Part shown: positions 1 through 64,000 of the stretch, piece after piece
How positions within the stretch are numbered: position 1 is the first letter of the stretch
Layout of the letters: each line of letters starts with the position of its first letter
Assembly: GCA_964477745.1 (NCBI GenBank)
Contig: CAYZEI010000001.1
Span: 64,393 to 128,392, forward strand
Source: an uncultured Candidatus Saccharibacteria bacterium
GTDB taxonomy: Bacteria > Patescibacteriota > Doudnabacteria > UBA920
DNA: 64,000 nucleotides
Reading direction: 5' to 3'
Notes under the pieces: generated by a model
Databases searched by the model: none
The model's input: the letters and a program-made list of their open reading frames with translations, nothing else
What the model was told of the DNA's origin: nothing
Program-made: the position numbers and the translations under genes

Positions 1-137
1 TTCACAAAATCCAAAATAAACTCTTCACCGGTATGGGCAATTTGTGCCATATTGGCATAAGCTCCGCGCAAAACTTCGTCGGAAACTTTCACTTGGATTT
101 GCTGATCACCGGCTCCCTGATTATTTATATTTGTCAT
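1..137 (-). CDS. Partial gene (N-terminal part only, runs off window start); product resembles small DUF3467-like proteins (MTNINNQGAGDQQIQVKVSDEVLRGAYANMAQIAHTGEEFILDF...)
   Basis: ATG at 137..135 on minus strand, open frame to window edge; family assignment from memory of DUF3467 N-terminal motif, not verified. Confidence 0.35.
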   Translation of the reverse strand, partial: MTNINNQGAGDQQIQVKVSDEVLRGAYANMAQIAHTGEEFILDFV

Positions 138-141
138 AATA

Positions 142-885
142 TTATTTGTTAGCTGCGGCTTGATTAGCTTTCAACTGGTTTAACTCAAAGTCACAAAACT
201 TAGTTTTAATATAATCAATGCTTTGACCCCAAAGAGCAACGGGCTTTTCCACACTTTCATTCATAATACAGCCAAACTCTTCGTTGTGCTCCAAACCAAG
301 CTGATGGCCGAACTCATGAAGCAAAGTAGATTCTACGTATTCTGTCTCTGCCCCCGGATAACCGGAAGTAACTTCCTTTACCCTTTTATTGGATAAAACC
401 ATTGCGTATTCATTGTACGTCTTTGCAATTTCTGTGCCTTCGCGCTCAAAATCATCCGCGTAAATTATAAATAGATTCGGCTGTCCGGAAATAGTTTGCT
501 TACGATGCAGGGCAATTTCTTTTCCTATGTCGGCATCGGTCAAAACTCCATTTGGCACTTCTTCATAATTGAATACTGTGGCATACCTCCCGATATATTT
601 TTGAATATCTTCGGCAAAATTATCCAGAGCCTTTTGATCAATATCAATATTCTTGGCCGACACAACTTCAACCACAATAGAAGAATTACCTTTTAAATAC
701 CAATCTCTGGCATCTCCGTAATTATGCATCCCCAAAATACTTCGCATAAACTGAGAAGAACCCAGCTTATACCGATACGTTTTGTTAAAGCTACTATTTA
801 CGTCTCCTAAAATTTGAACTTTTAGGTATATAAATACACCTAAAATCAAAATTATTATAAGGAGCAAAAAGGTTTTCCAGGACAT
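142..885 (-). CDS. Membrane-anchored zinc metalloprotease (metzincin-type HEFGHQLGLEH motif)
   Basis: N-terminal TM helix; HExxHxxGxxH zinc-binding signature near C-terminus. Confidence 0.65.
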   Translation of the reverse strand: MSWKTFLLLIIILILGVFIYLKVQILGDVNSSFNKTYRYKLGSSQFMRSILGMHNYGDARDWYLKGNSSIVVEVVSAKNIDIDQKALDNFAEDIQKYIGRYATVFNYEEVPNGVLTDADIGKEIALHRKQTISGQPNLFIIYADDFEREGTEIAKTYNEYAMVLSNKRVKEVTSGYPGAETEYVESTLLHEFGHQLGLEHNEEFGCIMNESVEKPVALWGQSIDYIKTKFCDFELNQLKANQAAANK

Positions 886-912
886 AGATTTTTATTTAAG
901 GTTTTTGTCTGA

Positions 913-2781
913 CTATTGTTTTGGAACTTCTTTAAACTCTGCGTCTACCGGCCCTTGCTCCCCTGCTTTTGCAGAATCTGCCGGTGCCTCTTCCGACTTC
1001 TGATTCTCCGATTTTCCGGTCTCGTACATTGCCGCGCCGACTTTTTGTACGGCTTCGGATAACTCGTCCATGGCTTTCTTTAAAGCTTCCACATCGTCTT
1101 TGTCTTTAATGTCTTTTAAAGCTTTAATTTTTTCTTCTACCGCGGTCTTGTCTTCGGCCTTGGCTTTGTCCCCGGCGTCTTTTAAGGTTTTTTCCGAAAC
1201 GGAAATTAAAGTATCAGCCTGGTTTCGCATATCTACGGTCTCTTTGCGCTTGCGATCTTCGGCGGCATGAGTCTCGGCTTCTTTTTTCATTCGTTCAATT
1301 TCATCTTTGTTTAAATTGGAAGAGCCTTGAATGGTAATTTTATTTTCTTTACCGGTTGCCTTGTCTTTAGCATGCACGCTTAAAATTCCGTTGGCATCAA
1401 TATCAAAAGTTACCTCCACCTGAGGCACTCCCCGAGGCGCCGGCGGAATTCCGTCTAAAATAAAGTTGCCCAAAGTTTTGTTGTCTTTGGCAAATTCGCG
1501 CTCTCCCTGCAGTACATGAATTTCCACAGAGGTTTGGTTATCGGCCGCGGTAGAAAAAGTTTGGCTTTTGGAAGTTGGGATAGTGGTATTGCGATCTATT
1601 AACGGAGTGCGCACACCGCCTAAAGTTTCCAAACCTAAAGTCAATGGAGTGACATCCAGCAATAAAATTTCCTTGCTTTGTACGTCACCACCCAAAATCC
1701 CGGCTTGAATGGCAGCTCCCTTGGCTACCGCTTCCATAGGGTCAATTCCACCTTCGGCCTGTTTGCCGATATAGTCTTCCACAAATTTCTTTACAGAAGG
1801 CATTCTGGTCGGTCCGCCGATTAAGATAATTTTGTCTATATTTTGCGGAGACAATTTGGCGTCGGTAATTGCTTGCTCCACCGGATGACGCATTTTATCC
1901 ACCAAAGGTTTAATTAGCTCTTCCATTTTAGTGCGAGTAATCTTCATGGCAAAATGCTTCGGTCCATTGGCGTCGGCGGTCATAAACGGCAAGTTGATGT
2001 CGGTTTCCATAGTGGTAGATAACTCAATCTTGGCTTTTTCCGCGGCTTCGCGAATTCGGTTCATGGCCATTTTATCACCGGTAATATCCACTCCACTTTC
2101 ATTTTTAAAAGTAGCAACTAAATAATCTATTAACGCTTTGTCCATATCTTTACCGCCCAAAGCAGTGTCTCCGGAAGTGGAAAGAACTTCAAAAGTCGCT
2201 TGTCCATCGCTTTCCGAAAAATCCATAATCGTCACGTCCAAGGTTCCACCACCCAAGTCAAACACTAATATTTTTTGATCTTTAGAAGAAGTTTTATCCA
2301 AGCCATAGGCAAAAGCCGCGGCTGTCGGTTCGTTAATAACGCGAACCACTTCCAGTCCTGCAATTTCTCCGGCGTTTTTGGTGGCTTGTCTTTGGCTGTC
2401 ATCAAAATAAGCCGGAACAGTAATAACCGCTTTAGAAACCGGTGCACCCAAAAAGGTTTCGGCGTCTTTTTTTATTTTTTGCAAAATAAACGCAGAAATT
2501 TGTTCCGGGGTATAATCTTTTCCATTCACATGAAAATTAAACTTCTGACCCATTTTACGTTTGGCTTCAAAAATAGTGCCTTCCGGATTTGTTACCGCTT
2601 GTCTTCTGGCCGGTTCCCCGACGAGCAATTGACCTTCTTTAGTAAAAGCCACGTAAGACGGAAAAGCTTTCCCGCCTAAGGAAGCGCCTTCAGCCGCCGG
2701 AATAATTACCGCTTTCCCCGCTTCCATAACGCTTGCAGCGCTGTTGGAAGTCCCTAAATCTATCCCAATAATTTTACTCAT
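913..2781 (-). CDS. dnaK: Molecular chaperone DnaK (Hsp70)
   Basis: [14 protein letters not shown]..., DLGGGTLDV, full-length Hsp70 with C-terminal EEVKD-like tail; start chosen at [10 protein letters not shown] (ATG 2781..2779) rather than upstream in-frame extension. Confidence 0.95.
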
Positions 2782-2992
2782 AATTCTTTCTCCTTGTCCC
2801 CTGCAATCTTCCTCTCCCTTAAGGACTGAGGTTAGATGAGGGTGATATAAATTTGATAATTTAAATTTTTCTTGATTCCTGATCAAGCCTGTCTGCCGAT
2901 AGGCAGGTCCGGAATGACACTACTTCGCTAAAGCTACGAAGTGCAAGCACCTTAATTCTATCTACTAAATACTATATACTAGCTACTAGTTT

Positions 2993-3286
2993 TTACAGTT
3001 CTTCTATATCCAATTTCTTAAATTGCCCTAAAGTTAGACCGGTAATTTTTTTGCTGGCAAATAACTTTTTGGAAATCGGAAACTGGTCGTGAAATTCGTC
3101 TTTTAAGTACACAAATACATTTCCTTCGCTACCGTCAATGCTACGCTTCATATGCAAAATAATTTTATTCTTGTTTAGCGCTTTGCCGGTAATTACACAG
3201 TCGGTATCATCTAACACTTTTATGCTTTTTGCTTTGTCGTCCATTTCCATAATTCCGCCTACTTCAAACATTTCTTTGATCAACAT
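2993..3286 (-). CDS. Hypothetical 97-aa protein encoded between grpE and dnaK
   Basis: ORF in operon position; no recognisable motif. Confidence 0.4.
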   Translation of the reverse strand: MLIKEMFEVGGIMEMDDKAKSIKVLDDTDCVITGKALNKNKIILHMKRSIDGSEGNVFVYLKDEFHDQFPISKKLFASKKITGLTLGQFKKLDIEEL

Positions 3287-3352
3287 AAATTCCTTTCTAC
3301 TAACTGTTAAAAACTTGTTACTGATTACTTGCTCCCTGTTATTTGTTATTTG

Positions 3353-3874
3353 TTATTTGTTATTTGTTATTTGCTTACTGATTACCACCTGGCTGGGACG
3401 AATAACTTTGCCGTTTAGTTCAAACCCGGATTGTAATTCGCTTAAAATAATTCCGTCATCTTCTTCCGACTCCTGTTCGCGAATAGCTTCGTGAAAGTGC
3501 GGGTCAAACTTTTTACCTATTGCCTCTATCTTTTTCACTCCCAACTCTTCTAAAGTTTTATCTAACTGGATAATTATTCCATTTACTCCTGTTTGCCAAT
3601 TCAAATATCTTTTACCAAAATCTCCATCCGATTCTCCGACTTCCGACTTCTGATATTCCGGCATATGTTTTAGAGCTTGCTCCAAAGTATCCAATGTCGG
3701 CAAGAGTTTGGCTACTGTAACTTCACGGGCGAATTCCACCAATTCTTTATTTTCCCCCTCTTTGCGCCGTTTATAGTTTTCAAAATCCGCCATGGCACGC
3801 TTCCATGCATTTGTGGTGTCTTCTAAATCCGATTGAAGTTTTTCAATTGTTATTTCTTCATTTTCTTCTGCCAT
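3353..3874 (-). CDS. grpE: Nucleotide exchange factor GrpE
   Basis: Typical GrpE coiled-coil N-term and C-terminal beta domain (…LLPTLDTLEQAL…NGKVIRPSQVVISK). Confidence 0.9.
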   Translation of the reverse strand: MAEENEEITIEKLQSDLEDTTNAWKRAMADFENYKRRKEGENKELVEFAREVTVAKLLPTLDTLEQALKHMPEYQKSEVGESDGDFGKRYLNWQTGVNGIIIQLDKTLEELGVKKIEAIGKKFDPHFHEAIREQESEEDDGIILSELQSGFELNGKVIRPSQVVISKQITNNK

Positions 3875-3933
3875 GCTAACTTCCTATCATACTAGCATTT
3901 TAACAATGCTTTCCTTGTTAAAATGTTAAGATG

Positions 3934-4680
3934 TTACTTTGTTAAAATAAACATTATTACTGCCGCTCCTCCACCAAGTAATTTGGCAATATACTCCATT
4001 AAACTCATATTTTTTTCATACTTCATTGACTTTGGCCCCACCAAACCGATAATTCCTTTTTTCCCGGAAGGTAACTGCAGACCCGAAACTATCATAGAGT
4101 AATCACTGGTTTTGGAAAGTTCAATTTCTTTACCAATCATGGCCTTTGGCCCTTTGCCGGAATAGTCATGCATCATTTTTTCCGCGTGCTCGTCCAGGTT
4201 ATCAAAAAACTTGGCAATTTCCCGCGCGTCTTCCGAAGGTAAGGCCGGATTATTTAAAATATTGGACATGCCCATGGTGGATATTTCGTTGTCAAAAAGC
4301 GCAAAGCTGGCTGACTGACTGTGATCGGAAAGTAATTTGGTTAAACGCCGGCCCATTTCCATATGCACCATTTGGAGTTTTACCAATTCACGTTTTAAAG
4401 AGTCTTGTTCTTTTAAGGTCAGCTTAACCCGATCCATTAATTCATTTACAAAAAACCGGAAACCCTTATCTGTGGGCACTCGCCCGGCTGAAGTGTGCGG
4501 TTGTTTTATATACCCGGATTTTTCCAGTTCCTGCATTTCATTGCGAATGGTCGGGGCAGATACGCCAAAATTATATTTTTCCGCCAAATCACCACTGGCC
4601 ACGGGTTGGCCATTGTCACAATTTTCCTTCACAATTGCAGCTAGAATTTTTGCTTGGCGTTGAGTAATTTCGTTAGTCAT
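3934..4680 (-). CDS. hrcA: Heat-inducible transcription repressor HrcA
   Basis: N-terminal winged-helix (LAEKYNFGVSAPTIRNEMQELEKSGYI), HrcA-length; ATG at 4680 preferred over TTG at 4695. Confidence 0.9.
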   Translation of the reverse strand: MTNEITQRQAKILAAIVKENCDNGQPVASGDLAEKYNFGVSAPTIRNEMQELEKSGYIKQPHTSAGRVPTDKGFRFFVNELMDRVKLTLKEQDSLKRELVKLQMVHMEMGRRLTKLLSDHSQSASFALFDNEISTMGMSNILNNPALPSEDAREIAKFFDNLDEHAEKMMHDYSGKGPKAMIGKEIELSKTSDYSMIVSGLQLPSGKKGIIGLVGPKSMKYEKNMSLMEYIAKLLGGGAAVIMFILTK

Positions 4681-4705
4681 ATTCCTAAATATCAACTAAT
4701 ACAAA

Positions 4706-4739
4706 AGAGTGCTAAATGCATTTTAGCATTTAGCACTCT
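4706..4739 (-). promoter_or_regulatory. CIRCE-like inverted repeat (AGAGTGCTAAATGC-N6-GCATTTAGCACTCT) upstream of hrcA
   Basis: Perfect 14-bp arms containing the CIRCE half-sites GAGTGCTAA / TTAGCACTC, ~30 nt upstream of hrcA start. Confidence 0.65.
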
Positions 4740-4809
4740 AAGGTGTCAAGTGATAATTCTATTAAAATTTACCTCTGTTTTTAAGGCAAATTATTCGGAA
4801 AAAACCCTT

Positions 4810-5406
4810 TTATTGAATCTCCCCTGTTACCACCCAGCGAGCCAAGGCTGTACCGACCGGATATGAGGTCTGCAGGGTAATCAACTTTTTAGTATTCCCT
4901 TTTTGGTCTAAGACAGAAAGATCGTTCGCCGAAACTCGCCGACTGCTTGTTACCACATAAGTAAATTTATTTCCGTTTTCATCGCTAATATTTATTTCCG
5001 CACCAAGACTAATGGATGGCAAAACCGCGAACACCGTTTTATACTTGCCCTGATTCCAAAAAAAATCCGAGGAGTGACCAAAAAAATATGCATTACCTAA
5101 GTCCCCGGGATTAGAAGTCCCCGGAAAATGAACAACCCCTTGCTCCAATGCTTTTTGATATACCGTTTCCGAATTTTCGGTAACATAAACAACCGGCGCG
5201 GAAATATTCAGACTTGAAATTTCCAATCGGTTTGCCTGCATTTTTTTTGGGATACGCTTGTAGGATTCAGAAAATACATAAACATAAGTTCTCCCGCCAA
5301 ACAAGTATCGAAAATTTGCTAAAAAATAATTAAAATTTAAAACCAAAATCACCACGGGTAAAATACCTATTAAAATACCTATTTTTCTTTTTTTAGATAA
5401 TCCCAT
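4810..5406 (-). CDS. Sortase-like transpeptidase homologue (TLQTSYP in place of TLxTC)
   Basis: N-terminal TM anchor, conserved His (FFGHSS) and Arg (LARW) positions, TLxT[S]xP where catalytic Cys expected; adjacent to LPXTG protein. Confidence 0.55.
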   Translation of the reverse strand: MGLSKKRKIGILIGILPVVILVLNFNYFLANFRYLFGGRTYVYVFSESYKRIPKKMQANRLEISSLNISAPVVYVTENSETVYQKALEQGVVHFPGTSNPGDLGNAYFFGHSSDFFWNQGKYKTVFAVLPSISLGAEINISDENGNKFTYVVTSSRRVSANDLSVLDQKGNTKKLITLQTSYPVGTALARWVVTGEIQ

Positions 5407-5473
5407 AGTTTTAATTATACCATTTTAAAAGTCCGACCCGATATTATCAGGGCGGACTTTTAAAATTTTCAGG

Positions 5474-7093
5474 TTAAACCAATTTAAGTTTTTTATCCGC
5501 TAAAACCAAGGCGATGCCGAATATCAACAAAATGTAGCCCACCGGCATTCCGGTTCTCGGTAAAGTTGTGGAAGCTCCTAATACTTGAGGAACCGGATTA
5601 CTGGTTGCCACAGCAGGAACATCTGTTGATGCTCCTAATACCATAGGCGACCCCGTGGTTACTAAAGTTGGAGTAACACCGCCACCGGAAGGAATTCCAC
5701 TTCCACCACTACTTCCTCCCCCGCCGCTTCCTCCGCTACCGCCACCTGATATTGTGGACACGCTTAGCTCAACACCAGTGACTTCCGGAGAGCCGTGAGA
5801 AACCGGGCGGAAAAAATAAGTTGAGCCGGCGGTTAATCCGGAAATAACTACGCTATGAGTGGTGATTAAACTCGCATCTTCTACCGAAGAATTTGCATAA
5901 CCATAATTAGCATCACTTCCTAAAACCGAATGAGAAACCGTATCGTAAACTACGCGACTGGTTGCCGGATGGTTTGTGGTCCAAGTAATTGTGGCCGAAG
6001 TTTGACCAACTTCTCCCAATTGTTCACCGGAAATTTCCAAATTCCAAGTATTGGTAATTACACACTCTGTTTGAGAATCAACCAATACTCTTGTCGAACC
6101 CTCCGCGCAAGACTCACTAAAAGTTGTTGCATACCCTTCCGGTCCGGATTCGCTAACGGCATATCGGCCCGCAGTAAGCGTATAGGAAGTGCCGGTAACC
6201 GAGCCGGGCTGAGGACTGCCGACAACATCTTCAGAAACCTCTCCGACAGTTTTAACATGAATACTAAAATCAGATGAAGTTGCTGTTCCGCCAACAACCA
6301 ACTTTGAGACCTTCAAAGTTCCGGTTGAACCTTCGCCTTCTCCCCCACCGCTGGCTTTATCGGTAGCTTCCACTGTACAGGCGTTAATATCTCCTACTGC
6401 TATATTTCCGCTACAACCGGAAGAATAAGTAAAATCATACCCTGCGTCTGACGTGGAAATATCGTAAGCACCGGCATCCATGGTTATTAACGTCCCTAAG
6501 GAAGAGCCGGGAAAAGATGCTGAGCTAGGATTGGTGGCCGTAACATTAAAAGTAAAATCGCCGGCGGTTTTGGTTCCGCCATTGCTATTGGTAACGTTCA
6601 CCAACACATTTACACTGGGTGCATATGCCGTGTTGGTTACGGTACAAGTTTTAGTGTCTTCCCCTAGAGTGATTGAAGAGGAACAATTATCATAAGATGT
6701 AATATAGCCCGGAACAGCAACTTCAGTAACCCGATAATTTCCGTTCAGTGAAAAATTAAACGGCACACCGGTTTCGCTACCGACAAAATCCTGATTCACA
6801 ATTAAAGCTCCCGGCATAGTTGGGATGTATCGTAAATGCAAATTAAAATCACCGGCAGTTTTGGTACCGCCGAAATTATTTACCACATGCTTTACCACCG
6901 TTAAATTGGACACGGCAACAGCCTGAACCGGAGTTCGTCCGTACATAACTATTAAGGCGACAATTAATAACCCGCCGACTAATTTATTCCAAGCAATAGG
7001 CTCGTAAGAATTCCTTACGGCATCACCATAAACTCTTCGTACTGCAATCCCTTGCTTGGTATGTTTGATTGTGATTTTTGATTTTTTTATCAT
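5474..7093 (-). CDS. Cell-surface protein with C-terminal LPRTG sorting signal and repeated NGGTKTAGDF beta-domains
   Basis: N-terminal TM/signal, Gly/Ser linker, LPRTG + hydrophobic stretch + KKLKLV tail. Confidence 0.7.
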   Translation of the reverse strand: MIKKSKITIKHTKQGIAVRRVYGDAVRNSYEPIAWNKLVGGLLIVALIVMYGRTPVQAVAVSNLTVVKHVVNNFGGTKTAGDFNLHLRYIPTMPGALIVNQDFVGSETGVPFNFSLNGNYRVTEVAVPGYITSYDNCSSSITLGEDTKTCTVTNTAYAPSVNVLVNVTNSNGGTKTAGDFTFNVTATNPSSASFPGSSLGTLITMDAGAYDISTSDAGYDFTYSSGCSGNIAVGDINACTVEATDKASGGGEGEGSTGTLKVSKLVVGGTATSSDFSIHVKTVGEVSEDVVGSPQPGSVTGTSYTLTAGRYAVSESGPEGYATTFSESCAEGSTRVLVDSQTECVITNTWNLEISGEQLGEVGQTSATITWTTNHPATSRVVYDTVSHSVLGSDANYGYANSSVEDASLITTHSVVISGLTAGSTYFFRPVSHGSPEVTGVELSVSTISGGGSGGSGGGGSSGGSGIPSGGGVTPTLVTTGSPMVLGASTDVPAVATSNPVPQVLGASTTLPRTGMPVGYILLIFGIALVLADKKLKLV

Positions 7094-7413
7094 AAGTTTT
7101 ATTTAACTGATTAATTGCCTAAAGCCACTATTAATAGTGACTAATATAAGCAATACTAATGTCTGTTAGACAATTTTATCACAATTATGTTGTAACTTAC
7201 AAGCATTTTAGTGTATAACCTGTTGATGATTGGTGCTAATTAAAAATGCTTATAATTAAAAGCGAAATTGCCCTTAAGAAGGGTTTACAAACCACAAAAA
7301 ATTTGGTAAAATTATAAATCTTGTCGAATGTTCGGACGGCAAGAAATGTCCTGGGTAGCTTTTCTCAATTGAGCCCAGGAATCCTCTATTCCGAACCAGG
7401 AGGAGGGCTGGAG

Positions 7414-7965
7414 ATGATCCATCCCCAGAAGAGTGGTTACCGTGCGGTAGCCATATTCACTCTCGTCTTGGTTGCCGTGGTGCTTTGCGCCCCGGTCGCC
7501 ACAGGCGCGCCAATCAATCTCTATAACACGTTGGACAACACAGCCACCGGGCTGATTTGCACGACGTGTACACCAATCGCTACCAGTGGCCAAGTGGTCT
7601 CTGGATACGCGATCGGGTCTTCGGACCCGAACATCAACAACACAGGAGCGTGGCTGTTCGCGTTGATCTTCCCTGACCTTGGAGGAACTGACGCGGGTCT
7701 TGCAGACCACGTTAAATTGCTAACCGGGGCATCCATGCCAATGCTTGCCCAAGTGTTGATTGATCCCCACACCACCTTCACAGGAACCTCTTCCGGCGGC
7801 ACCTACACCGTTGGAGACGCCTCCTACGTTGTCCACATTGTCAGCGGTGGTAATGGAGGTGGCGGTGGCGGCAACGATCCGGGCGGACAGGTGCCGGAAC
7901 CTGCCAGCGTCGGACTCGTTGGCGCCGGAATCGGCGCAATCTTGTACTCCCGCTTCCGGCGGTAG
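7414..7965 (+). CDS. Secreted protein with PEP-CTERM sorting signal (VPEPASVGLVGAGIGAILYSRFRR)
   Basis: AGGAGGG RBS 7 nt upstream of ATG, signal peptide, Gly-rich linker, canonical PEP + TM + RR C-terminus; locally GC-rich. Confidence 0.6.
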   Translation: MIHPQKSGYRAVAIFTLVLVAVVLCAPVATGAPINLYNTLDNTATGLICTTCTPIATSGQVVSGYAIGSSDPNINNTGAWLFALIFPDLGGTDAGLADHVKLLTGASMPMLAQVLIDPHTTFTGTSSGGTYTVGDASYVVHIVSGGNGGGGGGNDPGGQVPEPASVGLVGAGIGAILYSRFRR

Positions 7966-8038
7966 AATTATTTGGAACGGAAGGAGGAGCCGTTTCAAAC
8001 TTTTAGGAGGATACTAACTTACCCTTAATTGGGCTTTC

Positions 8039-8072
8039 GCCGGAGTACATCCGTATGTACTCCGGCTTTTTT
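8039..8072 (+). terminator. Rho-independent terminator after PEP-CTERM gene
   Basis: GCCGGAGTACATCCGTATGTACTCCGGC hairpin followed by TTTTTT. Confidence 0.65.
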
Positions 8073-8136
8073 ATTTTTCCCTAAAAAACAAAATCCCTCC
8101 CCCGTATAAACGGAGAAGGGATTTTAAAAATTTAAA

Positions 8137-8637
8137 CTAGCGGGTAATACATATTGGCGGATTTCCAACAGAAGATTCAACTGTGTAAGCACAAACTGTA
8201 ACTCTGCCAGTAGTTGCATCTTTAAATACATGATAGCCTGTATCATAAGAAGTCGGACTAACATAAGCAGCCACTGCAGGTGTTGTTGTGCTTGGATCAA
8301 AAGGCAAAGCTGAAATATAGGTCGGTACCAAACATGGAGCAATATCATATCCGGCAGAATTACCCATCCTTGTTGCTGCTGTCGGGATATCAGTTGTACA
8401 ACCAGTCCCTGTAAACACTCCTTTATTGTCAGCCATCCTTTGTCCGACTGCATTTAAAATTGCATTTACATTGCTTGTTCTTTGAGTATTTCTGGATAAA
8501 GCAAATTGTCTCGCCGGGTTAATGGCGATTAATACGATTACCGCCAAAATGGCAATAATACCGATAACCACCAAAATTTCAATAAGGGTAAACCCTTCTT
8601 GCTTTGAAGCTAAAAGCTTCTTCATATTTTTAGTCAT
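8137..8637 (-). CDS. Type IV pilin (prepilin; KQEG/FTLIEILVV class III signal)
   Basis: Prepilin leader ending in Gly followed by FTLIE and hydrophobic helix; own promoter region, likely major pilin; true start may be internal ATG at 8625. Confidence 0.8.
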   Translation of the reverse strand: MTKNMKKLLASKQEGFTLIEILVVIGIIAILAVIVLIAINPARQFALSRNTQRTSNVNAILNAVGQRMADNKGVFTGTGCTTDIPTAATRMGNSAGYDIAPCLVPTYISALPFDPSTTTPAVAAYVSPTSYDTGYHVFKDATTGRVTVCAYTVESSVGNPPICITR

Positions 8638-8859
8638 ACCTTTAAATTTAATTAATTCTAAATTTGAACTTTTATATTTTTGGCCAAACTGCGGTCAAAA
8701 TTAATCTTTAATAATGTACAGAATTTATATCACGTCCTATAAAAAATGTCCAGCCTTTATTTATGCCAAACTTTAAGTTTTTTCTGCAAAATAAAGGGGA
8801 AATTTTGTCTCTTATCGACCGTTTAATTTTTAAGAGACTTAAAATATCGATTTATAAAC

Positions 8860-9321
8860 TTAAGAACAAACATCCGTAAAATTTGGGGCGGTAAATTTTG
8901 GGCATTCTACCCATGAAATAGTTTTAAAATTATTTGCCGGATCCACTGTAATTAATAAATTTGTATAACTACCTTGGTACTGCGCTTGGGTTCTGACCTC
9001 TTTGTAAGCGCCGTTAGTGAACACACCGGCAATTACACAAGATTGTCCGGCACTAACTAAAACGTTATCACCGCCTCCGGCCGGACTATAGCTCGAATTA
9101 TTTACTAAATTCAACAATGCCCTGTCTACACAAGCCTGTGCTAAAGAATAACTTCGTTCTTTATATTCGCTTTCTAAAATATTTACCCGGCTAAAATAAT
9201 TTATACTGCTTAAAGCAAAGCTAACGGTAACCAACAAAAGCGTAATAATAATTACGGAAGTAACCGCAATGTACCCCCGCTCGGTATTTTTGCCGTGTGT
9301 TTTTTTAGCGGTACTTATCAT
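8860..9321 (-). CDS. Pilin-like / minor pilin protein
   Basis: N-terminal hydrophobic helix, 4-nt overlap with upstream pseudopilin gene, in pilus operon. Confidence 0.5.
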   Translation of the reverse strand: MISTAKKTHGKNTERGYIAVTSVIIITLLLVTVSFALSSINYFSRVNILESEYKERSYSLAQACVDRALLNLVNNSSYSPAGGGDNVLVSAGQSCVIAGVFTNGAYKEVRTQAQYQGSYTNLLITVDPANNFKTISWVECPKFTAPNFTDVCS

Positions 9322-9788
9322 TTACGTATATATTTTGTTAATTTAAAATCTTGTCCGCTAATTTTAAAATATGCCGTCAACCAAATCTGAATTCCGTTGG
9401 TGTTTCTCACAAACGAAAAATCTGTAATTTGCACATTTTGACTATTTAAATTTTGGCCGTCCATTTGAACATTACTACCGATATTGGCAAAAGTTATTGA
9501 AACCGGTGACGCATACCGAGTGACAGTTAAGTGTTGCGGATCGGGCACAGAAATGTCAGAAGCGGAACCCATAGCCCAACCGATTTTTTTTAAAATAAAA
9601 TTGCCTTCCTGTTGAATCACAATCTTTTTCTGCACCTGATCGGCAGAAGCAATTGTCTGAAAAGTTACACCCAGCAGACTCCCAACCAACAAAGCAAAAA
9701 ATGCAATATAAATTAATGTCTCAATTAAGGTAAACCCGTCAGAAGGCTTGCAGGCAAATGTTAAACTGCGGGCAGTTTTGAATTTCAT
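9318..9788 (-). CDS. Prepilin-type pseudopilin (GFTLIETLIY)
   Basis: Class III signal motif G/FTLIE. Confidence 0.65.
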   Translation of the reverse strand: MKFKTARSLTFACKPSDGFTLIETLIYIAFFALLVGSLLGVTFQTIASADQVQKKIVIQQEGNFILKKIGWAMGSASDISVPDPQHLTVTRYASPVSITFANIGSNVQMDGQNLNSQNVQITDFSFVRNTNGIQIWLTAYFKISGQDFKLTKYIRK

Positions 9789-9829
9789 AAATATTTACGG
9801 TAAATCTTTTTTAAGATTATACTCCTACT

Positions 9830-11314
9830 CTACTGCATCTTTAATATCTTCAAACCTTCTTGAGATTTAATGGCCAAATAAACCAAGCCGTTCTGGTAAA
9901 CAATCCCGGCGCCGGCGCCGGACAGCGATGCGGTGGTACAGGCTGCGGGTATGGATGCCGGGGATGACACGTTATACACCTGGAAACCCACAAACGACAG
10001 ACTGCTGGCCACAAAGGCATAGTTCCCGGAAACGGTAATCCCGTTAGCCGCGTAACTTAAAGTCTTGGCACCAAGCTTGGTTAAGATCGGCGCGGCAGAA
10101 TTATCTAATACATAAAAGCCACGCGGGAGCACTGAACCTCCAACCGGCCCCGGGGACGTTCCTAAATAAAACTTTCCTCCGGAAAAATAAAGTGACTGCC
10201 CACCGGCTGCACCAAGATCGCTAAATTGCGTGGCAAACACAGGAGCACCACTTGCGATGTTTAAAACAATTTCCTGAGCGGCACTGCTATTCACTGCCAA
10301 GTAAGCATAATCTCCCCGAACATATATGGCATTTACTCTGGAGCCGACTTCATAAGACCCTCCGCTCACCAACACCGGACTGCCGGGCACGGTGGCATCT
10401 ACCACAAAAAATTCCGGTCCGACTGAATTATTCTCGGTAGCGATATAAACATAGTCATGATTATTGTTAGGGTTTTTGTAGTACACAATAGCGGTAGCTG
10501 GCATAGCATTTCCGGGCAAAGCAAAAGTCGAGCCGGAAATAATTGAAGCCGATCCCGGAACGGTGACATCTGCTATTTGAAATTGTCCGGTGCTTTTGGC
10601 CGTAGCTAAATAGGAATAAATATGTGGACCAACTGTTGCCGTATCAACCGCATTTACGCTACCACTGCCCGTGGACAAAGATTTTAAAACACTTGGAGAC
10701 TGAAAATTATTTGCGTCAACTACATAAAAATCGTCTCCCGAAGAGGCACTCGGTCTAACGGCTAAATATACCGTATTACCGATTACATCCAAACCGTTTG
10801 CAAAACTCCCGCTGGGCAAATTTAACGGACTTCCTGTTGTTTGAATGCTGGGACAAGTCGCCGGTGGCGCAGAGTTAGGACCGCACCCGCCTTGAGCCAC
10901 ACACTGATTCAAATTAACCAGGGTGCTGGATAGCACAACATTTTGGTTGCGCCCGTCAATTACCCACGAGACCGTTTCCGTAACATTTTTTACATCGCTA
11001 GAAACGTCTATCACACTCAATGAGCAACTATAATCCATTGCCGTCCCACAAGCATATGCCGAAATATTTTTAATCCCGTCAAAATTGGTCTGAGCCAAGG
11101 AACGAAAACTTTCCACGGCTTCTTGGGCAATTTGTAAGGCCTCATTGTTGCGCTGTGAGTCCACAGAAATGGATTGGTTGCCAAAAGCCAGGGTCGCTAC
11201 TCCGCCTAAACTAATGGAAAAAATTGAAAAGGCAATCAGCATTTCCAAAGTTCCATATCCCGCCAGTTTTGAGTTTTTTTGATTATTCATTTGCTTTACA
11301 TTAAAATTATTCAA
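9830..11314 (-). CDS. Large pilin-leader protein with LVIVD-type beta-propeller repeats (putative pilus tip/adhesin)
   Basis: AGYGTLEMLIAF prepilin-like N-terminus; repeated YAYLAV / YVYIAT / GPEFFVVDATVPGSP motifs typical of LVIVD repeats. Confidence 0.55.
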   Translation of the reverse strand: MNNFNVKQMNNQKNSKLAGYGTLEMLIAFSIFSISLGGVATLAFGNQSISVDSQRNNEALQIAQEAVESFRSLAQTNFDGIKNISAYACGTAMDYSCSLSVIDVSSDVKNVTETVSWVIDGRNQNVVLSSTLVNLNQCVAQGGCGPNSAPPATCPSIQTTGSPLNLPSGSFANGLDVIGNTVYLAVRPSASSGDDFYVVDANNFQSPSVLKSLSTGSGSVNAVDTATVGPHIYSYLATAKSTGQFQIADVTVPGSASIISGSTFALPGNAMPATAIVYYKNPNNNHDYVYIATENNSVGPEFFVVDATVPGSPVLVSGGSYEVGSRVNAIYVRGDYAYLAVNSSAAQEIVLNIASGAPVFATQFSDLGAAGGQSLYFSGGKFYLGTSPGPVGGSVLPRGFYVLDNSAAPILTKLGAKTLSYAANGITVSGNYAFVASSLSFVGFQVYNVSSPASIPAACTTASLSGAGAGIVYQNGLVYLAIKSQEGLKILKMQ

Positions 11315-11320
11315 AATATA

Positions 11321-11779
11321 TTACCAATCCACTCTGCCGTTTGCCCCAATGACAATGGAAGTGCTTCGCTTCCCGTCACCAAGTGTAATTGTCCCGGCGC
11401 CGGCAACCACATTCCCCGACACTTGAGCAAATACTATTTCTCCCGGACTGCTGTGGTTTATGTAAGTATCGGCAGGAATTACTTGATCTTGAGAATTGGC
11501 GCCTCCATAACCGGAGCGGTCAAAAAGAATATACTTATCGTTTTCAAAATATACCCCATGAGCAGTTTGACCAAGATTGTTTAAACTTTTACTGCGGGCT
11601 TTTTGTAAAATTGAAACCAGCGTGTCGCGTTCGGAATTAAAGGCATAAGAGCGGTAAAGATCTAAAGTTACCAACAAACCCAAAGTGGCGAGTACAGACA
11701 TAATTCCCATCACCACTAAAAGTTCAATTATGGTAAATCCTTTAATCTCCCTTGCGGGTTGATAATTAAAAATTCTCAT
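11321..11779 (-). CDS. Prepilin-type pseudopilin (KGFTIIELLVV)
   Basis: Class III signal motif. Confidence 0.7.
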   Translation of the reverse strand: MRIFNYQPAREIKGFTIIELLVVMGIMSVLATLGLLVTLDLYRSYAFNSERDTLVSILQKARSKSLNNLGQTAHGVYFENDKYILFDRSGYGGANSQDQVIPADTYINHSSPGEIVFAQVSGNVVAGAGTITLGDGKRSTSIVIGANGRVDW

Positions 11780-11780
11780 A

Positions 11781-12875
11781 CTAGGGATGTAATTTCTGGG
11801 TTACGGAATAAATCGGCGTAATAATCGAAATCGCCACAAATCCAACCATTAACCCCATAAATACCATAAGCACCGGCTCAATTAGACTGGATAAATTTTT
11901 TGTTAAATCATCCACTTCTTCTTCGTACATTTCGGCTAAATACAAAAAAGTTTCGCTTAAATTTCCCGCGGTCTCTCCGATTGCCACCATATGAGACATC
12001 ATGTCCGGAAAATATTTAGGGTGGGTAATTAAATAACTGGAAATCGGCTGACCTCGACTGACTGCCTGGCTAATAAATTCAAACTGCTCCCGGTAAACCA
12101 AATTTTCTGTCGTCGTGGCGGTAGTGGACAAAGCCTCGTCAATCCGTGCATCCCCTTTTAACAACAAGCCCATGGTTCGGGCGAAATTTGCCAAGTAATA
12201 ATCCTGAGCAATAGTCCCGGCTATGGGTAATTTTAATATAAAATTTTGGACCGGTTTTTTAAACCAGGGTTTTCGCATTAAAAAATAAACCGTAACTATT
12301 CCGGCAATAAACAATAAAAGAACCAACCAACCATAACTAATTAAGAACCGACTTACCACTATTAAAATTTTTGTGGACACCGGCAACGGAACATTAATAC
12401 TGGCAAAAATCGGCAACACTTTCGGGAACACAACTACTGTTAAAAGACCGATCATGCCGATTGTGGCGACAACAATAAAAACCGGGTAAATTAAAGCGGC
12501 CTGAACTTTTTTTCGTAGAGCCTGATTTTTTTTCAGTTCCTCGGCTAAATACTGCAAATTTTCCGCCAATATTCCGCCATGCTCGCCAACCCGAATAATA
12601 TTTACTGCAAAATCTCCGAATACCCGACGAAATTTTTCCATTGCGGTAGACAAAAAGTGCCCATTAGCCACATCGGAAATAATAGACTCAAAAATTACGC
12701 GGGAAGACTTTTGCTTAATTTGCTTGGTAATTAATTGCAAACTTTCCAAAATTGGCACTCCGGCCTTCATTAAAAAAGACAGCCGCTTGGCGAACAACAC
12801 CTGTTCTTGTTTGGAAAAGCGCGGTGTGTTAAACCATGAAAAAGATTTTTTTGTGTCTGCGGTTACGTTGTTCAT
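11781..12875 (-). CDS. pilC: Type IV pilus assembly platform protein PilC (GspF family)
   Basis: Two GspF-type domains, three TM segments, conserved ...GE.G.L...L ... motifs. Confidence 0.85.
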   Translation of the reverse strand: MNNVTADTKKSFSWFNTPRFSKQEQVLFAKRLSFLMKAGVPILESLQLITKQIKQKSSRVIFESIISDVANGHFLSTAMEKFRRVFGDFAVNIIRVGEHGGILAENLQYLAEELKKNQALRKKVQAALIYPVFIVVATIGMIGLLTVVVFPKVLPIFASINVPLPVSTKILIVVSRFLISYGWLVLLLFIAGIVTVYFLMRKPWFKKPVQNFILKLPIAGTIAQDYYLANFARTMGLLLKGDARIDEALSTTATTTENLVYREQFEFISQAVSRGQPISSYLITHPKYFPDMMSHMVAIGETAGNLSETFLYLAEMYEEEVDDLTKNLSSLIEPVLMVFMGLMVGFVAISIITPIYSVTQKLHP

Positions 12876-12897
12876 AAAAATAAACTAATAAAATAAT

Positions 12898-14118
12898 TTA
12901 TTCGTGAGCTACTCTCAAAACTTCTTCCACTGTGGTTATCCCGGCCGCGGCTTTTTCCATACCGTCTTGCCCCATTGGGATCATACCGTGAGTAATGGCA
13001 ATCTCTTTAATCTCTGAGGCGGTGGCTTTTTTTAAAATCGCCTCACGAATTGCATCATCTATCTCCAATACTTCGTGAATCGCCACTCTCCCCTTGTAGC
13101 CGGTCTGATTACAATCCTCGCACCCCTTGCCTCTATAAAATGTTTTATACTTTTTTAATATTCCGACCGGTATTTCCTCGGACAACGCTTTTATTTCCGT
13201 TGGGGTAAATTTATACTCCGCCTTACAGTTGCCACAAATTTTTCTTACCAATCTTTGACCAATGGCTACATTTACCGTGGAAGCAACCAAGAAGGCTTCT
13301 ATCCCCATATCCAGTAGGCGTGGTAAGGTGGTGGCCGGATCGTTCGTATGCAAAGTGGAAAGTAACAAGTGTCCGGTTAACGCGACATTAATCGCTATTC
13401 CGGCTGTTTCAGAATCTCGGATTTCTCCCACCATAATTATATTAGGATCTTGTCTTAATATAGAGCGAAGGCCGTTGGCGAAAGTTAGGCCGGTTCTGGG
13501 GTTTACACCTATTTGTTCAATGCCGGCCACTGCGTACTCAATTGGGTCTTCAATGGTAATAATAGAGACTTCCGGTTTACTAAGCATTTTAATAATTGTA
13601 TACAGAGTTGTTGTTTTTCCCGAGCCGGTCGGGCCGGTGGCCAAAATCATTCCGTAAGGCTTTTTCATTGCCCTAAGAATTTTTTTTCGGTTTGGTTCGG
13701 AAAAACCCAAGGTCTCCAGAGTATGGCTTTCTTCTTGAGCGGACAATAACCTCATTACGGCATTTTCGCCGTAATAAGTCGGGGCAATGGAAACGCGAAC
13801 ATCCAAGGGTTCTTGGTCTTTAAATTGCAAACGGAACCGACCATCTTGCGCAGCTTGGTGTTCATCGGTGCGTAGACCGGAAAGAATTTTAATTCTGGAG
13901 ATAACTTCTCCGTGAATGCTTTTTGGAAAGGATAAGGTCTCTATTAATACTCCATCCACCCGAAGTCTAACCCGAACATTTTTTTCTGCCGGATCAATAT
14001 GAATGTCCGAGGAACGGATTTCGCTGGCATAGGCCACAATATCTTGGACTAAATTAATAATAGATACTTGGCTGGGCTTATTTATTTCTTCCTTAATTTT
14101 TGAAAGCAATAATGACAT
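12898..14118 (-). CDS. pilB: Type IV pilus assembly ATPase PilB/GspE family
   Basis: Walker A GPTGSGKTTT, Asp/His boxes, tetracysteine CGNC...CEDC motif. Confidence 0.85.
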   Translation of the reverse strand: MSLLLSKIKEEINKPSQVSIINLVQDIVAYASEIRSSDIHIDPAEKNVRVRLRVDGVLIETLSFPKSIHGEVISRIKILSGLRTDEHQAAQDGRFRLQFKDQEPLDVRVSIAPTYYGENAVMRLLSAQEESHTLETLGFSEPNRKKILRAMKKPYGMILATGPTGSGKTTTLYTIIKMLSKPEVSIITIEDPIEYAVAGIEQIGVNPRTGLTFANGLRSILRQDPNIIMVGEIRDSETAGIAINVALTGHLLLSTLHTNDPATTLPRLLDMGIEAFLVASTVNVAIGQRLVRKICGNCKAEYKFTPTEIKALSEEIPVGILKKYKTFYRGKGCEDCNQTGYKGRVAIHEVLEIDDAIREAILKKATASEIKEIAITHGMIPMGQDGMEKAAAGITTVEEVLRVAHE

Positions 14119-14487
14119 AGTATAAATATCAATCCCAAAGAAATCCGTATTCTATTTAAAATTTAGTTTTAGTTTCAAATCCCTTAAAATCTACTGTGCA
14201 AAAATGTGTATACTTAAAATGCCATATTAATACTTTATAGTCAAAATCTAAAATTTTGGCTTAATTAAAGCCATGAGTGGATAAAATGTGAAGAAGACGT
14301 TGAAAAGAATAGGATAACTGACAAAAAAATCCTTTTAATTAAGATAAAAACCCAATACACAAAGCTATTTTGGCAAAATAAAGAAGCATATTTATAAGAA
14401 AAATTTGAAAAAATGAATATGTTTTGTTATTATATTCTCATAAATTCCCGGTTTTAACCCATAAGACGAGTTGGGTTTAAAAAGATA

Positions 14488-15888
14488 ATGCGCAAAAATA
14501 TGCGCCAGATTAAAAACCAAAATGCGGGTTTTTTAAGTTTAGAAATAGTTTTGAGTTTATGTTTAATCAGCAGCCTTACGTTGGCGGTAATGGTTTTAGT
14601 GTTCACTAACCAATACCTAATAGTAGATACCGAAAATAATCAGATAGCTTTGTTCAAATCTTCTACCGGTATGGAGGAAGCCCGGGCGGAAGGTTTTTAT
14701 TTTGTCCCTCCGGCAGACGAAGTTGAAAACGGATTCCAAAAGCACTTGGAAACCAAATGGCTGTCGGATTACGCAAAAGCCTTTATAAGCAAAACCAGCT
14801 ACACTTCCGAAGCCAGGGCACAAGTTGTGGAATTAAATAGTTTGCTGGCTGATTGGCAAAACGGACCGAGCAATGACACCTGCGCTTTATTCTTTCAAGG
14901 AAATTGGCAAAACCCGCAAGCAAAAGGCCTTAGCCAATTGTCGGTAAGTGAACCGATAACCGATATAGATGTAAATGAAAATTTGGCGTTTGTATCAGCT
15001 AATGGAAACACCTCTGCGATGGAGGATTTTTTTATTTTTAAAGTAGACGACATTAACAACCCGCAACAAGTCACCAAACTAAATACCGGCCCCGGCTTAA
15101 ACGCCGTGCATATTGCGGGAGACTACGCCTTTGTCGCCAACTCCAGCATTAACGGACAGCTGGAAATAATCAAACTTAATCGGTCAACCAATCCTCCTAC
15201 CGCCACCCTAATAAATTCAAAAAAACTAACCGACTATTTAGGCAACATTGCTTTAGGAATCGGTCAAAGCATTTATTATTACCGACAAAAACTTTTTGTC
15301 GGAACCGTTAAAAACTCCGGGCCGGAATTTTTTATTTACGACGTATCCAATCCGCAAGCTCCAACCCCTTTAGGTTCTTTTGAATTAAACACCGCTGTAA
15401 ATGATATTTATGTGCATAACACCACTGCCTATCTGGCACTGGCTCAGGGCAAAGAAATAATCGGTCTTGATTTTAGTAACCCTTATAATATTCAAGAAAT
15501 TAATTCTTACACACCGCCGGGAGCTTTAAGTCAAAGTGGTCAAAGTATTGCCGGCCTTGGTGATTATGCTTTCTTGGGGCGCGCCGGTGGTTTGCCGGCT
15601 TTGGGTTATAAAGAACTGTATATTTTGGAGAAGACCAATATTCCCAATCCGCCGGCAAATTTCGATTTAAATGCCAGCATAAATAAAATTTTCGTTCGGG
15701 ACGGATTAATATTTTTGGCCACTAACGACTCAGGTAAAGAATTCAAAATTTTTAAATTCACAAATAGCCAACTCACTCCCTTTGCGGAACTCCCACTAAC
15801 CGACACAGGAAATGCTTTAGATTGTGAAAATGAAAATCTGTTTGTAACTTCCAATGACGGAAAATTACAAATAATTTCCGCCCAGTAA
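14488..15888 (+). CDS. Pilin-leader-like protein with LVIVD beta-propeller repeats, paralogous to 9830..11314
   Basis: NAGFLSLEIVLSL N-terminus; shared motifs GDYAFVAN, GPEFFIYDVS, AYLALA. Confidence 0.5.
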   Translation: MRKNMRQIKNQNAGFLSLEIVLSLCLISSLTLAVMVLVFTNQYLIVDTENNQIALFKSSTGMEEARAEGFYFVPPADEVENGFQKHLETKWLSDYAKAFISKTSYTSEARAQVVELNSLLADWQNGPSNDTCALFFQGNWQNPQAKGLSQLSVSEPITDIDVNENLAFVSANGNTSAMEDFFIFKVDDINNPQQVTKLNTGPGLNAVHIAGDYAFVANSSINGQLEIIKLNRSTNPPTATLINSKKLTDYLGNIALGIGQSIYYYRQKLFVGTVKNSGPEFFIYDVSNPQAPTPLGSFELNTAVNDIYVHNTTAYLALAQGKEIIGLDFSNPYNIQEINSYTPPGALSQSGQSIAGLGDYAFLGRAGGLPALGYKELYILEKTNIPNPPANFDLNASINKIFVRDGLIFLATNDSGKEFKIFKFTNSQLTPFAELPLTDTGNALDCENENLFVTSNDGKLQIISAQ

Positions 15889-15933
15889 AAAAAGGAGCCT
15901 TAACTTAAGGCTCCTTTTTTAAAAGATTATTCT

Positions 15934-18783
15934 TTAGAGGGCATTTTTTAAATATTGCCCCGTGTAACTGGCTTTGACTTTGGCAATATCTTCCGGGGTG
16001 CCGGCTGCCACTAACTGCCCGCCCTTGTCCCCGCCTTCGGGACCGAGGTCTATAATCCAGTCCGAGGTTTTAATCATGTCCAAGTTATGTTCAATCACCA
16101 CCACAGTATTTCCTTTGTCCACAAGCTTGTTTAGGACTTGCACTAATCTCTTAACATCGGCAAAGTGCAAGCCCGTGGTCGGCTCGTCTAACAAATACAG
16201 GGTGCGACCGGTGGAAGCGCGGGACAATTCCGTGGCTAACTTTATACGTTGAGCTTCCCCACCGGAAAGGGTGGTGGCATTTTGTCCGAGTCGCATATAA
16301 CCCAAACCGACATGACTTAAGGTTTCCAGCTTTTTATAAATTTGCGGTAAGTTGGCAAAATAAATTTTCGCGTCATCAACAGTCATCTCCAGCACATCGG
16401 AAATGGTTTTGTCTTTATAATGAATTTCCAAGGCCTGCGCGTTATAACGTTTGCCGTTGCATTCTTCACAAGTAATATAGACGTCCGGTAAAAAATTCAT
16501 TTCCACTTTAATCACGCCATCGCCCGCGCATTTTTCACATCGTCCGCCTTTAACGTTAAAACTAAATCGCCCGGCGCGATACCCGCGCATTTTTGCTTCT
16601 TTGGTTTCCGCAAATAAATCGCGAATCGGCGTAAATAGTCCAGTATAAGTAGCCGGATTACTTCGTGGAGTGCGCCCAATCGGGCTTTGATCAATATTGA
16701 TAATTTTATCGATATGCTCAATACCAAGAATTTTCTTGTGCTTGCCCGGCTCGTCTTTACTGTTATAAAAATATTTATACAGCGCCCTGGCTAAAATATC
16801 ATGGAAGAGCGTAGACTTACCGCTACCGGACACACCGGTAACGCAAACAAATTTTCCCAAAGGAATGTCTACATTAATGTCTTTTAAATTAAATTCACTG
16901 GCGCCCAAAATAGAAATTTTTCGGCCATTACCGGGTCTGCGTTTTTTCGGTACTTCAATAAATTCCTTACCGGCCAAATACTGACCGGTTAAACTCTTGA
17001 GGTTTTTTTGCACCTGAGCCGGAGTCCCTTCGGCTACCAATTCTCCGCCGTGCTTCCCGGCACCGGGACCGATATCTACGACCCAGTCCGCCTCGCGAAT
17101 GGTTTCCTCGTCGTGTTCCACTACAATTACCGTGTTACCTAAATCGCGTAATTCCTTAAGGGTTTGCAACAACCGGGAGTTGTCCCGCTGGTGCAATCCA
17201 ATGGACGGTTCATCTAATATATAGAGGACGCCGGTAAGGCCGCTGCCAATTTGCGTAGCAAGACGAATACGTTGAGCCTCTCCACCAGACAGCGTGTCGG
17301 CTGCGCGATCCAGTGACAAATATGACAAACCGACATTTAACAAAAATGACAGGCGGGCATTAATTTCTTTTAACACCTGCCTAGCAATGGTTAAATCTTT
17401 TTGGTTTAAAGATTTGGAAAGATTTTTATAAAATTCACTGGCATCTTCAATATTAGAAGCGGAGACTTCCACAATCCCCTTACCGCCTACCGTTACACCC
17501 AAAACCTCAGGTTTTAACCTGCGCCCCAAACAAGTCGGGCATTGGCGCACGCGCATATAATTTTCAATTTCACTGCGCATATATTCGGAATCGGTTTCTC
17601 TGTAACGACGATCTAAATTTGGAATGACTCCTTCAAATACCGTCATCATTTCAAATTCACCTTCTCGGCTGGCAAATTCTCCGGAGACCTTTACTTTTTT
17701 ATCACCGGTACCATATAAAATTACATCCAAGAATTTTTTCGGTAAATCTTTTATGGGAGTATTTATAGAGAAGCCATACTCTTTGGCCACAGCTTCTAAA
17801 ATTCGGCCGTACCAAGACAGGCGGGATGTTGTTTTGCTCCAAGGACGGACTGCGCCTTCGGCCAAAGTTAACCGCGGGTTTGGAATAACCAAATCGGGTT
17901 CAACTGTTAATTTATGTCCCAACCCCTTACATTCACTGCAAGCACCGTGCGGACTGTTAAAAGAAAAATCCCGCGGGTCCAATTGAGACAATTGCATATG
18001 GCCATCCGGACAGGCAAACTTTTGGGACATTAGCATGTCCGCACCTAACTTGTCGCCTTCCATTTTTGTGGCCATAGCTAAACCGTCACCCAAGTCCAAG
18101 GCTTTTTCCAAACTTTCGGAAATTCGGCCCTTGTCGCTTCGGTCTACCACCAGGCGGTCCACCACTACATCAATACTGTGTTTCTTTTGTTTATCCAAAT
18201 TTAAATTTTGGGCTTCGTTTAAGTCCATCACTGTGCCGTCTACGCGCACACGAGCAAACCCGGCTTTTTTGATTTGTTCAAAAATTACCCGATGTTCTCC
18301 TTTTTGATCTTTAATAAAGGGCGCCAATAAAATTATTTTTGTGCCCGGCTTTATTCCCAAAATCTGCTCTACCATAGCGGCAATGGTTTGCCCTTGTATT
18401 TTTTTCCCGCAAACAGGACAATGCGGAATACCAATACGCGCCCACAAAAGCCTCATGTAGTCATAAATTTCCGTAACGGTTCCGACCGTGCTTCTGGGGT
18501 TATGGGATGCAGATTTTTGGTCAATGGATATTGCCGGAGACAAACCTTCAATTTTATCCACGTCCGGCTTATCCATTAAGCCAATGAATTGGCGCGCGTA
18601 AGCAGACAAGCTTTCCACGTAACGCCTTTGTCCTTCGGCGTAAATTGTATCAAACGCCAAAGAACTCTTACCACTGCCGGACAAACCGGTAAAAACTACC
18701 AGCTTATTGCGGGGTAAATCCACATCTAGATTCTTTAAATTGTGTTGCCGGGCTCCCCGGATGGAAATAATGTCTTTTAACAT
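15934..18783 (-). CDS. uvrA: Excinuclease ABC subunit A
   Basis: Two ABC ATPase modules, zinc-finger Cys clusters, N-term [18 protein letters not shown]. Confidence 0.95.
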
Positions 18784-19002
18784 ATGCTACGGAATTATAA
18801 ATAAATACCTACAGAAAACTACAGAATCTAATAGTCAAACCATTTTTATAGTTTTTTGTAGTGGTTCATTTAGACAAATCAAGCAACAAGCTAGTCATCA
18901 TTCTACCACTTATGTCAAGACCGGGCAAGGGGCTAAGACTTAAATTAAAGCGCCCCGCGACATATGCCGCGGGGCAAGAACAAAGAATCCCAGTTGCCTG
19001 AT

Positions 19003-19248
19003 TCAAGAACTACCCCTTGGCCAAGGCAGAGAGGGTTTTTCTACGTCTCGAAGTTTGTTTGCCTGGGGGACTACAACCGTCCAGGCGACCCAGCAAGCGC
19101 AAGCCTGTTGGATATCCTTGGGCTGAGCCAAGAACCACGAAATAATGGCTCCGCAACCCACAAAAGCCAACACAATGACGCCGATGGCAAACACTCTCCA
19201 GACAGCGTGAACTTTGCCATCGAGGACAACAAAAAACTCGAGCTCCAT
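19003..19248 (-). CDS. Small membrane protein (81 aa) in GC-rich mini-island
   Basis: AGGGGGG RBS 4 nt from ATG (MELEFF...), one TM helix, hairpin terminator downstream (18950..18975). Confidence 0.35.
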   Translation of the reverse strand: MELEFFVVLDGKVHAVWRVFAIGVIVLAFVGCGAIISWFLAQPKDIQQACACWVAWTVVVPQANKLRDVEKPSLPWPRGSS

Positions 19249-19463
19249 ACACCCCCCTATCTTATTTCCTCCCCGGCATGAAATTCCGGAGGTTGAGTGC
19301 ACCAAGCATTACCGCGACGACATTCCCGTTCGCACAGAAACAACATGCCAAGCAATGCCACAATGGACCCAAGGGTCCATAAAACAAGATTTCTCTTGAT
19401 CATAACCAGTAAATTATCACTTTATAGACACAAGGTCAACGGATAGATATAATTTAACTACTT

Positions 19464-21410
19464 ATGAATTCCGACACTAAACTAAAATCTAAAGCTTCCG
19501 AGTTCCCAAAGCTACCTGGTGTGTACCAGTTTATAAGCGCTAGCGGGGAAGTTCTTTACGTGGGTAAAGCCAAAAATTTGCGCGTGCGAGTTAAGCAATA
19601 TTTTGGTCACGATGATAGCCGTCCCCAAATCCCTTTTTTAATGGCCGAAGCAACCAACGTTACCTATACGGTAGTAGACAGCGAATTGGAAAGCGCATTT
19701 TTAGAAAACACGTTAATTAAACAACATCATCCGCGGTTTAATATTGACCTAAAAGACGACAAAAATTACGCCTTTATAAAAATTGACTTCTCAACCGAAA
19801 TCCCCCAAATCACTTACACTCGTTCTGTCGACCCGCCTATAAGCTATAAGCTAGCTCCTAAAAGCTTGTTCTTCGGTCCCTACACCGCAGCCTATAAAAT
19901 TCGCAACACCTTAAACTTGGTGCGAAAAATTTTTTCCTTCTGTGCCAATACCAAAGTCGGTAGTCGGCCTTGTTTTTATTACCACATGCATCGCTGTCCC
20001 GGTGTTTGCGTGGGGAAAATTAGTTTGACGGAGTACCGGGAGCACCTGGAAAAAATTGCCAAATTCTTACAGGGCGACACCGCCGGCGTATATAAAAAAA
20101 TCAAGGCGGAAATGCAAAAATCCGCGAATCATAAACGTTTTGAGACCGCAGCTCGTTTGCGTGACCAACTTAAAGCCTTGGAACTACTAAATGAAAAACA
20201 AAATGTCATTTTAGCGAAAAAAGTTGACTGGGATATTATTTCACTGTCGACAGAAAGCGGCTTTTCTTGCGTAAATTTATTTAAGATCCGGGGGGGGAAA
20301 TTATTTGATAAAGAAAATTTTATCTACGAACTTCCAACTTCAGAACAAGAAACAATTAGCACTACAGAAATCTACGGGGGAAAAATTATGCAACGGTTTG
20401 TTGAACAGTATTATCAAGAAACCAGCTTTGCCCCAAAAATTATTTATACCCAAATAAAACTATTAAACGAAAAAATTCTGGAACAAATAATTAAATCCCG
20501 ATTTCATAAAACAATAAAAGTTATTTTGCCACAAAAAGGCAAGTCCCTAAGTTTAATAAAACTGGGGGGTATGAATGCAAACGAATTTTTAAAAACCTGG
20601 CTAACGGACAAGGCAGGTAATTTAGATAAAATTAACCAAAGTCTAGAACAATTAAAGCAGACTTTAAATTTACCTAGCCTGCCAAACCGCATTGAGTGTT
20701 ATGATATTTCCAATATTCAGGGGACCAACCCGGTCGGTAGTATGGTGGTATTTTCCGCCAAAGGCGGATCCGCCTCCGGCGGAAAAAATTTTGGATTTCA
20801 AAAATCTGAATACCGGAAATTTAAAATTCAGGGGAAAAATACGCCCGATGATTTTGCCATGATGAAAGAGATGCTGTCTCGTCGACTCGCGAGAAGCATC
20901 GGCGACAAAACCAAAGTCCAAATTTCCCGCCCGCAGTCGCCTGAAGCTCCAGCTGATGGCGGGCAGGCCAATAACAAAACCTGGCCCATTCCTGACCTCA
21001 TAGTCATCGATGGCGGAAAAGGTCAACTCAATGCTGCCCTGTCAGTCCTTCGCGCTATCCGCTATCCGTTATCCGCTATTCCAGTTATTGGACTCGCGAA
21101 GAGGCTTGAAGAAATCTTTTTACCTAACCAAGAGGAGCCAATTATTTTGGGTCACGACCAACCGGCACTCCAGTTGCTCCAACGCCTGCGTGATGAAACC
21201 CATCGTTTTGGCATTACCTTCCACCGCCAGCTCAGAAGTAAACAAGCTGTTAAATCTGCACTCGACGATATCCCCGGAGTGGGCCCAAAAACAAAAAAAC
21301 TCTTAAAAACCAAATTTGGCACAGTGGCACAAATAAAAAAAACCCCTCTTGCCGACCTGTCGGCAATTGTGGGCGAAAAATTGGCGAAAATTATTCAACA
21401 AGGACTATAA
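19464..21410 (+). CDS. uvrC: Excinuclease ABC subunit C (carries two in-frame palindromic insertions)
   Basis: GIY-YIG N-terminus (VYQFISASGEVLYVGKAKNLRVRV), UvrBC-interaction and RNaseH-like/HhH C-terminus. Confidence 0.95.
   Translation: MNSDTKLKSKASEFPKLPGVYQFISASGEVLYVGKAKNLRVRVKQYFGHDDSRPQIPFLMAEATNVTYTVVDSELESAFLENTLIKQHHPRFNIDLKDDKNYAFIKIDFSTEIPQITYTRSVDPPISYKLAPKSLFFGPYTAAYKIRNTLNLVRKIFSFCANTKVGSRPCFYYHMHRCPGVCVGKISLTEYREHLEKIAKFLQGDTAGVYKKIKAEMQKSANHKRFETAARLRDQLKALELLNEKQNVILAKKVDWDIISLSTESGFSCVNLFKIRGGKLFDKENFIYELPTSEQETISTTEIYGGKIMQRFVEQYYQETSFAPKIIYTQIKLLNEKILEQIIKSRFHKTIKVILPQKGKSLSLIKLGGMNANEFLKTWLTDKAGNLDKINQSLEQLKQTLNLPSLPNRIECYDISNIQGTNPVGSMVVFSAKGGSASGGKNFGFQKSEYRKFKIQGKNTPDDFAMMKEMLSRRLARSIGDKTKVQISRPQSPEAPADGGQANNKTWPIPDLIVIDGGKGQLNAALSVLRAIRYPLSAIPVIGLAKRLEEIFLPNQEEPIILGHDQPALQLLQRLRDETHRFGITFHRQLRSKQAVKSALDDIPGVGPKTKKLLKTKFGTVAQIKKTPLADLSAIVGEKLAKIIQQGL
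20757..20792. repeat. In-frame palindromic element type B, copy 1 (GCCAAAGGCGGATCCGCCTCCGGCGGAAAAAAT) inside uvrC
   Basis: Near-identical to 62755..62794 in tsaD; encodes AKGGSASGGKN insertion. Confidence 0.7.
20926..20968. repeat. In-frame palindromic element type A, copy 1 inside uvrC
   Basis: 41/43 identical to 49364..49406 (which lies in a minus-strand gene); encodes SRPQSPEAPADGGQA. Confidence 0.7.
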
Positions 21411-21563
21411 ACCTTAAGTCTAAAAAGTCAGAAAACCAAAAACCAAAAAATTCCGACTTCCGGCATTCCGATTCTCCGAGTTGCCGGCACAATTGACACC
21501 ACCAGCCATTTTCTTGTATAATGGGCAAGCAATTTACTTCATAATCAACCATTTAAAAAATAT

Positions 21564-21788
21564 ATGTTTTCTGGACCAATCTTCAAGTTTCTCAACATTT
21601 TAGTGATGATTTTGCTGATTATTGTTATTGCCTTGCAAAATAAATCATCCGGCTTGTCTACAGTTTTTGGCGGAGCCGGTAATATTGTCCAAACCAGACG
21701 AGGCTTTGAAAAATGGCTATTTTACGCCACAATCGCTTTAGGAATTCTTTTTGTTTTAATTAACATCGGCTTCTTGTTTAAGTCATAA
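21564..21788 (+). CDS. secG: Preprotein translocase subunit SecG
   Basis: Two TM helices with LLQ..KS.GLS..FGG loop typical of SecG. Confidence 0.7.
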   Translation: MFSGPIFKFLNILVMILLIIVIALQNKSSGLSTVFGGAGNIVQTRRGFEKWLFYATIALGILFVLINIGFLFKS

Positions 21789-21877
21789 TAATCCAAATAT
21801 ACGAATTTTATCCGAATGACCCGAAACCCTTTTAGGAACATTCGGATAAACATTTAAAGCATTAGGATTATACTGTA

Positions 21878-23632
21878 ATGAACGGTTTTCCTCACAATTT
21901 AATCTCTTACACCAAGTCAGCAACCCTCGGCGTTAAAGAGCTAAAACATCTAAGCCTTTCCCGTTTGCGGAAAGTTTTTTCTTTAATGGGCAAACGGGAA
22001 AAAATAACTCTTTTTGCCTTGCTGGCAGCGGCTATTATTAGTCTGATTTGGTCCGGCCGAAATTTTTATATAAACCACACCAACCCGGTGTCTAATTTTG
22101 GCGGAGCATATAGCGAAGGACTACTTGGCCAACCAACTTATATAAATCCCCTATTGGCGCACCAAGAAGCAGAACTGGCTTTAACAAAATTAGTTTTTTC
22201 CGGTCTTTATAAATATGATTCTACCGGTCAACTAACCTCGGATTTGGCCGATGGCATGCCCCAAATCTCCCCGGATCAAAAACAATACACCATTAATTTA
22301 AGACGTGACGCAAAGTGGCATAACGACAAGCCAATAACCGCAGACGACGTCACCTACACTTTTCAGCTCTTAAAGGACCCTGCTTACAAAAGCCCGCTCA
22401 GACCGCTTTGGCAATCCACCACCGTGGAAAAACTGTCCGATTATAGCGTAAAATTTACCACCAAAGATATTTCCGGGCCGTTTATTGAAAATTTGACTCT
22501 GCCGTTATTGCCAAAAAATATTTGGAGTAAGGTCGATTCCCAAAATTTCCTTCTTTCAAAATTCAATTTGGAAGCTATCGGCAGTGGCCCTTATGTAATT
22601 AAACAAATTAAAAAATTATCCAGCGGTAAAATTGAACAAATCTCCCTTCAGGCCAATGCCCAACACTATGCCGGCCGGCCAAAAATTGACCTGTTAACCG
22701 TAAAATTTTACGACTCCGAAGATGATATGCTCAATGCCTTCCATAGTCGAGAAATTCTGGGCTTTGGATTTATTCCATTAGGCAGTAGCTTATACCTGGA
22801 CAAAGAGCAGGACAGCAGCCAGATTTTTCAAATTCCCTTGCCTCAGTACCAGGTTGTATTTTTTAACTTAAATAACAAAATTTTGGCAGATCAGAGCATT
22901 CGTAAGGCTCTATCTTTGGCCACCAACAAAAAACAAATTATAGAAGAGGTGTTTAAAAACAATGCCTTACTCCCCTCTTCTCCTTTTCTATTTGCCGAAC
23001 AAAGAAATTTCCAAACCCCAACAACAGAAACGAATCCGGAACAGGCCAAAGTTCAATTAGACGCCGCCGGTTGGACCGTAAATTCGGAAACTGGACTCAG
23101 AACCAGTAAAAAAGGCACTCCTTTAGAAATCTCTCTGGCGACAAGCGACAGCTTAACCAATGCCAAGGCCGCGGAAATTTTAGCCAACCAATGGCGTGCT
23201 TTAAATATTAAAGTAAATTTGGTTATTTTACCCAGCAAACAACTAACCGATACTTTAATTAAACCTCGAACTTTTGATGTTTTACTTTTCCCGCAAAAAT
23301 TCGGCGCGGACCCGGACCCATTCTTATTTTGGCATTCCAGCCAAGCCAAAGATCCTGGGGTTAATCTGACAGGCTTTCAAGATGCGACAGCAGATAAATT
23401 AATTACCGATGCCAGAACCACAACAGACCGAAAAACCAGGCAAGGGATCTACGAGCAATTTAATCAAATTATTTTGGACAAAGCTCCGGTGATATTTTTA
23501 GACCAGACTGAATACGTTTATGCCCTAGATAAAAATATAAAAAATATTAATATAAGCTTTTTACCAGAACCGGCAATGCGATTTTACAATTTACAAAACT
23601 GGTACATAAATACAAAAAGGGTTTGGAAATAA
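21878..23632 (+). CDS. ABC transporter substrate-binding protein, family 5 (peptide/nickel type), membrane-anchored
   Basis: Length and motifs (AKWHNDKPITADDVTYTF) typical of SBP_bac_5; N-terminal TM anchor. Confidence 0.7.
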   Translation: MNGFPHNLISYTKSATLGVKELKHLSLSRLRKVFSLMGKREKITLFALLAAAIISLIWSGRNFYINHTNPVSNFGGAYSEGLLGQPTYINPLLAHQEAELALTKLVFSGLYKYDSTGQLTSDLADGMPQISPDQKQYTINLRRDAKWHNDKPITADDVTYTFQLLKDPAYKSPLRPLWQSTTVEKLSDYSVKFTTKDISGPFIENLTLPLLPKNIWSKVDSQNFLLSKFNLEAIGSGPYVIKQIKKLSSGKIEQISLQANAQHYAGRPKIDLLTVKFYDSEDDMLNAFHSREILGFGFIPLGSSLYLDKEQDSSQIFQIPLPQYQVVFFNLNNKILADQSIRKALSLATNKKQIIEEVFKNNALLPSSPFLFAEQRNFQTPTTETNPEQAKVQLDAAGWTVNSETGLRTSKKGTPLEISLATSDSLTNAKAAEILANQWRALNIKVNLVILPSKQLTDTLIKPRTFDVLLFPQKFGADPDPFLFWHSSQAKDPGVNLTGFQDATADKLITDARTTTDRKTRQGIYEQFNQIILDKAPVIFLDQTEYVYALDKNIKNINISFLPEPAMRFYNLQNWYINTKRVWK

Positions 23633-23832
23633 TACTACAGTGGGGGTACTACACCTGCCCGCCATGCCTTACCTGACTAGTAGACTAACCTTTGTTAAAA
23701 AATAGACTCTAAAAAAATTAACACTGATTTTCCAAGCAGGCGTTGGCAGGCGGGGAAGCCTACAGAATAATCCCAATTTCTTAAATCGATATAACTTTAA
23801 TTTGGTTTGAAAATATTCTATACTAACAACAC

Positions 23833-23919
23833 GCCGCGGTGGTGGAATTGGCATACACGTACGCTTCAGGTGCGTATGGCCGCAAGGCCGTGAGGGTTCA
23901 AGTCCCTCCCGCGGCACCA
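23833..23919 (+). tRNA. tRNA-Leu (anticodon CAG), class II with long variable arm, CCA encoded
   Basis: Acceptor GCCGCGG/CCGCGGC, anticodon loop TTCAGGT, T-loop GGTTCAAGTCC. Confidence 0.85.
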
Positions 23920-24207
23920 AATATTTTAAACCCAAATTGACAAAAAAAGCCGTAAATGATATAATTAAGGAAATAGTTTAATTCCCCGCAGAAACAAAAG
24001 TAAAATCAGTTGGTAAATTGCAGTTAAAAAGTTCCTTTTTGTTTGCAATTTGTTAATTGCTTCATTTCAAGCAAGTTTTGTTTTAGGTCGGTATAGATTC
24101 CACTTAGAACAAAAGACAAAAAAATTAATAACTAATTCAAGCTTTTTTGCTTGAAAGAATTCCATTAACCTACGTAATATTACTTTAGGTTAATGCACTA
24201 AAACAGA

Positions 24208-26058
24208 ATGATGAAAAGACAAGATCACTCACACACAAGACCCGGCCATCAACATCGGCCGAGCAATTATTCCGGCAACCCGGCGCCGGCCAAAACCGAT
24301 CGTTTGGATATGCTAATTAGCAAAGCCACGGATATGGTTCCGGCCAAAGCCCCAACAACTTTAAATACCAGTCGTTATACCGCCTCCAGACAAAACTTAC
24401 GCATTATCCCTATGGGTGGTGTGGAAGAAGTCGGAGAAAATATGACAGTGCTGGAATTTGGCGATGACTTAATTGTTATTGACATGGGACTGGCCTTTCC
24501 GGACGACACTATGCCGGGAATCGACTATATTATTCCTGACACAAAATGGCTGGAAGAAAACAAACGCCGAATCCGTGGAGTAATTATTACTCACGGTCAC
24601 TTGGACCACATTGGTGCCATTCCTTACATTTTGCCGAAAATCGGTGACCCGCCGGTTTACACCATGGGTCTGACCGCTGCGTTTATAAAAAAACGCCTGG
24701 AGGAATTCGGATTACTTGGACGCTCAAAAATTCACACCTTAACCAAAGACGATGTCTTGGCTTTGGGTAATTTTAAAATTCGCTTTTTTAGGCTTAACCA
24801 CAGCATCCCCGACTCTGTCGGCTTGTGCATTACTACTCCGGTCGGACAAATAATTTATGCCACTGACTGGAAATTTGACCACACCCCGGCTGACGGCAAA
24901 CCAACCGAGTTTGATAAAATTGCCAAATTTGGCGCCGAAGGAGTAACCCTTTTAATGTCCGATTCCACCAATGCCACTAAACCCGGCTACTGCGCTTCTG
25001 AACGTGAAATCGGCTTAACCATTGACCGAACCTTCGCCGATATTAAGGGTAGAATTATTTTTGCCAACTTTTCCACCAACATTTCCCGTATTCAGCAAGT
25101 GTTTGACTCTGCGGCCAAATATAACCGCAAAGTTATTGTTACCGGACGCAGTTTGGTAAATAATATTGAAATTGCGTTGTCTTTAAATTATTTAAAGATC
25201 CAACCAAAAATTATTATCAAATCGGAAGCAGCCAAGAAGTTTCCGGATAGCCAAATTTTAATTTTGACCACCGGAGCCCAAGGGGAAGAAGCGGCCGGCT
25301 TGGCGCGAATTGCCCGTGGTGACCACAAAACTGTAAAAATTAAAAAGGGTGATACTACTATTGTCTCCGCCTCCCCAATTCCGGGTAACGAACGCGCTAT
25401 TTCCGCTATGTTGTCCAACCTGACACGTTTGGGCAGTCACGTTATTTATAACAAAACTTTAGACATTCATACTTCCGGTCACGCGCACCAAGAAGAATTA
25501 AAACTGATGATGGCTTTGGTAAAGCCGAAATTCTTTATGCCAATTCACGGTGAACACCATATGATTGTGGCTCACGCGGAATTGGCCAAAGTTATGAGCA
25601 TTCCGGAAGACCGGGTGTTTGCTTTAGACAACGGACAAATTTTGGAAATTACTTCCGCTCAAGAAGCCAAGGTTACTTCCGATTCCAAAATTTCCACCGG
25701 ATATGTATTTATAGACGGCCTGGGTATTGGTGATGTCGGCGAAGTGGTCATTCGCGATCGCCAAGTAATGGCGCAAGACGGAATGTTTGTTATTATTATG
25801 ACATTGGATCGACGCACCGGAAAACTTATAAACCAAGCGGATATTATTTCTCGAGGGTTTATATATATGAAGGGCAATGACGATTTAATCCGCGAAGTAA
25901 AACACGAGGTACGAAAGTTAGTGGAATCCAAAGGCAAAGAAAAATTGGAACCAAACTATGCATACTTGCGCAACATCGTTCGCGATGAAATCGGCGAATA
26001 CCTCTATCAAAAAACGGAAAGACGCCCAATGGTCTTGCCAGTCGTAATAGAAATCTAG
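24208..26058 (+). CDS. rnj: Ribonuclease J (metallo-beta-lactamase/beta-CASP) with ~65-aa N-terminal extension
   Basis: ITHGHLDHIGAIPY motif, beta-CASP and C-terminal domain. Confidence 0.9.
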   Translation: MMKRQDHSHTRPGHQHRPSNYSGNPAPAKTDRLDMLISKATDMVPAKAPTTLNTSRYTASRQNLRIIPMGGVEEVGENMTVLEFGDDLIVIDMGLAFPDDTMPGIDYIIPDTKWLEENKRRIRGVIITHGHLDHIGAIPYILPKIGDPPVYTMGLTAAFIKKRLEEFGLLGRSKIHTLTKDDVLALGNFKIRFFRLNHSIPDSVGLCITTPVGQIIYATDWKFDHTPADGKPTEFDKIAKFGAEGVTLLMSDSTNATKPGYCASEREIGLTIDRTFADIKGRIIFANFSTNISRIQQVFDSAAKYNRKVIVTGRSLVNNIEIALSLNYLKIQPKIIIKSEAAKKFPDSQILILTTGAQGEEAAGLARIARGDHKTVKIKKGDTTIVSASPIPGNERAISAMLSNLTRLGSHVIYNKTLDIHTSGHAHQEELKLMMALVKPKFFMPIHGEHHMIVAHAELAKVMSIPEDRVFALDNGQILEITSAQEAKVTSDSKISTGYVFIDGLGIGDVGEVVIRDRQVMAQDGMFVIIMTLDRRTGKLINQADIISRGFIYMKGNDDLIREVKHEVRKLVESKGKEKLEPNYAYLRNIVRDEIGEYLYQKTERRPMVLPVVIEI

Positions 26059-26134
26059 CAAAATCATTAGACCCCGCCCTTTGTTCACAAAGAGCGGGGT
26101 TTTTGTTACCATTAAATAACTAGTTAATTCGCAA

Positions 26135-26755
26135 ATGAAAAATCGCCTACTAACATTTTTATTAATTATTGCCGGCCTATTGCCAATAATCCGTTTATCT
26201 CAAGACGGGGTTTCTTCCATTCTGATTTTTTCAATATTTGTCCTGGTATTTTTATGGACCGGGCTTCAGCGTGTTTCCGCTAAACTGCCCATTCCCCTTA
26301 CCATGCAATTTATTGGCTTGGGAATTATTGTTGGGGGAATTACCCAAATTTTTGTGCAAATGGAAGGCTTTGAAAAATCTTTCAGCCCAAATCCGGTTAG
26401 TCATTTCATCCAAGCCCTGACTATTTATTTTTGGGTTATTGTTGCTTGGTATTTTATGCTAAAAAAATATAACTTCTCAACCTGGGATATTTATTGGGTG
26501 ACAGGAATTTGGGGAGTGGTGTTTGAAGCTGTCCTACTGTATGGAGCACTCAATCCATTAATCTGGTTATTTATTTTTGTGGTTTACGGGTCCTTTGCAA
26601 CTATTCCATTTTTGCTGACGCAGGGAAAATTTATGTTGATCCCTCGACCCAAACCAAGCAAAAAAAATTACCTGACCATGTTCGTCCTGCTTGTACTTGC
26701 CCTGGTCATGTCTAACCTACTAATTTTTGTTTTGTCTAAATTTGGGGTCCGTTAA
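26135..26755 (+). CDS. Integral membrane protein (6 TM), unknown function
   Basis: Hydrophobicity pattern only. Confidence 0.5.
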   Translation: MKNRLLTFLLIIAGLLPIIRLSQDGVSSILIFSIFVLVFLWTGLQRVSAKLPIPLTMQFIGLGIIVGGITQIFVQMEGFEKSFSPNPVSHFIQALTIYFWVIVAWYFMLKKYNFSTWDIYWVTGIWGVVFEAVLLYGALNPLIWLFIFVVYGSFATIPFLLTQGKFMLIPRPKPSKKNYLTMFVLLVLALVMSNLLIFVLSKFGVR

Positions 26756-26780
26756 GCCCATATCCTAATAACCCTGCTTC

Positions 26781-26809
26781 TTGGGTATTAAGCAGGGCTA
26801 TGCTATAAT
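26781..26809 (+). promoter_or_regulatory. Promoter with extended -10 (TTGGGT-N17-TGcTATAAT) for small ORF 26833..27015
   Basis: Consensus spacing, followed by AAGGAGG RBS. Confidence 0.5.
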
Positions 26810-26832
26810 TTTTAACGAAGGAGGAATCCACG

Positions 26833-27015
26833 ATGTTTCAGTGGGTTCTGGGTTCGGGATTACTAACGCGCTCAACTATTATTCCGGCGAATGGAACCAC
26901 AGATTCCACCACCGCCAAACCGGCATCAGCCTCACCAGCTCCACAACCAACTCTCACGGCTGAAGAAATCATCACTCTGACAGCCGATGAAATTACCCCC
27001 TCTGAACATTTCTAA
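26833..27015 (+). CDS. Small 60-aa protein/peptide of unknown function
   Basis: Strong promoter and AAGGAGG-N7-ATG, hairpin terminator downstream at ~27040..27075. Confidence 0.35.
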   Translation: MFQWVLGSGLLTRSTIIPANGTTDSTTAKPASASPAPQPTLTAEEIITLTADEITPSEHF

Positions 27016-27107
27016 AACCCGCCCCAAAGCGGCCCTCATTTAGGCCACGAACCCCCAAGTCCGTGGCCACCTTTTTATTTATTGAAACTATTTGCTATAA
27101 TAACTGC

Positions 27108-28085
27108 ATGGAAAAATCGTTAACAATTGTTTCCGGCATCAGAGCCAGCGGAAAACTTCACATCGGCAATTATTTGGGGGCCTTAAAGCAGTTTATTGAA
27201 CTGCAAGACCAGGGCCATAATTGCTATTTTTTTATTGCCGACCTGCACGGTATGACTACCCCGTTTAAACCGGCTGAGCTTTCGGCAAATACGCTTGATG
27301 TGGCTGCTACTTACTTAGCTGCCGGTATAAACCCTGAAAAGTCCACTTTCTTTTTACAAAATCACGTACTTGAACACGCGACCTTGGCTTGGATTTTTAA
27401 CTGCATTACCCCACTTGGGGAATTGGAGCGGATGACCCAGTATAAAGATAAGTCCAAAACCCAAAAAGACAGCATCAATGCCGGACTGCTAACCTACCCG
27501 GCCCTAATGGCTGCGGATATATTAATTTATAAGCCAACGGCAGTGCCTGTGGGTGAAGATCAAATCCAGCATGTGGAATTAACCCGCGAAATCGCCCGCA
27601 AATTTAACAGCAGGTTTGGTCAAACTTTTCCCGAGCCAAAACCGTTTATGCAAAAACCTTTGCGCATAATGTCGCTCACTGACCCGGAGAAAAAAATGAG
27701 CAAAACCGGTGACGAAGCCATTTTAATGGATGACTCCCCTGCCGAAATTACCCGCAAACTAAAAAAAGCCGTTACCGCCACCGAAGGCAATAGCAAATCA
27801 CCGGGAGTGGATAATTTATTTTTCTTACTGGAACAATTTGGCACTAAAGAAGAAGTCGCGTTCTTTAAAGACCAGCAAAAAGCCGGTAATTTGAAATTCA
27901 GCGAACTAAAAGAAACCTTAGCCAAAGAAATTAGCACCTACTTTGCGGAGTTCCGAGAAGAAAAACAGAAGCTATTGGACAAACCGGACTATATTGCCCA
28001 AGTGCTGGGACAAGGTGCCTCCCGCGCCCGCGCCATTGCGCAAGCGACTCTAATTGAAGTAAAAGAAAAAATCGGACTGCTCTAA
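27108..28085 (+). CDS. trpS: Tryptophanyl-tRNA synthetase
   Basis: HIGN (HIGH) and KMSKT (KMSKS) class I motifs; start at MEKSLT directly after TATAAT. Confidence 0.9.
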   Translation: MEKSLTIVSGIRASGKLHIGNYLGALKQFIELQDQGHNCYFFIADLHGMTTPFKPAELSANTLDVAATYLAAGINPEKSTFFLQNHVLEHATLAWIFNCITPLGELERMTQYKDKSKTQKDSINAGLLTYPALMAADILIYKPTAVPVGEDQIQHVELTREIARKFNSRFGQTFPEPKPFMQKPLRIMSLTDPEKKMSKTGDEAILMDDSPAEITRKLKKAVTATEGNSKSPGVDNLFFLLEQFGTKEEVAFFKDQQKAGNLKFSELKETLAKEISTYFAEFREEKQKLLDKPDYIAQVLGQGASRARAIAQATLIEVKEKIGLL

Positions 28086-28140
28086 ATGAGTAGTCTTTTT
28101 TTAAATTAAAACAAATTATGATATTAAAAATAGTTATAGA

Positions 28141-28172
28141 AAAAGACAGCTAAATTTTTTCGCTGTCTTTTT
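28141..28172 (+). terminator. Terminator after trpS
   Basis: AAAGACAGC-loop-GCTGTCTTTTT. Confidence 0.6.
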
Positions 28173-28195
28173 GTGTGACTAAAAGGAGGCAATCA

Positions 28196-28507
28196 GTGCT
28201 TGCGACTAGTGTGGTTCTTATTGAATGCGAGGAGGAGGCATATGCCAGATTCCTTCATGACCAATGGCCAAGCCTACAATCCTGGTGTGGACTCTTTCCC
28301 ACCCATGGACCAGTAGAGGTCCATCGTAAGAATGTGGTCATCGCGTTGACTTGGGGTGGCCAATTCAAGCCAGAAGAAACCCCTACCTACGTCAGGGGGG
28401 TCAAAGTTTTCGCCCACTCGGGCGACTTCCATATTGCCAGGCAGGAACTCTTGGCACATAACAACACTCAGGTTCATCCTGAGACCCTCTTCGGGGGAAA
28501 AAGTTGA
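28196..28507 (+). CDS. Hypothetical 103-aa protein in GC-rich mini-island
   Basis: AAGGAGG RBS 6 nt upstream of GTG start; hairpin terminator 28538..28575. Confidence 0.35.
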   Translation: MLATSVVLIECEEEAYARFLHDQWPSLQSWCGLFPTHGPVEVHRKNVVIALTWGGQFKPEETPTYVRGVKVFAHSGDFHIARQELLAHNNTQVHPETLFGGKS

Positions 28508-28586
28508 CCACGAACAACGCAACAGTACCGACTCACAAAGAGGCCGCCGCGATTTTCATATCACGACGGCCTCAAACTTCTAACAA

Positions 28587-30041
28587 CTATTTTATTTCAT
28601 TTATATACCCGACGACTTCGTCGGTTTTTTGTTTTAATAGTTCAGCGGAGTCGGCTTCCAAATTTATACGTAAAAGGCTCTGAGTGTTGGAGCTACGGAC
28701 ATTAAACCGCCATGAGGGATAGCTAAAACTATAACCGTCGGTTGCGTCTATTCCCGCATCTTTATATTTTTCTTTTAAACTCTCCAGCACATTCGGATTT
28801 GTAAACTCAAAATTTATTTCCTCACTAATATAAAACTGCTCGCGGAATGGTTTTAAAATTTCAGAGAAAGTTTTTATAACCTCTCCCTGACCCTCCCCAT
28901 GAATTGGGGAGGGAATCTGAGTGGATAGTATTTCCAATACTGCTATAAACGGAAACAATCCATTGTCCAAATAAAAATTATCTTTAAAATAATAATGACC
29001 GGAGGTCTCATTGCCGAAAACCGCATCTTCTTTAGCCATACGTTCTTTTATAAACGAATGTCCGGCTTTGGTCATTATGGAAATTCCGCCGTTTTTTTCA
29101 ATAGTGGAATCTATTACCCGCACAACTCTAGTGTCGTGCAAAATTTTCGCACCCGGATGTTTTTGCAAATAGTACTCGGCTAGTAGCGCGTTAATATAGG
29201 CTGGAGTTACAAAAACACCGTTTTCGTCAAAAAAGAAACAACGATCCGCATCCCCGTCCCAAGCCACGCCTAAATCCGGTTTTAATTTTTTTATGGCCTC
29301 AATAGTTTCTCCGCGATTACTCGGCAACAACGGGTCGGAAGGGCCTTTAGGAAAATTCCCGTCTAGGTTTGGGTTAACTATTTCCAAAAATTCTATTGGC
29401 AACCTTTTCTTTAATTCATCTATTGCCTGCGTGGCCATACCAAAATTTGTATTGGCCACAATCTTTAAAGGTTTGATTTTAGAAATATTAAAAGATTTAA
29501 ACACATGGTCAAAATATTCCCGTTTGATATCTTGTTTCGTTACTGTCCCCCCGTTAGGCCCTGAGCCTGTCGAAGGGTTATTTCCTGCTTTTGGGTTTTC
29601 TGTAGTGTCACTTGCCACTTGCCACTTGCCACTGGTTACCAAATCTCTAATTTGGTAAATGCCCGAGTCCCCGGAAATCGGCGCCCCTTTTTCCCGCACT
29701 AACTTGAGCCCGCCAAACTCTTTTGGGTTGTGACTTGCCGTTATTTGCACTCCGCCGGCTACCGGTAAAGTAGCGGCCGCAAAATACAACTGGTCAGTAG
29801 AAGCTAAGCCTATGTCTATTACATTCACCCCGGCATCGGTTAAGGCATTAATGACCGCTTCACTAAACTCTTCTCCAGAAAGCCTCATGTCGTGCCCTAC
29901 AACTATCTTTGATCCCTTATCTTTTATTTCTAACAACTGCACATAGGCCTGGGCAATTTTATACACCAACTCAGCATTAATTTGCGTCGGATAAATTCCG
30001 CGAATGTCGTATGCTTTAAATATGGATGGATCTATGGTCAT
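28587..30041 (-). CDS. Phosphoglucomutase/phosphomannomutase family protein
   Basis: Active-site TASHNP loop, four-domain phosphohexomutase length. Confidence 0.85.
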   Translation of the reverse strand: MTIDPSIFKAYDIRGIYPTQINAELVYKIAQAYVQLLEIKDKGSKIVVGHDMRLSGEEFSEAVINALTDAGVNVIDIGLASTDQLYFAAATLPVAGGVQITASHNPKEFGGLKLVREKGAPISGDSGIYQIRDLVTSGKWQVASDTTENPKAGNNPSTGSGPNGGTVTKQDIKREYFDHVFKSFNISKIKPLKIVANTNFGMATQAIDELKKRLPIEFLEIVNPNLDGNFPKGPSDPLLPSNRGETIEAIKKLKPDLGVAWDGDADRCFFFDENGVFVTPAYINALLAEYYLQKHPGAKILHDTRVVRVIDSTIEKNGGISIMTKAGHSFIKERMAKEDAVFGNETSGHYYFKDNFYLDNGLFPFIAVLEILSTQIPSPIHGEGQGEVIKTFSEILKPFREQFYISEEINFEFTNPNVLESLKEKYKDAGIDATDGYSFSYPSWRFNVRSSNTQSLLRINLEADSAELLKQKTDEVVGYINEIK

Positions 30042-30409
30042 AAAGTTTCGTCTACAGTTTTTAATGCATCTAAAAATTCTTGTGGGGCACCGGTAATAAT
30101 TTCATTATTTTGATTTGGTCTAAAAGCAATTTTGCCATCAGCCATTTGAATAGCACCAGACTTTGCATACCCTGCAGTTACCTGCCCTTGTTGTAATTTT
30201 GCTTGTCTAACATCAATTCCCTTTACGCCTAAATATTGCTTTAATTCCAAAAGCTCCCTAGGGCTTAATGAACTAATCTGTCGTTCTTGCAAGCCAACTT
30301 CCGGACCAACAAGATGCTCGTATTCTATTCCACGATCAGCTTTAAAAGGAGGCTCACCCCCTGCAATTTTTGCTATATATGGACTTGTGCCTTTAGGTCT
30401 TTCAGTCAT
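30038..30409 (-). CDS. Hypothetical 123-aa protein (downstream member of a two-gene pair)
   Basis: ORF with 4-nt overlap to PGM start; no recognised domain. Confidence 0.4.
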   Translation of the reverse strand: MTERPKGTSPYIAKIAGGEPPFKADRGIEYEHLVGPEVGLQERQISSLSPRELLELKQYLGVKGIDVRQAKLQQGQVTAGYAKSGAIQMADGKIAFRPNQNNEIITGAPQEFLDALKTVDETL

Positions 30410-30411
30410 AA

Positions 30412-30801
30412 TTAAATTTTATTATTTTTATGATTATAACCTTTGTGTTGCGCTGAAACTTTATCGTATTTAAAAAACTTGCTATAAAACTCGCTCGGCA
30501 GACCAACATAAACAAAACTTTTGCCATTACTTTCCACTGTTACAACTAATTCCCTTCCTCTAACTTCTACTTTCGCAAAAGGCACAAATTTTTTCCCTAA
30601 CTCTTCGGCAGATAATGCTTTTACGCTTTTTTCCGGAAAAAACCCAGCCAAAGCAAATAATTTATGTACCTCTGCCAACTCAACATGGTTATTATTCTCG
30701 ATGGATGCCAAACTTACCACAATACTCCCTGAAAATTCCACATTTCTTGCAGCCTCGGCTTTATTGCTTAAAAAACCTCTAGTTATATTTCGATTTTCCA
30801 T
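30412..30801 (-). CDS. Hypothetical 129-aa protein (upstream member of the pair)
   Basis: 2-nt spacing to next ORF. Confidence 0.4.
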   Translation of the reverse strand: MENRNITRGFLSNKAEAARNVEFSGSIVVSLASIENNNHVELAEVHKLFALAGFFPEKSVKALSAEELGKKFVPFAKVEVRGRELVVTVESNGKSFVYVGLPSEFYSKFFKYDKVSAQHKGYNHKNNKI

Positions 30802-30954
30802 AAATTTATTCTACTTCCTCAACCCCTTTAAGTCAATTTTCGAGTTTGTCTAATTTTATATGTAATTACGTATAAAATTGGGCAAAAGAAAAAGCGACAG
30901 GGACGTATGGAGAATACGTCAAACCTGTCGCCTATGGCGGATGAACATGAACGG

Positions 30955-31158
30955 TCAGTAGGTGCGCGCGAAGAGGAACGAGCGCATTTCACGATCGGCC
31001 TGACGATCATGCAACTCTCTCTCTTTTTTGGAAACAAGCGCCTCGGCTGCGCGCCCACGGGGAGCACCTTTCATTTTACGCCTTCGGGCGGCTTTTGGCC
31101 CACCTTTTACCATTCCGCCTGCCGCGGTTCTAATTCGTGGCTGACCATGACCACTCAT
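30955..31158 (-). CDS. Small highly basic protein (67 aa, R/K/G/P-rich) in GC-rich island
   Basis: AAGGAGTG RBS 6 nt from ATG; hairpin terminator 30889..30935. Confidence 0.3.
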   Translation of the reverse strand: MSGHGQPRIRTAAGGMVKGGPKAARRRKMKGAPRGRAAEALVSKKERELHDRQADREMRSFLFARTY

Positions 31159-31319
31159 ACAATTCACTCCTTTGAACTGGATTTCGGTGACCTTGAAAAT
31201 AAATTTAGGCAACCGAATTTAATATAAATATTAATCCCGTTGTCGGAATTTGTCAAAAGAAAGAGGCGCGGGGAGTCATTGGGAATTGACTCGCGACCGC
31301 GCCCTTGATGATTTCTGAA

Positions 31320-31775
31320 CTACCGATTCAAGCCGGCAAGCTCTGGCAGTGTGCCGTAGTAGCCGACATACCGTTTTTGGCCGGCGACATTTGCTTCAAA
31401 CAATAGAGCCAGCACCCCTACCTTTCCGGAGGGTCTATCGGTCTCCAACTTCCGACAGTCCCAGACCCGAAACTCCGAGTCGCTTGATTCAACGCTGAGA
31501 CGACGCCCCAAACGGCGCCATTCGGCTGCCAGTTTGTCGTACGACATTTTGTGCTTGCGCGATTGCCCTGCCCAGCAGGACTTTTCCTGGGCGTAAAAAC
31601 CATACACCCCGGCTTCGGTTAGAAGTTCGAGGATATAAACCAGAAGCACCTGGTCTCGACACAACCGGACGTGGCACAAATCTACACGTCCTCCTGACGG
31701 ATCTTTCAGAAATAGAGCCACTGGCTCACCTCCTACAAGTCTGTATTTTTCATAAGGCGAAATTAATCGCCCCAA
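31320..31775 (-). CDS. Hypothetical 151-aa protein in GC-rich island (TTG start)
   Basis: Open frame with GC-rich codon usage distinct from host; terminator hairpin 31262..31297. Confidence 0.3.
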   Translation of the reverse strand: MGRLISPYEKYRLVGGEPVALFLKDPSGGRVDLCHVRLCRDQVLLVYILELLTEAGVYGFYAQEKSCWAGQSRKHKMSYDKLAAEWRRLGRRLSVESSDSEFRVWDCRKLETDRPSGKVGVLALLFEANVAGQKRYVGYYGTLPELAGLNR

Positions 31776-31882
31776 GATTTGAGCAGTATAACAAATAAGT
31801 TTAATAAAAGAAAGAGGCGGCCCAGGGTTACCAGGCCGCCTTGCACATCGCGTTGTGGGCGGGTGCTTGCGGGGGAACTATT

Positions 31883-32341
31883 TCAGGCATGAGCAGACGA
31901 TGCGGAAGGGACGAGCCCGGCCCGTTGCATTACCAACGGACCATGTATCCACGCCAGGAGTTGGAGGTGAGAAAATGTGACCTCCGCCTTTCGGATGGCT
32001 TCGCCATCAAAGGCGTGTTCGATCAGAATTTGGACACACCCCTCTTCTGGCTGAGGCTCGCACTGAACCATGGTGAACCCGTCACCTTTCTTCGTTCCTT
32101 GGTTTCGCTGTTCCCGGAGCGCCTTACCGCACAGACGAAACCGCTTCGCGAAGACCCCAAAGGCCAATTGGGGATTTCTCAGCTCAGGACAAGAATCCAT
32201 GTGAGCACGGAGATACTCCGCGACATCACAGGATTTTACTTCCCCTACCAACGGCTTGATGACAATATCTCGAGGAGCTACATCTCCTGAGGCCAAACTG
32301 GCACCTGAAGAGAACGTCAAACGATCAGTGTGTTTGCTCAT
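31883..32341 (-). CDS. Hypothetical 153-aa protein in GC-rich island
   Basis: AGAGGA RBS, ATG at 32341; terminator hairpin 31812..31842. Confidence 0.35.
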   Translation of the reverse strand: MSKHTDRLTFSSGASLASGDVAPRDIVIKPLVGEVKSCDVAEYLRAHMDSCPELRNPQLAFGVFAKRFRLCGKALREQRNQGTKKGDGFTMVQCEPQPEEGCVQILIEHAFDGEAIRKAEVTFSHLQLLAWIHGPLVMQRAGLVPSASSAHA

Positions 32342-32573
32342 CAATCCTCTTTTGTCTATAATATTTCCGGCCGTCCTGAGAAAATTTGAACGCCGAATTT
32401 AATTTAAATATTACTCCTACATAAACCATCTTGTCAAAGCCTCTCCTTGGCTAACGTTAGAGATACTGATATACTGATGCATGCTGATGGCGCTGAGAAA
32501 TTCCGATATCATTAAAATTTGATATCAGTATTATCCGTTTCATCTGTATTAATCCGTATATCAGTATCATATT

Positions 32574-33659
32574 ATGTCTTTTCAAATCGGCATCGTCGGC
32601 CTGCCTAACGTCGGCAAAAGCACCCTGTTTAACGCTATTACCAAAAGTAAAGTAGAAGCTGCCAATTATCCGTTTGCCACCATAGACCCAAACGTTGGCG
32701 TGGTTGCTGTGCCGGATGAACGCCTGGCAAAACTTTCGGAATTAGAAAAGAGTGAAAAAATTGTGCCTACATCCATAGAATTTGTAGATATTGCCGGGCT
32801 GGTAAAAGGCGCTTCCACGGGGGAAGGTTTGGGCAATAAATTTTTAAGCCACATCCGCGAAGTGGACGCGATTTTGGAAGTAGTGCGGGTATTTGAAAAT
32901 AAAGATATTATCCACGTTAACGGCAACGTTGACCCAAACCGCGATATGGAAACTATTGCCATTGAACTACAATTGGCGGATTTACAAAATGTAAACAACC
33001 GGCTAAATACTACAAGTAAACTGGCCAAATCCGGCGACCGCGACGCGGTGGTAAAAAAACAAGTTTTGGAAAAATATAAATTAGCTTTGGAAAAAGGTGA
33101 AATGGTGCGAACCGTAATGTTAACCGATGAAGAAAAAGAACACAGCAAAGATATTATTTTGCTGACCAATAAACCAATTATGTATGTGGTAAATGACGAA
33201 TTTAATTTAGAGAAAAAACAATTTGCTTCGGAAATTGCCAATGTTAAATTACCAATTGCTAATCCAATCCCAATTGATGCAAAAATTGAAAGCGAGCTGG
33301 CGGAACTGGAAGACGCAGAAAGAGCCGACTACCTCAAAGAACTCGGCCTTCCGGAATCCGGTTTGGATAAAATTATTAAATCTGCCTACAAAACTTTAGG
33401 CCTGATTACTTTTATAACTGCCGGGCCAAAAGAAAGTAAAGCCTGGACTTGCACCGCGGGTAGCAAAGCCCCACAAGCGGCCGGAAAAATTCATACCGAT
33501 TTTGAAAAAGGATTTATTCGCGCGGAAGTGATTCAATGGGACAAACTGCTGGAAGCCAAAGGATACGTTGGCGCCAAAGAAAAAGGTTGGCTTAGAGTAG
33601 AAGGCAAAGAATACGTTGTCCAAGACGGCGATGTAGTTCACTTTAGATTCACCGCTTAA
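32574..33659 (+). CDS. ychF: Ribosome-binding ATPase YchF (Obg family)
   Basis: GIVGLPNVGKSTLFNA P-loop, TGS C-terminal domain. Confidence 0.9.
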   Translation: MSFQIGIVGLPNVGKSTLFNAITKSKVEAANYPFATIDPNVGVVAVPDERLAKLSELEKSEKIVPTSIEFVDIAGLVKGASTGEGLGNKFLSHIREVDAILEVVRVFENKDIIHVNGNVDPNRDMETIAIELQLADLQNVNNRLNTTSKLAKSGDRDAVVKKQVLEKYKLALEKGEMVRTVMLTDEEKEHSKDIILLTNKPIMYVVNDEFNLEKKQFASEIANVKLPIANPIPIDAKIESELAELEDAERADYLKELGLPESGLDKIIKSAYKTLGLITFITAGPKESKAWTCTAGSKAPQAAGKIHTDFEKGFIRAEVIQWDKLLEAKGYVGAKEKGWLRVEGKEYVVQDGDVVHFRFTA

Positions 33660-33766
33660 AAATTCATAGCTCCCCTCTCCAGTACATGGAGAAAGGTTTT
33701 TAACAAAAGAAAAACGCGAGCCGTGAGGTCCGCGTTCTGCATGCCAACCGGGCAAGCTCGGGTTGT

Positions 33767-33985
33767 TTAGGCTCCTTTGACGAAGCCGATGATGATCAAC
33801 CACGCCGCTAGGGCATTGCACCCCCAGAACAGGGGTTTTGAACAGGTTTTCCGAAACCCATCCCACAGTGTCTGATACATTCCGGCGATTGAGCCAGTGT
33901 TGTTCAACGACTGGCTAAGAATTGGGATTCCCCACAAGACTGTGGAGAACAGGATGACACAAAGACCTAAAAAGATGAGAATCAT
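33767..33985 (-). CDS. Small two-TM membrane protein in GC-rich mini-island
   Basis: AAGGAGG RBS before MILIFLG...; hairpin terminator downstream. Confidence 0.35.
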   Translation of the reverse strand: MILIFLGLCVILFSTVLWGIPILSQSLNNTGSIAGMYQTLWDGFRKTCSKPLFWGCNALAAWLIIIGFVKGA

Positions 33986-34165
33986 GGCCCTCCTTGGGCT
34001 TGCCAAATTTATTCTTGGTTGAGCCAAGAATTCTGTATATTATAGCACTTTTTAAGTACTTTGTCAATATCTATGCCCTATCGACAAAAACCCAAGTAAA
34101 TGCTATAATTTCAACAACTTAATAATTCATATTCTCCCGACAGGGAGATAGAAAGGTTACTTTCT

Positions 34166-34696
34166 ATGCCGCAATATGAGCTCATGTATTTGCTTGGCAG
34201 CCAAGTTGCCGACGATGAAGTGCCGAAAATTTCTGAAAGCATATTAAAATTTGCTGCAGACTTTGGCGGAACTGACATTAAAGAGACTCAATTAGGAAAG
34301 AAAAAACTCGCCTACCCCATTGGCAAAACCCGCAACGGTCATTATGTTGTGGTTAATTTTACTATGGACGGCAAAAACATTAATGCCTTTGACGCGAAAA
34401 TCCACACTCAGGATACGCAAATTATCCGCTACCTGATTGTAAATTTGGACGAACATTTGGCCAGAATGGAAAAAGACCGCATTGCCCAATCTAAGATTGT
34501 GCGCAAAGGTCCTCCGTCAGAAGATGCTCCAATTGGTGTTCCGTTAATTACCAAACCGGTAGTAGCGGAAAAACCGGTTCGCAAAACAGTTTCCAAACCA
34601 GCGGTCAAAAAAGAAAAAGTAGTATTGGCCGAAATCAACCAGGAAGAACTGGATAAAAAAATCGAAGAAGCTTTGAGTGAAGACCTAACTAAATAA
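34166..34696 (+). CDS. rpsF: 30S ribosomal protein S6 with Lys-rich C-terminal extension
   Basis: MPQYELMYLL... S6 fold motifs. Confidence 0.85.
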   Translation: MPQYELMYLLGSQVADDEVPKISESILKFAADFGGTDIKETQLGKKKLAYPIGKTRNGHYVVVNFTMDGKNINAFDAKIHTQDTQIIRYLIVNLDEHLARMEKDRIAQSKIVRKGPPSEDAPIGVPLITKPVVAEKPVRKTVSKPAVKKEKVVLAEINQEELDKKIEEALSEDLTK

Positions 34697-34806
34697 ATTC
34701 TAATTACAAAACCCTAAATACTAAACAAATCACAAATTCCAAATTCTAATAGGTTTAGTATTTAGAAATTAGGATTTAGAGTTTGTAAAAATTAATTTTT
34801 ACTCAT

Positions 34807-35319
34807 ATGGACTTAAATAAAGTTATGATCATCGGGCGCTTAACCCGAGATCCAGAACTTCGCAGTACTCCTTCCGGCGTTAACGTTTGCCAAATTGGCG
34901 TAGCTACTTCTTACGTCTACACCAACCAGGCTACCGGTCAGAAGGTAGAACAAACTGAATTCCATAACGTGGTATTGTGGAGAAAATTGGGAGAAATTGC
35001 CAACCAATATTTAAAAAAAGGTGCTCAGGTGTTTATTGAAGGCCGTTTGCAAACCCGTAGCTGGGATGGCAAAGACGGCGCCAAACGCTACCGCACAGAA
35101 ATTATTGGTGACAACATGATTATGTTGGGCAAACCATCCTCCGGCGGAACTTCTTCCGCTACCGGTGGTTACTCCGCCCCAAGCAGTGCTCCAAGCCAAG
35201 CTCCTAAGGCCAGTAGTTCCACTTCCCAAGACTTTGGTGGTGCTCCGGCTCCAATTACCGAAGAACTCCCAACCATTGTCCAAGGCGAAGACATTAATGT
35301 AGAAGACATCCCTTTTTAA
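34807..35319 (+). CDS. ssb: Single-stranded DNA-binding protein
   Basis: OB-fold motifs, Gly/Ser-rich linker, acidic DIPF tail. Confidence 0.9.
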   Translation: MDLNKVMIIGRLTRDPELRSTPSGVNVCQIGVATSYVYTNQATGQKVEQTEFHNVVLWRKLGEIANQYLKKGAQVFIEGRLQTRSWDGKDGAKRYRTEIIGDNMIMLGKPSSGGTSSATGGYSAPSSAPSQAPKASSSTSQDFGGAPAPITEELPTIVQGEDINVEDIPF

Positions 35320-35441
35320 CCAAAGGTTAAAAAGGGAATGACAAGATTTAAAAGAATTAAAAGATTGGCAAGACTAAACTGCAATCTGCAGAACATTCAT
35401 GTCAATCATGTTCAATCCTGATCAATCATTTAAATTATATT

Positions 35442-35672
35442 ATGAGACCAACTAACAACACCCCCCAAGTAAAGAAGCAGTGTTATTTCTGCTCCAATAA
35501 AATCTCTACTGCGGATTACAAAGACACCACCACTTTGCGCCGGTTTATGTCTCCGCATGCAAAAATTTTAAATCACAACCGCACCGGCACTTGCCCAAAG
35601 CACCAGAGAATGGTAACCAAGTCTTTAAAGCAAGCCAGACATATGGCCCTTTTACCTTTCGTAGCGGCGTAA
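35442..35672 (+). CDS. rpsR: 30S ribosomal protein S18
   Basis: CYFC...RTGTCPKHQR motif. Confidence 0.85.
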   Translation: MRPTNNTPQVKKQCYFCSNKISTADYKDTTTLRRFMSPHAKILNHNRTGTCPKHQRMVTKSLKQARHMALLPFVAA

Positions 35673-35823
35673 AGAATAAATCCGAAATTTAAATCTCTAA
35701 ATTCTAAACAATACCTAAATTTAAAATTCCAATATTTAAACATTTGGATTTGAAAATTTGTTTAGAATTTAGCAATTAGGATTTCGAGTTTATTCAAAAT
35801 TTTATTAACAAAAATTTTGAATT

Positions 35824-36384
35824 ATGGATATTTCAGACATCAAACTCGGTGTTATTCTGATGTATAACAATGAACCGTGGCAAATTATCTGGTCGAACCG
35901 CATGCGCACCGCCCAGAGAAAACCGGTTATGCAAACCAAACTTCGCAACGTAATCACCGGCAAAGTTATTGAATACTCATTCAAGTTCGGAGAAAAAGTT
36001 GATGAAGCCGACGTGACCCGCGAAAAAGCAACCTTTATGTATGCGGACGAAGGCGGCACTCACTTTATGAACCAGGAAACTTTTGAAACCATTGATATGG
36101 TTAAAGAGTCCACTGCCGAACAAGAAGCGTTTTTAAAAGAAGGCTTTGAAGTTTCTATTATGCGCTTTAACGGCAATCCTGTTTCCATTGAACTGCCGAT
36201 TAAAGTAGATTTAAAAGTAGTGGAAGCTCCCCCGGATACCAAAGGCAACAGCGGTGGCAACGTAACCAAGCCGGTAAAAATGGAAACCGGTTTGCAAGTA
36301 GATGCACCAATGTTCATTAAAGAAGGTGACACGCTAAGAATAGATACCCGCACCGGTGAATACGTGGAAAGAGCGAGTCAGTAG
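35824..36384 (+). CDS. efp: Elongation factor P
   Basis: Three-domain EF-P length and motifs. Confidence 0.9.
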   Translation: MDISDIKLGVILMYNNEPWQIIWSNRMRTAQRKPVMQTKLRNVITGKVIEYSFKFGEKVDEADVTREKATFMYADEGGTHFMNQETFETIDMVKESTAEQEAFLKEGFEVSIMRFNGNPVSIELPIKVDLKVVEAPPDTKGNSGGNVTKPVKMETGLQVDAPMFIKEGDTLRIDTRTGEYVERASQ

Positions 36385-36420
36385 AATAGTAGATAGTATT
36401 TAGCATATAGTAGATAGAAA

Positions 36421-36467
36421 AACACCACTTCGATACGTCCACGTATCGAAGTGGTGTTTTGTTTTGG
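36421..36467 (+). terminator. Terminator after efp
   Basis: AACACCACTTCGATACG-loop-CGTATCGAAGTGGTGTT + T-tract. Confidence 0.65.
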
Positions 36468-36549
36468 GCAGTCTTTACATAAACCCAAAATACCCTTAAA
36501 CTTATGTGAGCCTGGTAACTAAACTAGGTAATTTACCCAAGGAGGGTGA

Positions 36550-36951
36550 ATGAGATCGCGACTGATTTTTCTACTGCACTGTTGCTGTTTATTCTCCTTG
36601 GTTGCGAGTTCGCTCGCTTCCGAGTTCATTAAACACACCCACCCCAAGTTCTTTGCCGGAACTTTTATTTACGGCCTCGGACTTGCCTCGGTCCTAACTT
36701 TAGCATCGTGGATGGTGTTCGGCGGTTGCCCGCTTACGTGGCTAGAAAACCACTACCGCAGACTGGAAGGCCGGCCAACGTACCACGGATCGTGTATGGT
36801 CCACTACTACCCCACACGGTGGTTAGGCCAGCCCAACTCGCGCTACATCCACTGCGCACTTTTTGCGATCATGGCTTACCCCGTGGCCGTCCGCTACAGC
36901 GAGCAAATCAAAAGCCTCTGCCTTTCGGCAGTCCGCTTTCTCCTCGAGTGA
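36550..36951 (+). CDS. Membrane protein (CPLTWLE motif, DUF2784-like) in GC-rich mini-island
   Basis: AAGGAGGG RBS, TM helices, terminator 36948..36983. Confidence 0.4.
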   Translation: MRSRLIFLLHCCCLFSLVASSLASEFIKHTHPKFFAGTFIYGLGLASVLTLASWMVFGGCPLTWLENHYRRLEGRPTYHGSCMVHYYPTRWLGQPNSRYIHCALFAIMAYPVAVRYSEQIKSLCLSAVRFLLE

Positions 36952-36971
36952 CCCGAGACACTTCGGGTCAC

Positions 36972-37781
36972 TCACTTTTTTTTACAAGATTTTATTTTAA
37001 CTACAAGCGGGCGATGGTCGGAAATATACGGTCCCATTTCCGCAAGTTGGACTACCAAATTTTTACACAACACCCAGTCTAATTTTAATTTAAACAGTTC
37101 CCAAAATTTTGTATAAAACGGCGACCAGGTAGGAAGGTCTAGTTCAAAAACTTCCTTGAACTTATTTTCTTCCGCTACCGAATTAAAAATAATCCGTTCG
37201 TCCTCGGACAAAAATTTATCTTCATAATTCAATTCGGAATTTGGTTCGCGATGCCACCACTGAATAATTTTTCTGGTCCAACCCGTCCTTACTATGGTAA
37301 CGTTAAAATCTCCGCAAAAAATTATTGGCTCGCCGTTATTAGGCGCATGAAAAAATAAATATTTTAACATTTTTAAACGGGACTTTGGCCCAACATCAAT
37401 AATTGGAAAGTGGCAATTATAAATATGCACTTTTTCTCCGTGAATATTTACCCGCGAGTAACTGGCCGATTCCACCACCGCTTTCGCCGGAACCAAATTT
37501 TTAGGAAAATATATTTCTTTGCTTTCTTCAATCGGAAACTTGGAAAGAATGACATTATGGTTTGCTCCATAAACTCTGACCGATGCCGTATTTTTGGCCG
37601 GCACAAAAATTTGATACTGTTTTAAATTTTCTAATTTTTCTGCAGCGTCGGTTAACTCTTGCAAACAAATTATGTCCGCTTGCTGTTTTTGTAAATAGGG
37701 TAAAATTTTTGAAAACTTTGTAACCGGCCCGTGACGAAACTGTTGGCCCTGCACATTCCACGACAATAGAGTAAACATCAT
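36972..37781 (-). CDS. Endonuclease/exonuclease/phosphatase (EEP) family protein
   Basis: LLSWNVQG N-term, SDHRPLV C-terminal motif. Confidence 0.75.
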   Translation of the reverse strand: MMFTLLSWNVQGQQFRHGPVTKFSKILPYLQKQQADIICLQELTDAAEKLENLKQYQIFVPAKNTASVRVYGANHNVILSKFPIEESKEIYFPKNLVPAKAVVESASYSRVNIHGEKVHIYNCHFPIIDVGPKSRLKMLKYLFFHAPNNGEPIIFCGDFNVTIVRTGWTRKIIQWWHREPNSELNYEDKFLSEDERIIFNSVAEENKFKEVFELDLPTWSPFYTKFWELFKLKLDWVLCKNLVVQLAEMGPYISDHRPLVVKIKSCKKK

Positions 37782-37867
37782 AATGAAGTAATTATATCAA
37801 AACACACTGTCCTTACAAAGGACAGTGTGTTTTCCTATTTACTATATGCTATCTACTAAATGCTAAT

Positions 37868-40261
37868 CTATTGTAATCTCACATCTCCATAAGTCATGGG
37901 AGACAAACGAGGTAAGGCTAAATCGTACAAATTAGCCGAGACAATAAAGCCGGCTTGGCCAGCGTTGTTTAAGAAGGTGTTCCAATCCGGAACCGGAATT
38001 AAACCTTGCTCGTGCACCATGTAAACGGCTACACCGCTCTTTACCCAAGCGCCCCATGGGTGACTGGAATAGTTTGTGCGAATAGCATAACCGGAATCAA
38101 CTAAACCGGAATTACCCACTTCGGTCACATTAGAAAATTTATAACCTAACCCGGTAAACACACCGGCGGAGACAAATCCTGTTTTGGTATTTTTATAAAC
38201 AATATATACCGTACCATTTTCGGAAATTAATTGACCGTTGGCATAAGTGCTGGCTCCCAACACGCCGGGATACGTAAGTCCCCCGCCGTTAGAATAACCA
38301 CTCACTGTCACATATACGCTAACACAGGCACTGTAACCACCGCTCTGGCAAATAGACAAGGTGGTACTTCCATATTGCCGACCATAAATGCTTAAAGCGT
38401 TGCCGGAAAGGGAGGCCGTCGCTACACCGGAATTGCTGTTACTGGAAATATAATAACTTCCGCTTCCGTATACTGTAACATTTACATTTTGATTAATACC
38501 AACTGTGACGCTGGGCTGCGACACGGACAAATTGCCACCGGAAGAACCCCCGCCAACTGTAACATACAGCGTACTGCAATAGCTCAAAGAAGAATGACAC
38601 ACGCTAATGCTGGTGGAACCATTTTGGTAAGCATACAAGTTCAGCACTGTGCCGGAAATGCTGGCACTGGCTATATTGGAATTGCTGTTACTGGAAATAT
38701 AATAAGAGGTATTGTTGTAATACGGATAAACAGCTGCATATGCACTGCTGTTAATGGATACTGCTAAACTTTGACCAACATATAAATTCGGGTTGGCCGG
38801 GCTAAACCACAAGTTAGTATTAGAGCCAAGTACGGAACCGGTGACGGTAACATACAAAGTGGCACAGCTACTAACATTATTCTGACACACGCTAATGCTG
38901 GTGGAACCGCTGGCTAAACCGTTTAAATAAAGTGAGCTACCGGAAATACTGGCTGTGGCCACATTTGGGTTGCCGTTAGAAGAAATATAATAGCTATTAT
39001 TATAGTTATAATTATTGTTATTATAAATCGTTACTGTCTGACTTTGTCCCGCGGTTAAACTAACATTGGAAGTGGTAAAATAAATATTCCCGTAACCGCC
39101 GGTTCCGCTTCCGGAAACCGTGACATAAATATATGCGCACTGCGTGGACGAGCTAATCGCACAAACATAAATAGTGCTACTGCCGGCGCTGTTTGCGTAA
39201 AGATTTATTTTATTTACATCCAAGGAAGAAGTTACAACCGACGGACTGCTGTTGGAAGAAATATAAACCGCCGGGGCATTGTACGCGGTAACGGTTAAAC
39301 TTTGACCGACAGTCATCGAGACGCTGGTTTGGGACAAAGACAAACTACCGTAACTGCTACCGGAAACTGTAACATACAAAGTGGCACAATTGGAGTAACT
39401 GCTTTGACAAACACTAATACTGGTGCTTCCACTGACCAATCCGCTCACATACAAAGAACTGCCCGACACATAAGCCGAAGCAACGCTAGAGTTAGAATTA
39501 CTGGAAATATAATAACTCCCGGAGGAATATCCGCTGTTGTTATAAATAGAGACATTAGAATTTTGTCCCGCGGTAAGCGTTAACGAAGATGGAGAAAAAT
39601 AAATATTTCCGCCATAATTACTACCTCCGCTAACCGTTACATACAAATAGGAGCAAGTAGACCCGGTTGAACAAACGGAAATTGTTGCGCTTCCGGAAGC
39701 AAGACCATAAACATTTATTGTGCTACCGGAAATGCTGGCGCTGGCTACACTGGAGTTACTATTGGAAGCAATATAATAACTACCGCTATAAATATAGCTA
39801 CCAATGGAAACGTAGGAAGAAGCACTTTGCCCCACACTTACAGATAAACTGGATGGGCTAATAGTTAGCCCGCCAACACTACATCCGTAGTATCCGCATC
39901 CACCTGTTCCGCTTGAACCCGGATAAATTGAAATGGTAGACGATTGCTGACCGCCAACTGTGACATACAGCTGAACTTGGCTGGAACTATAATCCGAAGG
40001 CATGCTCACAACTTGAGTAAAATATCCACTACCATCGGTTTGGCCAATATTGTTGACCGTGGTCCACAGGGTGCTGGATTGTCGGTAAGACAAATTTACT
40101 TGGCTAAAAGTTGCCGCATTGGAAACGGTTATTTGGACGTTGTCATTTCCACCCTGATAGTTAGCGGAAAGAGTCGGGGAATAGGCTAATGCTGGTCCGG
40201 CAATACTTAACAAACCCGCAACAAATCCCCCTAAAATAAGGCTTTTTATGTATTTAGTCAT
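37868..40261 (-). CDS. Large Ser/Thr/Gly-rich cell-surface protein with ~6 Ig-like (Big_2-like) tandem repeats
   Basis: Signal peptide MTKYIKSLILGGFVAGLLSIAGPALA; repeated YISSNSNSSVASA...SISVC...CATLYVTVSG units. Confidence 0.7.
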   Translation of the reverse strand: MTKYIKSLILGGFVAGLLSIAGPALAYSPTLSANYQGGNDNVQITVSNAATFSQVNLSYRQSSTLWTTVNNIGQTDGSGYFTQVVSMPSDYSSSQVQLYVTVGGQQSSTISIYPGSSGTGGCGYYGCSVGGLTISPSSLSVSVGQSASSYVSIGSYIYSGSYYIASNSNSSVASASISGSTINVYGLASGSATISVCSTGSTCSYLYVTVSGGSNYGGNIYFSPSSLTLTAGQNSNVSIYNNSGYSSGSYYISSNSNSSVASAYVSGSSLYVSGLVSGSTSISVCQSSYSNCATLYVTVSGSSYGSLSLSQTSVSMTVGQSLTVTAYNAPAVYISSNSSPSVVTSSLDVNKINLYANSAGSSTIYVCAISSSTQCAYIYVTVSGSGTGGYGNIYFTTSNVSLTAGQSQTVTIYNNNNYNYNNSYYISSNGNPNVATASISGSSLYLNGLASGSTSISVCQNNVSSCATLYVTVTGSVLGSNTNLWFSPANPNLYVGQSLAVSINSSAYAAVYPYYNNTSYYISSNSNSNIASASISGTVLNLYAYQNGSTSISVCHSSLSYCSTLYVTVGGGSSGGNLSVSQPSVTVGINQNVNVTVYGSGSYYISSNSNSGVATASLSGNALSIYGRQYGSTTLSICQSGGYSACVSVYVTVSGYSNGGGLTYPGVLGASTYANGQLISENGTVYIVYKNTKTGFVSAGVFTGLGYKFSNVTEVGNSGLVDSGYAIRTNYSSHPWGAWVKSGVAVYMVHEQGLIPVPDWNTFLNNAGQAGFIVSANLYDLALPRLSPMTYGDVRLQ

Positions 40262-40289
40262 ATATTTATATGGTTAATTCTTGACTTTA

Positions 40290-40860
40290 TATTATACTCT
40301 TTTGCCCCTCAAGCGTCAATGCAATTTTAAAGGCCCCCGGAAACTTCTGACGAAGCGTGGAGGCCTTTGCTTGAACATCTTTTAACCACCGATGGTGGCA
40401 AGCTGTTCAAACCCGGTAACCGTAGCCGGGGCGGAGATTAGGAGATCACCTCCTTTCGGAAATGATTACAACCATCGTGCGTGGTCATGGTAATACTCCT
40501 TTTCCTGTATGGGTTGATACCTGCCGGAGCTAGCCTTAAGCTCAGGCAAAAATAGAATGGCCTAAGAAATGCCCCTGGGGTCAATGACCCCGTGTCGTGC
40601 CGCAAAAGATCTTGCGGGCTTTCCGGTTTTTGCCGTGGGTTTGTGACTTGAGCCTTTTGGCCTTTCAGTCCGAGGAAATCTCGGATTGGCCTGAAGCCGG
40701 TCAATCACCGGACCAGATTCGGGGGGAGTCGGCATTATGCGAAAATGCGGATCGCGCCGGTTGTCTCGCCGGATCACGGACAGGAATGAGCCCATATTTA
40801 ACCTCCTATGGTTTGTGGGCAAAAAAATGCTCCTTTGGCTTTTTAGGGCTTAAGGAGTTC
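40290..40860. other. GC-rich non-coding block; candidate structured RNA (unclassified), contains 16S-3'-end-like segment
   Basis: GC ~55% vs ~40% flanks, many short hairpins, no convincing ORF; GGTAACCGTAG...GATCACCTCCTTTC at 40420..40466. Confidence 0.3.
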
Positions 40861-40976
40861 GAACAACTAATATTAATACAAAGCTCTCTTGGAATTTATC
40901 TACAAAATCTGCAGATTGTGGAAACGCAACATTCATAAGTAGTATATTAGCCTTATGCTGGTATTATAGCACATTG

Positions 40977-41507
40977 CTAACTTTTCAAAAAAACCTTGGC
41001 AGACAGCACGGCTCTGGAGCCTTCCCCTACCGAGGTTACTGAATTACCCGGCGCCCCGGACAAAACAGACCCACCCGCAAACAGTCCGGGAACATTGGTG
41101 GCCATTTGTGCGTCCACTTTAATTTTATTTTTAAAATCTTTAAATGCGGTTAAATCAAAAGCTGTATTACCTTCATGAGTTACGGAATTCTCACCGCTAC
41201 AAATAATAACACTTTTAGCATAAAAAGTTTGTCCGCTTTTTGTTTCCACAGAAAAACTAATCACGTTTTTTTCCAAAGAAGTTACTTCCTGTTTTAAGTA
41301 TAATTCAAAAAATTGAGCAGAGTTTTCTGTTACTTTAACTAATTCTTTTTGCATTTTTTTAGCATCGAATAAATTTAACTCTGTCGCTCCAACTTTTAGA
41401 ACGGAAAATTCCTTTGCCACCAGCAAAGTTTTTAGTTTTAATTTTACGGCGGTCAGCGCCGCGGACATTCCGGACATCCCCGCACCGATGATTATAATGT
41501 CATGCAT
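40977..41507 (-). CDS. Thioredoxin-reductase-like FAD-domain protein lacking the NADPH/redox-disulfide domain
   Basis: IIIIGAGMSGMSAA Rossmann and VPGLFAGG motifs alignable to both ends of trxB (45644..46576); 176 aa. Confidence 0.5.
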   Translation of the reverse strand: MHDIIIIGAGMSGMSAALTAVKLKLKTLLVAKEFSVLKVGATELNLFDAKKMQKELVKVTENSAQFFELYLKQEVTSLEKNVISFSVETKSGQTFYAKSVIICSGENSVTHEGNTAFDLTAFKDFKNKIKVDAQMATNVPGLFAGGSVLSGAPGNSVTSVGEGSRAVLSAKVFLKS

Positions 41508-41580
41508 AGGTTAGTGGTTAGCATTTAGCATACAGCAGATAGACACAATACAATTATAGCATTTAACAAACTAATATTTG
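41500..41580. repeat. Direct duplication copy A (includes start of 40977..41507 gene and its upstream region)
   Basis: ~75 nt near-identical to 42415..42500. Confidence 0.75.
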
Positions 41581-41602
41581 CAGGAAAAATTGTTGAATAA
41601 TT

Positions 41603-42418
41603 TCATTTATTTATTGAATTTTCTAAAAATGGCTGGTACATCATAATTGCATGATTTGTAACAATTATTTCGTCTGAAATCTTTAAACCAGTTTTAATAT
41701 CATAAATAGTTCTTACTAGCTCGTTATTCCGCGTATAACCGCCCCACCATTCATGCTTAATTAAATGGTTGCGTTCACTTATAGAATATCTAATATTTAG
41801 TGGTTTATTACATAACCATCGACCAATCAAATAAGTTTCTGTCAGTTCAAGCTTTAATTGAAACGTTAAGTCTGTGTCATTTTTTATTTGAAGGTCAATA
41901 TTTGGGTAAGAACACGTGGCACCAGACCCAAAAGGCTGTGTTCTACTTACATCAGGAAACACATCATATGAATGCCTCCAGCGCTCTATAACCGCAAGCG
42001 GAGTATGTAACGTTGCCCAGTATATTAGGTTAGATAATTGACACAAACCACCGCCAATCCCTGCCTTAAACCCGCCCCGGTCTAATACCATTCCAGGCAA
42101 ATAACCTTTTAAACGTGTTGGTTTTCCAACAAGCAGCCAATAGGAAAAAACTTCTCCGGGTTTAATCACTAACCCGTCCAATTTTTTTATTGCTAATTTT
42201 AAGTTTTTTATCTTATTCAATTGCATCCACATATCAACATTTTTCAGTGGCCTAATAAGTAAGCTTTGATGCTGAAAAATTTCTTGCCCTATATTGAAAC
42301 TACATAATTCTTTGGAAAAATTATTTTTAGAAAACCGCCAATAAATATTCTTGCGAATAAGAAAATACATTTTGCCGATTATCAAACGTATCTTTGAACG
42401 ATATTTCGGCTTATTCAT
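41603..42418 (-). CDS. VanW-like protein
   Basis: GGGLCQLSNLIYWA core motif of VanW family (from memory). Confidence 0.55.
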   Translation of the reverse strand: MNKPKYRSKIRLIIGKMYFLIRKNIYWRFSKNNFSKELCSFNIGQEIFQHQSLLIRPLKNVDMWMQLNKIKNLKLAIKKLDGLVIKPGEVFSYWLLVGKPTRLKGYLPGMVLDRGGFKAGIGGGLCQLSNLIYWATLHTPLAVIERWRHSYDVFPDVSRTQPFGSGATCSYPNIDLQIKNDTDLTFQLKLELTETYLIGRWLCNKPLNIRYSISERNHLIKHEWWGGYTRNNELVRTIYDIKTGLKISDEIIVTNHAIMMYQPFLENSINK

Positions 42419-42500
42419 AATATTATAATGTCATGCATGGGTTAGTAGTTAGCATTTAGTATTTAGCATACAGCAGATAGACACAATACAATTATAGCAT
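42415..42500. repeat. Direct duplication copy B upstream of VanW-like gene
   Basis: Contains ATGCATGACATTATAAT identical to first codons of 40977..41507 gene. Confidence 0.75.
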
Positions 42501-42571
42501 TAAGACAGCATTGCTTTGCAATACTGTCTTAAATTCGGATTATTCGGATGTAATTCGTAGTATTCGGATCG

Positions 42572-43801
42572 CTATTTCATTTTCTCTATTATCCTCTGTG
42601 CCGCCAACACATATGCCGCGTTTCTAAATGTCGTGTTATATTTTTTCTGTAATTCATAGACATCGGCAAAGGCCTGTTTAATTTGCTTGGACAGTTTTTC
42701 CAACACATCTTCTTTACTCCAGGATTCATTATGCATATTTTGATACCACTCATAGTAACTTACACAAACCCCGCCGGAATTGGCCAAAATGTCAGGAATA
42801 ACCGGAATATTCTTTTTGGCAAAAATCACGTCAGCTTCCGGAGTGGTCGGACCATTGGCCATTTCCACAATTAGCTTGGCCTTAACCTTGTCCGCGTTCT
42901 CCGCAGTCAACACATTTTCCAAAGCGCCCGGCACCAAAACATCCACCGGCAATTCCAACAATTCGCTGTTGGTAATATTTTTTGCTCCGGCAAAATCTTT
43001 TAAACTACCGGTTTGTTTTTTGTGCGCGGTAACGGCTACCAAATCCAAACCTTTTTCGTTATAGATTCCACCCTTGGAGTCGGAAAGAGCCACAACAACA
43101 AAACTCAATTTTTGCGCCGCTTCGGCAAAAAAACTGGAAACATTTCCAAAACCCTGAAGAGCCACTGTGTTACCTTTAACAACCCCACCCAAGGAATTTT
43201 TTACAGCTTCTTCAAACACATGCACCCCGCCAAATCCGGTAGCCTCCGCTCGGCCTTCGCTTCCGCCTTTGCCCAACGGTTTACCCGTAAAGGTAGCCAA
43301 TGCTTTTGGGTTACCGGTAATTTTTTTATATTCATCAACCATCCATTCCATAATTTGGCCGTTGGTGTTTACATCCGGTGCCGGCACGTCTAACTCCGGA
43401 CCGATTACGGAATAAATCTTTTGCACAAAACCCCTAGACAAACGTTCCAATTCCCCTACCGATAATTCCTTCGGGTTAACAATAATTCCACCCTTACCAC
43501 CGCCGAACGGGACATTCACCACGGCATTTTTAAAACTCATCCAAAAACTTAAAGCCCGAACTTCATCCAGGTTCACATCTTGGTGATAGCGGATTCCGCC
43601 CTTATACGGACCACGGGAATTATTATGCTGACTCCTGAACCCTACAAAAATTTCCTGCTCTCCGCTATCCATGATTACCGGAATTGAAACTTCCACGTAC
43701 CGGTCCGGCATGGTTAGTTGTTGAATTTTATTCTTATCCAACTGAGCGATCTCCGCGGCTTGTAAAAGTTGGGCTTGAGCTGTCTTGAATGGGTTGGTCA
43801 T
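42572..43801 (-). CDS. gdh: Glutamate dehydrogenase (Glu/Leu/Phe/Val dehydrogenase family)
   Basis: KGGIRYHQDVNLDEV and FGGGKGG motifs. Confidence 0.9.
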   Translation of the reverse strand: MTNPFKTAQAQLLQAAEIAQLDKNKIQQLTMPDRYVEVSIPVIMDSGEQEIFVGFRSQHNNSRGPYKGGIRYHQDVNLDEVRALSFWMSFKNAVVNVPFGGGKGGIIVNPKELSVGELERLSRGFVQKIYSVIGPELDVPAPDVNTNGQIMEWMVDEYKKITGNPKALATFTGKPLGKGGSEGRAEATGFGGVHVFEEAVKNSLGGVVKGNTVALQGFGNVSSFFAEAAQKLSFVVVALSDSKGGIYNEKGLDLVAVTAHKKQTGSLKDFAGAKNITNSELLELPVDVLVPGALENVLTAENADKVKAKLIVEMANGPTTPEADVIFAKKNIPVIPDILANSGGVCVSYYEWYQNMHNESWSKEDVLEKLSKQIKQAFADVYELQKKYNTTFRNAAYVLAAQRIIEKMK

Positions 43802-43849
43802 ATAGTCAATTACTAATTACTTTTTTCTAATTTCTAATTACTGAATGAA

Positions 43850-44770
43850 CTATGATGTTTCTTCCACCGGGTTTTCGGCTAAGACCAGCAAAGTTACCGA
43901 AAGCAATAATATTAAAGTCCCAACAATTTGCCAAAGACTTAAACTAATTCCTAAAAATTTCCAGTTAACCACGGCCAAAGCCAGTGGGTAGCCTAGCTCC
44001 ATTAGTGTAGCCACTGAGGCGCGAGTATTTTTTAACCCATAATAATAGAGCAGGAGTGCAAAAAACCCGGTTATTAGGGCAATTATTAAGGTATTACGCC
44101 AAAATAGCGGGGTCATGGCGGAGAATTGGAAGCCCGAAGTCAGGCTTAAATATCCGGCTAAAAAGATAAATCCAAACACAAACCGCATCCCGTTTACCAA
44201 ATGTAAATTTAAATTAGTCATTAAACTTCTGCCCACCACTGTGCCACCGGCCCACAGTACAGCCGCACCCACGGCTAAGCCTGGACCAATTAAAGTAAAC
44301 TTTCCTGAGCTTAATAAAACCGCTGGGGAAGCCAAACCAAATGTTACTAAATAGGCACCGGCTAAAGCCGGAACGGCAAACAACCAAAACTTAGGATGCA
44401 ATTTTTCTTTTAAAAAAATTACGGCAAAAAAAATCGCGAATATCGGTTGTAGTTTTTGTAAAAGAGCCGCTACAGTAAAATTATAGTTCATGACCACGGC
44501 ACCTTGGACAAACATTAATGCCCCCAAGGCCGAGGCCCCGGCGCCAATATAAATTAATCCGAGCCATTGTTTTAGGCTCACATTTTTAATTTGCGCGCGA
44601 GCCATAAACAATCCCGGCAATGACACCACGGCATTTAGCAAATGTTCCAAAAAAGAAACAAAGGCCACGCCTAAGCCACCGACAAGGAGCGGTTTTCTAA
44701 ACGGTCCATCCCCGGCCCAAAGAAGCGAAGCAAGAAAAACAATAAATGGCGATAATTTTTTACGGGTCAT
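43850..44770 (-). CDS. EamA/DMT-family transporter
   Basis: 10 predicted TM segments in two repeats. Confidence 0.65.
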   Translation of the reverse strand: MTRKKLSPFIVFLASLLWAGDGPFRKPLLVGGLGVAFVSFLEHLLNAVVSLPGLFMARAQIKNVSLKQWLGLIYIGAGASALGALMFVQGAVVMNYNFTVAALLQKLQPIFAIFFAVIFLKEKLHPKFWLFAVPALAGAYLVTFGLASPAVLLSSGKFTLIGPGLAVGAAVLWAGGTVVGRSLMTNLNLHLVNGMRFVFGFIFLAGYLSLTSGFQFSAMTPLFWRNTLIIALITGFFALLLYYYGLKNTRASVATLMELGYPLALAVVNWKFLGISLSLWQIVGTLILLLSVTLLVLAENPVEETS

Positions 44771-44835
44771 AAATATTATAGAGATTTAGTGATAAAGAGA
44801 ATTAGAGAAAAAGATAGGGACATCACTACACAGAG

Positions 44836-45204
44836 CTAATATTTAGTTGGGGAGGTTTTCATTTTAGAAACTAAACTGGTCAACATTTTTTGAATTTCTG
44901 AATTTAAATTTTCTGCCTTATCGTAAGTAATTTTAGGATACTCGTTTTTAGCAATTATTAAATGAGTTTCCAATTCTGTAGAAGATCCATACGCAATATT
45001 TAAAAATCTAATAAATTCAATTTTATGATTCCTTCCCCACCCTTCAGCAATATTAGCCGGAATGGAAATTGCCGCCCGAATCATTTGCGATACTAGAATG
45101 AATTGCTCGGTTTTAGGTAATTGCTTGGCGATCTTGTAAATTTCTTTTACCAACTCAATTGCCTTTTGCCAAACAATTAACTCTTTATATGTACTTATCT
45201 TCAT
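44836..45204 (-). CDS. Four-helix-bundle protein (23S rRNA intervening-sequence protein family)
   Basis: LIVWQKA...IRAAISIPANIAEG...GSSTELETHL signature. Confidence 0.7.
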   Translation of the reverse strand: MKISTYKELIVWQKAIELVKEIYKIAKQLPKTEQFILVSQMIRAAISIPANIAEGWGRNHKIEFIRFLNIAYGSSTELETHLIIAKNEYPKITYDKAENLNSEIQKMLTSLVSKMKTSPTKY

Positions 45205-45226
45205 ATTATTTTGTCTAACTATTTCT

Positions 45227-45619
45227 CTATTTCTCTAACTTTCTAATTCTCTGTATATCTTTCTTTATCTGCATCTTTAACTCCGCTTCAGTTTTAAACT
45301 TCTTAAACGGTCTTAAATATTTTTGCAGAGTGACGGTAATTTTTTTCCCGTACAAATTTCCTTTAAAACCAATTAAGTGCGCTTCGAGTTTGGGTAGACC
45401 GGATTTATCTAACGGCCCGACAATGACCCCTGCGGGATAATCTTTTAATCTTTTTATTTTTAAATCTTTCAATTCTACATGCCCAGCATATATGCCAAAC
45501 TTAATATTTTGTTTCCGACGCGAATAACTGCGCCTATCCAAATTTGCAGTCGGAAAACCAATCTTCCGCCCGTACTTTTCTCCATGTATAACCTTGCCTG
45601 ATATTGTTATATCTTCCAT
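45227..45619 (-). CDS. Riboflavin kinase domain protein (no FAD synthetase domain)
   Basis: GKVIHGEKYGRKIGFPTANL motif. Confidence 0.7.
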   Translation of the reverse strand: MEDITISGKVIHGEKYGRKIGFPTANLDRRSYSRRKQNIKFGIYAGHVELKDLKIKRLKDYPAGVIVGPLDKSGLPKLEAHLIGFKGNLYGKKITVTLQKYLRPFKKFKTEAELKMQIKKDIQRIRKLEK

Positions 45620-45643
45620 TTGTATTATCCTATCTACTATATA

Positions 45644-46576
45644 CTAAATGCTTTCTGCTAAATACTTCTCCACATCCAATGCGGCCATACAGCCCATACC
45701 GGCTGCGCTTATGGCTTGGCGGTAACGCGGATCATTTACGTCCCCGGCAACAAACACGCCGGCAATATTGGTGTGGGTGTTGTTTTGTACTTTTATATAA
45801 CCCTTAGCGTCCGTCTCCACGCCGGCCGCGGCAAAAATTTTCGTTGCCGGGGTGTGGCCAATGGCCAAAAATATTCCTTGTAAAGACAAAACAGATTCCT
45901 CGCCTGACTGATTATCTTTAATCTTTAATCCTTCAACTGTGTTCTCGCCCACCACATCCAGCACTGCCACATTGGTCACAAAAGAAATTTTTGGGTTATC
46001 CTGCGCCCGCTTTAACATTATTTTTGAAGCTTTAAATTCCGCCCGACGATGGACAATATAAACTTTATTGGCAAAGCGGGTTAAAAAGTTGGCTTCTTCC
46101 ATAGCTGAGTCTCCCCCGCCAATTACGGCCACATCTTTTCCTTTAAAGAAAAACCCGTCGCAAGTGGCGCAAGCCGAAACTCCCTTACCCCTAAGGCGCT
46201 GTTCTCCGGGCAGGCCAAGCCAATTAGCTTCCGCGCCTGTGGCAATTATTACACTCTTGGCCAAATATTCACCTTTACCGGTTTTTACTTTAAACGGTTG
46301 CGCAGAAAAATCCACGCTCTCCACGTTCTCGGGCAAGATTGTGGTTTCAAACCGCTCTGCTTGCTTGGTCATATTATCCATTAGTTCCGGGCCCATAACA
46401 CCGTTAACAAACCCCGGAAAATTTTCCACTTCCGTAGTATCCATTAATTGTCCACCCGGCTTTAGTCCGGCTAAAACTAGTGGTTTTAATTCCGCTCGCC
46501 CGGCATAAATAGCCGCAGTTAACCCCGCAGGGCCGGAACCGATTATGATTACATTTTTGATTTCTTGATTGGTCAT
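45644..46576 (-). CDS. trxB: Thioredoxin reductase
   Basis: GSGPAG FAD motif, CATC redox centre, GGGDSA NADPH motif. Confidence 0.9.
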   Translation of the reverse strand: MTNQEIKNVIIIGSGPAGLTAAIYAGRAELKPLVLAGLKPGGQLMDTTEVENFPGFVNGVMGPELMDNMTKQAERFETTILPENVESVDFSAQPFKVKTGKGEYLAKSVIIATGAEANWLGLPGEQRLRGKGVSACATCDGFFFKGKDVAVIGGGDSAMEEANFLTRFANKVYIVHRRAEFKASKIMLKRAQDNPKISFVTNVAVLDVVGENTVEGLKIKDNQSGEESVLSLQGIFLAIGHTPATKIFAAAGVETDAKGYIKVQNNTHTNIAGVFVAGDVNDPRYRQAISAAGMGCMAALDVEKYLAESI

Positions 46577-46583
46577 ATATTTA

Positions 46584-46859
46584 TTAGTTTTGTTTACTAT
46601 AAAGTTTTAATAATTCAGATACCGCCGCTTTGCGCTTGTTGGTATTTTTACTGTTTACCGCATCCCATGCGCAAATTCCCAAATGCCCCTCCAGAATCAT
46701 TTGGTTAATTTTTTTTAGGGCTTCGATTACCGCGTGGTTTTGATTAATAATATCTAAGCAGTAAGCGCCTTGGTTAATCATTTTTTCCACAGCTTTTAAA
46801 TGCCCTTGGGCATAATGCACCCTTTTTACCACCTCTTGTTTATTCTTCTCTATCGTCAT
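46584..46859 (-). CDS. CsoR/RcnR-family metal-sensing repressor
   Basis: DUF156 pattern with Cys (YCLD) and His/Cys (EGHLGIC) ligands. Confidence 0.65.
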   Translation of the reverse strand: MTIEKNKQEVVKRVHYAQGHLKAVEKMINQGAYCLDIINQNHAVIEALKKINQMILEGHLGICAWDAVNSKNTNKRKAAVSELLKLYSKQN

Positions 46860-46950
46860 ATTACTTTGCTGTTAAATCTTAAATCCTCAATCTTAAATCT
46901 TAAATTTCCTACCCCCCTCCTGGGGGTCTTAAGTAACTATACTTTTTAAC

Positions 46951-46979
46951 TTGACGACTGTCAACCATTTCTCTATACT
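46951..46979 (+). promoter_or_regulatory. Sigma70-like promoter TTGACG-N17-TATACT
   Basis: Consensus hexamers and spacing upstream of small ORF 47073..47342. Confidence 0.5.
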
Positions 46980-47072
46980 GACCGGTCCACCGGCTAGTTT
47001 TGGGAGCCCCTAGCCAAAAAGGGTGGATAAAAGTTCTTTGAAAAATTAGTGAGGAGGGAAGAAAGGAAACTT

Positions 47073-47342
47073 ATGGAATCCTTGCTGTTCCTGATTTTGG
47101 CAGCCGGCGTCATGGTGCTCTGGAGTTTGCAACACAACTCCAAGCTCCACGAAGTACTGAGTAAACACTCAGTTAAGTCGGAAAAACTGCCCCAGGCCTT
47201 AGGCATGCTGATTATTTGCGCTCAAATTTCTGAGTTGCTGAAAGTCATTGAGCATGTATCTTTGGTCAATGTAGTCGCCGCCCTATTTTTACTGGCAATA
47301 GTGGCTGCAACTAAAACAGGAACAGAAGGAGGCTTGCACTAA
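47073..47342 (+). CDS. Small two-TM membrane protein (89 aa)
   Basis: GAGGAGGG RBS; terminator 47416..47447. Confidence 0.4.
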   Translation: MESLLFLILAAGVMVLWSLQHNSKLHEVLSKHSVKSEKLPQALGMLIICAQISELLKVIEHVSLVNVVAALFLLAIVAATKTGTEGGLH

Positions 47343-47492
47343 TTCCCCGCGCCGATTTCTCGGTAGCGGATGTTTAGTGCAAACTTTTCCAAAAGTTCCT
47401 GATGCAGAATTTGCAAACACCGCCCTTTATTCTAAAGGGCGGTGTTTCAGTTCCTATCTACTAAATGCTATATGCTATCTCCTAGTTACCAG

Positions 47493-48581
47493 CTACTTAT
47501 ACTCCCCCAAAATCACCGGCAATTCCAAAGTCTCACCGGAGCGTAAAATTTTGAAAGTCACTTGACTACCGGCCTGATATTTTTGAATAATTAAATCCAA
47601 TTCGTTGTTGTAACCTAATTTTTGTCCGTTAACCGCAATTACTATATCCCCCGCTTTAATTCCGGCCAGTGCTGCCGGCGTGTTTGGTGACACCGCGGAA
47701 ATAATTGCCCCGTCATCTACGGTTAAGTTATAAGTCAATTTACTTGCTTGATCTATAGTTTTAAATTGTACGCCTAAAAACGGCCGGGAAATTTTGCCAA
47801 AATCTTTTACCTGTTGTAAAGATTCTTTAACAATATTTATCGGGATAGAAAAATTTAAAGAATACCCGCCCGTGTCCATAAGGGTATTTAGCCCCACCAC
47901 CTCACCGGCCAAATTAATTAACGGCCCGCCACTATTACCGTTGCTAATGGCCGCGTCGGTTTGAATTAAATTATGGATGCGGGGAGCACTGCCGTCGGCC
48001 TCACTTAACGCCCGGCCCAACGCGGAAACTACTCCGCGAGTAACACTATTTTGATACCGCCCAAGCGAATTCCCAATGGCAAACACGGTTTGCCCGGTTT
48101 CTAGTGCGTCGGAATCCCCTAAGACAGCCGGAGTTAGTCCTGAACTCTCAATTTTTATAAATGCCACGTCGTCAAATTTGTCTAAAGCTAAAACTTTTGC
48201 CGGGAATCTTTTTCCGTCCGCCAAAATTACCCAATAATCCATATTTAAATCTTCCACCACATGATTATTGGTTACAATTAGCCCATTAGCTTCTAAAATA
48301 ATTCCGGTGCCGGAAATTTCCGTATTTACCGGCACACTAATACTCACACCAAACGAAGGGACGGTGGGCACGGATTTACTTAAACCTAAAATATTTACTA
48401 CCGAGGCTTTGGCTTTTCGCACGGCCAAAATGGCCTGTTGTTCATCGGTAATTCCAACGGCAGATTTTGCCCCCGGTTTAATCGGATTTAATTTTATATT
48501 CTGACTCACCGCCTGGTTTGAAAAAAAAATTATACTTAATACGGCAGTAGCTAAAATGATTTTTTTGTAATTTTGTATCAT
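47493..48581 (-). CDS. htrA: HtrA/DegP-family serine protease with PDZ domain
   Basis: TNNHVV His, GNSGGPL Ser motif, C-terminal PDZ. Confidence 0.85.
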   Translation of the reverse strand: MIQNYKKIILATAVLSIIFFSNQAVSQNIKLNPIKPGAKSAVGITDEQQAILAVRKAKASVVNILGLSKSVPTVPSFGVSISVPVNTEISGTGIILEANGLIVTNNHVVEDLNMDYWVILADGKRFPAKVLALDKFDDVAFIKIESSGLTPAVLGDSDALETGQTVFAIGNSLGRYQNSVTRGVVSALGRALSEADGSAPRIHNLIQTDAAISNGNSGGPLINLAGEVVGLNTLMDTGGYSLNFSIPINIVKESLQQVKDFGKISRPFLGVQFKTIDQASKLTYNLTVDDGAIISAVSPNTPAALAGIKAGDIVIAVNGQKLGYNNELDLIIQKYQAGSQVTFKILRSGETLELPVILGEYK

Positions 48582-48615
48582 AATCTTTAAATCTTTCTAT
48601 TTTTAAATCTTTAAA

Positions 48616-49542
48616 TTACTCTATCCCCAACTCCTGTAATTCCTCCAGCACCTGCCTGGTTGCTGCCATCCAATTAGGATTTTTAGGCTGAACATAAACA
48701 CCATTCATTTGTTCCAGTGTCCAATTACTGTAGCGTCTTTCCAATAACCGGTTAAAATCTTTTACCCAATCCCCTAAGGTGGCATATTTATGCCAGTATG
48801 GATGCCCGGGTTTAACCCCAATGTTGCTACAATTATTATCTACACAATTTCGGCCAAAAGTACTTTCCGCAAACGAAATGGCCAAAATTAATTTCCAATG
48901 TTTTTGTTCGGCAATAATGTCCGAGGCTTCCACAAACGGCGTTTTTTTAGCGGTTAAATAGGCGCGTAATTTTTCTTTCCGCAAAGCCATTCTTTCGGCT
49001 TCTTTTAACTGTTTGTTTTGTTCGGCAATGGAATTTAAATAATTTTCCAACTGACCAATGGTCATATTATACAACACGTCATTGGAGACATTGCTAATCG
49101 GGCCTAAGTTGCCAGTGTTTTGCATTGGGATTGAACCGGCCTGGGTTTGCTCAAAATCTTGGGCTGATGTTTTCTGAGTATTTAATGCTGTCCACGCGCC
49201 CCCGCCAAAGGCCACAATTAGCGCCACTATAATGGCGTACACTGGTACAGCTTTTTTTAAACTATTAAATTTTTTAAACTCAATTATAACCAGAGCTAGG
49301 TTATTTTTAAAAGCATAAAAGATGCCTGTAATTTTTTGTTGAGCCCTTTGCTGGATGCTATATGCCCCGCCTGCAGTCGCCTGAGGCTCCAGCTGATGGC
49401 GGGCAGGTATATGCTTGTTCCCAAGTTTCGGTGGCACTAAAAATTCGGTATAAAAAACTTCCACAGTAGGCTGTATTTTAACTTTAACAATGGGCTTTAA
49501 AGTCTTTGGCTTGGTTTTATTTATCCCGTCTAAGTTTCTCAT
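48616..49542 (-). CDS. Membrane-anchored putative peptidoglycan glucosaminidase-like protein; carries in-frame palindromic element
   Basis: C-terminal ...LAISFAESTFGRN...NIGVKPG resembles glucosaminidase domain; element A copy at 49364..49406. Confidence 0.4.
   Translation of the reverse strand: MRNLDGINKTKPKTLKPIVKVKIQPTVEVFYTEFLVPPKLGNKHIPARHQLEPQATAGGAYSIQQRAQQKITGIFYAFKNNLALVIIEFKKFNSLKKAVPVYAIIVALIVAFGGGAWTALNTQKTSAQDFEQTQAGSIPMQNTGNLGPISNVSNDVLYNMTIGQLENYLNSIAEQNKQLKEAERMALRKEKLRAYLTAKKTPFVEASDIIAEQKHWKLILAISFAESTFGRNCVDNNCSNIGVKPGHPYWHKYATLGDWVKDFNRLLERRYSNWTLEQMNGVYVQPKNPNWMAATRQVLEELQELGIE
49364..49406. repeat. In-frame palindromic element type A, copy 2
   Basis: 41/43 identity with 20926..20968; read on opposite strand yet remains in-frame. 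Confidence 0.7.
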
Positions 49543-49559
49543 TGGTCTTTTAAAAAGTT

Positions 49560-50309
49560 TTACGCCGATCTAATGTCCGCGTGTTTTTTATGATAAGGCC
49601 GTCCAAATAACACTGTCCACAAATAATTTAAACCATAGCGAAGCGGAGTGGCAAAAAATCCTTCTGCTCTCACTCTTCGGCCGGAAGCAAATATGGGCAA
49701 GCTTAAAGTAAACAACACATTCCCCACTTTATTCATGCGCTTGGCAATGTCCGCGTCTTCACCATAAAAATCAAACCCTTCGTTAAATCCGCCAATCTGC
49801 TCTAGTGCACTCCGCCGTAATACAAAGTTTCCGCCCTGTACCATAGAAGCGTTACGCAACACGAATCGATTAAACCAATACAACCCGTACACTATATAAT
49901 AGTAAACCGATACTCCGCGGTTAAACCAATTCGGCATATCGTAAAATACGTGCGGTCCACTTAAACAAACCAGATTGGGTTTTTCGTTATAAAATTTTTC
50001 TACGGTCTCGATCCAACCTTTAGGCATAATTGTGTCGGCATCTAAGTTGGCCACTAAATCCCCGGTTGCCACTTTAAAGCCGGCTTGGCGGGCGTAACTT
50101 ATACCTTTTTTTGGTTGATCCACCACTTTTACCTGCTTATAGCTTTGAGCAATATTTTTAGTCTGGTCAGTGCTGGCGTTGTTAACTACAATAATTTCAC
50201 CGGCAATATTTTTGCCTGCGGTTTCTTTAATTATAGAGTCTAAACAAAGTTTCAGATTATTTTCTTCGTTGTATGCCGGAATAACAAAACTTATTTTAAG
50301 GTTGTTCAT
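49560..50309 (-). CDS. Family 2 glycosyltransferase
   Basis: ISFVIPAYNEE...DAD motifs. Confidence 0.8.
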   Translation of the reverse strand: MNNLKISFVIPAYNEENNLKLCLDSIIKETAGKNIAGEIIVVNNASTDQTKNIAQSYKQVKVVDQPKKGISYARQAGFKVATGDLVANLDADTIMPKGWIETVEKFYNEKPNLVCLSGPHVFYDMPNWFNRGVSVYYYIVYGLYWFNRFVLRNASMVQGGNFVLRRSALEQIGGFNEGFDFYGEDADIAKRMNKVGNVLFTLSLPIFASGRRVRAEGFFATPLRYGLNYLWTVLFGRPYHKKHADIRSA

Positions 50310-50393
50310 TTATCTATTATAGCCCAACAAGGCAATCCTTTACAACTACCAATAGTTTGCTATGCTTTATAAACAATAATTAAAATCCATACT

Positions 50394-50822
50394 ATGCCTA
50401 AAGGATTTATTGCAAAAATTGAATTTACGATTAACGCAACACCGGAAAAAGTTTGGGAAGCTTTAACTAAGCCGGAAATAGTAAAAGAGTACTTATTTGG
50501 CACCAATTTGGTAACTGATTGGGTTGTTGGCGGGCCAATTAGCTACCAAGGTGAATGGGAAGGCAAGCCTTACGAAGACAAAGGAACGGTCTTGGAATTT
50601 ACTCCACCTTCCAAAATAGTTTCCACTTACTGGTCCAGTATGGGCGGTTTGCCGGATGCGCCGGAAAACTACAACACTTTAACTTACGAGTTGGAAAGTG
50701 TGGATGGTGGCACCAAGCTTACCCTCCTGCAAGATAATAACTCCACCGAAGAAAAACGAGACCACAGTCAGCAAAACTGGACCTTGGTGCTAAATAAAAT
50801 GAAAGAGATTTTGGAGAAATAA
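50394..50822 (+). CDS. SRPBCC (AHSA1/START-like) domain protein
   Basis: PEKVWEALTKPE motif. Confidence 0.65.
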   Translation: MPKGFIAKIEFTINATPEKVWEALTKPEIVKEYLFGTNLVTDWVVGGPISYQGEWEGKPYEDKGTVLEFTPPSKIVSTYWSSMGGLPDAPENYNTLTYELESVDGGTKLTLLQDNNSTEEKRDHSQQNWTLVLNKMKEILEK

Positions 50823-50869
50823 CTACAAATCAAAACACCCCCGACCGTATCGGGGGTGTTTTTAAAAAA

Positions 50870-51535
50870 CTACTTTATTTTAAACACTCCAGCTACGGTA
50901 AAAATAATTAGGGCGCAAAATATATAGGTTAAAGGCAATATTATAATTGGCGCGAAATATTTAAAAATGGAGTTAGAGCGATTGGCGGGTAACCGGTCTT
51001 GAATGCGTAAAAATGGTACCGCATTCATGGCATGATAATTTATTAACACATACGGAATAAAAATTAACAAACCAGGATTGGCTAAAAAAGACCGACTGCC
51101 ATCACCCAAACCCTGGCCCAAACCAAATAAAATTATAAACTGCCAGGCATTGTATTGGTACTTATTAATTAAATACCACACCACTCGGAAAATTACATAG
51201 TAAGCCGGAGCAGTAAGCAAAACATCAATGGCATAATTTTTTACCATATCCCCGACAGCCATTCCGGCGGTAAAACGCAAGCTCGGAAGTATTGGGCTGT
51301 AAATCATGTAAAAACCTTCTACAATGGAGGCGGAGATTACGCAAAATAAAATAAACTCTTTGCGAATATTGGTTGCGGTGCTTTTACCAAACTTTTTATA
51401 CGCCCACAAACTTAAAGCCAAATAACCCAAGATTAACATATGGGTAACATTGTCAGCAGAAAATTTACCTTTAGCAAAAACCAAGACAAATACCAGAATG
51501 GCCCAAACTAAATAAACTTTAAAATATTTTGGCAT
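50870..51535 (-). CDS. Integral membrane protein, unknown function
   Basis: Hydrophobicity. Confidence 0.45.
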   Translation of the reverse strand: MPKYFKVYLVWAILVFVLVFAKGKFSADNVTHMLILGYLALSLWAYKKFGKSTATNIRKEFILFCVISASIVEGFYMIYSPILPSLRFTAGMAVGDMVKNYAIDVLLTAPAYYVIFRVVWYLINKYQYNAWQFIILFGLGQGLGDGSRSFLANPGLLIFIPYVLINYHAMNAVPFLRIQDRLPANRSNSIFKYFAPIIILPLTYIFCALIIFTVAGVFKIK

Positions 51536-51541
51536 AAATTA

Positions 51542-52006
51542 TTAATTAATTATTTCTATTTGAGTTTTTGTTTCATCGATGTCTCCTCCTACAATCCCCA
51601 CCCCAGGATAAGCCCATACACTAACAACATATTTACCAGGATTTATTTCTGAACCGAGCATGGCAGTATAAGATCCTGTATTCGCAATACCTTTAACAAG
51701 ATCATAAGAATTAAGTTTATCACAGACCATTTCGCCATTTTCTTTAAAACAACCTTTTTGCCTTTCGCCAATAATACTGATTCTGACCAGTTTATTTGTT
51801 TCCTGACTTTGTTTGCTAGAAGTCCAAGCTATGGTCTGACTTGTACCAATTTTCCAAACTTCGCCACCTTTAGGATTAGTGATGGTAAGTTTTTCGTTGG
51901 AGGGCTGAGTAACAGCCGACGTTGGTATATTTTAAGGCGCAACCTGCTTATTACATCCGGCAGCAAGCAAAAAAACAATTGAAGCTCCCAATAAAATTTT
52001 TTTCAT
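51542..52006 (-). pseudogene. Lipoprotein gene (lipobox LAAGC; Kre9/KNH-like ITNPKGGEVWKIGTSQTIAWT domain) interrupted by in-frame TAA at codon 25
   Basis: MKKILLGASIVFLLAAGCNKQVAP-TAA(51934..51932)-continues in same frame to 51542. Confidence 0.5.
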
Positions 52007-52031
52007 AAATAATATATTATTTTTTAAATAA

Positions 52032-52403
52032 TTAATTTTTTTCTTTCCATTTTTTATCTTCCAGTTTACTTTCTTTTACCCGAAACGCGGTGATTTGGCG
52101 AATTAGAGTTAGGGGTAAAGGTTTTTCCAGCGGGAACTGAATGGATCCGGTGGCGGTTTTGTATTTGGTCAATTTTTTACTAAACGCTTTTATGGCCGAA
52201 GGGGTGGGGTATAACCCGACATGATGTTTAAACCCGGCAAAAGTCACCAGTATTCGCTTGTAGGAAAAGGCGGGCATCCCCCACTTTAAACTCTCCACAG
52301 CCCCCGGCGCTACCGCGCGAATGCAAACCAACATTTCCCGTAATTTCTTTTGTGCCTCTTTTGGCGCTGCTAAAATATACTCGTTAATATTTTTTGGTTT
52401 CAT
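52032..52403 (-). CDS. DUF1801 (YdhG-like) domain protein
   Basis: AAPKEAQKKLREM...WGMPAFSYK...HVGLYP pattern. Confidence 0.6.
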   Translation of the reverse strand: MKPKNINEYILAAPKEAQKKLREMLVCIRAVAPGAVESLKWGMPAFSYKRILVTFAGFKHHVGLYPTPSAIKAFSKKLTKYKTATGSIQFPLEKPLPLTLIRQITAFRVKESKLEDKKWKEKN

Positions 52404-52530
52404 TTCCGTAGATTTATTTGTTAATTATATAAATAGTAGCAAAAAATCACCCATCTGGCGACTTTGAAATATTTTGAATTAAGCTTAAATACATGGTATA
52501 TTTAAATTAATTCAGTATTAAATCAAAAAT

Positions 52531-52830
52531 ATGAGTATTCAATACCCCACTGGTTATGATAGGTCAAAGCCACAAGAAATGTACGATCGTCATTTAGGAG
52601 CGTTAATGGACAATGAAGATGGGCCGGTAAGCCAAGGAAAATATGAGAGTGTAATACTTAGAATGAAAAGTTACCAGAATAACCCGGAAGAAATGGGAAA
52701 ACAAATTACTGCTTTAATAGATTCTATAAATAAAGAACTGCCACGTATTAAAGAATCTTTGGGGGAAGAAATGGCAAATAACTATAAAGGGTTAATCCCG
52801 GAACTAGAAAAACTCCTCCCGAATAAATAA
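52531..52830 (+). CDS. Hypothetical 99-aa protein
   Basis: ORF only. Confidence 0.4.
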   Translation: MSIQYPTGYDRSKPQEMYDRHLGALMDNEDGPVSQGKYESVILRMKSYQNNPEEMGKQITALIDSINKELPRIKESLGEEMANNYKGLIPELEKLLPNK

Positions 52831-52914
52831 TATTTAAAAAACACAATCAAATGATTGTGTTTTTTAAAACGTAAAGGATCACGTCCCCTTTTCCACATTG
52901 GCTAATTCCTGCCT

Positions 52915-52990
52915 ACCGGCGACTGGACAATTCGCGCGAATTGTCCAGTCGCCAAAATACGTAAGTGATGGGATATGTCCCCATTCACAT
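52915..52990 (+). repeat. Direct repeat copy 1 containing 36-nt perfect palindrome GGCGACTGGACAATTCGCGCGAATTGTCCAGTCGCC (52918..52953)
   Basis: Seen directly; partner at 53330..53412. Confidence 0.8.
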
Positions 52991-53066
52991 TCTTGGCAAA
53001 GACACTAAAAGTTGTGGTAAAATATACGGACTAACAATTATCCTTTAAAAAAGGAGTACCAAATTT

Positions 53067-53282
53067 ATGAAGCAAATGACATGTGCCCAAATGGGCGGAC
53101 CTGCAGAGTGTAGCTTTACGCTCTCCGGCAACACTGCCGAAGAAATGGTTAAAAACGGCTTTGACCACGTAATGCAAGCACACCCTGAAATGGGACAAAA
53201 GATTCAAAGCAACAGTCCGGAAGAAAATGAAAAATGGATGGCTGGCTTTCGAGCCACATTCGACGCCATCCCGGAAATGTAA
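53067..53282 (+). CDS. Small DUF1059-like protein (MKQMTCAQMGGPAEC...)
   Basis: AGGAG RBS; extended -10 TGGTAAAAT upstream; terminator 53296..53325. Confidence 0.5.
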   Translation: MKQMTCAQMGGPAECSFTLSGNTAEEMVKNGFDHVMQAHPEMGQKIQSNSPEENEKWMAGFRATFDAIPEM

Positions 53283-53329
53283 AAAGAATTTAAAAAACTC
53301 ATCCAAATTGGATGAGTTTTTTTATACGA

Positions 53330-53412
53330 ATCAGCGCTGGACAATTCGCGCGAATTGTCCAGTCGCCAAAATACGTAATTAAATATGAGGTTAATGGGCC
53401 ATGTCCCCATTT
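53330..53412 (+). repeat. Direct repeat copy 2 with 34-nt near-perfect palindrome (53334..53367)
   Basis: Shares palindrome + AAAATACGTAA...ATGTCCCCATT with copy 1. Confidence 0.8.
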
Positions 53413-53456
53413 GTTTTAGATTTACAATATTATAAAGAATCTGGATTTGATTATAA

Positions 53457-54098
53457 CTATTGTTTTTTAGGAGACTCGGAATACTCTTCTATTGTTTTAT
53501 CCTGAACAGAGTCAACTTTAAAAAAGGGTGTTTTTTTGCCTTGTTGATCTTCTGCATCTACAACTGTGCCAACAATTTGGTATTCTCGAGTTCCTTTTAG
53601 ACCAGAACCTTTAGGGTCTTCCTTTAAGAAGACATATTGCGATTCACCACCATCTGCGATCATATCTATACTAGGGGAATTGGGCTCAGGATTAGCACGT
53701 AATTTAAAGAAATCCGTTCTTGTAACGACGGTTTTCGTATAATATACTCGGGAATTGCCAATCAGAGCACTGTCTAATTCAAAACGTTTTACATCTTTAG
53801 GACCAAGGTATGTTGGGATGCCCCTAGTTTTTATATAACCTTTATCGCGGTAAGCATTTAAACCGTTATTAACTAAGTCTTCCACTTTTGTCTCCGGCAT
53901 TTGTTCTATTTCTTTTCGAGAAATACCGCACGCAGCCATTGCCAAACCTAATCCCGCAGTTAAAACCAATCGTTGAAAACGGCTCCAAAACTTAGCCACT
54001 TGCGGATTGTTGAGTGACTCTCTTAATTCTTTATTTCCTGGTATTTCGGAAGCCGTTTGGGATTGCTCCGTATTTTGAGATGGATATTTTTCACTCAT
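53457..54098 (-). CDS. Putative lipoprotein, unknown function
   Basis: Signal/TM segment with LAMAACG lipobox-like motif. Confidence 0.45.
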   Translation of the reverse strand: MSEKYPSQNTEQSQTASEIPGNKELRESLNNPQVAKFWSRFQRLVLTAGLGLAMAACGISRKEIEQMPETKVEDLVNNGLNAYRDKGYIKTRGIPTYLGPKDVKRFELDSALIGNSRVYYTKTVVTRTDFFKLRANPEPNSPSIDMIADGGESQYVFLKEDPKGSGLKGTREYQIVGTVVDAEDQQGKKTPFFKVDSVQDKTIEEYSESPKKQ

Positions 54099-54330
54099 AT
54101 AATATTTTTAATTAGCTTAATCTTAACACACAGTAATTATATGGAAAAGAGAGTTAAAGACGCTATACGAAATGTTTAAAAGATAATGAGGACATGACCA
54201 ATTTTATTTCAAACAAAAAAACTCCACCCGGATGGGTGAAGTTTTTTGTGGTAGTCTTTTATAAATAGAATCTAAACACCTTTATGAAGAAAATACAATA
54301 ATGAACAACGGTGATACTAGTCTTAAATAG

Positions 54331-55287
54331 TTAGCCATTTTCAAACATATCCTTGTTTGCCCTAAAATTTTCTGGCCATTTATGTTTTAAAGTGGCAACT
54401 ATGGAAGACTTTAAATTAAAATCGTTTGTTTCAAAATAATCACGAACCAAAATTGCCAACTGCTCATTTTCTTCATTATCCTTTGAAATCCCCAAAGCTG
54501 CCAATACCCTTAGTGATTCATTCCCAAAAGCCCTTTCAATATCCCTTAAGTGCATCATTTCTCCTGTAAACAAACCCCTTTTGAATCTCTCCCATACTTT
54601 TTCGGGGTTCTCATTTTTTATTTCAGCAACCTTACCTATAATAACACCTATAGTTTCAACATAATAATCATAAATGTCTAACACTTTGGGAATCCCTTTA
54701 GGCTCAAGCTTTAACTCGGAAACTAATTCTTCTTCATGTTTATGATATAGTTCGTTTTCGAGTTTGGTAGTTATGGCTTCAACAAAACCATCAAAATGTG
54801 AATGTTTGTCTTTTGGATGCTCAATTCCATACCCCACTCTGTACTGTTTTAGGCTCTGCTCTTTTAGAGAAGCAAAATATTTCTGGTGTGATAAAGCGTG
54901 AATTGTTTCGTGAATTATTGTTGAACAAATATCTAATTCATCCCAGCCTTCAAAAGTATCATCATAAACATATATTCCGTCTTCTGGTAAACTCTTATAA
55001 AAAGCAACTGTTTTATGATTAGGAAAATGCTGTGCAAATACAGTAGGCTTCAAAAAATGAAATCTGTGAGGGGGGAACGGCGCAATAGTGGCAATCCCCA
55101 ATTTTTTAAACTCATCTTGCAAATACAAATTCACTAACTCAATCAGCTTTAATTGTTTCTGAGTTTTTTTTGTTTCTCCCTCCAAAATTTTAGCGCCTAC
55201 TTCTTTTTTTCTATCAATCTCTTCCCGCACGGCTTTTTCTAGTTCGGGATGAATGTCTTTGCCAACCAGGCCGTATTCTTTACTCAT
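54331..55287 (-). CDS. Hypothetical protein with HExxH motif (IIHETIHALSH)
   Basis: Possible zinc-dependent hydrolase; otherwise no recognised domain. Confidence 0.45.
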   Translation of the reverse strand: MSKEYGLVGKDIHPELEKAVREEIDRKKEVGAKILEGETKKTQKQLKLIELVNLYLQDEFKKLGIATIAPFPPHRFHFLKPTVFAQHFPNHKTVAFYKSLPEDGIYVYDDTFEGWDELDICSTIIHETIHALSHQKYFASLKEQSLKQYRVGYGIEHPKDKHSHFDGFVEAITTKLENELYHKHEEELVSELKLEPKGIPKVLDIYDYYVETIGVIIGKVAEIKNENPEKVWERFKRGLFTGEMMHLRDIERAFGNESLRVLAALGISKDNEENEQLAILVRDYFETNDFNLKSSIVATLKHKWPENFRANKDMFENG

Positions 55288-55298
55288 TTTTAATCCTT

Positions 55299-55514
55299 TT
55301 AATTTTTGATTAAGCGATTATACGAAGATTTTATTAACCTATAATCTAAGTAGATAAAACCAATTGCTATTAATATACTCGTGGCGTTAGCACCTATCGA
55401 TTCAGCACCGTCTATAGGGTAAAAAGTTAATACTGAAAACATAACAAAAATGGTTAAAGCGATTAAAATAATCGATGTTGAGTAGAAAATTATTTGATTA
55501 TAGATATTTTTCAT
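55299..55514 (-). CDS. Small two-TM membrane protein
   Basis: Hydrophobicity only. Confidence 0.3.
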   Translation of the reverse strand: MKNIYNQIIFYSTSIILIALTIFVMFSVLTFYPIDGAESIGANATSILIAIGFIYLDYRLIKSSYNRLIKN

Positions 55515-55698
55515 ATTTTAGATATTAATTTTTACATATCCAGTATATACCTAAGCCAAATCGTTGTAAATAAAGCTTATATAAGGGATTCATGGGGAAA
55601 TTTTACCCTTGAAAAATTTGAGCATTTATGGTAGAATATCAAAAGTTATTCGTTTATAGTGTCATCTTCTATAATTGATGCATAAACTTACTAATCAT

Positions 55699-55773
55699 GG
55701 CGCTATCATCTAACGGTTAGGATAAGTGGTTTTCATCCACTAAATCGGGGTTCGATTCCCCGTAGCGCTACCA
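55699..55773 (+). tRNA. tRNA-Glu (anticodon UUC), CCA encoded
   Basis: Anticodon loop TTTTCAT, T-loop GGGGTTCGATTCCCC, acceptor pairing. Confidence 0.85.
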
Positions 55774-55897
55774 CTAACAACCTCATTCCCCGGAATGGGG
55801 TTTTTAGTTTGCTTTTATCGGTAAAGGAATGGTTTTCTAAAATTTTGGCATGATTGTAGCATTTCTTAATTAGGCCTATAATTAAGGTAAATTAGTT

Positions 55898-57028
55898 TTG
55901 ATTCTTATTTTACAATCTACAATGCCTACAAAAAAATATAAAATAATACTTGATACAAATTTTATATGGAATGACCAAAATAACGGATTGGGAGTTATTT
56001 TTAGTGAACATCTTAATCAACTATCTGCATTTATAAAAAAACATGATTTGATGGCTTCTGTACAGATCTGTTTGCCGGAAATGGTCATCAAGGAGAGGGT
56101 TGCCCAGAAAGTCCGTAAGGCTGATGAATTTAGAAGAAATAGCATGCTAGCATTAAAAAGTTTAGAAACAATAAACCTAAAAGTTGGAAATAAAAAATTT
56201 GAAATAATCGACCTTGAAAAAGCATTTAAAAAAAAGGCTGCGGATATAGTAAGTACCAATAATATTGAAGTAATACCAATCCCCAAAATTAAAAATCATG
56301 ACATTATTAATCGTTCGTTAAGAAAGATTCCCCCTTTTTCGAAAAAAAATACTGATTCAGGCTATAAGGATACAATTATTTGGCTATCTATTTTGGAGGA
56401 TGCAAAAAAGTCAAAAGATTTTGAATATATTTTTTGCACAGAAAATACAAATGATTTTATAATCCCAGAATGCGCAGATGAATTTAAAAAAATTACAAAA
56501 ATCAATATTGAATTTGTAAATAATTTAGATGAGCTAAAATTATTTTTAGACAAGGAGCTAATTTTAAATTTAGAGCTTAAAAAACTTAATGAGCGTATAA
56601 CCGATGAGATAAAACAACATTTGGGAAATCTAAACATTGAATTTAATAAATTTGTTAGAAAAGAACCCGACCCTTTCCCACGAAATCCTTATACATCATT
56701 AAGGGCTTTTGATTCTATTTTAGGAGAAGAAAATAAAGGCGCAATTAAAGGTTATAATGTTTTAAATTTTGCACCAACTAACATTGACCAAAAAAATAAA
56801 TATCAATTTAGCATTGAGGGGGACTTAATGGTTGAAGAGGTATTTGATAATTCAAAAAATGAACCCTTTTTGGTTTATAGGCCTAGTTTTGGGGTAGATA
56901 CTAAGCCTATTACAACGCAGTGGCGCACGCACTTTATATGGAATGATCAAAATAAAACTTTTACTTCATTATTTACAAATCGGCCTTACCCGCCGGTGGG
57001 AATGGCACACTCTTGGGGAATGATTTAA
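55898..57028 (+). CDS. PIN-like-domain protein (DUF4935-like), 376 aa, very AT-rich
   Basis: N-terminal KYKIILDTNFIW PIN-like start; ORFan-like composition next to tRNA. Confidence 0.5.
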   Translation: MILILQSTMPTKKYKIILDTNFIWNDQNNGLGVIFSEHLNQLSAFIKKHDLMASVQICLPEMVIKERVAQKVRKADEFRRNSMLALKSLETINLKVGNKKFEIIDLEKAFKKKAADIVSTNNIEVIPIPKIKNHDIINRSLRKIPPFSKKNTDSGYKDTIIWLSILEDAKKSKDFEYIFCTENTNDFIIPECADEFKKITKINIEFVNNLDELKLFLDKELILNLELKKLNERITDEIKQHLGNLNIEFNKFVRKEPDPFPRNPYTSLRAFDSILGEENKGAIKGYNVLNFAPTNIDQKNKYQFSIEGDLMVEEVFDNSKNEPFLVYRPSFGVDTKPITTQWRTHFIWNDQNKTFTSLFTNRPYPPVGMAHSWGMI

Positions 57029-57099
57029 TACAAAACACTAATTCAATGAATCATGGATAACCAATCAATAATCAACATTTTAAAGTTAACTAAATTCTA

Positions 57100-58608
57100 A
57101 TGACAACACTCTCAACAAAAAATGTATATTCTATAGGTTTAATATCCCTTGTTTTAGGGCTGGCTTTTACCTATTTATTTTTTGACAAAGTGCCGGGAAT
57201 TTCATTGGTAATTTATGTGGCACTAATACTGTCCGGGCTGTTTGGATTACTGACGTATTTTAAAATACAAAACCGTAAAATTATTGCCTATTATTTATTG
57301 CCCCTGTTATTTTATTCCTTTATGGTCAGCGTGCAAGACAATGAATTTTTAACTTTCTTTAATTTTGTAATGACTTTGGGTTTGCTTATGCTATTGTCCA
57401 GCCATTTAGTCGGGCAAAGCGTTAAAAATTTCTTAATTTTGGATTATGCCAAAACTGCTGTACTATTACCGCTAAAAATTATTGGCAATGCATTTAACGG
57501 TTTAGTGAGAATGCTTTCCGTTGGCAAAAACATAAAAGACAACCAACACTCATCCCAAATAGTAAAAGGGGTGCTATTTACCGTGCCCATTGTAATATTC
57601 TTTTTACTGCTCTTTAGTTCCGCGGATTTAGCGTTTAACCATTTTGTTTCCGGCCTGTTTAATTTCAATTTTAATTTAGACGAAAACACCATTCCTCAAA
57701 TTTGGTGGACGGGAATTTTTACTTTTGTGTGGCTTGGCGCCGGTACATACATTTTAGAAAATTCAGATGGTAGCGAGATCGTGGAAGTAGTGGAAAAAGT
57801 ACCCACTTACCGATTTGGGAATATTGAAGCGGGCATTCTTTTTACTACGCTCAATGTTCTGTTTTTAACTTTTGTAATAGTGCAAATAAAATATTTGTTT
57901 GCCGGGCACAGTGCTATTACGGCTTTAGGTTTTACTTACGCCGATTACGCCCACAAAGGCTTTGGGGAATTAGTGACTGTTGCCTTGTTTACTTTTGGAA
58001 TAATTTTTCTGGCAGATGTATATATAGAGAGAAAAGAAAACAGATCCGGAGTTCTGTTTAAAAGCCTAACCGGCTTGCTAATAATTTTAGTGCTGGTAAT
58101 TATTGCTTCGGCTTTTACTCGGCTAAATATTTACGAACAAGCCTATAGTTTTACGCGCCAAAGAATTTTAGTGCAAGGCTTTATTCTGTGGCTGGCTGTG
58201 GTGTTTTTATGGCTAAGCTATAAAATTATGTTTGGCACGAAAACCAGACAATTTATTTTTGGTATATTTTTGTCTGTTATTGCTTTCTTTGTAGTATTTA
58301 ATTTATTTAATCCCGATGCCTTTATTGCCAAAAAAAATATTGCTAAAGATTTGAGCACCGGCAGACTAGATACCAAATATTTATCCATTCTGTCGGCCGA
58401 CGCCATTCCAGAACTTGTTCCTCTACTTAATATGCCAATGGCTAAAGACATATACGGCAATCCCCTGCCTCACGAAGTGGCTGTGGTTTTAAAAAATTAT
58501 CATGACACAAACCTTACGCAGTCTTGGCAATCCTATAACTTTTCCCGCGCCAGGGCTAAAAATATAATTAACAATAACTGGGATTTAATTTCCAAATTAG
58601 CCCAGTAA
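57100..58608 (+). CDS. Polytopic membrane protein (~12 TM), unknown function
   Basis: Hydrophobicity pattern. Confidence 0.5.
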   Translation: MTTLSTKNVYSIGLISLVLGLAFTYLFFDKVPGISLVIYVALILSGLFGLLTYFKIQNRKIIAYYLLPLLFYSFMVSVQDNEFLTFFNFVMTLGLLMLLSSHLVGQSVKNFLILDYAKTAVLLPLKIIGNAFNGLVRMLSVGKNIKDNQHSSQIVKGVLFTVPIVIFFLLLFSSADLAFNHFVSGLFNFNFNLDENTIPQIWWTGIFTFVWLGAGTYILENSDGSEIVEVVEKVPTYRFGNIEAGILFTTLNVLFLTFVIVQIKYLFAGHSAITALGFTYADYAHKGFGELVTVALFTFGIIFLADVYIERKENRSGVLFKSLTGLLIILVLVIIASAFTRLNIYEQAYSFTRQRILVQGFILWLAVVFLWLSYKIMFGTKTRQFIFGIFLSVIAFFVVFNLFNPDAFIAKKNIAKDLSTGRLDTKYLSILSADAIPELVPLLNMPMAKDIYGNPLPHEVAVVLKNYHDTNLTQSWQSYNFSRARAKNIINNNWDLISKLAQ

Positions 58609-58629
58609 CCCTTATTAATTAAAAAACAT

Positions 58630-59130
58630 ATGAACAAAAATACTTTGGGTTTGGAATTTTTAAGAGTCTTAGAAGAAGAGCTAACAGCCAGTCGCAAGTG
58701 CTTGGAAAGAATCTCCGAAAACTTATTTGACTACAAACCTCACGAAAAATCTATGGGCATGGGCTATTTAGCACTGCTTGTTGCGGAAATGCCTTTATGG
58801 ATTGAGCAAATGGTAGAAGTCGGGGAAATAAATTTTGTGACTTTTAAACATACCCAACCAAAAACCACCGCAGAGTTGGTTGCCCACTTTGACGAGAATA
58901 TGGCCAAGGTCAAAAAATCTTTGAGCACGGTAACGGACGAAAATTTGCAAAAAACTTTTACTTTAAAATCCGGGGAACAAGTACTAATGAGTATGAAAAT
59001 AAATGAAAGCATAAGTTCCACCATTCGTCACTGGGTTCACCATCGTGGCCAACTGACTGTCTACATGCGCCTAAATAACATCCCGGTACCGTCTATTTAC
59101 GGCCCGACCGCGGATGAGGCGGGTTTTTAG
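58630..59130 (+). CDS. DinB/YfiT-family four-helix-bundle protein
   Basis: C-terminal HWVHHRGQ motif. Confidence 0.7.
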   Translation: MNKNTLGLEFLRVLEEELTASRKCLERISENLFDYKPHEKSMGMGYLALLVAEMPLWIEQMVEVGEINFVTFKHTQPKTTAELVAHFDENMAKVKKSLSTVTDENLQKTFTLKSGEQVLMSMKINESISSTIRHWVHHRGQLTVYMRLNNIPVPSIYGPTADEAGF

Positions 59131-59195
59131 CACCCTGATTATTTAAATATTAAAACACCCCGATTAAACGGGGTGTTTTTGTCTTGTTGGTAGTA

Positions 59196-59223
59196 TTGAC
59201 AAATAGCTAATTTTTGCTATAAT
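59196..59223 (+). promoter_or_regulatory. Consensus sigma70 promoter TTGACA-N16-TATAAT
   Basis: Perfect hexamers upstream of small secreted-protein gene. Confidence 0.55.
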
Positions 59224-59294
59224 TATGCGGTAAAAATAGTCCCTGGTCGAGGACTAAATACTTATTTATAAACTAACCAAATAAATATATTCAT

Positions 59295-59528
59295 ATGAAA
59301 AAAACAATCATTGCCTCCTTTTTGGTAATCGTTATGAGTGTCTTTGCGTTTGCTCCGGCTTTTGCTCCAAAAGCCAAAGCCTTTGGAACAGAGCCAACAG
59401 AATATTGTGACTACGCAGTTTACATCTTATTCAACACCAGCCCGATCAAACCGGAAAGAGAACAGGCCTATTATGATGCTGTAAGCTGGGCTTATGATTT
59501 TGTTCGTATTTGGGGTTGCTCCATATAA
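59295..59528 (+). CDS. Small secreted protein (77 aa, signal peptide, 2 Cys)
   Basis: Signal peptide AFAPAFA; hairpin terminator 59548..59572. Confidence 0.45.
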   Translation: MKKTIIASFLVIVMSVFAFAPAFAPKAKAFGTEPTEYCDYAVYILFNTSPIKPEREQAYYDAVSWAYDFVRIWGCSI

Positions 59529-59666
59529 ATTGGTTAGCTAAGCTTAAGACTTTTATACGTAAAAGTCTTGACTTATAAGCCAATTTTTGTTACAATTTGT
59601 TACTGGTTGCTTACCTAAATCTAGTTTAAAAACCAGGGAAGCCCCTACTAATACGTAGTAGTTAAA

Positions 59667-59695
59667 CCCCGCTTCGGCGGGGTTTTTTAATTATT
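59667..59695 (+). terminator. Terminator CCCCGC-TTCG-GCGGGG + T-tract
   Basis: GC hairpin with tetraloop then TTTTTT. Confidence 0.6.
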
Positions 59696-59711
59696 TTGAT
59701 ATAATACCTGT

Positions 59712-60302
59712 ATGAATATAACTGCCGCAAAATTTGTAAAAGGCATTGTGGGTCCGGACGAATCTTTGGACGACGGCATTCCGCAAATTGCTTTTATCGG
59801 CCGGTCCAATGTGGGCAAGTCCAGCGTAATTAACACCCTGGCTAACCGCAGGGATTTGGCGCGCACCAGCTCCATGCCCGGACGAACTCAGCAAATTAAT
59901 TTATTTTTACTTTCCGCTAAAGGCGGAAGCACAATGAGCTCTTTTTACTTGGTTGACTTGCCCGGCTATGGTTTTGCCAAAGCTTCCAAAGACACCCAAG
60001 AACAAATCCAAAAATTAATTTACTGGTATTTTTTTGAATCTGACTACCAGCAAAAAAAAGTGGTCCTAATTATAGACGCCAACATTGGCGCCACCAACAG
60101 CGACATGGAAATGCTTTACAGCTTAAAAGATAGGAATAAGGATGTGGTAATTGTAGCCAACAAAATCGACAAAATGAAAAAGAATTCCCTGGTGGCTCAA
60201 ATTAAAGAAATTCAAACCTCCGTCGGCAACTGCAAGGTAATCCCCTACTCCGCGGAAAAACGCATCGGTATAAACGAGTTGGCAAACGAAATTTCTAAGT
60301 AG
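59712..60302 (+). CDS. engB: GTP-binding protein EngB/YihA
   Basis: GRSNVGKSS G1 motif, DLPGYG G3. Confidence 0.85.
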   Translation: MNITAAKFVKGIVGPDESLDDGIPQIAFIGRSNVGKSSVINTLANRRDLARTSSMPGRTQQINLFLLSAKGGSTMSSFYLVDLPGYGFAKASKDTQEQIQKLIYWYFFESDYQQKKVVLIIDANIGATNSDMEMLYSLKDRNKDVVIVANKIDKMKKNSLVAQIKEIQTSVGNCKVIPYSAEKRIGINELANEISK

Positions 60303-60399
60303 CCTAAAGTTTTACTATTTACAAGTATTTATCCCGCTCTTTGGAAACAAAGAGCGGGATTTTTGCATTGTTAAAAGTTTGGGCATACAATATAGGTAT

Positions 60400-61254
60400 A
60401 TGAATAAAAAGTATCCAAAAATTGGTTTAGCTTTAAGTGGTGGCGCAGCCTTAGGAATTGCCCATGTCGGCGCCCTGCAAGCCTTGGCTGATCATAATGT
60501 CCCCATTAGCTACCTGTCAGGGACCAGTGCCGGGGCAGTGGTTGCCGCAGGTTTGGCCTTTGGTCTGACCCCGGAGCAAATGTCCGAACGGGCCAAAAAC
60601 TTAAGCTGGTACAAACTCTCCAATATTTCCTACTCCCGCATGGGTTTAATTACCACTCAAGGCGTGGGTAATATGATGAAAGAAATTTTAGGCGATGTAA
60701 ACATTGAAGACGCCAAAATCCCGTTGGCAATTGTCGCCACCAATATTGAAAATGGTGAGGCAATAATTTTTAAAAAAGGAAGCGTGGCAGAAGCAGTAAT
60801 GGCCAGCGTGTGCATTCCCGGATTATTTGTTCCCACCGAGTATCAAGGAAAAAAATTAGTTGACGGCGGTTTGGTAAAAAATCTCCCGCTTTCGTTACTG
60901 GATGAAATGGGTGCAGAATTCACCATTGGTGTGAACTTAGCCCGTTGGCGAACATATAAAAAACCAAATAACTTATTGGATGTTATGATTAGCGCCCTGG
61001 ATATTTTAACCCATAAGCAAACGAATTTGGATGCCTTACAGGCGGATATGATTATTGAACCCCACCTGGAACAATTTTCCGCTTCGGACTTTAAAAAAGC
61101 CGCGGAACTAATTACCGAAGGCTACCGGGCAACAATCTTAGCCTTGCCGGCCTTAACCGATTCAATTTCCCAAACCAATAAAACTCAACAACCCGAAACA
61201 AGCCTATGGCAAAAATTCTTATCAATTTTTAAAAGTAAATCTAAAAATATATGA
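60400..61254 (+). CDS. Patatin-like phospholipase
   Basis: GGAALG oxyanion motif and GTSAG nucleophile elbow, DGG catalytic Asp. Confidence 0.8.
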   Translation: MNKKYPKIGLALSGGAALGIAHVGALQALADHNVPISYLSGTSAGAVVAAGLAFGLTPEQMSERAKNLSWYKLSNISYSRMGLITTQGVGNMMKEILGDVNIEDAKIPLAIVATNIENGEAIIFKKGSVAEAVMASVCIPGLFVPTEYQGKKLVDGGLVKNLPLSLLDEMGAEFTIGVNLARWRTYKKPNNLLDVMISALDILTHKQTNLDALQADMIIEPHLEQFSASDFKKAAELITEGYRATILALPALTDSISQTNKTQQPETSLWQKFLSIFKSKSKNI

Positions 61255-61643
61255 CCGGATACATTGCAAACTTAGAAGAAATTACTATAAGCAACACTGA
61301 CTTCCGCAGGGTATTATATACCGGCAAACATAGCCAACTGGTTCTTATGAGCCTAAAACCTAGTGAAGAAATTGGCGCCGAAGTTCACACCCTAGACCAA
61401 TTCTTTCGGTTTGAAAAAGGCGCAGGCAAAGTGGTAATTGACGGAGTAGAACATTTGGTCAAAGACGGTAGCGGGGTAATTGTGCCGGCCGGCGCCAACC
61501 ATAATGTCATAAATACCGGCGATGCGGACTTAAAACTATATACAATTTATTCCCCGGCTGAACATAAAGACGGCACCATTCGCGCTACCAAACAAGAAGC
61601 AATTAATAACGAAGAACATTTTGACGGTGTGGCCACCGAATAA
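61251..61643 (+). CDS. Cupin-domain protein
   Basis: Cupin_2-like G(X)5HXH...-like beta-barrel motifs. Confidence 0.6.
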   Translation: MTGYIANLEEITISNTDFRRVLYTGKHSQLVLMSLKPSEEIGAEVHTLDQFFRFEKGAGKVVIDGVEHLVKDGSGVIVPAGANHNVINTGDADLKLYTIYSPAEHKDGTIRATKQEAINNEEHFDGVATE

Positions 61644-61650
61644 TCTATCT

Positions 61651-62157
61651 ATGAAGAAAACTTTTCAACTAGCTTCACTCATTTTAATTGGAGGGTATTT
61701 AATTTCTTGTGGGGTAACTGCAAGCACTTTCCACTTTATTGATTACACCAATTTAATTTTTCACGAAGCCGGCCATTGGATATTTATGCCCTTTGGGGAA
61801 TTTATAACTTTTGCCGGCGGAAGCCTAAACCAAGTATTAATTCCGCTAATTGTGGCCGGATATTTTTTGTGGCACAGACAAATGGTATCGGCGGCTTTAA
61901 GTTTTATGTGGGCGGGGCAAAGTTTAATTAATGTTTCGGTTTATGCCGCCGACGCCTTAAAAATGCAACTCCCGCTCCTTGGGGGCGACAGCTCCATTCA
62001 TGACTGGAACTGGATGTTAATTTATTTAGGACAGCTTAGACATACCGCCGGAATTGCCCAAACCATAAATGTATTGGGTTGGATTTGTTTGCTTGCTGGA
62101 CTACTGGGAGGTTTGTACTTTATACTTACGGAAACCGAAACTATAGATTATGTCTAA
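61651..62157 (+). CDS. Membrane protein, unknown function
   Basis: Hydrophobicity; terminator 62195..62225. Confidence 0.45.
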   Translation: MKKTFQLASLILIGGYLISCGVTASTFHFIDYTNLIFHEAGHWIFMPFGEFITFAGGSLNQVLIPLIVAGYFLWHRQMVSAALSFMWAGQSLINVSVYAADALKMQLPLLGGDSSIHDWNWMLIYLGQLRHTAGIAQTINVLGWICLLAGLLGGLYFILTETETIDYV

Positions 62158-62245
62158 ACTTAATTCCAAAAAAATTATACTCGATAAACCCTCTCTGCCC
62201 CGCAAAAAGCGGGGCATCTCTCCCATAAAGGGAGAGAGTAAAGTG

Positions 62246-63361
62246 ATGATTCTCGCTATTGAAACCAGCTGCGACGAAACTGCCGCAGCGGTTTTAGAAG
62301 TAACCACCGGCGACAAATGGCCGGAAATTACCACCTTGTCGTCCATAGTAAATTCCCAAATTAAATTACACAGTAAAATGGGTGGCGTAGTACCGGAAGT
62401 GGCTGCCCGGGCTCACGTAAAAAACATCCGCCCGGTGGTCACTGCAGCCCTAAAAGCTAGCTCCTATAAGCTAGAAGCTATAGACTACATCGCCGTCACC
62501 GCCGGCCCCGGTCTTATTCCTTCACTAATTGTTGGCGTGGAGTTTGCTAAAGCTTTGTCCTTGGCCACCGGCAAACCGCTAATCCCGGTTAACCATATGC
62601 TTGGACACCTTTATTCTCCCTTTGGGAGAATAAAATCCAAAATCCAAATTTCCAATGACAAAAAAAATCCAAAATCTGAAATCATAAATCATAAATCTTT
62701 TTTTCCTAATATTTCTTTGATAGTTTCCGGAGGTCATACAATTCTGGTATTAATGCCCGCCAGAGGCGGGTCCGCCTCTGGCGGAGAAAATTCCAAGGAA
62801 TATATAGTACTTGGCCAAACCGTAGACGACGCGGCCGGTGAAGCATTTGATAAAGTAGCCAAGCTCTTAGGTCTCCCCTACCCAGGTGGTCCGGAAGTTT
62901 CGCGCCTGGCTTTAAAAGGAAATCCTACCGCCATAAATTTTCCTCGGCCAATGATCCATGCAAAAAATTATGACTTTTCTTTCTCCGGACTCAAAACCGC
63001 AGTTCTATATTATGTAAAAGATAAAGGATTAAAGATTAAAGATGAAGGTTTTACTGCGGATGTCTGCGCCAGCTTCCAAGCCGCGGCCGTGGACGTCTTG
63101 GTACAAAAAACCATGCGTGCAGTAAAACAATTCAATGCCAAATCCGTATCTCTCTCCGGCGGTGTCGCCGCCAATGCAGTCCTGCGTGATGCATTAAATC
63201 TTCAATCTAAAAACCTAAATCTTAAATTTTTTGTCCCTGACAAAAATTTATGCACCGACAATGCGGAAATGATTGGCATTGCTTCTGCCTTTATGCTACA
63301 AAACGGTTTTAAGCCTGTCAGTTATAAAAAAGCCAAAGCCGACTCCAATTTACATTTATAA
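62246..63361 (+). CDS. tsaD: tRNA N6-threonylcarbamoyladenosine synthase TsaD (carries in-frame palindromic element)
   Basis: MILAIETSCDETAAAV, HMLGHLY, GGVAAN motifs; start after GGGAGAG RBS. Confidence 0.85.
   Translation: MILAIETSCDETAAAVLEVTTGDKWPEITTLSSIVNSQIKLHSKMGGVVPEVAARAHVKNIRPVVTAALKASSYKLEAIDYIAVTAGPGLIPSLIVGVEFAKALSLATGKPLIPVNHMLGHLYSPFGRIKSKIQISNDKKNPKSEIINHKSFFPNISLIVSGGHTILVLMPARGGSASGGENSKEYIVLGQTVDDAAGEAFDKVAKLLGLPYPGGPEVSRLALKGNPTAINFPRPMIHAKNYDFSFSGLKTAVLYYVKDKGLKIKDEGFTADVCASFQAAAVDVLVQKTMRAVKQFNAKSVSLSGGVAANAVLRDALNLQSKNLNLKFFVPDKNLCTDNAEMIGIASAFMLQNGFKPVSYKKAKADSNLHL
62755..62794. repeat. In-frame palindromic element type B, copy 2 inside tsaD
   Basis: Near-identical to 20757..20792; encodes ARGGSASGGEN insertion absent from canonical TsaD. 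Confidence 0.7.
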
Positions 63362-63470
63362 AGAATTTTTTGTCTTTTTGGTTTAAAATAAAAAAATAAA
63401 ACTGTTTGTTAATTGATGATTACCCTAAGGGGTAGTCATGAGGGAACAAATCCACTGGAGGTAAGTGACC

Positions 63471-63755
63471 ATGAGGGTTATGCGTTTTTCTTCTGAGACT
63501 TTCGCTCAGCGCTTTACTGAAGCGCATTTAACGGCGCGGGATCGAGTCACCGTCTACCAAGGACAGCAGGTCTGCCTGGTTATTCCGGAAGACTACATCG
63601 TCCCAAGCGGTTCGGTACCCGGACTGCTTGAAGAAGTGCTGATAGAGCACAACGAATCAAAAATCGTGTCCCTGCTGGAACACGAAGACTGGGACAACCT
63701 CTTTCCCCGAATTGAACGCGGATCGGGAGAGGTGGTACTGTCTCATATTTGCTGA
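63471..63755 (+). CDS. Small protein with Phd/YefM-antitoxin-like N-terminal region; GC-rich unit
   Basis: GGAGG RBS; N-terminal pattern resembles YefM; terminator 63768..63815. Confidence 0.35.
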   Translation: MRVMRFSSETFAQRFTEAHLTARDRVTVYQGQQVCLVIPEDYIVPSGSVPGLLEEVLIEHNESKIVSLLEHEDWDNLFPRIERGSGEVVLSHIC

Positions 63756-64000
63756 AAGCGCTAGCCGGCCGGCCAGACATCACTTAAAGGGTGTCTGGCC
63801 ACAAATTTTTTTAGGCTTGAAACTGCTTTCGGAATGCTATATACTATACACAAGCTTACATTTCGGCCGTCACCGGAATATCCGCGCCGACAGCGCGGAA
63901 GCATCGGAAGAACCACTTAGGAAGTAGTAATTGGAAAATAGTGATTAGTGCCTTACACTAACTACTCATTACTAACTACTCATTACTAATTAAAGTAGAC

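What the first reader, a model, noticed from the sequence alone, without database searches (positions are those of the whole stretch)
52915..53412. DUF1059-like small gene flanked by direct repeats carrying a 36-nt perfect palindrome
GGCGACTGGACAATTCGCGCGAATTGTCCAGTCGCC (52918..52953) is a perfect 36-nt palindrome. Its partner (53334..53367) differs by one base, and both are followed by the same ~40 nt (AAAATACGTAA...ATGTCCCCATT). The two copies sit immediately before the promoter and immediately after the terminator of a 71-aa gene. A palindrome this long is either the operator of a dimeric regulator or the terminus of a small mobile cassette or MITE.
Basis: seen in the sequence. Interest (0 to 1): 0.55.

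Follow-up and report, generated by a model that had tools for sequence, protein, structure and literature searches.

The report
Orphan ArsR-type operator pair, candidate-phyla bacterium
The 36-base palindrome is the conserved DNA docking site of a small ArsR-family regulator found across the tiny "candidate phyla radiation" bacteria; here two copies bracket a small metal-binding-protein gene, the regulator gene lies outside the window, and nothing marks it as a transposon-like element.

Summary
A perfect 36-nt palindrome sits at 52918-52953. A second copy at 53334-53367 has a 1-nt deletion. Both carry a related tail, and they bracket a real 71-aa gene with invariant Cys/Cys/His/His.

The 20-nt core recurs in 77 public loci, nearly all Patescibacteria (CPR). 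The only recurrent neighbour is an 88-aa ArsR/SmtB-family protein. Every such gene with enough flank is bracketed by two palindromes 341-463 nt apart, and the upstream copy supplies the -35 (TTGTCC-N16-18-TATAAT).

Five ArsR homologues were picked by protein alone (53-66% identity). All have palindromes in this arrangement; four show both copies. Their half-sites co-vary with the protein (GGACAATTCG / TACCAATTCG / GAACAATTC). So the palindrome is that regulator's 12-2-12-type site.

The MITE or mobile-cassette reading is not supported:
- no recombinase nearby and no target-site duplications
- two to six copies per genome
- none in the viral or plasmid collections searched
- the closest relative carries the same gene without palindromes

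Control of the 71-aa gene is doubtful. Site 1 lies about 60 nt upstream of its -35, and homologues elsewhere lack the site.

Unexplained:
- sites never occupy divergent promoter regions
- every site lies near a gene's 3' end
- some sites are split by nested hairpins
- one site lies in frame inside rsmI

The parts
52833..52868 (.). Bidirectional intrinsic terminator of the upstream 99-aa gene. In the relative L080 it is duplicated, and the two copies flank a Fic / 71-aa / SRPBCC block.
   Evidence: (I5)
52918..52953 (.). Palindrome copy 1: perfect 36 nt with core CTGGACAATTCG-CG-CGAATTGTCCAG. Inferred binding site of the CPR ArsR-subfamily protein.
   Evidence: family evidence
52954..52985 (-). 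Tail copy 1 (AAAATACGTAAGTGATGGGATATGTCCCCATT). A degenerate copy of the tail module, missing the 12-13 nt that hold the minus-strand -10-like TATTTAAT.
   Evidence: (D6)
52993..53023 (+). Promoter of the 71-aa gene: TTGGCA, 19-nt spacer, then extended -10 TGgTAAAAT (53015-53023). Homology with the relative starts at 53002, inside this promoter.
   Evidence: read
53067..53282 (+). 71-aa DUF1059-like 'small metal-binding protein' gene with invariant C6, C15, H34, H39 and W57.
53292..53322 (.). Bidirectional intrinsic terminator of the 71-aa gene.
   Evidence: (I8)
53334..53367 (.). Palindrome copy 2: perfect 26-nt core at 53337-53362, with a 1-nt deletion in the outer left arm.
53368..53411 (-). 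Tail copy 2. It is a promoter-like module read on the minus strand towards the palindrome: AATGGGGACATGGCCCATT (53393-53411) followed by TATTTAAT (53378-53385). It is 89% identical to the sequence immediately upstream of a 97-aa Zn-ribbon gene in L080 and resembles the region upstream of palindrome plus arsR in L040.

Best explanation
The palindrome is the cognate DNA site of a CPR-specific, 88-aa ArsR/SmtB-family winged-helix protein. It is a two-fold symmetric 12-2-12-type operator, CTGGACAATTCG-NN-CGAATTGTCCAG.

Shown by comparison:
- In relatives this protein's gene is flanked by two such sites (O1-arsR-O2).
- O1 contains the -35 of the arsR promoter, which implies autorepression by occlusion.
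- Further solo sites are scattered a few per genome.

In this window the regulator gene is absent, presumably elsewhere in the genome. The two copies belong to a duplicated 70-80-nt module. The module is a palindrome plus an A/T-rich promoter-like tail that points at the palindrome on the minus strand. It sits at a synteny breakpoint on the edge of a variable, low-GC region.

Inferred:
- ArsR dimers occupy both sites.
- Because neither site overlaps the 71-aa gene's promoter, any control of that gene would have to work through a loop or roadblock between the two sites, as the O1-arsR-O2 bracket may do.
- It is about equally likely that the two sites are orphan promoter-operator remnants left by rearrangement.
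For: (1) The 20-nt core occurs in 33 genome and 44 metagenome loci, almost all Patescibacteria.

(2) The only recurrent neighbour family is an 88-aa protein, with 24 adjacencies. It matches Pfam HTH_5 at 35.6 bits against a cut-off of 22. Its nearest solved relatives are HlyU, CzrA, SmtB, PagR and BigR.

(3) The arsR-facing side reads TTGTCC-N16-18-TATAAT at 6/6 in five loci, about 57-61 nt from the start codon.

(4) Every arsR homologue with enough flank has a site at both ends, 341-463 nt apart. This includes degenerate or split second copies.

(5) Five homologues were chosen by protein only (53-66% identity; six loci, two of them near-identical). Four show both copies; L084 has a perfect copy at the gene's 3' end and only a degenerate one upstream. 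The half-sites differ in step with the protein clade, while CAATTC..GAATTG is invariant.

(6) On 82 distinct sites, 14 of 20 symmetric position pairs change on both sides. The covariation score is 0.263 against 0.118 for shuffles, and none of 500 shuffles reached it. The central 2-4 nt are free (GCGC, GTAC, GCAC, TATA, CATA), like a spacer.

(7) The tail matches promoter-proximal sequence of other genes in relatives.

(8) Near-identical assemblies L078 and L079 confirm the layout. The apparent loss of copy 1 in L079 is a run of N.
Against: - No binding experiment exists, and no arsR homologue is in the 64-kb window.
- Site 1 is centred about 61 nt upstream of the -35 of the 71-aa gene. Site 2 lies beyond the gene's terminator, between two convergent gene ends.
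- The same gene in the closest divergent relative (L075, L080-L082) has no palindrome nearby. Nor do three homologues chosen by protein.
- Family-wide, sites away from arsR fall in 26 tandem, 20 convergent and 0 divergent intergenic contexts. A plain promoter operator would not be distributed that way.
- Copy-specific symmetric outer arms fit a hairpin or template-switch process as well as protein contacts.
Confidence: 0.72

Rival explanations
1. Mobile cassette or selfish palindromic element. The palindromes would be recombination ends, and a palindrome-gene-palindrome unit (usually arsR, here the 71-aa gene) would move or be exchanged by recombination inside the core. Solo palindromes would be what remains after excision.
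For: - The window and its relative L075/L080 lose synteny exactly at the palindrome. In L080 the homologous pair of sites encloses a different cargo, a zeta-toxin gene plus a 60-aa gene.
- arsR brackets sit in unrelated genomic contexts.
- In L025, L015, L040 and L006 the arms of neighbouring palindromes pair across copies at least as well as within a copy. The outer-to-outer score is 8/10 in L025. 28% of copies have mixed arms.
- Sites avoid divergent promoter regions and sit at gene 3' ends, as REP elements and MITEs do.
- One copy lies in frame inside rsmI.
- Some copies are split by nested hairpins.
Against: - No transposase, integrase or RAYT is next to any copy or within 41-64 kb of the window.
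- There are no target-site duplications.
- Genomes hold 2-6 copies each.
- The viral and plasmid collections searched hold none.
- The block that moves with the 71-aa gene (53002-53295) excludes both palindromes.
- The rsmI copy replaces resident codons rather than adding 30 nt.
- Site sequence co-evolves with the ArsR clade and the bracket is old. That indicates a selected binding site, not a recent parasite.
Confidence: 0.15
2. RNA-level hairpin. The palindrome would act in transcripts as a 3'-end stabiliser, a terminator or an RNase III substrate, and protein binding would be secondary.
For: - The hairpin is very stable: -40.3 kcal/mol for copy 1, z = -7.4.
- Every copy lies within roughly 12-110 nt of a gene's 3' end.
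- Outer arms stay complementary to about 34 nt through copy-specific changes.
- In L023, L034, L048, L057 and L065 the site fills a 36-nt gap between two co-directional genes.
Against: - No U-tract follows the hairpin.
- Flanks are pyrimidine-rich on the 5' side and purine-rich on the 3' side on both strands, the reverse of an intrinsic terminator.
- A hairpin needs no conserved sequence, yet 12-20 nt are invariant across phyla and track the ArsR clade.
- In the window both copies lie downstream of canonical terminators, so they are probably little transcribed.
- Nothing matched in Rfam.
Confidence: 0.08

Closest known systems
ArsR/SmtB-family repressors with 12-2-12 inverted-repeat operators (SmtB-smtA, CzrA-czr, ArsR-ars; also the non-metal members HlyU, BigR and PagR)
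   Same: - A small winged-helix dimer of this family, by Pfam HTH_5 and PDB matches.
- A two-fold symmetric site with a free central spacer.
- The site overlaps the regulator's own -35, implying autoregulation.
- The window's cargo is a small Cys/His protein, which recalls SmtB controlling the metallothionein SmtA (resemblance from established knowledge only).
   Different: - The classical alpha3N and alpha5 metal-site residues are not conserved, and there is no conserved Cys, so the signal is unknown.
- The site is a much longer and more perfect palindrome (26-46 nt), conserved across CPR phyla.
- The regulator gene is flanked by two sites.
- Solo sites sit at gene 3' ends rather than in promoters.
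- In the window the site does not overlap the cargo's promoter.
REP elements and their RAYT transposase (REPtrons)
   Same: - Short extragenic palindromes.
- A bias towards the 3' ends of genes and convergent gaps.
- The associated gene is itself flanked by two copies.
   Different: - The flanked gene encodes an 88-aa ArsR-type DNA binder, not a Y1/HUH transposase.
- Genomes hold 2-6 copies, not hundreds.
- The palindromes are perfect and highly conserved.
Two-operator repression loops (lac O1-O2 at 401 bp, gal OE-OI, deo)
   Same: Two identical sites lie a few hundred bp apart (341-463 nt), one at the promoter and one within or after the gene.
   Different: Looping by this protein family is not established. 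No higher-order oligomerisation has been shown here.
AspA of Sulfolobus plasmid pNOB8 and B. subtilis RTP/Ter (small winged-helix proteins that bind a few palindromic sites beside their own gene for segregation or fork arrest)
   Same: - A small wHTH protein.
- A long palindromic site next to its own gene.
- A handful of sites per replicon, placed independently of promoters.
   Different: No ParA/ParB partners or replication context were seen. This comparison is recalled from the literature and was not tested here.

Membership tests
ArsR/SmtB operator-regulator pair | Regulator is an ArsR/SmtB-family winged-helix protein | tested here: met
   Pfam HTH_5 at 35.6 bits against a cut-off of 22. 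PDB matches to HlyU, CzrA, SmtB, PagR and BigR at E 3e-6 to 2e-3. The gene was found in related loci, not in the window.
ArsR/SmtB operator-regulator pair | Site is an inverted repeat of about 12-2-12 with a free centre | tested here: met
   The site reads CTGGACAATTCG-NN-CGAATTGTCCAG. The centre varies among CG, GA, TG, TA and others.
ArsR/SmtB operator-regulator pair | Site overlaps the promoter of the regulator or of the regulated gene | tested here: inconclusive
   Met for arsR in relatives, where TTGTCC serves as -35 with TATAAT 16-18 nt downstream. Not met for the 71-aa gene in the window: site 1 is about 61 nt upstream of its -35 and site 2 lies after its terminator.
ArsR/SmtB operator-regulator pair | Site sequence and protein co-vary (cognate specificity) | tested here: met
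   Three protein clades carry three half-site variants, with one exception, L005.
ArsR/SmtB operator-regulator pair | Physical binding and ligand-dependent release | not testable with these tools
   Needs EMSA, footprinting or ChIP.
MITE | Terminal inverted repeats enclosing a short non-coding body, flanked by target-site duplications | tested here: not met
   The unit is a bare palindrome. The two window copies are direct repeats around a coding gene, and the flanks show no duplication.
MITE | Many dispersed copies per genome | tested here: not met
   Two copies in 64 kb. Genomes represented by several loci hold 3-5 exact-core copies.
REP/RAYT | Associated Y1 (HUH) transposase flanked by the repeats | tested here: not met
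   The flanked gene is ArsR-type. No transposase was found next to any copy.
REP/RAYT | Extragenic, 3'-end-biased location | tested here: met
   Contexts counted: 26 tandem, 20 convergent, 0 divergent.
Integron gene cassette (attC) | attC with R''/L''-L'/R' cores and extrahelical bases, plus an integron integrase nearby | tested here: not met
   The palindrome is perfect and has no GTTRRRY cores. No tyrosine recombinase lies in 41-64 kb.
DUF1059 (PF06348) small metal-binding proteins | Match to the Pfam model above its gathering score | tested here: inconclusive
   19.1 bits against 21.1. One homologue at 62% identity carries PF06348. C, C, H and H are invariant.
Known RNA families (Rfam 15) | Covariance-model match | tested here: not met
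   Only chance-level hits.

The most novel reading that the evidence does not exclude
The palindromes would be more than operators. They and the 88-aa ArsR-type protein would form a CPR-wide system in which a few protein-bound perfect palindromes mark gene 3' ends and bracket small genes. The sites would act as transcriptional insulators or roadblocks and as preferred recombination points. Those points would shuffle gene cassettes (arsR, the small metal-binding protein, toxin genes) and attract nested hairpin insertions. This would be a REP/RAYT-like arrangement built on a transcription-factor fold.
Probability: 0.15. Interest if true: 0.7.

Novelty: new variant of a known kind. Interest (0 to 1): 0.42.

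Why it matters
CPR (Patescibacteria) bacteria have genomes of about 1 Mb and very few transcription factors, and almost nothing is known experimentally about how they regulate genes.

This work gives a protein-site pair that is conserved and co-evolving across several CPR phyla, with a precise and testable site. It offers a direct entry point for DAP-seq, EMSA and reporter work.

The flanked-gene architecture and the strict 3'-end placement of solo sites are unusual for an ArsR regulator. They may point to insulation or recombination roles.

For this window specifically, the finding turns a 'possible MITE' into an orphan pair of regulator sites at a rearrangement hot spot.

Tried and rejected
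- Rfam scans of the region and of loci with split palindromes gave nothing above chance.
- Viral contig scans with the exact core and with a free-centre pattern gave zero hits. A plasmid search also gave none.
- tblastn of five ArsR homologues against the window found no gene.
- The apparent natural deletion of palindrome 1 in the near-identical contig L079 is a run of 10 N, an assembly gap.
- I tested whether the pairing of palindrome 2 with its tail arose by deleting a UvrD / 97-aa segment as arranged in L080. The flanking 213-aa and 235-aa proteins are unrelated, so orthology is not supported.
- Intrinsic-terminator reading: no U-tract, and the flank composition is the wrong way round.
- The 71-aa gene as a conserved regulon member: rejected, because four independent homologue contexts lack the site.
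- Integron, MITE and REP-RAYT membership each fail a defining feature.
- Literature searches for ArsR with Patescibacteria or Saccharibacteria and palindromes, and for DUF1059, found no description.
- The PDB has no sequence relative of the 71-aa protein.

Full report
OBSERVATION. The sequence is as described. A perfect 36-nt palindrome lies at 52918-52953. The second copy, at 53334-53367, has a perfect 26-nt core and a 1-nt deletion in the outer left arm. An exact 42-nt direct repeat spans 52923-52964 and 53337-53378. Both copies are followed by a related tail, and copy 1 lacks 12-13 nt of it. Shuffled versions of the window never contain the core. CAATTC-N4-GAATTG occurs nowhere else in the 64 kb.

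The copies bracket a 71-aa ORF (53067-53282). The ORF has an extended -10 promoter (TGgTAAAAT, 53015-53023) and a canonical terminator (53292-53322). It is a real gene: 73 homologue clusters at 51-96% identity, called 'predicted small metal-binding protein' by JGI. C6, C15, H34, H39 and W57 are invariant. Its Pfam DUF1059 match is just below threshold.

WHAT THE PALINDROME IS. The 20-nt core GACAATTCGCGCGAATTGTC was scanned against one genome per species and against JGI metagenomes. This returned 33 and 44 loci, almost all from Saccharibacteria, Doudna-, Uhr- and Wolfebacteria or unclassified Patescibacteria. Clustering the flanking proteins gave a single recurrent family, an 88-aa protein beginning MSKRWTIIFKALGNINRIKII, with 24 adjacencies. 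The remaining neighbours are unrelated housekeeping genes.

The 88-aa protein belongs to the ArsR/SmtB family. It matches HTH_5 above threshold and resembles HlyU, CzrA, SmtB, PagR and BigR in the PDB. Upstream of its gene the palindrome's TTGTCC serves as a -35, with a perfect TATAAT 16-18 nt downstream. That is the geometry of autorepression.

Every homologue with enough flank carries a second site just after its stop codon, 341-463 nt from the first. In some loci this second copy is degenerate or split.

THE DECISIVE TEST. I chose five ArsR homologues by protein similarity alone (53-66% identity) and fetched their contigs (six loci, two of them near-identical). All have palindromes in the same arrangement. 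Four show both copies. L084 has a perfect copy at the gene's 3' end and only a degenerate one upstream. The half-sites differ with the protein clade:
- TTACCAATTCG-NN-CGAATTGGTAA in one clade
- TTGAACAATTC(T/C)ATAGAATTGTTCAA in another
- CTGGACAATTCG-CG-CGAATTGTCCAG in the window type

CAATTC..GAATTG stays invariant. The clades differ in the recognition helix..KATSQHL..KSTSRHL and ..KATSNHL. There is one exception, L005.

On 82 distinct sites, 14 of 20 symmetric position pairs change on both sides. The covariation score is 0.263 against 0.118 in shuffles, and none of 500 shuffles reached it. The central 2-4 nt behave as a free spacer. This is the classical 12-2-12 layout of ArsR/SmtB operators (established knowledge of that family). 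I conclude that the palindrome is this protein's cognate site and that the O1-arsR-O2 bracket is ancient.

THE WINDOW'S COPIES. No arsR homologue lies in the window.

Site 1 is centred about 61 nt upstream of the -35 of the 71-aa gene. Site 2 lies beyond the gene's terminator, between two convergent gene ends. Simple occlusion of that promoter is therefore excluded.

The tail is a recurrent module in its own right. On the minus strand it reads AATGGGGACATGGCCCATT..TATTTAATTACGTA and points at the palindrome. In relatives the same module has three placements:
- directly upstream of the start codons of Zn-ribbon genes (L080, 89% identical over 45 nt; L028, L032)
- directly upstream of the start codon of a 78-aa gene (L014)
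- upstream of palindrome plus arsR (L040, L001)

These are documented. The repeat unit is therefore a promoter-like element plus operator. Copy 1 has lost the -10-like part.

Two near-identical assemblies confirm the layout (L078 at 99.9%; L079). The gap at site 1 in L079 is a run of N.

The closest divergent relative (L075 and L080-L082, 82-94% identical) is syntenic up to 52875. It carries the same 71-aa gene (53002-53295, 92%) in a different setting: Fic gene, 71-aa gene, SRPBCC gene, with no palindrome beside it. It has a duplicated copy of the 99-aa gene's terminator. At the position homologous to site 1 it has a split palindrome, ACTGGACAATTC-[39 nt]-GAATTGTCCACT, plus tail. That is followed by a zeta-toxin gene, a 60-aa gene and a full palindrome.

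Three further homologues of the 71-aa gene, chosen by protein, have no such palindrome within 3 kb. The gene is therefore not a conserved regulon member. The window's bracket is a product of local rearrangement at a synteny breakpoint, beside a low-GC stretch with a tRNA-Glu and a PIN gene.

No recombinase or transposase lies between 41 and 64 kb.

WHAT REMAINS ODD. Across distinct sites not adjacent to arsR, contexts are 26 tandem, 20 convergent and 0 divergent. Every site lies within roughly 12-110 nt of a gene's 3' end. This is unlike a normal regulon and resembles REP elements.

Complementarity of the arms extends beyond the conserved core, to about 34 nt, through copy-specific changes. 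The flanks are always pyrimidine-rich on the 5' side and purine-rich on the 3' side. That is the opposite of an intrinsic terminator.

In some arrays the arms of neighbouring sites pair across copies.

Some sites are split exactly at the centre by structured inserts. Several inserts belong to a second hairpin family, CCCCAGTAG..CTACGGGG(TAAAC).

One Wolfebacteria copy lies in frame inside rsmI, replacing resident codons rather than adding length.

These features keep alive a minority reading in which the sites double as recombination or insulation points. Template-switch correction of quasi-palindromes is a known mutational process and could also produce the copy-specific symmetry without any function.

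COMPARISON AND VERDICT. The system works like an ArsR/SmtB repressor-operator pair and meets that family's testable features at family level. Binding and the inducing signal are untested. No canonical metal-site residues are conserved.

It fails the defining features of MITEs, REP/RAYT elements and integron cassettes. Nothing similar was found in Rfam, IMG/VR or PLSDB, or in the literature searched.

It is a new variant of a known kind. It is of moderate interest as the first well-defined regulator-site pair spanning CPR phyla. Its architecture is unusual: the regulator gene is flanked by two sites, and solo sites are biased to gene 3' ends.

Noticed in passing
L011:5105-5150 (Wolfebacteria MAG JAKEFG010000008.1): A 30-nt version of the palindrome lies in frame inside an intact rsmI gene. 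It encodes LLLDNSRELSS where E. coli RsmI has LEDIVAVLGES, and it adds no length. This looks like short-patch replacement rather than insertion.
   Followed up: partly
L001:499-560; L060:263-320; L075:1228-1290 and 130-235; L003:5880-5920: Some palindromes are split exactly at the centre by 35-45-nt structured inserts. Several inserts belong to a second hairpin repeat family, CCCCAGTAG-loop-CTACGGGG(TAAAC). That family also occurs on its own in L014, L028, L065 and L075. None is in the window, and Rfam has no match.
   Followed up: partly
window 53393-53411; L028:2950; L032:2644; L080:10970; L014:6605; L040:522: The quasi-palindrome AATGGGnCATGnCCCATT recurs immediately upstream of genes for Zn-ribbon (Top1-type) proteins and upstream of palindrome plus arsR. 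It may be a separate promoter or operator element.
   Followed up: partly
window 51542-51730 (minus strand): The 62-aa ORF is the C-terminal remnant of a 154-aa secreted or lipoprotein-like gene that is intact in the relative (L075:4122-4586). In this genome the gene appears truncated.
   Followed up: no
window 50822-50874 against L075:5257-10209: The relative carries about 5 kb of extra DNA between the AHSA1 gene and the 221-aa membrane-protein gene. The window has only about 50 nt there.
   Followed up: no
L080:4860-4895 and 6776-6811 (equivalent to window 52833-52868): In the relative, the terminator of the 99-aa gene plus about 40 nt is duplicated as a direct repeat around a 1.9-kb block of Fic, 71-aa and SRPBCC genes. 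This suggests insertion or deletion by recombination between terminator copies.
   Followed up: partly
L075:2290-2345 (minus-strand reading): A different 30-nt palindrome, TTTCACGGTTATGTCAACATAACCGTGAAA, lies between the Fic gene and the 71-aa gene, with an extra half-site nearby. It is probably the operator of another regulator.
   Followed up: no
window 54000-58000: A low-GC stretch (0.325-0.33, against about 0.42 elsewhere) contains unannotated 213-aa and 318-aa genes, a tRNA-Glu (55699-55773) and a PIN_12 protein gene (55898-57028). It looks like a variable island starting at the palindromes.
   Followed up: partly
L079:261-270: A short-read assembly of the same strain breaks at palindrome 1 (10 N). 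Long perfect palindromes can be lost or gapped in metagenome assemblies, so copy counts from MAGs are lower bounds.
   Followed up: yes

What the first reader, a model, noticed from the sequence alone, without database searches (positions are those of the whole stretch)
55699..59130. tRNA-Glu-adjacent AT-rich block: PIN-like protein + 502-aa polytopic membrane protein + DinB-family protein
Directly downstream of tRNA-Glu the GC drops to ~30%. The block encodes a 376-aa protein with a PIN-like N-terminus (KYKIILDTNFIW), a ~12-TM membrane protein with no recognisable family, and a DinB/YfiT four-helix-bundle protein. tRNA-flanked, compositionally distinct blocks with predicted nuclease and membrane components are typical of defence or accessory islands. 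The PIN-like protein also has a striking internal repeat: FIWNDQN occurs near both termini (55959..55981 and 56934..56956, ~22/23 nt identical).
Basis: inference. Interest (0 to 1): 0.55.

Follow-up and report, generated by a model that had tools for sequence, protein, structure and literature searches.

The report
Strain-specific PIN nuclease gene beside tRNA-Glu
In a tiny uncultured bacterium (Candidatus Doudnabacteria), one stand-alone PIN-type nuclease gene sits in a gene-swapping slot between a tRNA gene and a conserved membrane-protein gene; it is probably an ordinary accessory or anti-phage gene and not part of a three-gene island.

Summary
All the described features exist: tRNA-Glu at 55699-55773, then three + strand genes. 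These are a PIN_12/DUF4935 nuclease (55922-57028), a membrane protein (57100-58608) and a DinB protein (58630-59130). The 22/23-nt in-frame repeat inside the PIN gene is also real.

They are not one island. The membrane protein belongs to Pfam DUF4153. It is widespread in Patescibacteria, has host-like composition, and lies beside tRNA-Glu in three close relatives. Only the 1.29 kb between the tRNA's CCA end and about 35 nt before the DUF4153 start (55774-57064) is swapped. One relative carries an unrelated 56-aa plus 337-aa gene pair there, another a 271-aa gene, and a third has nothing.

DinB is a second, separate replacement with host-like GC. The window holds no integrase and no copy of the tRNA 3' end.

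The PIN gene has the lowest GC3 of 47 ORFs. It keeps the acidic residues D11, E58 and D150, models as a VapC-like PIN domain plus an NTF2-like C-terminal domain, and has no antitoxin partner. Distant relatives often lie inside type I restriction-modification operons (8 of 30 loci).

Best reading: a single-gene accessory nuclease, plausibly anti-phage and Cosus-like. It is a new member of a known kind, of modest interest.

The parts
55609..55637 (+). Promoter-like site upstream of tRNA-Glu (TTGAAA-17-TAGAAT with TG).
   Evidence: Consensus scan. It lies in the short stretch that is conserved with relatives L088 and L184 (window 55598-55646 and 55606-55773).
55699..55773 (+). tRNA-Glu (anticodon TTC). 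It forms the left anchor of the variable slot.
   Evidence: ARAGORN and Rfam. It is 100% identical to the tRNA in L088. Similarity to all five relatives stops exactly after the CCA end.
55779..55802 (+). Terminator-like hairpin plus T-run directly after the tRNA. It is part of the variable segment.
   Evidence: Four of the five relatives compared (L088, L009, L093 and the window itself, but not L010) have a differently sequenced hairpin at this place.
55774..57064 (+). Variable cassette of 1,291 nt: terminator, leader with a TATAAT box, the PIN_12 gene and about 35 nt of trailer.
   Evidence: blastn against L088 finds no similarity here, although the flanks are 96% and 91% identical. Junctions were resolved by alignment. 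The corresponding L088 segment (1,540 nt) encodes unrelated 56-aa and 337-aa proteins. The TATAAT box was read directly from the sequence.
55922..57028 (+). PIN_12 / DUF4935 protein: 368 aa from the ATG, or 376 aa from the TTG at 55898. It has an N-terminal PIN nuclease domain, a helical linker and a C-terminal beta-sheet (NTF2-like) domain.
   Evidence: Pfam PF16289. D11, E58 and D150 are invariant in 19 homologues. The AlphaFold model has pLDDT 75.5. Foldseek matches VapC2 3zvk with probability 1.00, plus NTF2-like folds. GC is 30.1% and GC3 0.245.
55961..55983 (+). Copy 1 of the intragenic direct repeat (TTTATATGGAATGACCAAAATAA, encoding FIWNDQN).
56933..56955 (+). Copy 2 of the intragenic direct repeat (TTTATATGGAATGATCAAAATAA), 972 nt downstream and in frame.
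   Evidence: The 57%-identical homologue has FIYYDQSY and FVWNDRDK at these two places.
57100..58608 (+). DUF4153 polytopic membrane protein: about 12 transmembrane helices plus a C-terminal helical domain. It is a conserved core gene and the right anchor of the slot.
   Evidence: Pfam PF13687, E 1.8e-75. 207 homologues, with source names (where given) spanning many Patescibacteria lineages and a smooth identity gradient. It is 91% nt identical in L088 and L184. The model has pLDDT 80.9 and no PDB fold match.
58630..59130 (+). DinB-family four-helix-bundle protein. It is a separate accessory replacement with host-like composition.
   Evidence: Pfam PF05163. GC is 41.5% and GC3 0.458. Similarity to L088 and L184 ends a few nt after the DUF4153 stop. 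Relatives carry CNNM, with or without other genes, here instead.
59152..59179 (+). Strong terminator-like hairpin after DinB. It is the only one between the PIN gene and the next gene.
54331..55514 (-). The upstream half of the AT-rich trough: a 318-aa HExxH protein (54331-55287) and a 71-aa membrane peptide (55299-55514).
   Evidence: Neither has a Pfam, PADLOC or PHROG hit. The 318-aa protein has a positional counterpart in L184 that is only 27% identical.

Best explanation
The window comes from a Candidatus Doudnabacteria (Patescibacteria) genome.

Locus structure:
- tRNA-Glu and the DUF4153 membrane-protein gene are conserved neighbours.
- The short interval between them is a gene-turnover slot.
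- In this strain the slot holds one self-contained cassette (55774-57064) that encodes a stand-alone PIN_12/DUF4935 protein.
- DinB, on the far side of DUF4153, is an independent accessory replacement.
- The three genes may be read through as one transcript here, but they are not a conserved functional system.

How the cassette was probably acquired (inferred):
- It was most likely exchanged by recombination that uses the conserved flanks, not by an integrase.

Probable function (inferred):
- The protein is most likely a metal-dependent nuclease. Its PIN active site uses D11, E58 and D150.
- The C-terminal NTF2-like domain probably controls or targets the nuclease.
- It probably acts alone as an accessory toxin-like or anti-phage (abortive-infection) factor, as reported for the PIN12-domain integron cassette Cosus.

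The repeat (inferred):
- The 23-nt in-frame repeat is best explained as a short intragenic conversion or template-switch patch that made two already weakly similar strand motifs identical.

What is shown and what is inferred:
- Shown: the anatomy, the family assignments, the fold, the composition, the presence/absence pattern and the family's neighbourhoods.
- Inferred: nuclease activity, a defence role and the exchange mechanism.
For: Slot boundaries:
- L088 has DUF4153 at 93% aa and 91% nt identity. Its positions 8342-8425 match window 55689-55773, and 9966-11517 match 57065-58613, with no similarity in between.
- The junction falls exactly at the tRNA CCA end and about 35 nt before the DUF4153 ATG.

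Occupants of the slot in relatives:
- L088 carries a 56-aa plus 337-aa pair.
- L184 (EngB 96% aa identical) carries a 271-aa gene, and its tRNA is inverted.
- L093 has nothing between the tRNA and DUF4153.
- In L010 the tRNA is followed by an MNT/HepT toxin-antitoxin pair.
- The occupants are not homologous to one another.

Core flanks:
- The conserved flanks are window 47571-50822, plus EngB, cupin, the 178-aa gene and TsaD, at 80-86% nt identity.

Composition:
- PIN has the lowest GC3 of 47 ORFs.
- PIN_12 genes are more AT-rich than their flanks in 31 of 32 loci (mean -7.1 points, Wilcoxon p 5e-9).

Fold and family:
- Foldseek gives VapC2 3zvk probability 1.00, the PIN-like 3i8o E 1e-3, and NTF2-like hits for the C-terminal domain.
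- D11, E58 and D150 are invariant.
- The family has 5,036 representative clusters, mostly about 350 aa and matched over nearly the full profile length.
- The PIN gene is solitary here, with no flanking small ORF. This agrees with the literature note that DUF4935 genes are usually monocistronic (PMC5499597).

Defence association of the family:
- In 8 of 30 non-redundant metagenome loci, hsdS lies within two genes upstream.
- In 4 loci, hsdR lies two genes downstream.
- AbiJ, BrxL/PglZ and Schlafen-type helicases also occur among the neighbours.
- Cosus (Brc24) is a PIN12-domain single-gene system giving full T7 resistance, and mutations in the domain weaken it (bioRxiv 10.1101/2024.07.02.601719).

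Repeat:
- None of 500 codon shuffles reach 22/23. The homologue's two sites share only 13 of 24 nt by my count of the two stretches printed.
Against: - PADLOC has no significant model for this protein. The best hit is SduA at E 0.009.
- The closest homologues (57-31% identical, from candidate-phyla-radiation (CPR) type contigs) are not in restriction-modification or defence contexts. One sits inside a cell-wall (mur) gene cluster.
- The restriction-modification association comes from distant relatives with 25-39% identity.
A tblastn search of plasmids found only distant actinobacterial PIN genes, so relatedness to Cosus rests on the domain name alone.
- Low GC is a family-wide trait, so it does not by itself prove recent transfer here.
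- No recombination scar, integrase or att site shows how the cassette moved.
- PIN, DUF4153 and DinB have no predicted terminator between them, so co-expression cannot be excluded.
Confidence: 0.6

Rival explanations
1. This is the first reader's model: a classical tRNA-integrated genomic or defence island. The whole block 55699-59130 (PIN plus membrane protein plus DinB) entered as one mobile element by site-specific integration into tRNA-Glu.
For: - A tRNA lies at one edge, and the PIN gene is AT-rich.
- The region is variable among relatives.
- All three genes lie on one strand with a single terminator at the end.
Against: - No part of the tRNA 3' end recurs anywhere in the 64 kb, even when 2-7 mismatches are allowed.
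- No integrase or recombinase domain occurs in any ORF from 50.8 to 59.7 kb.
- DUF4153 is 91% nt identical and in the same position in relatives that lack PIN and DinB, and it has host-like GC3.
- DinB is host-like in composition.
- There are three independent breakpoints, not two.
Confidence: 0.04
2. PIN, DUF4153 and DinB form a functional three-gene operon in this strain. For example, a membrane sensor or anchor could control a nuclease effector, with DinB as an accessory enzyme.
For: - The genes share a strand, with gaps of 71 and 21 nt.
- No terminator-like site lies between them, and a strong one follows DinB.
Against: - In every other PIN_12 locus examined, the neighbours are unrelated to DUF4153 and DinB.
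- DUF4153 homologues have many different neighbours.
- Relatives keep DUF4153 with other upstream and downstream genes.
- The three genes differ in composition.
Confidence: 0.06
3. The PIN_12 protein is not a defence factor. It would instead be a selfish or solitary toxin-like RNase, or a dispensable RNA-processing or turnover nuclease, that drifts through accessory slots.
For: - No PADLOC or PHROG hit.
- The nearest CPR-type homologues lie among ordinary genes, including a mur cluster.
- The literature lists the function of DUF4935 as unknown (PMC5499597).
Against: - The family is strongly enriched next to type I restriction-modification genes and other defence genes.
- A PIN12-domain protein has been shown experimentally to protect against phage.
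- The same slot and its surroundings carry toxin-antitoxin and restriction-modification genes in relatives.
Confidence: 0.28
4. The 23-nt repeat is a coincidence of AT-rich codon usage acting on two peptide motifs that are similar by chance or by structural constraint. No conversion event took place.
For: - Given identical amino acids, identical codons are not very improbable in this codon-biased gene (my estimate is about 0.1).
- Homologues already share an F-[IV]-x-x-D pattern at both sites.
Against: - None of 500 codon shuffles reach 22/23.
- A shared 7-residue peptide that includes Trp is expected at roughly 1e-4 per protein (my estimate).
- In the 57% homologue the two sites share only 13 of 24 nt by my count, so the identity arose in this lineage.
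Confidence: 0.15

Closest known systems
DUF4935 / Pfam PF16289 'PIN_12' proteins (VapC-like group of the PIN-like superfamily; Matelska et al. 2017, PMC5499597)
   Same: - It matches the whole Pfam model.
- It has the family's length of about 350-370 aa.
- It has an N-terminal PIN-like domain with conserved acidic residues and helical inserts.
- Its C-terminal alpha/beta region has no sequence-detectable solved relative.
- It is a solitary (monocistronic) gene.
   Different: - It belongs to a small, divergent clade found on CPR-type (Patescibacteria) contigs.
- Only 7 hits came from the single-sequence search.
- Identity is 57% or less to everything except identical copies.
- It carries the intragenic 23-nt repeat, which its homologues lack.
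Cosus (Brc24), a single-gene anti-phage integron cassette with a PIN12 domain (bioRxiv 10.1101/2024.07.02.601719)
   Same: - It is a stand-alone protein with a PIN12-type domain.
- It is carried as a small single-gene cassette in a variable slot.
- An N-terminal Asp/Thr motif is conserved here (D11-T12), and mutations T12A and D14A weaken Cosus.
   Different: - There is no integron, attC site or integrase here.
- The host is a Patescibacterium, not a proteobacterium.
- No activity data exist for this protein.
VapC toxins of VapBC type II toxin-antitoxin systems
   Same: It has the PIN fold (Foldseek probability 1.00 to VapC2 3zvk) and the acidic active-site residues.
   Different: - It is nearly three times longer and has an extra C-terminal domain.
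- It has no upstream VapB-type antitoxin gene.
- It is not detectable by sequence against solved PIN structures.
Accessory defence genes embedded in type I restriction-modification operons, and core-gene-anchored defence hot spots
   Same: - Distant family members sit between hsdS and hsdR.
- In this lineage a fixed pair of conserved anchors (tRNA-Glu and DUF4153) brackets unrelated cassettes in different strains.
- Toxin-antitoxin and restriction-modification genes lie nearby in relatives.
   Different: - This window has no restriction-modification genes at the locus.
- The slot holds one or two genes or none, not a large island.
- Several of the alternative occupants have no recognisable defence domain.

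Membership tests
PIN_12 / DUF4935 (PF16289) | Pfam model matched above the gathering score over its full length | tested here: met
   71.4 bits against a cutoff of 32; model positions 1-172 of 172; residues 16-187 of the 376-aa ORF.
PIN_12 / DUF4935 (PF16289) | Conserved acidic residues of the PIN active site | tested here: met
   D11, E58 and D150 are invariant in 19 aligned homologues. E187 is also invariant but I did not assign it to the active site. T12, N13 and D145 are conserved in at least 90%. Their spatial clustering in the model was not measured.
PIN_12 / DUF4935 (PF16289) | Two-part architecture of about 350 aa: PIN-like N-terminal half plus an alpha/beta C-terminal region | tested here: met
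   In the AlphaFold model, a PIN-type alpha/beta domain occupies roughly the first 200 residues, helices 202-247, and four long strands 275-353. Most of the best 150 representatives are about 350 aa and match nearly the full profile length.
PIN_12 / DUF4935 (PF16289) | PIN (VapC-like) three-dimensional fold | tested here: met
PIN_12 / DUF4935 (PF16289) | Nuclease activity | not testable with these tools
   Needs biochemistry.
VapBC type II toxin-antitoxin system | Small antitoxin gene immediately upstream, co-transcribed with a toxin of about 130-150 aa | tested here: not met
   Upstream lie a tRNA and its terminator. There is no small ORF in 55774-55921 or in 57029-57099, and the protein is 368 aa.
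Cosus (Brc24) defence cassette | Sequence or profile relatedness to Brc24 | not tested
   The sequence is not held. Only the shared domain name 'PIN12' is available. tblastn of plasmids gave only actinobacterial hits.
Cosus (Brc24) defence cassette | Integron cassette context (attC site, integron integrase) | tested here: not met
   There is no integrase. By eye, the 71-nt trailer shows no attC-like imperfect inverted repeat, and half of it is conserved DUF4153 leader. No dedicated attC model was run.
Cosus (Brc24) defence cassette | Protection against phage | not testable with these tools
   Needs an experiment.
Integrase-mediated tRNA-integrated genomic island | Direct repeat of the tRNA 3' end at the distal boundary | tested here: not met
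   No match to the last 17-30 nt of the tRNA with 2-7 mismatches anywhere in the window. The only recurrence of 13 nt or more from the tRNA-plus-flank probe is a chance-level 13-mer, taken from the flank downstream of the tRNA, that recurs at 59788.
Integrase-mediated tRNA-integrated genomic island | Integrase or recombinase gene next to the tRNA | tested here: not met
   No such Pfam domain occurs in any ORF between 50.8 and 59.7 kb. None was seen within 8 kb in L088 either. L184 has an IS200-type Y1 transposase.
Integrase-mediated tRNA-integrated genomic island | The whole block is absent from related genomes and compositionally distinct | tested here: not met
   This holds only for the PIN cassette. 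DUF4153 is present at 91% nt identity in relatives and has host-like GC3.
DUF4153 (PF13687) | Pfam model matched above the gathering score | tested here: met
   254.9 bits against a cutoff of 27; model positions 3-372 of 373.
DinB family (PF05163) | Pfam model matched above the gathering score | tested here: met
   48.2 bits against a cutoff of 23; model positions 1-156 of 165. The metal-binding His triad was not checked structurally.

The most novel reading that the evidence does not exclude
The interval between tRNA-Glu and DUF4153 is a dedicated defence-cassette hot spot of Doudnabacteria. Single genes or gene pairs would be swapped there by recombination on the conserved flanks after DNA uptake, with no integrase involved.

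The Patescibacteria clade of PIN_12 proteins would be a one-protein abortive-infection nuclease whose NTF2-like C-terminal domain senses infection.

The unannotated occupants of the same slot in sister strains (56-aa plus 337-aa membrane pair; 271-aa protein) would then be new defence genes.

A more speculative add-on: the 23-nt in-frame direct repeat lets the toxic nuclease be deleted (972 nt) by slippage or recombination, acting as an off switch.
Probability: 0.2. Interest if true: 0.5.

Novelty: new member of a known kind. Interest (0 to 1): 0.3.

Why it matters
Patescibacteria (CPR) have tiny genomes. To my knowledge few recognised anti-phage systems have been described in them apart from restriction-modification. 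A precisely bounded slot that carries different small cassettes in sister strains is a cheap way to find what these organisms use as accessory or defence genes. It also supplies testable candidates: this PIN_12 protein and the unannotated occupants of the slot in relatives.

The gain is incremental. The protein family is already catalogued, a member has already been tied to phage defence, and hot spots anchored by core genes are a familiar pattern.

The membrane protein and DinB are not part of an island.

Tried and rejected


Full report
**1. The observation**

ARAGORN and Rfam both place a tRNA-Glu (anticodon TTC) at 55699-55773 on the + strand. Three + strand ORFs follow:
- 55898 (TTG) or 55922 (ATG) to 57028
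- 57100-58608
- 58630-59130

Pfam assigns them as follows:
- ORF 1 is PF16289 PIN_12, formerly DUF4935. E is 1.6e-19 and the whole 172-position model is matched.
- ORF 2 is PF13687 DUF4153, E 1.8e-75.
- ORF 3 is PF05163 DinB, E 1.6e-12.

The statement that the membrane protein has no recognisable family is wrong.

The intragenic repeat is real. Copies at 55961-55983 and 56933-56955 are 22/23 identical and lie 972 nt apart in the same frame. None of 500 codon shuffles of the gene reached 22/23; the mean best match was 17.6 and the maximum 21.

**2. Composition**

The window averages 41.1% GC.

| Gene | GC | GC3 | GC3 z-score |
|---|---|---|---|
| PIN | 30.1% | 0.245 | -2.3 (lowest of 47 ORFs of at least 150 aa) |
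| DUF4153 | 36.2% | 0.365 | -0.6 |
| DinB | 41.5% | 0.458 | +0.8 |

The lowest-GC 1131-nt window in the whole 64 kb starts at about 55850, covering the PIN gene. DUF4153 is ordinary for a membrane protein, and DinB is host-like.

The trough is not confined to the downstream side of the tRNA. It starts near 54000 and includes two - strand genes upstream of the tRNA:
- a 318-aa HExxH protein (35.1% GC, GC3 0.30)
- a 71-aa membrane peptide (26.9% GC)

**3. Organism and relatives**

A scan of species-representative genomes with the EngB GTPase (59712-60302) returned Patescibacteria and Candidatus Doudnabacteria MAGs at 88%, 77% and 76% identity (L008, L009, L010).

The DUF4153 protein has 207 detectable homologues. 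Where sources name them, they come from many Patescibacteria lineages (Doudna-, Buchanan-, Giovannoni-, Kerfeld-, Uhr-, Peregrini-, Andersenbacteria). Identity falls smoothly: 93, 80, 62, 61, 59 ... 35%. That is the pattern of a vertically inherited gene.

Look-ups of the encoding contigs supplied three close relatives:
- L088: DUF4153 93% aa and 91% nt identical.
- L184: EngB 96% aa, DUF4153 93% aa, and 17.5 kb of the syntenic locus.
- L093: DUF4153 62% aa.

**4. The key result: a bounded swap**

L088 has tRNA-Glu(+), then a 56-aa membrane peptide and a 337-aa protein, then DUF4153. blastn aligns:
- L088 8342-8425 to window 55689-55773 at 96% identity (the tRNA itself is 100% identical)
- L088 9966-11517 to window 57065-58613 at 91% identity
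- nothing in between

Alignments of the junctions show three things:
- Similarity stops exactly after the tRNA's CCA end.
- Similarity resumes about 35 nt before the DUF4153 ATG.
- Similarity stops again a few nt after the DUF4153 stop codon.

The window segment 55774-57064 (1,291 nt) therefore corresponds to an unrelated 1,540-nt segment in L088. The window segment contains the tRNA terminator, a leader with a TATAAT box, the PIN gene and a short trailer.

Other relatives differ again:
- In L184 the tRNA and about 170 nt of its promoter region are inverted, and a 271-aa gene lies before DUF4153.
- In L093 the inverted tRNA lies 140 nt from DUF4153 with no gene between them.
- In L010 the tRNA is followed directly by an MNT nucleotidyltransferase plus HepT RNase toxin-antitoxin pair and a DinB_2 protein.
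- In L009 it is followed by unannotated small genes.

The occupants show no detectable mutual similarity.

**5. The wider locus**

L184 and L009 fix the conserved frame.
- On the left: HtrA-like protease, a 308-aa gene, a GT2 glycosyltransferase and AHSA1 (window 47571-50822, 80% nt identity to L184).
- On the right: EngB, cupin, the 178-aa membrane protein and TsaD (84-86% nt identity).

Between these, only tRNA-Glu, DUF4153 and a very diverged 318-aa HExxH gene (27% identity) are shared.

Downstream of DUF4153 the genomes differ:
- The window has DinB and a 77-aa gene.
- L184 has CNNM/CorC and an ornithine cyclodeaminase-like gene.
- L088 has an HTH protein and CNNM.

The variable parts of the relatives carry typical accessory and defence cargo:
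- L088 has type III restriction-modification (Mod plus Res), MazE, ParE/Phd, RadC, DUF3800 and a small GIY-YIG ORF. The GIY-YIG ORF is my reading of the sequence.
- L184 has Fic and an IS200-type Y1 transposase.

The neighbourhood is therefore a plasticity zone, but it is a mosaic with several breakpoints. It is not one inserted island.

**6. Tests for a classical tRNA island**

- No copy of the tRNA 3' end exists anywhere in the window, even with 2-7 mismatches. The only 13-mer recurrence (from the flank downstream of the tRNA) is at chance level and lies inside EngB.
- No integrase or recombinase domain occurs in any ORF of the variable zone.
- PADLOC and PHROGs give nothing.

The clean breakpoints at conserved sequences, with no scars, fit exchange by homologous recombination on the flanks. 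That mechanism is an inference.

**7. The PIN_12 protein**

The single-sequence search found only 7 homologues, all from uncultured CPR-type contigs. Apart from identical copies, the best were 57% and 56% identical. A profile search of 1.84 billion representatives found 5,036 clusters at E ≤ 1e-3 and 300 at E ≤ 1e-30. Most of the best hits are about 350 aa and match nearly the full profile length.

D11, E58 and D150 are invariant in 19 aligned sequences (E187 is too, though I did not assign it to the active site).

The AlphaFold model (pLDDT 75.5) has three parts:
- a PIN-type alpha/beta domain, roughly residues 1-200
- a helical linker
- four long C-terminal strands

Foldseek hits:
- the PIN-like domain 3i8o (E 1e-3)
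- VapC2 3zvk (probability 1.00)
- for the C-terminal part, NTF2-like folds: Tim44 C-domain, 3soy, Mtr2 and the CaMKII hub (E 0.007-0.05)

No solved structure is detectable by sequence.

The gene has no antitoxin-sized partner. This agrees with Matelska et al. 2017, who described DUF4935 as a PIN-like family of unknown function that is usually monocistronic and has an unassigned C-terminal region (PMC5499597).

**8. What the family does**

One experimental precedent exists. Cosus (Brc24) is a single-gene integron cassette with a 'PIN12' domain. It gives complete resistance to phage T7, and the mutations T12A, D14A and D96A weaken it (bioRxiv 10.1101/2024.07.02.601719).

I tested guilt by association. 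From 80 metagenome loci with PIN_12 relatives I took 30 non-redundant ones and scanned their 105 nearest neighbours, two genes on each side. The most frequent families:
- type I specificity subunits (8)
- ResIII (5)
- HSDR_N (4)
- SWI2/SNF2 (3) and T1R_D3-like (3)
- AbiJ domains
- BrxL and PglZ
- Schlafen-type helicases
- recombinases

Counted by locus, 8 of 30 have hsdS within two genes upstream, and 4 have hsdR two genes downstream. PIN_12 genes are also more AT-rich than their flanks in 31 of 32 loci, by 7.1 points on average (p 5e-9).

Caveats:
- These are distant relatives (25-39% identity).
- The nearest homologues sit in unremarkable contexts.
- The family is rare in viral contigs: 5 loci, plus one full-length BFVD match.

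**9. DUF4153 and DinB**

DUF4153 models well (pLDDT 80.9, pTM 0.77). It has about 12 transmembrane helices and a C-terminal helical domain. It has no fold match in the PDB and no useful literature. Its neighbours vary between genomes. Its function remains unknown, but it is a conserved core gene and not island cargo.

DinB is a unique sequence at the 90% identity level, is host-like in composition, and was not found at this locus in any relative.

**10. The repeat**

At the two sites, the 57%-identical homologue encodes FIYYDQSY and FVWNDRDK. The window encodes FIWNDQN at both.

The common sequence is a mosaic of N-site features (FI, Q) and C-site features (WN). Identity ends sharply at both edges.

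A short intragenic conversion or template-switch patch is the simplest explanation. Convergence or coincidence is less likely. No function is evident. A repeat-mediated 972-nt in-frame deletion is possible in principle and could be looked for in reads.

**11. Verdict**

It is flanked by a core membrane-protein gene and, beyond that, a second independent replacement (DinB). It is a new member of a known family in a known kind of genomic setting.

The same cassette is present at 100% identity in two other public assemblies, so it is not an assembly artefact.

Noticed in passing
window 52920-52951 and 53334-53378: A perfect 32-nt palindrome (CGACTGGACAATTCGCGCGAATTGTCCAGTCG) occurs at the first position. 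A second copy (29/32) follows with a shared 13-nt tail. The two copies flank the 71-aa DUF1059-like gene (53067-53282). The same palindrome occurs in relative L184 (3372-3403), and the 71-aa gene is inverted in L009. It could be a repeated terminator or a REP-like element that promotes rearrangement.
   Followed up: partly
window 60379-61254: A patatin-like phospholipase gene lies between EngB and the cupin gene only in this window. L184, L008 and L009 go from EngB directly to cupin or to the 178-aa gene. It is another strain-specific insertion, this one with host-like GC.
   Followed up: partly
window 54331-55287 (- strand); L184 5859-6785: The 318-aa protein has an HExxH motif (HETIHALSH) and no Pfam, PADLOC or PHROG hit. 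Its positional counterpart in L184 is only 27% identical, although the surrounding core DNA is 80-91% identical and the downstream terminator (54210-54254) is 96% conserved. It is either a very fast-evolving gene or an allelic replacement.
   Followed up: partly
window 55606-55773; L184 6871-7049; L093 3338-3412; L009 4733-4807: The tRNA-Glu gene (in L184 together with about 170 nt of its promoter region) is inverted in L184, L093 and L009 relative to the window, L088 and L010. The tRNA unit itself flips within the variable zone.
   Followed up: partly
L088 1-8340: The closest relative carries a defence and toxin-antitoxin cluster directly upstream of the same tRNA-Glu. It includes a type III restriction-modification system (N6_N4_Mtase plus ResIII), MazE, DUF3800, ParE/Phd, RadC and a small GIY-YIG ORF.
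   Followed up: partly
L128, L148, L167, L125 and other loci: Distant PIN_12 homologues are embedded between hsdS and hsdR of type I restriction-modification operons. They often sit with recurring small genes of about 210 aa and about 280 aa, which may be further embedded accessory genes.
   Followed up: partly
L001 446-1333: The gene directly upstream of the 57%-identical PIN homologue gives a weak PADLOC hit to the candidate system PDC-S42 (E 8.8e-5).
   Followed up: no
window 57100-58608: The DUF4153 protein gives a confident AlphaFold model but no structural match in the PDB. It is a widespread Patescibacteria membrane protein whose fold has no solved counterpart detectable by Foldseek.
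   Followed up: partly
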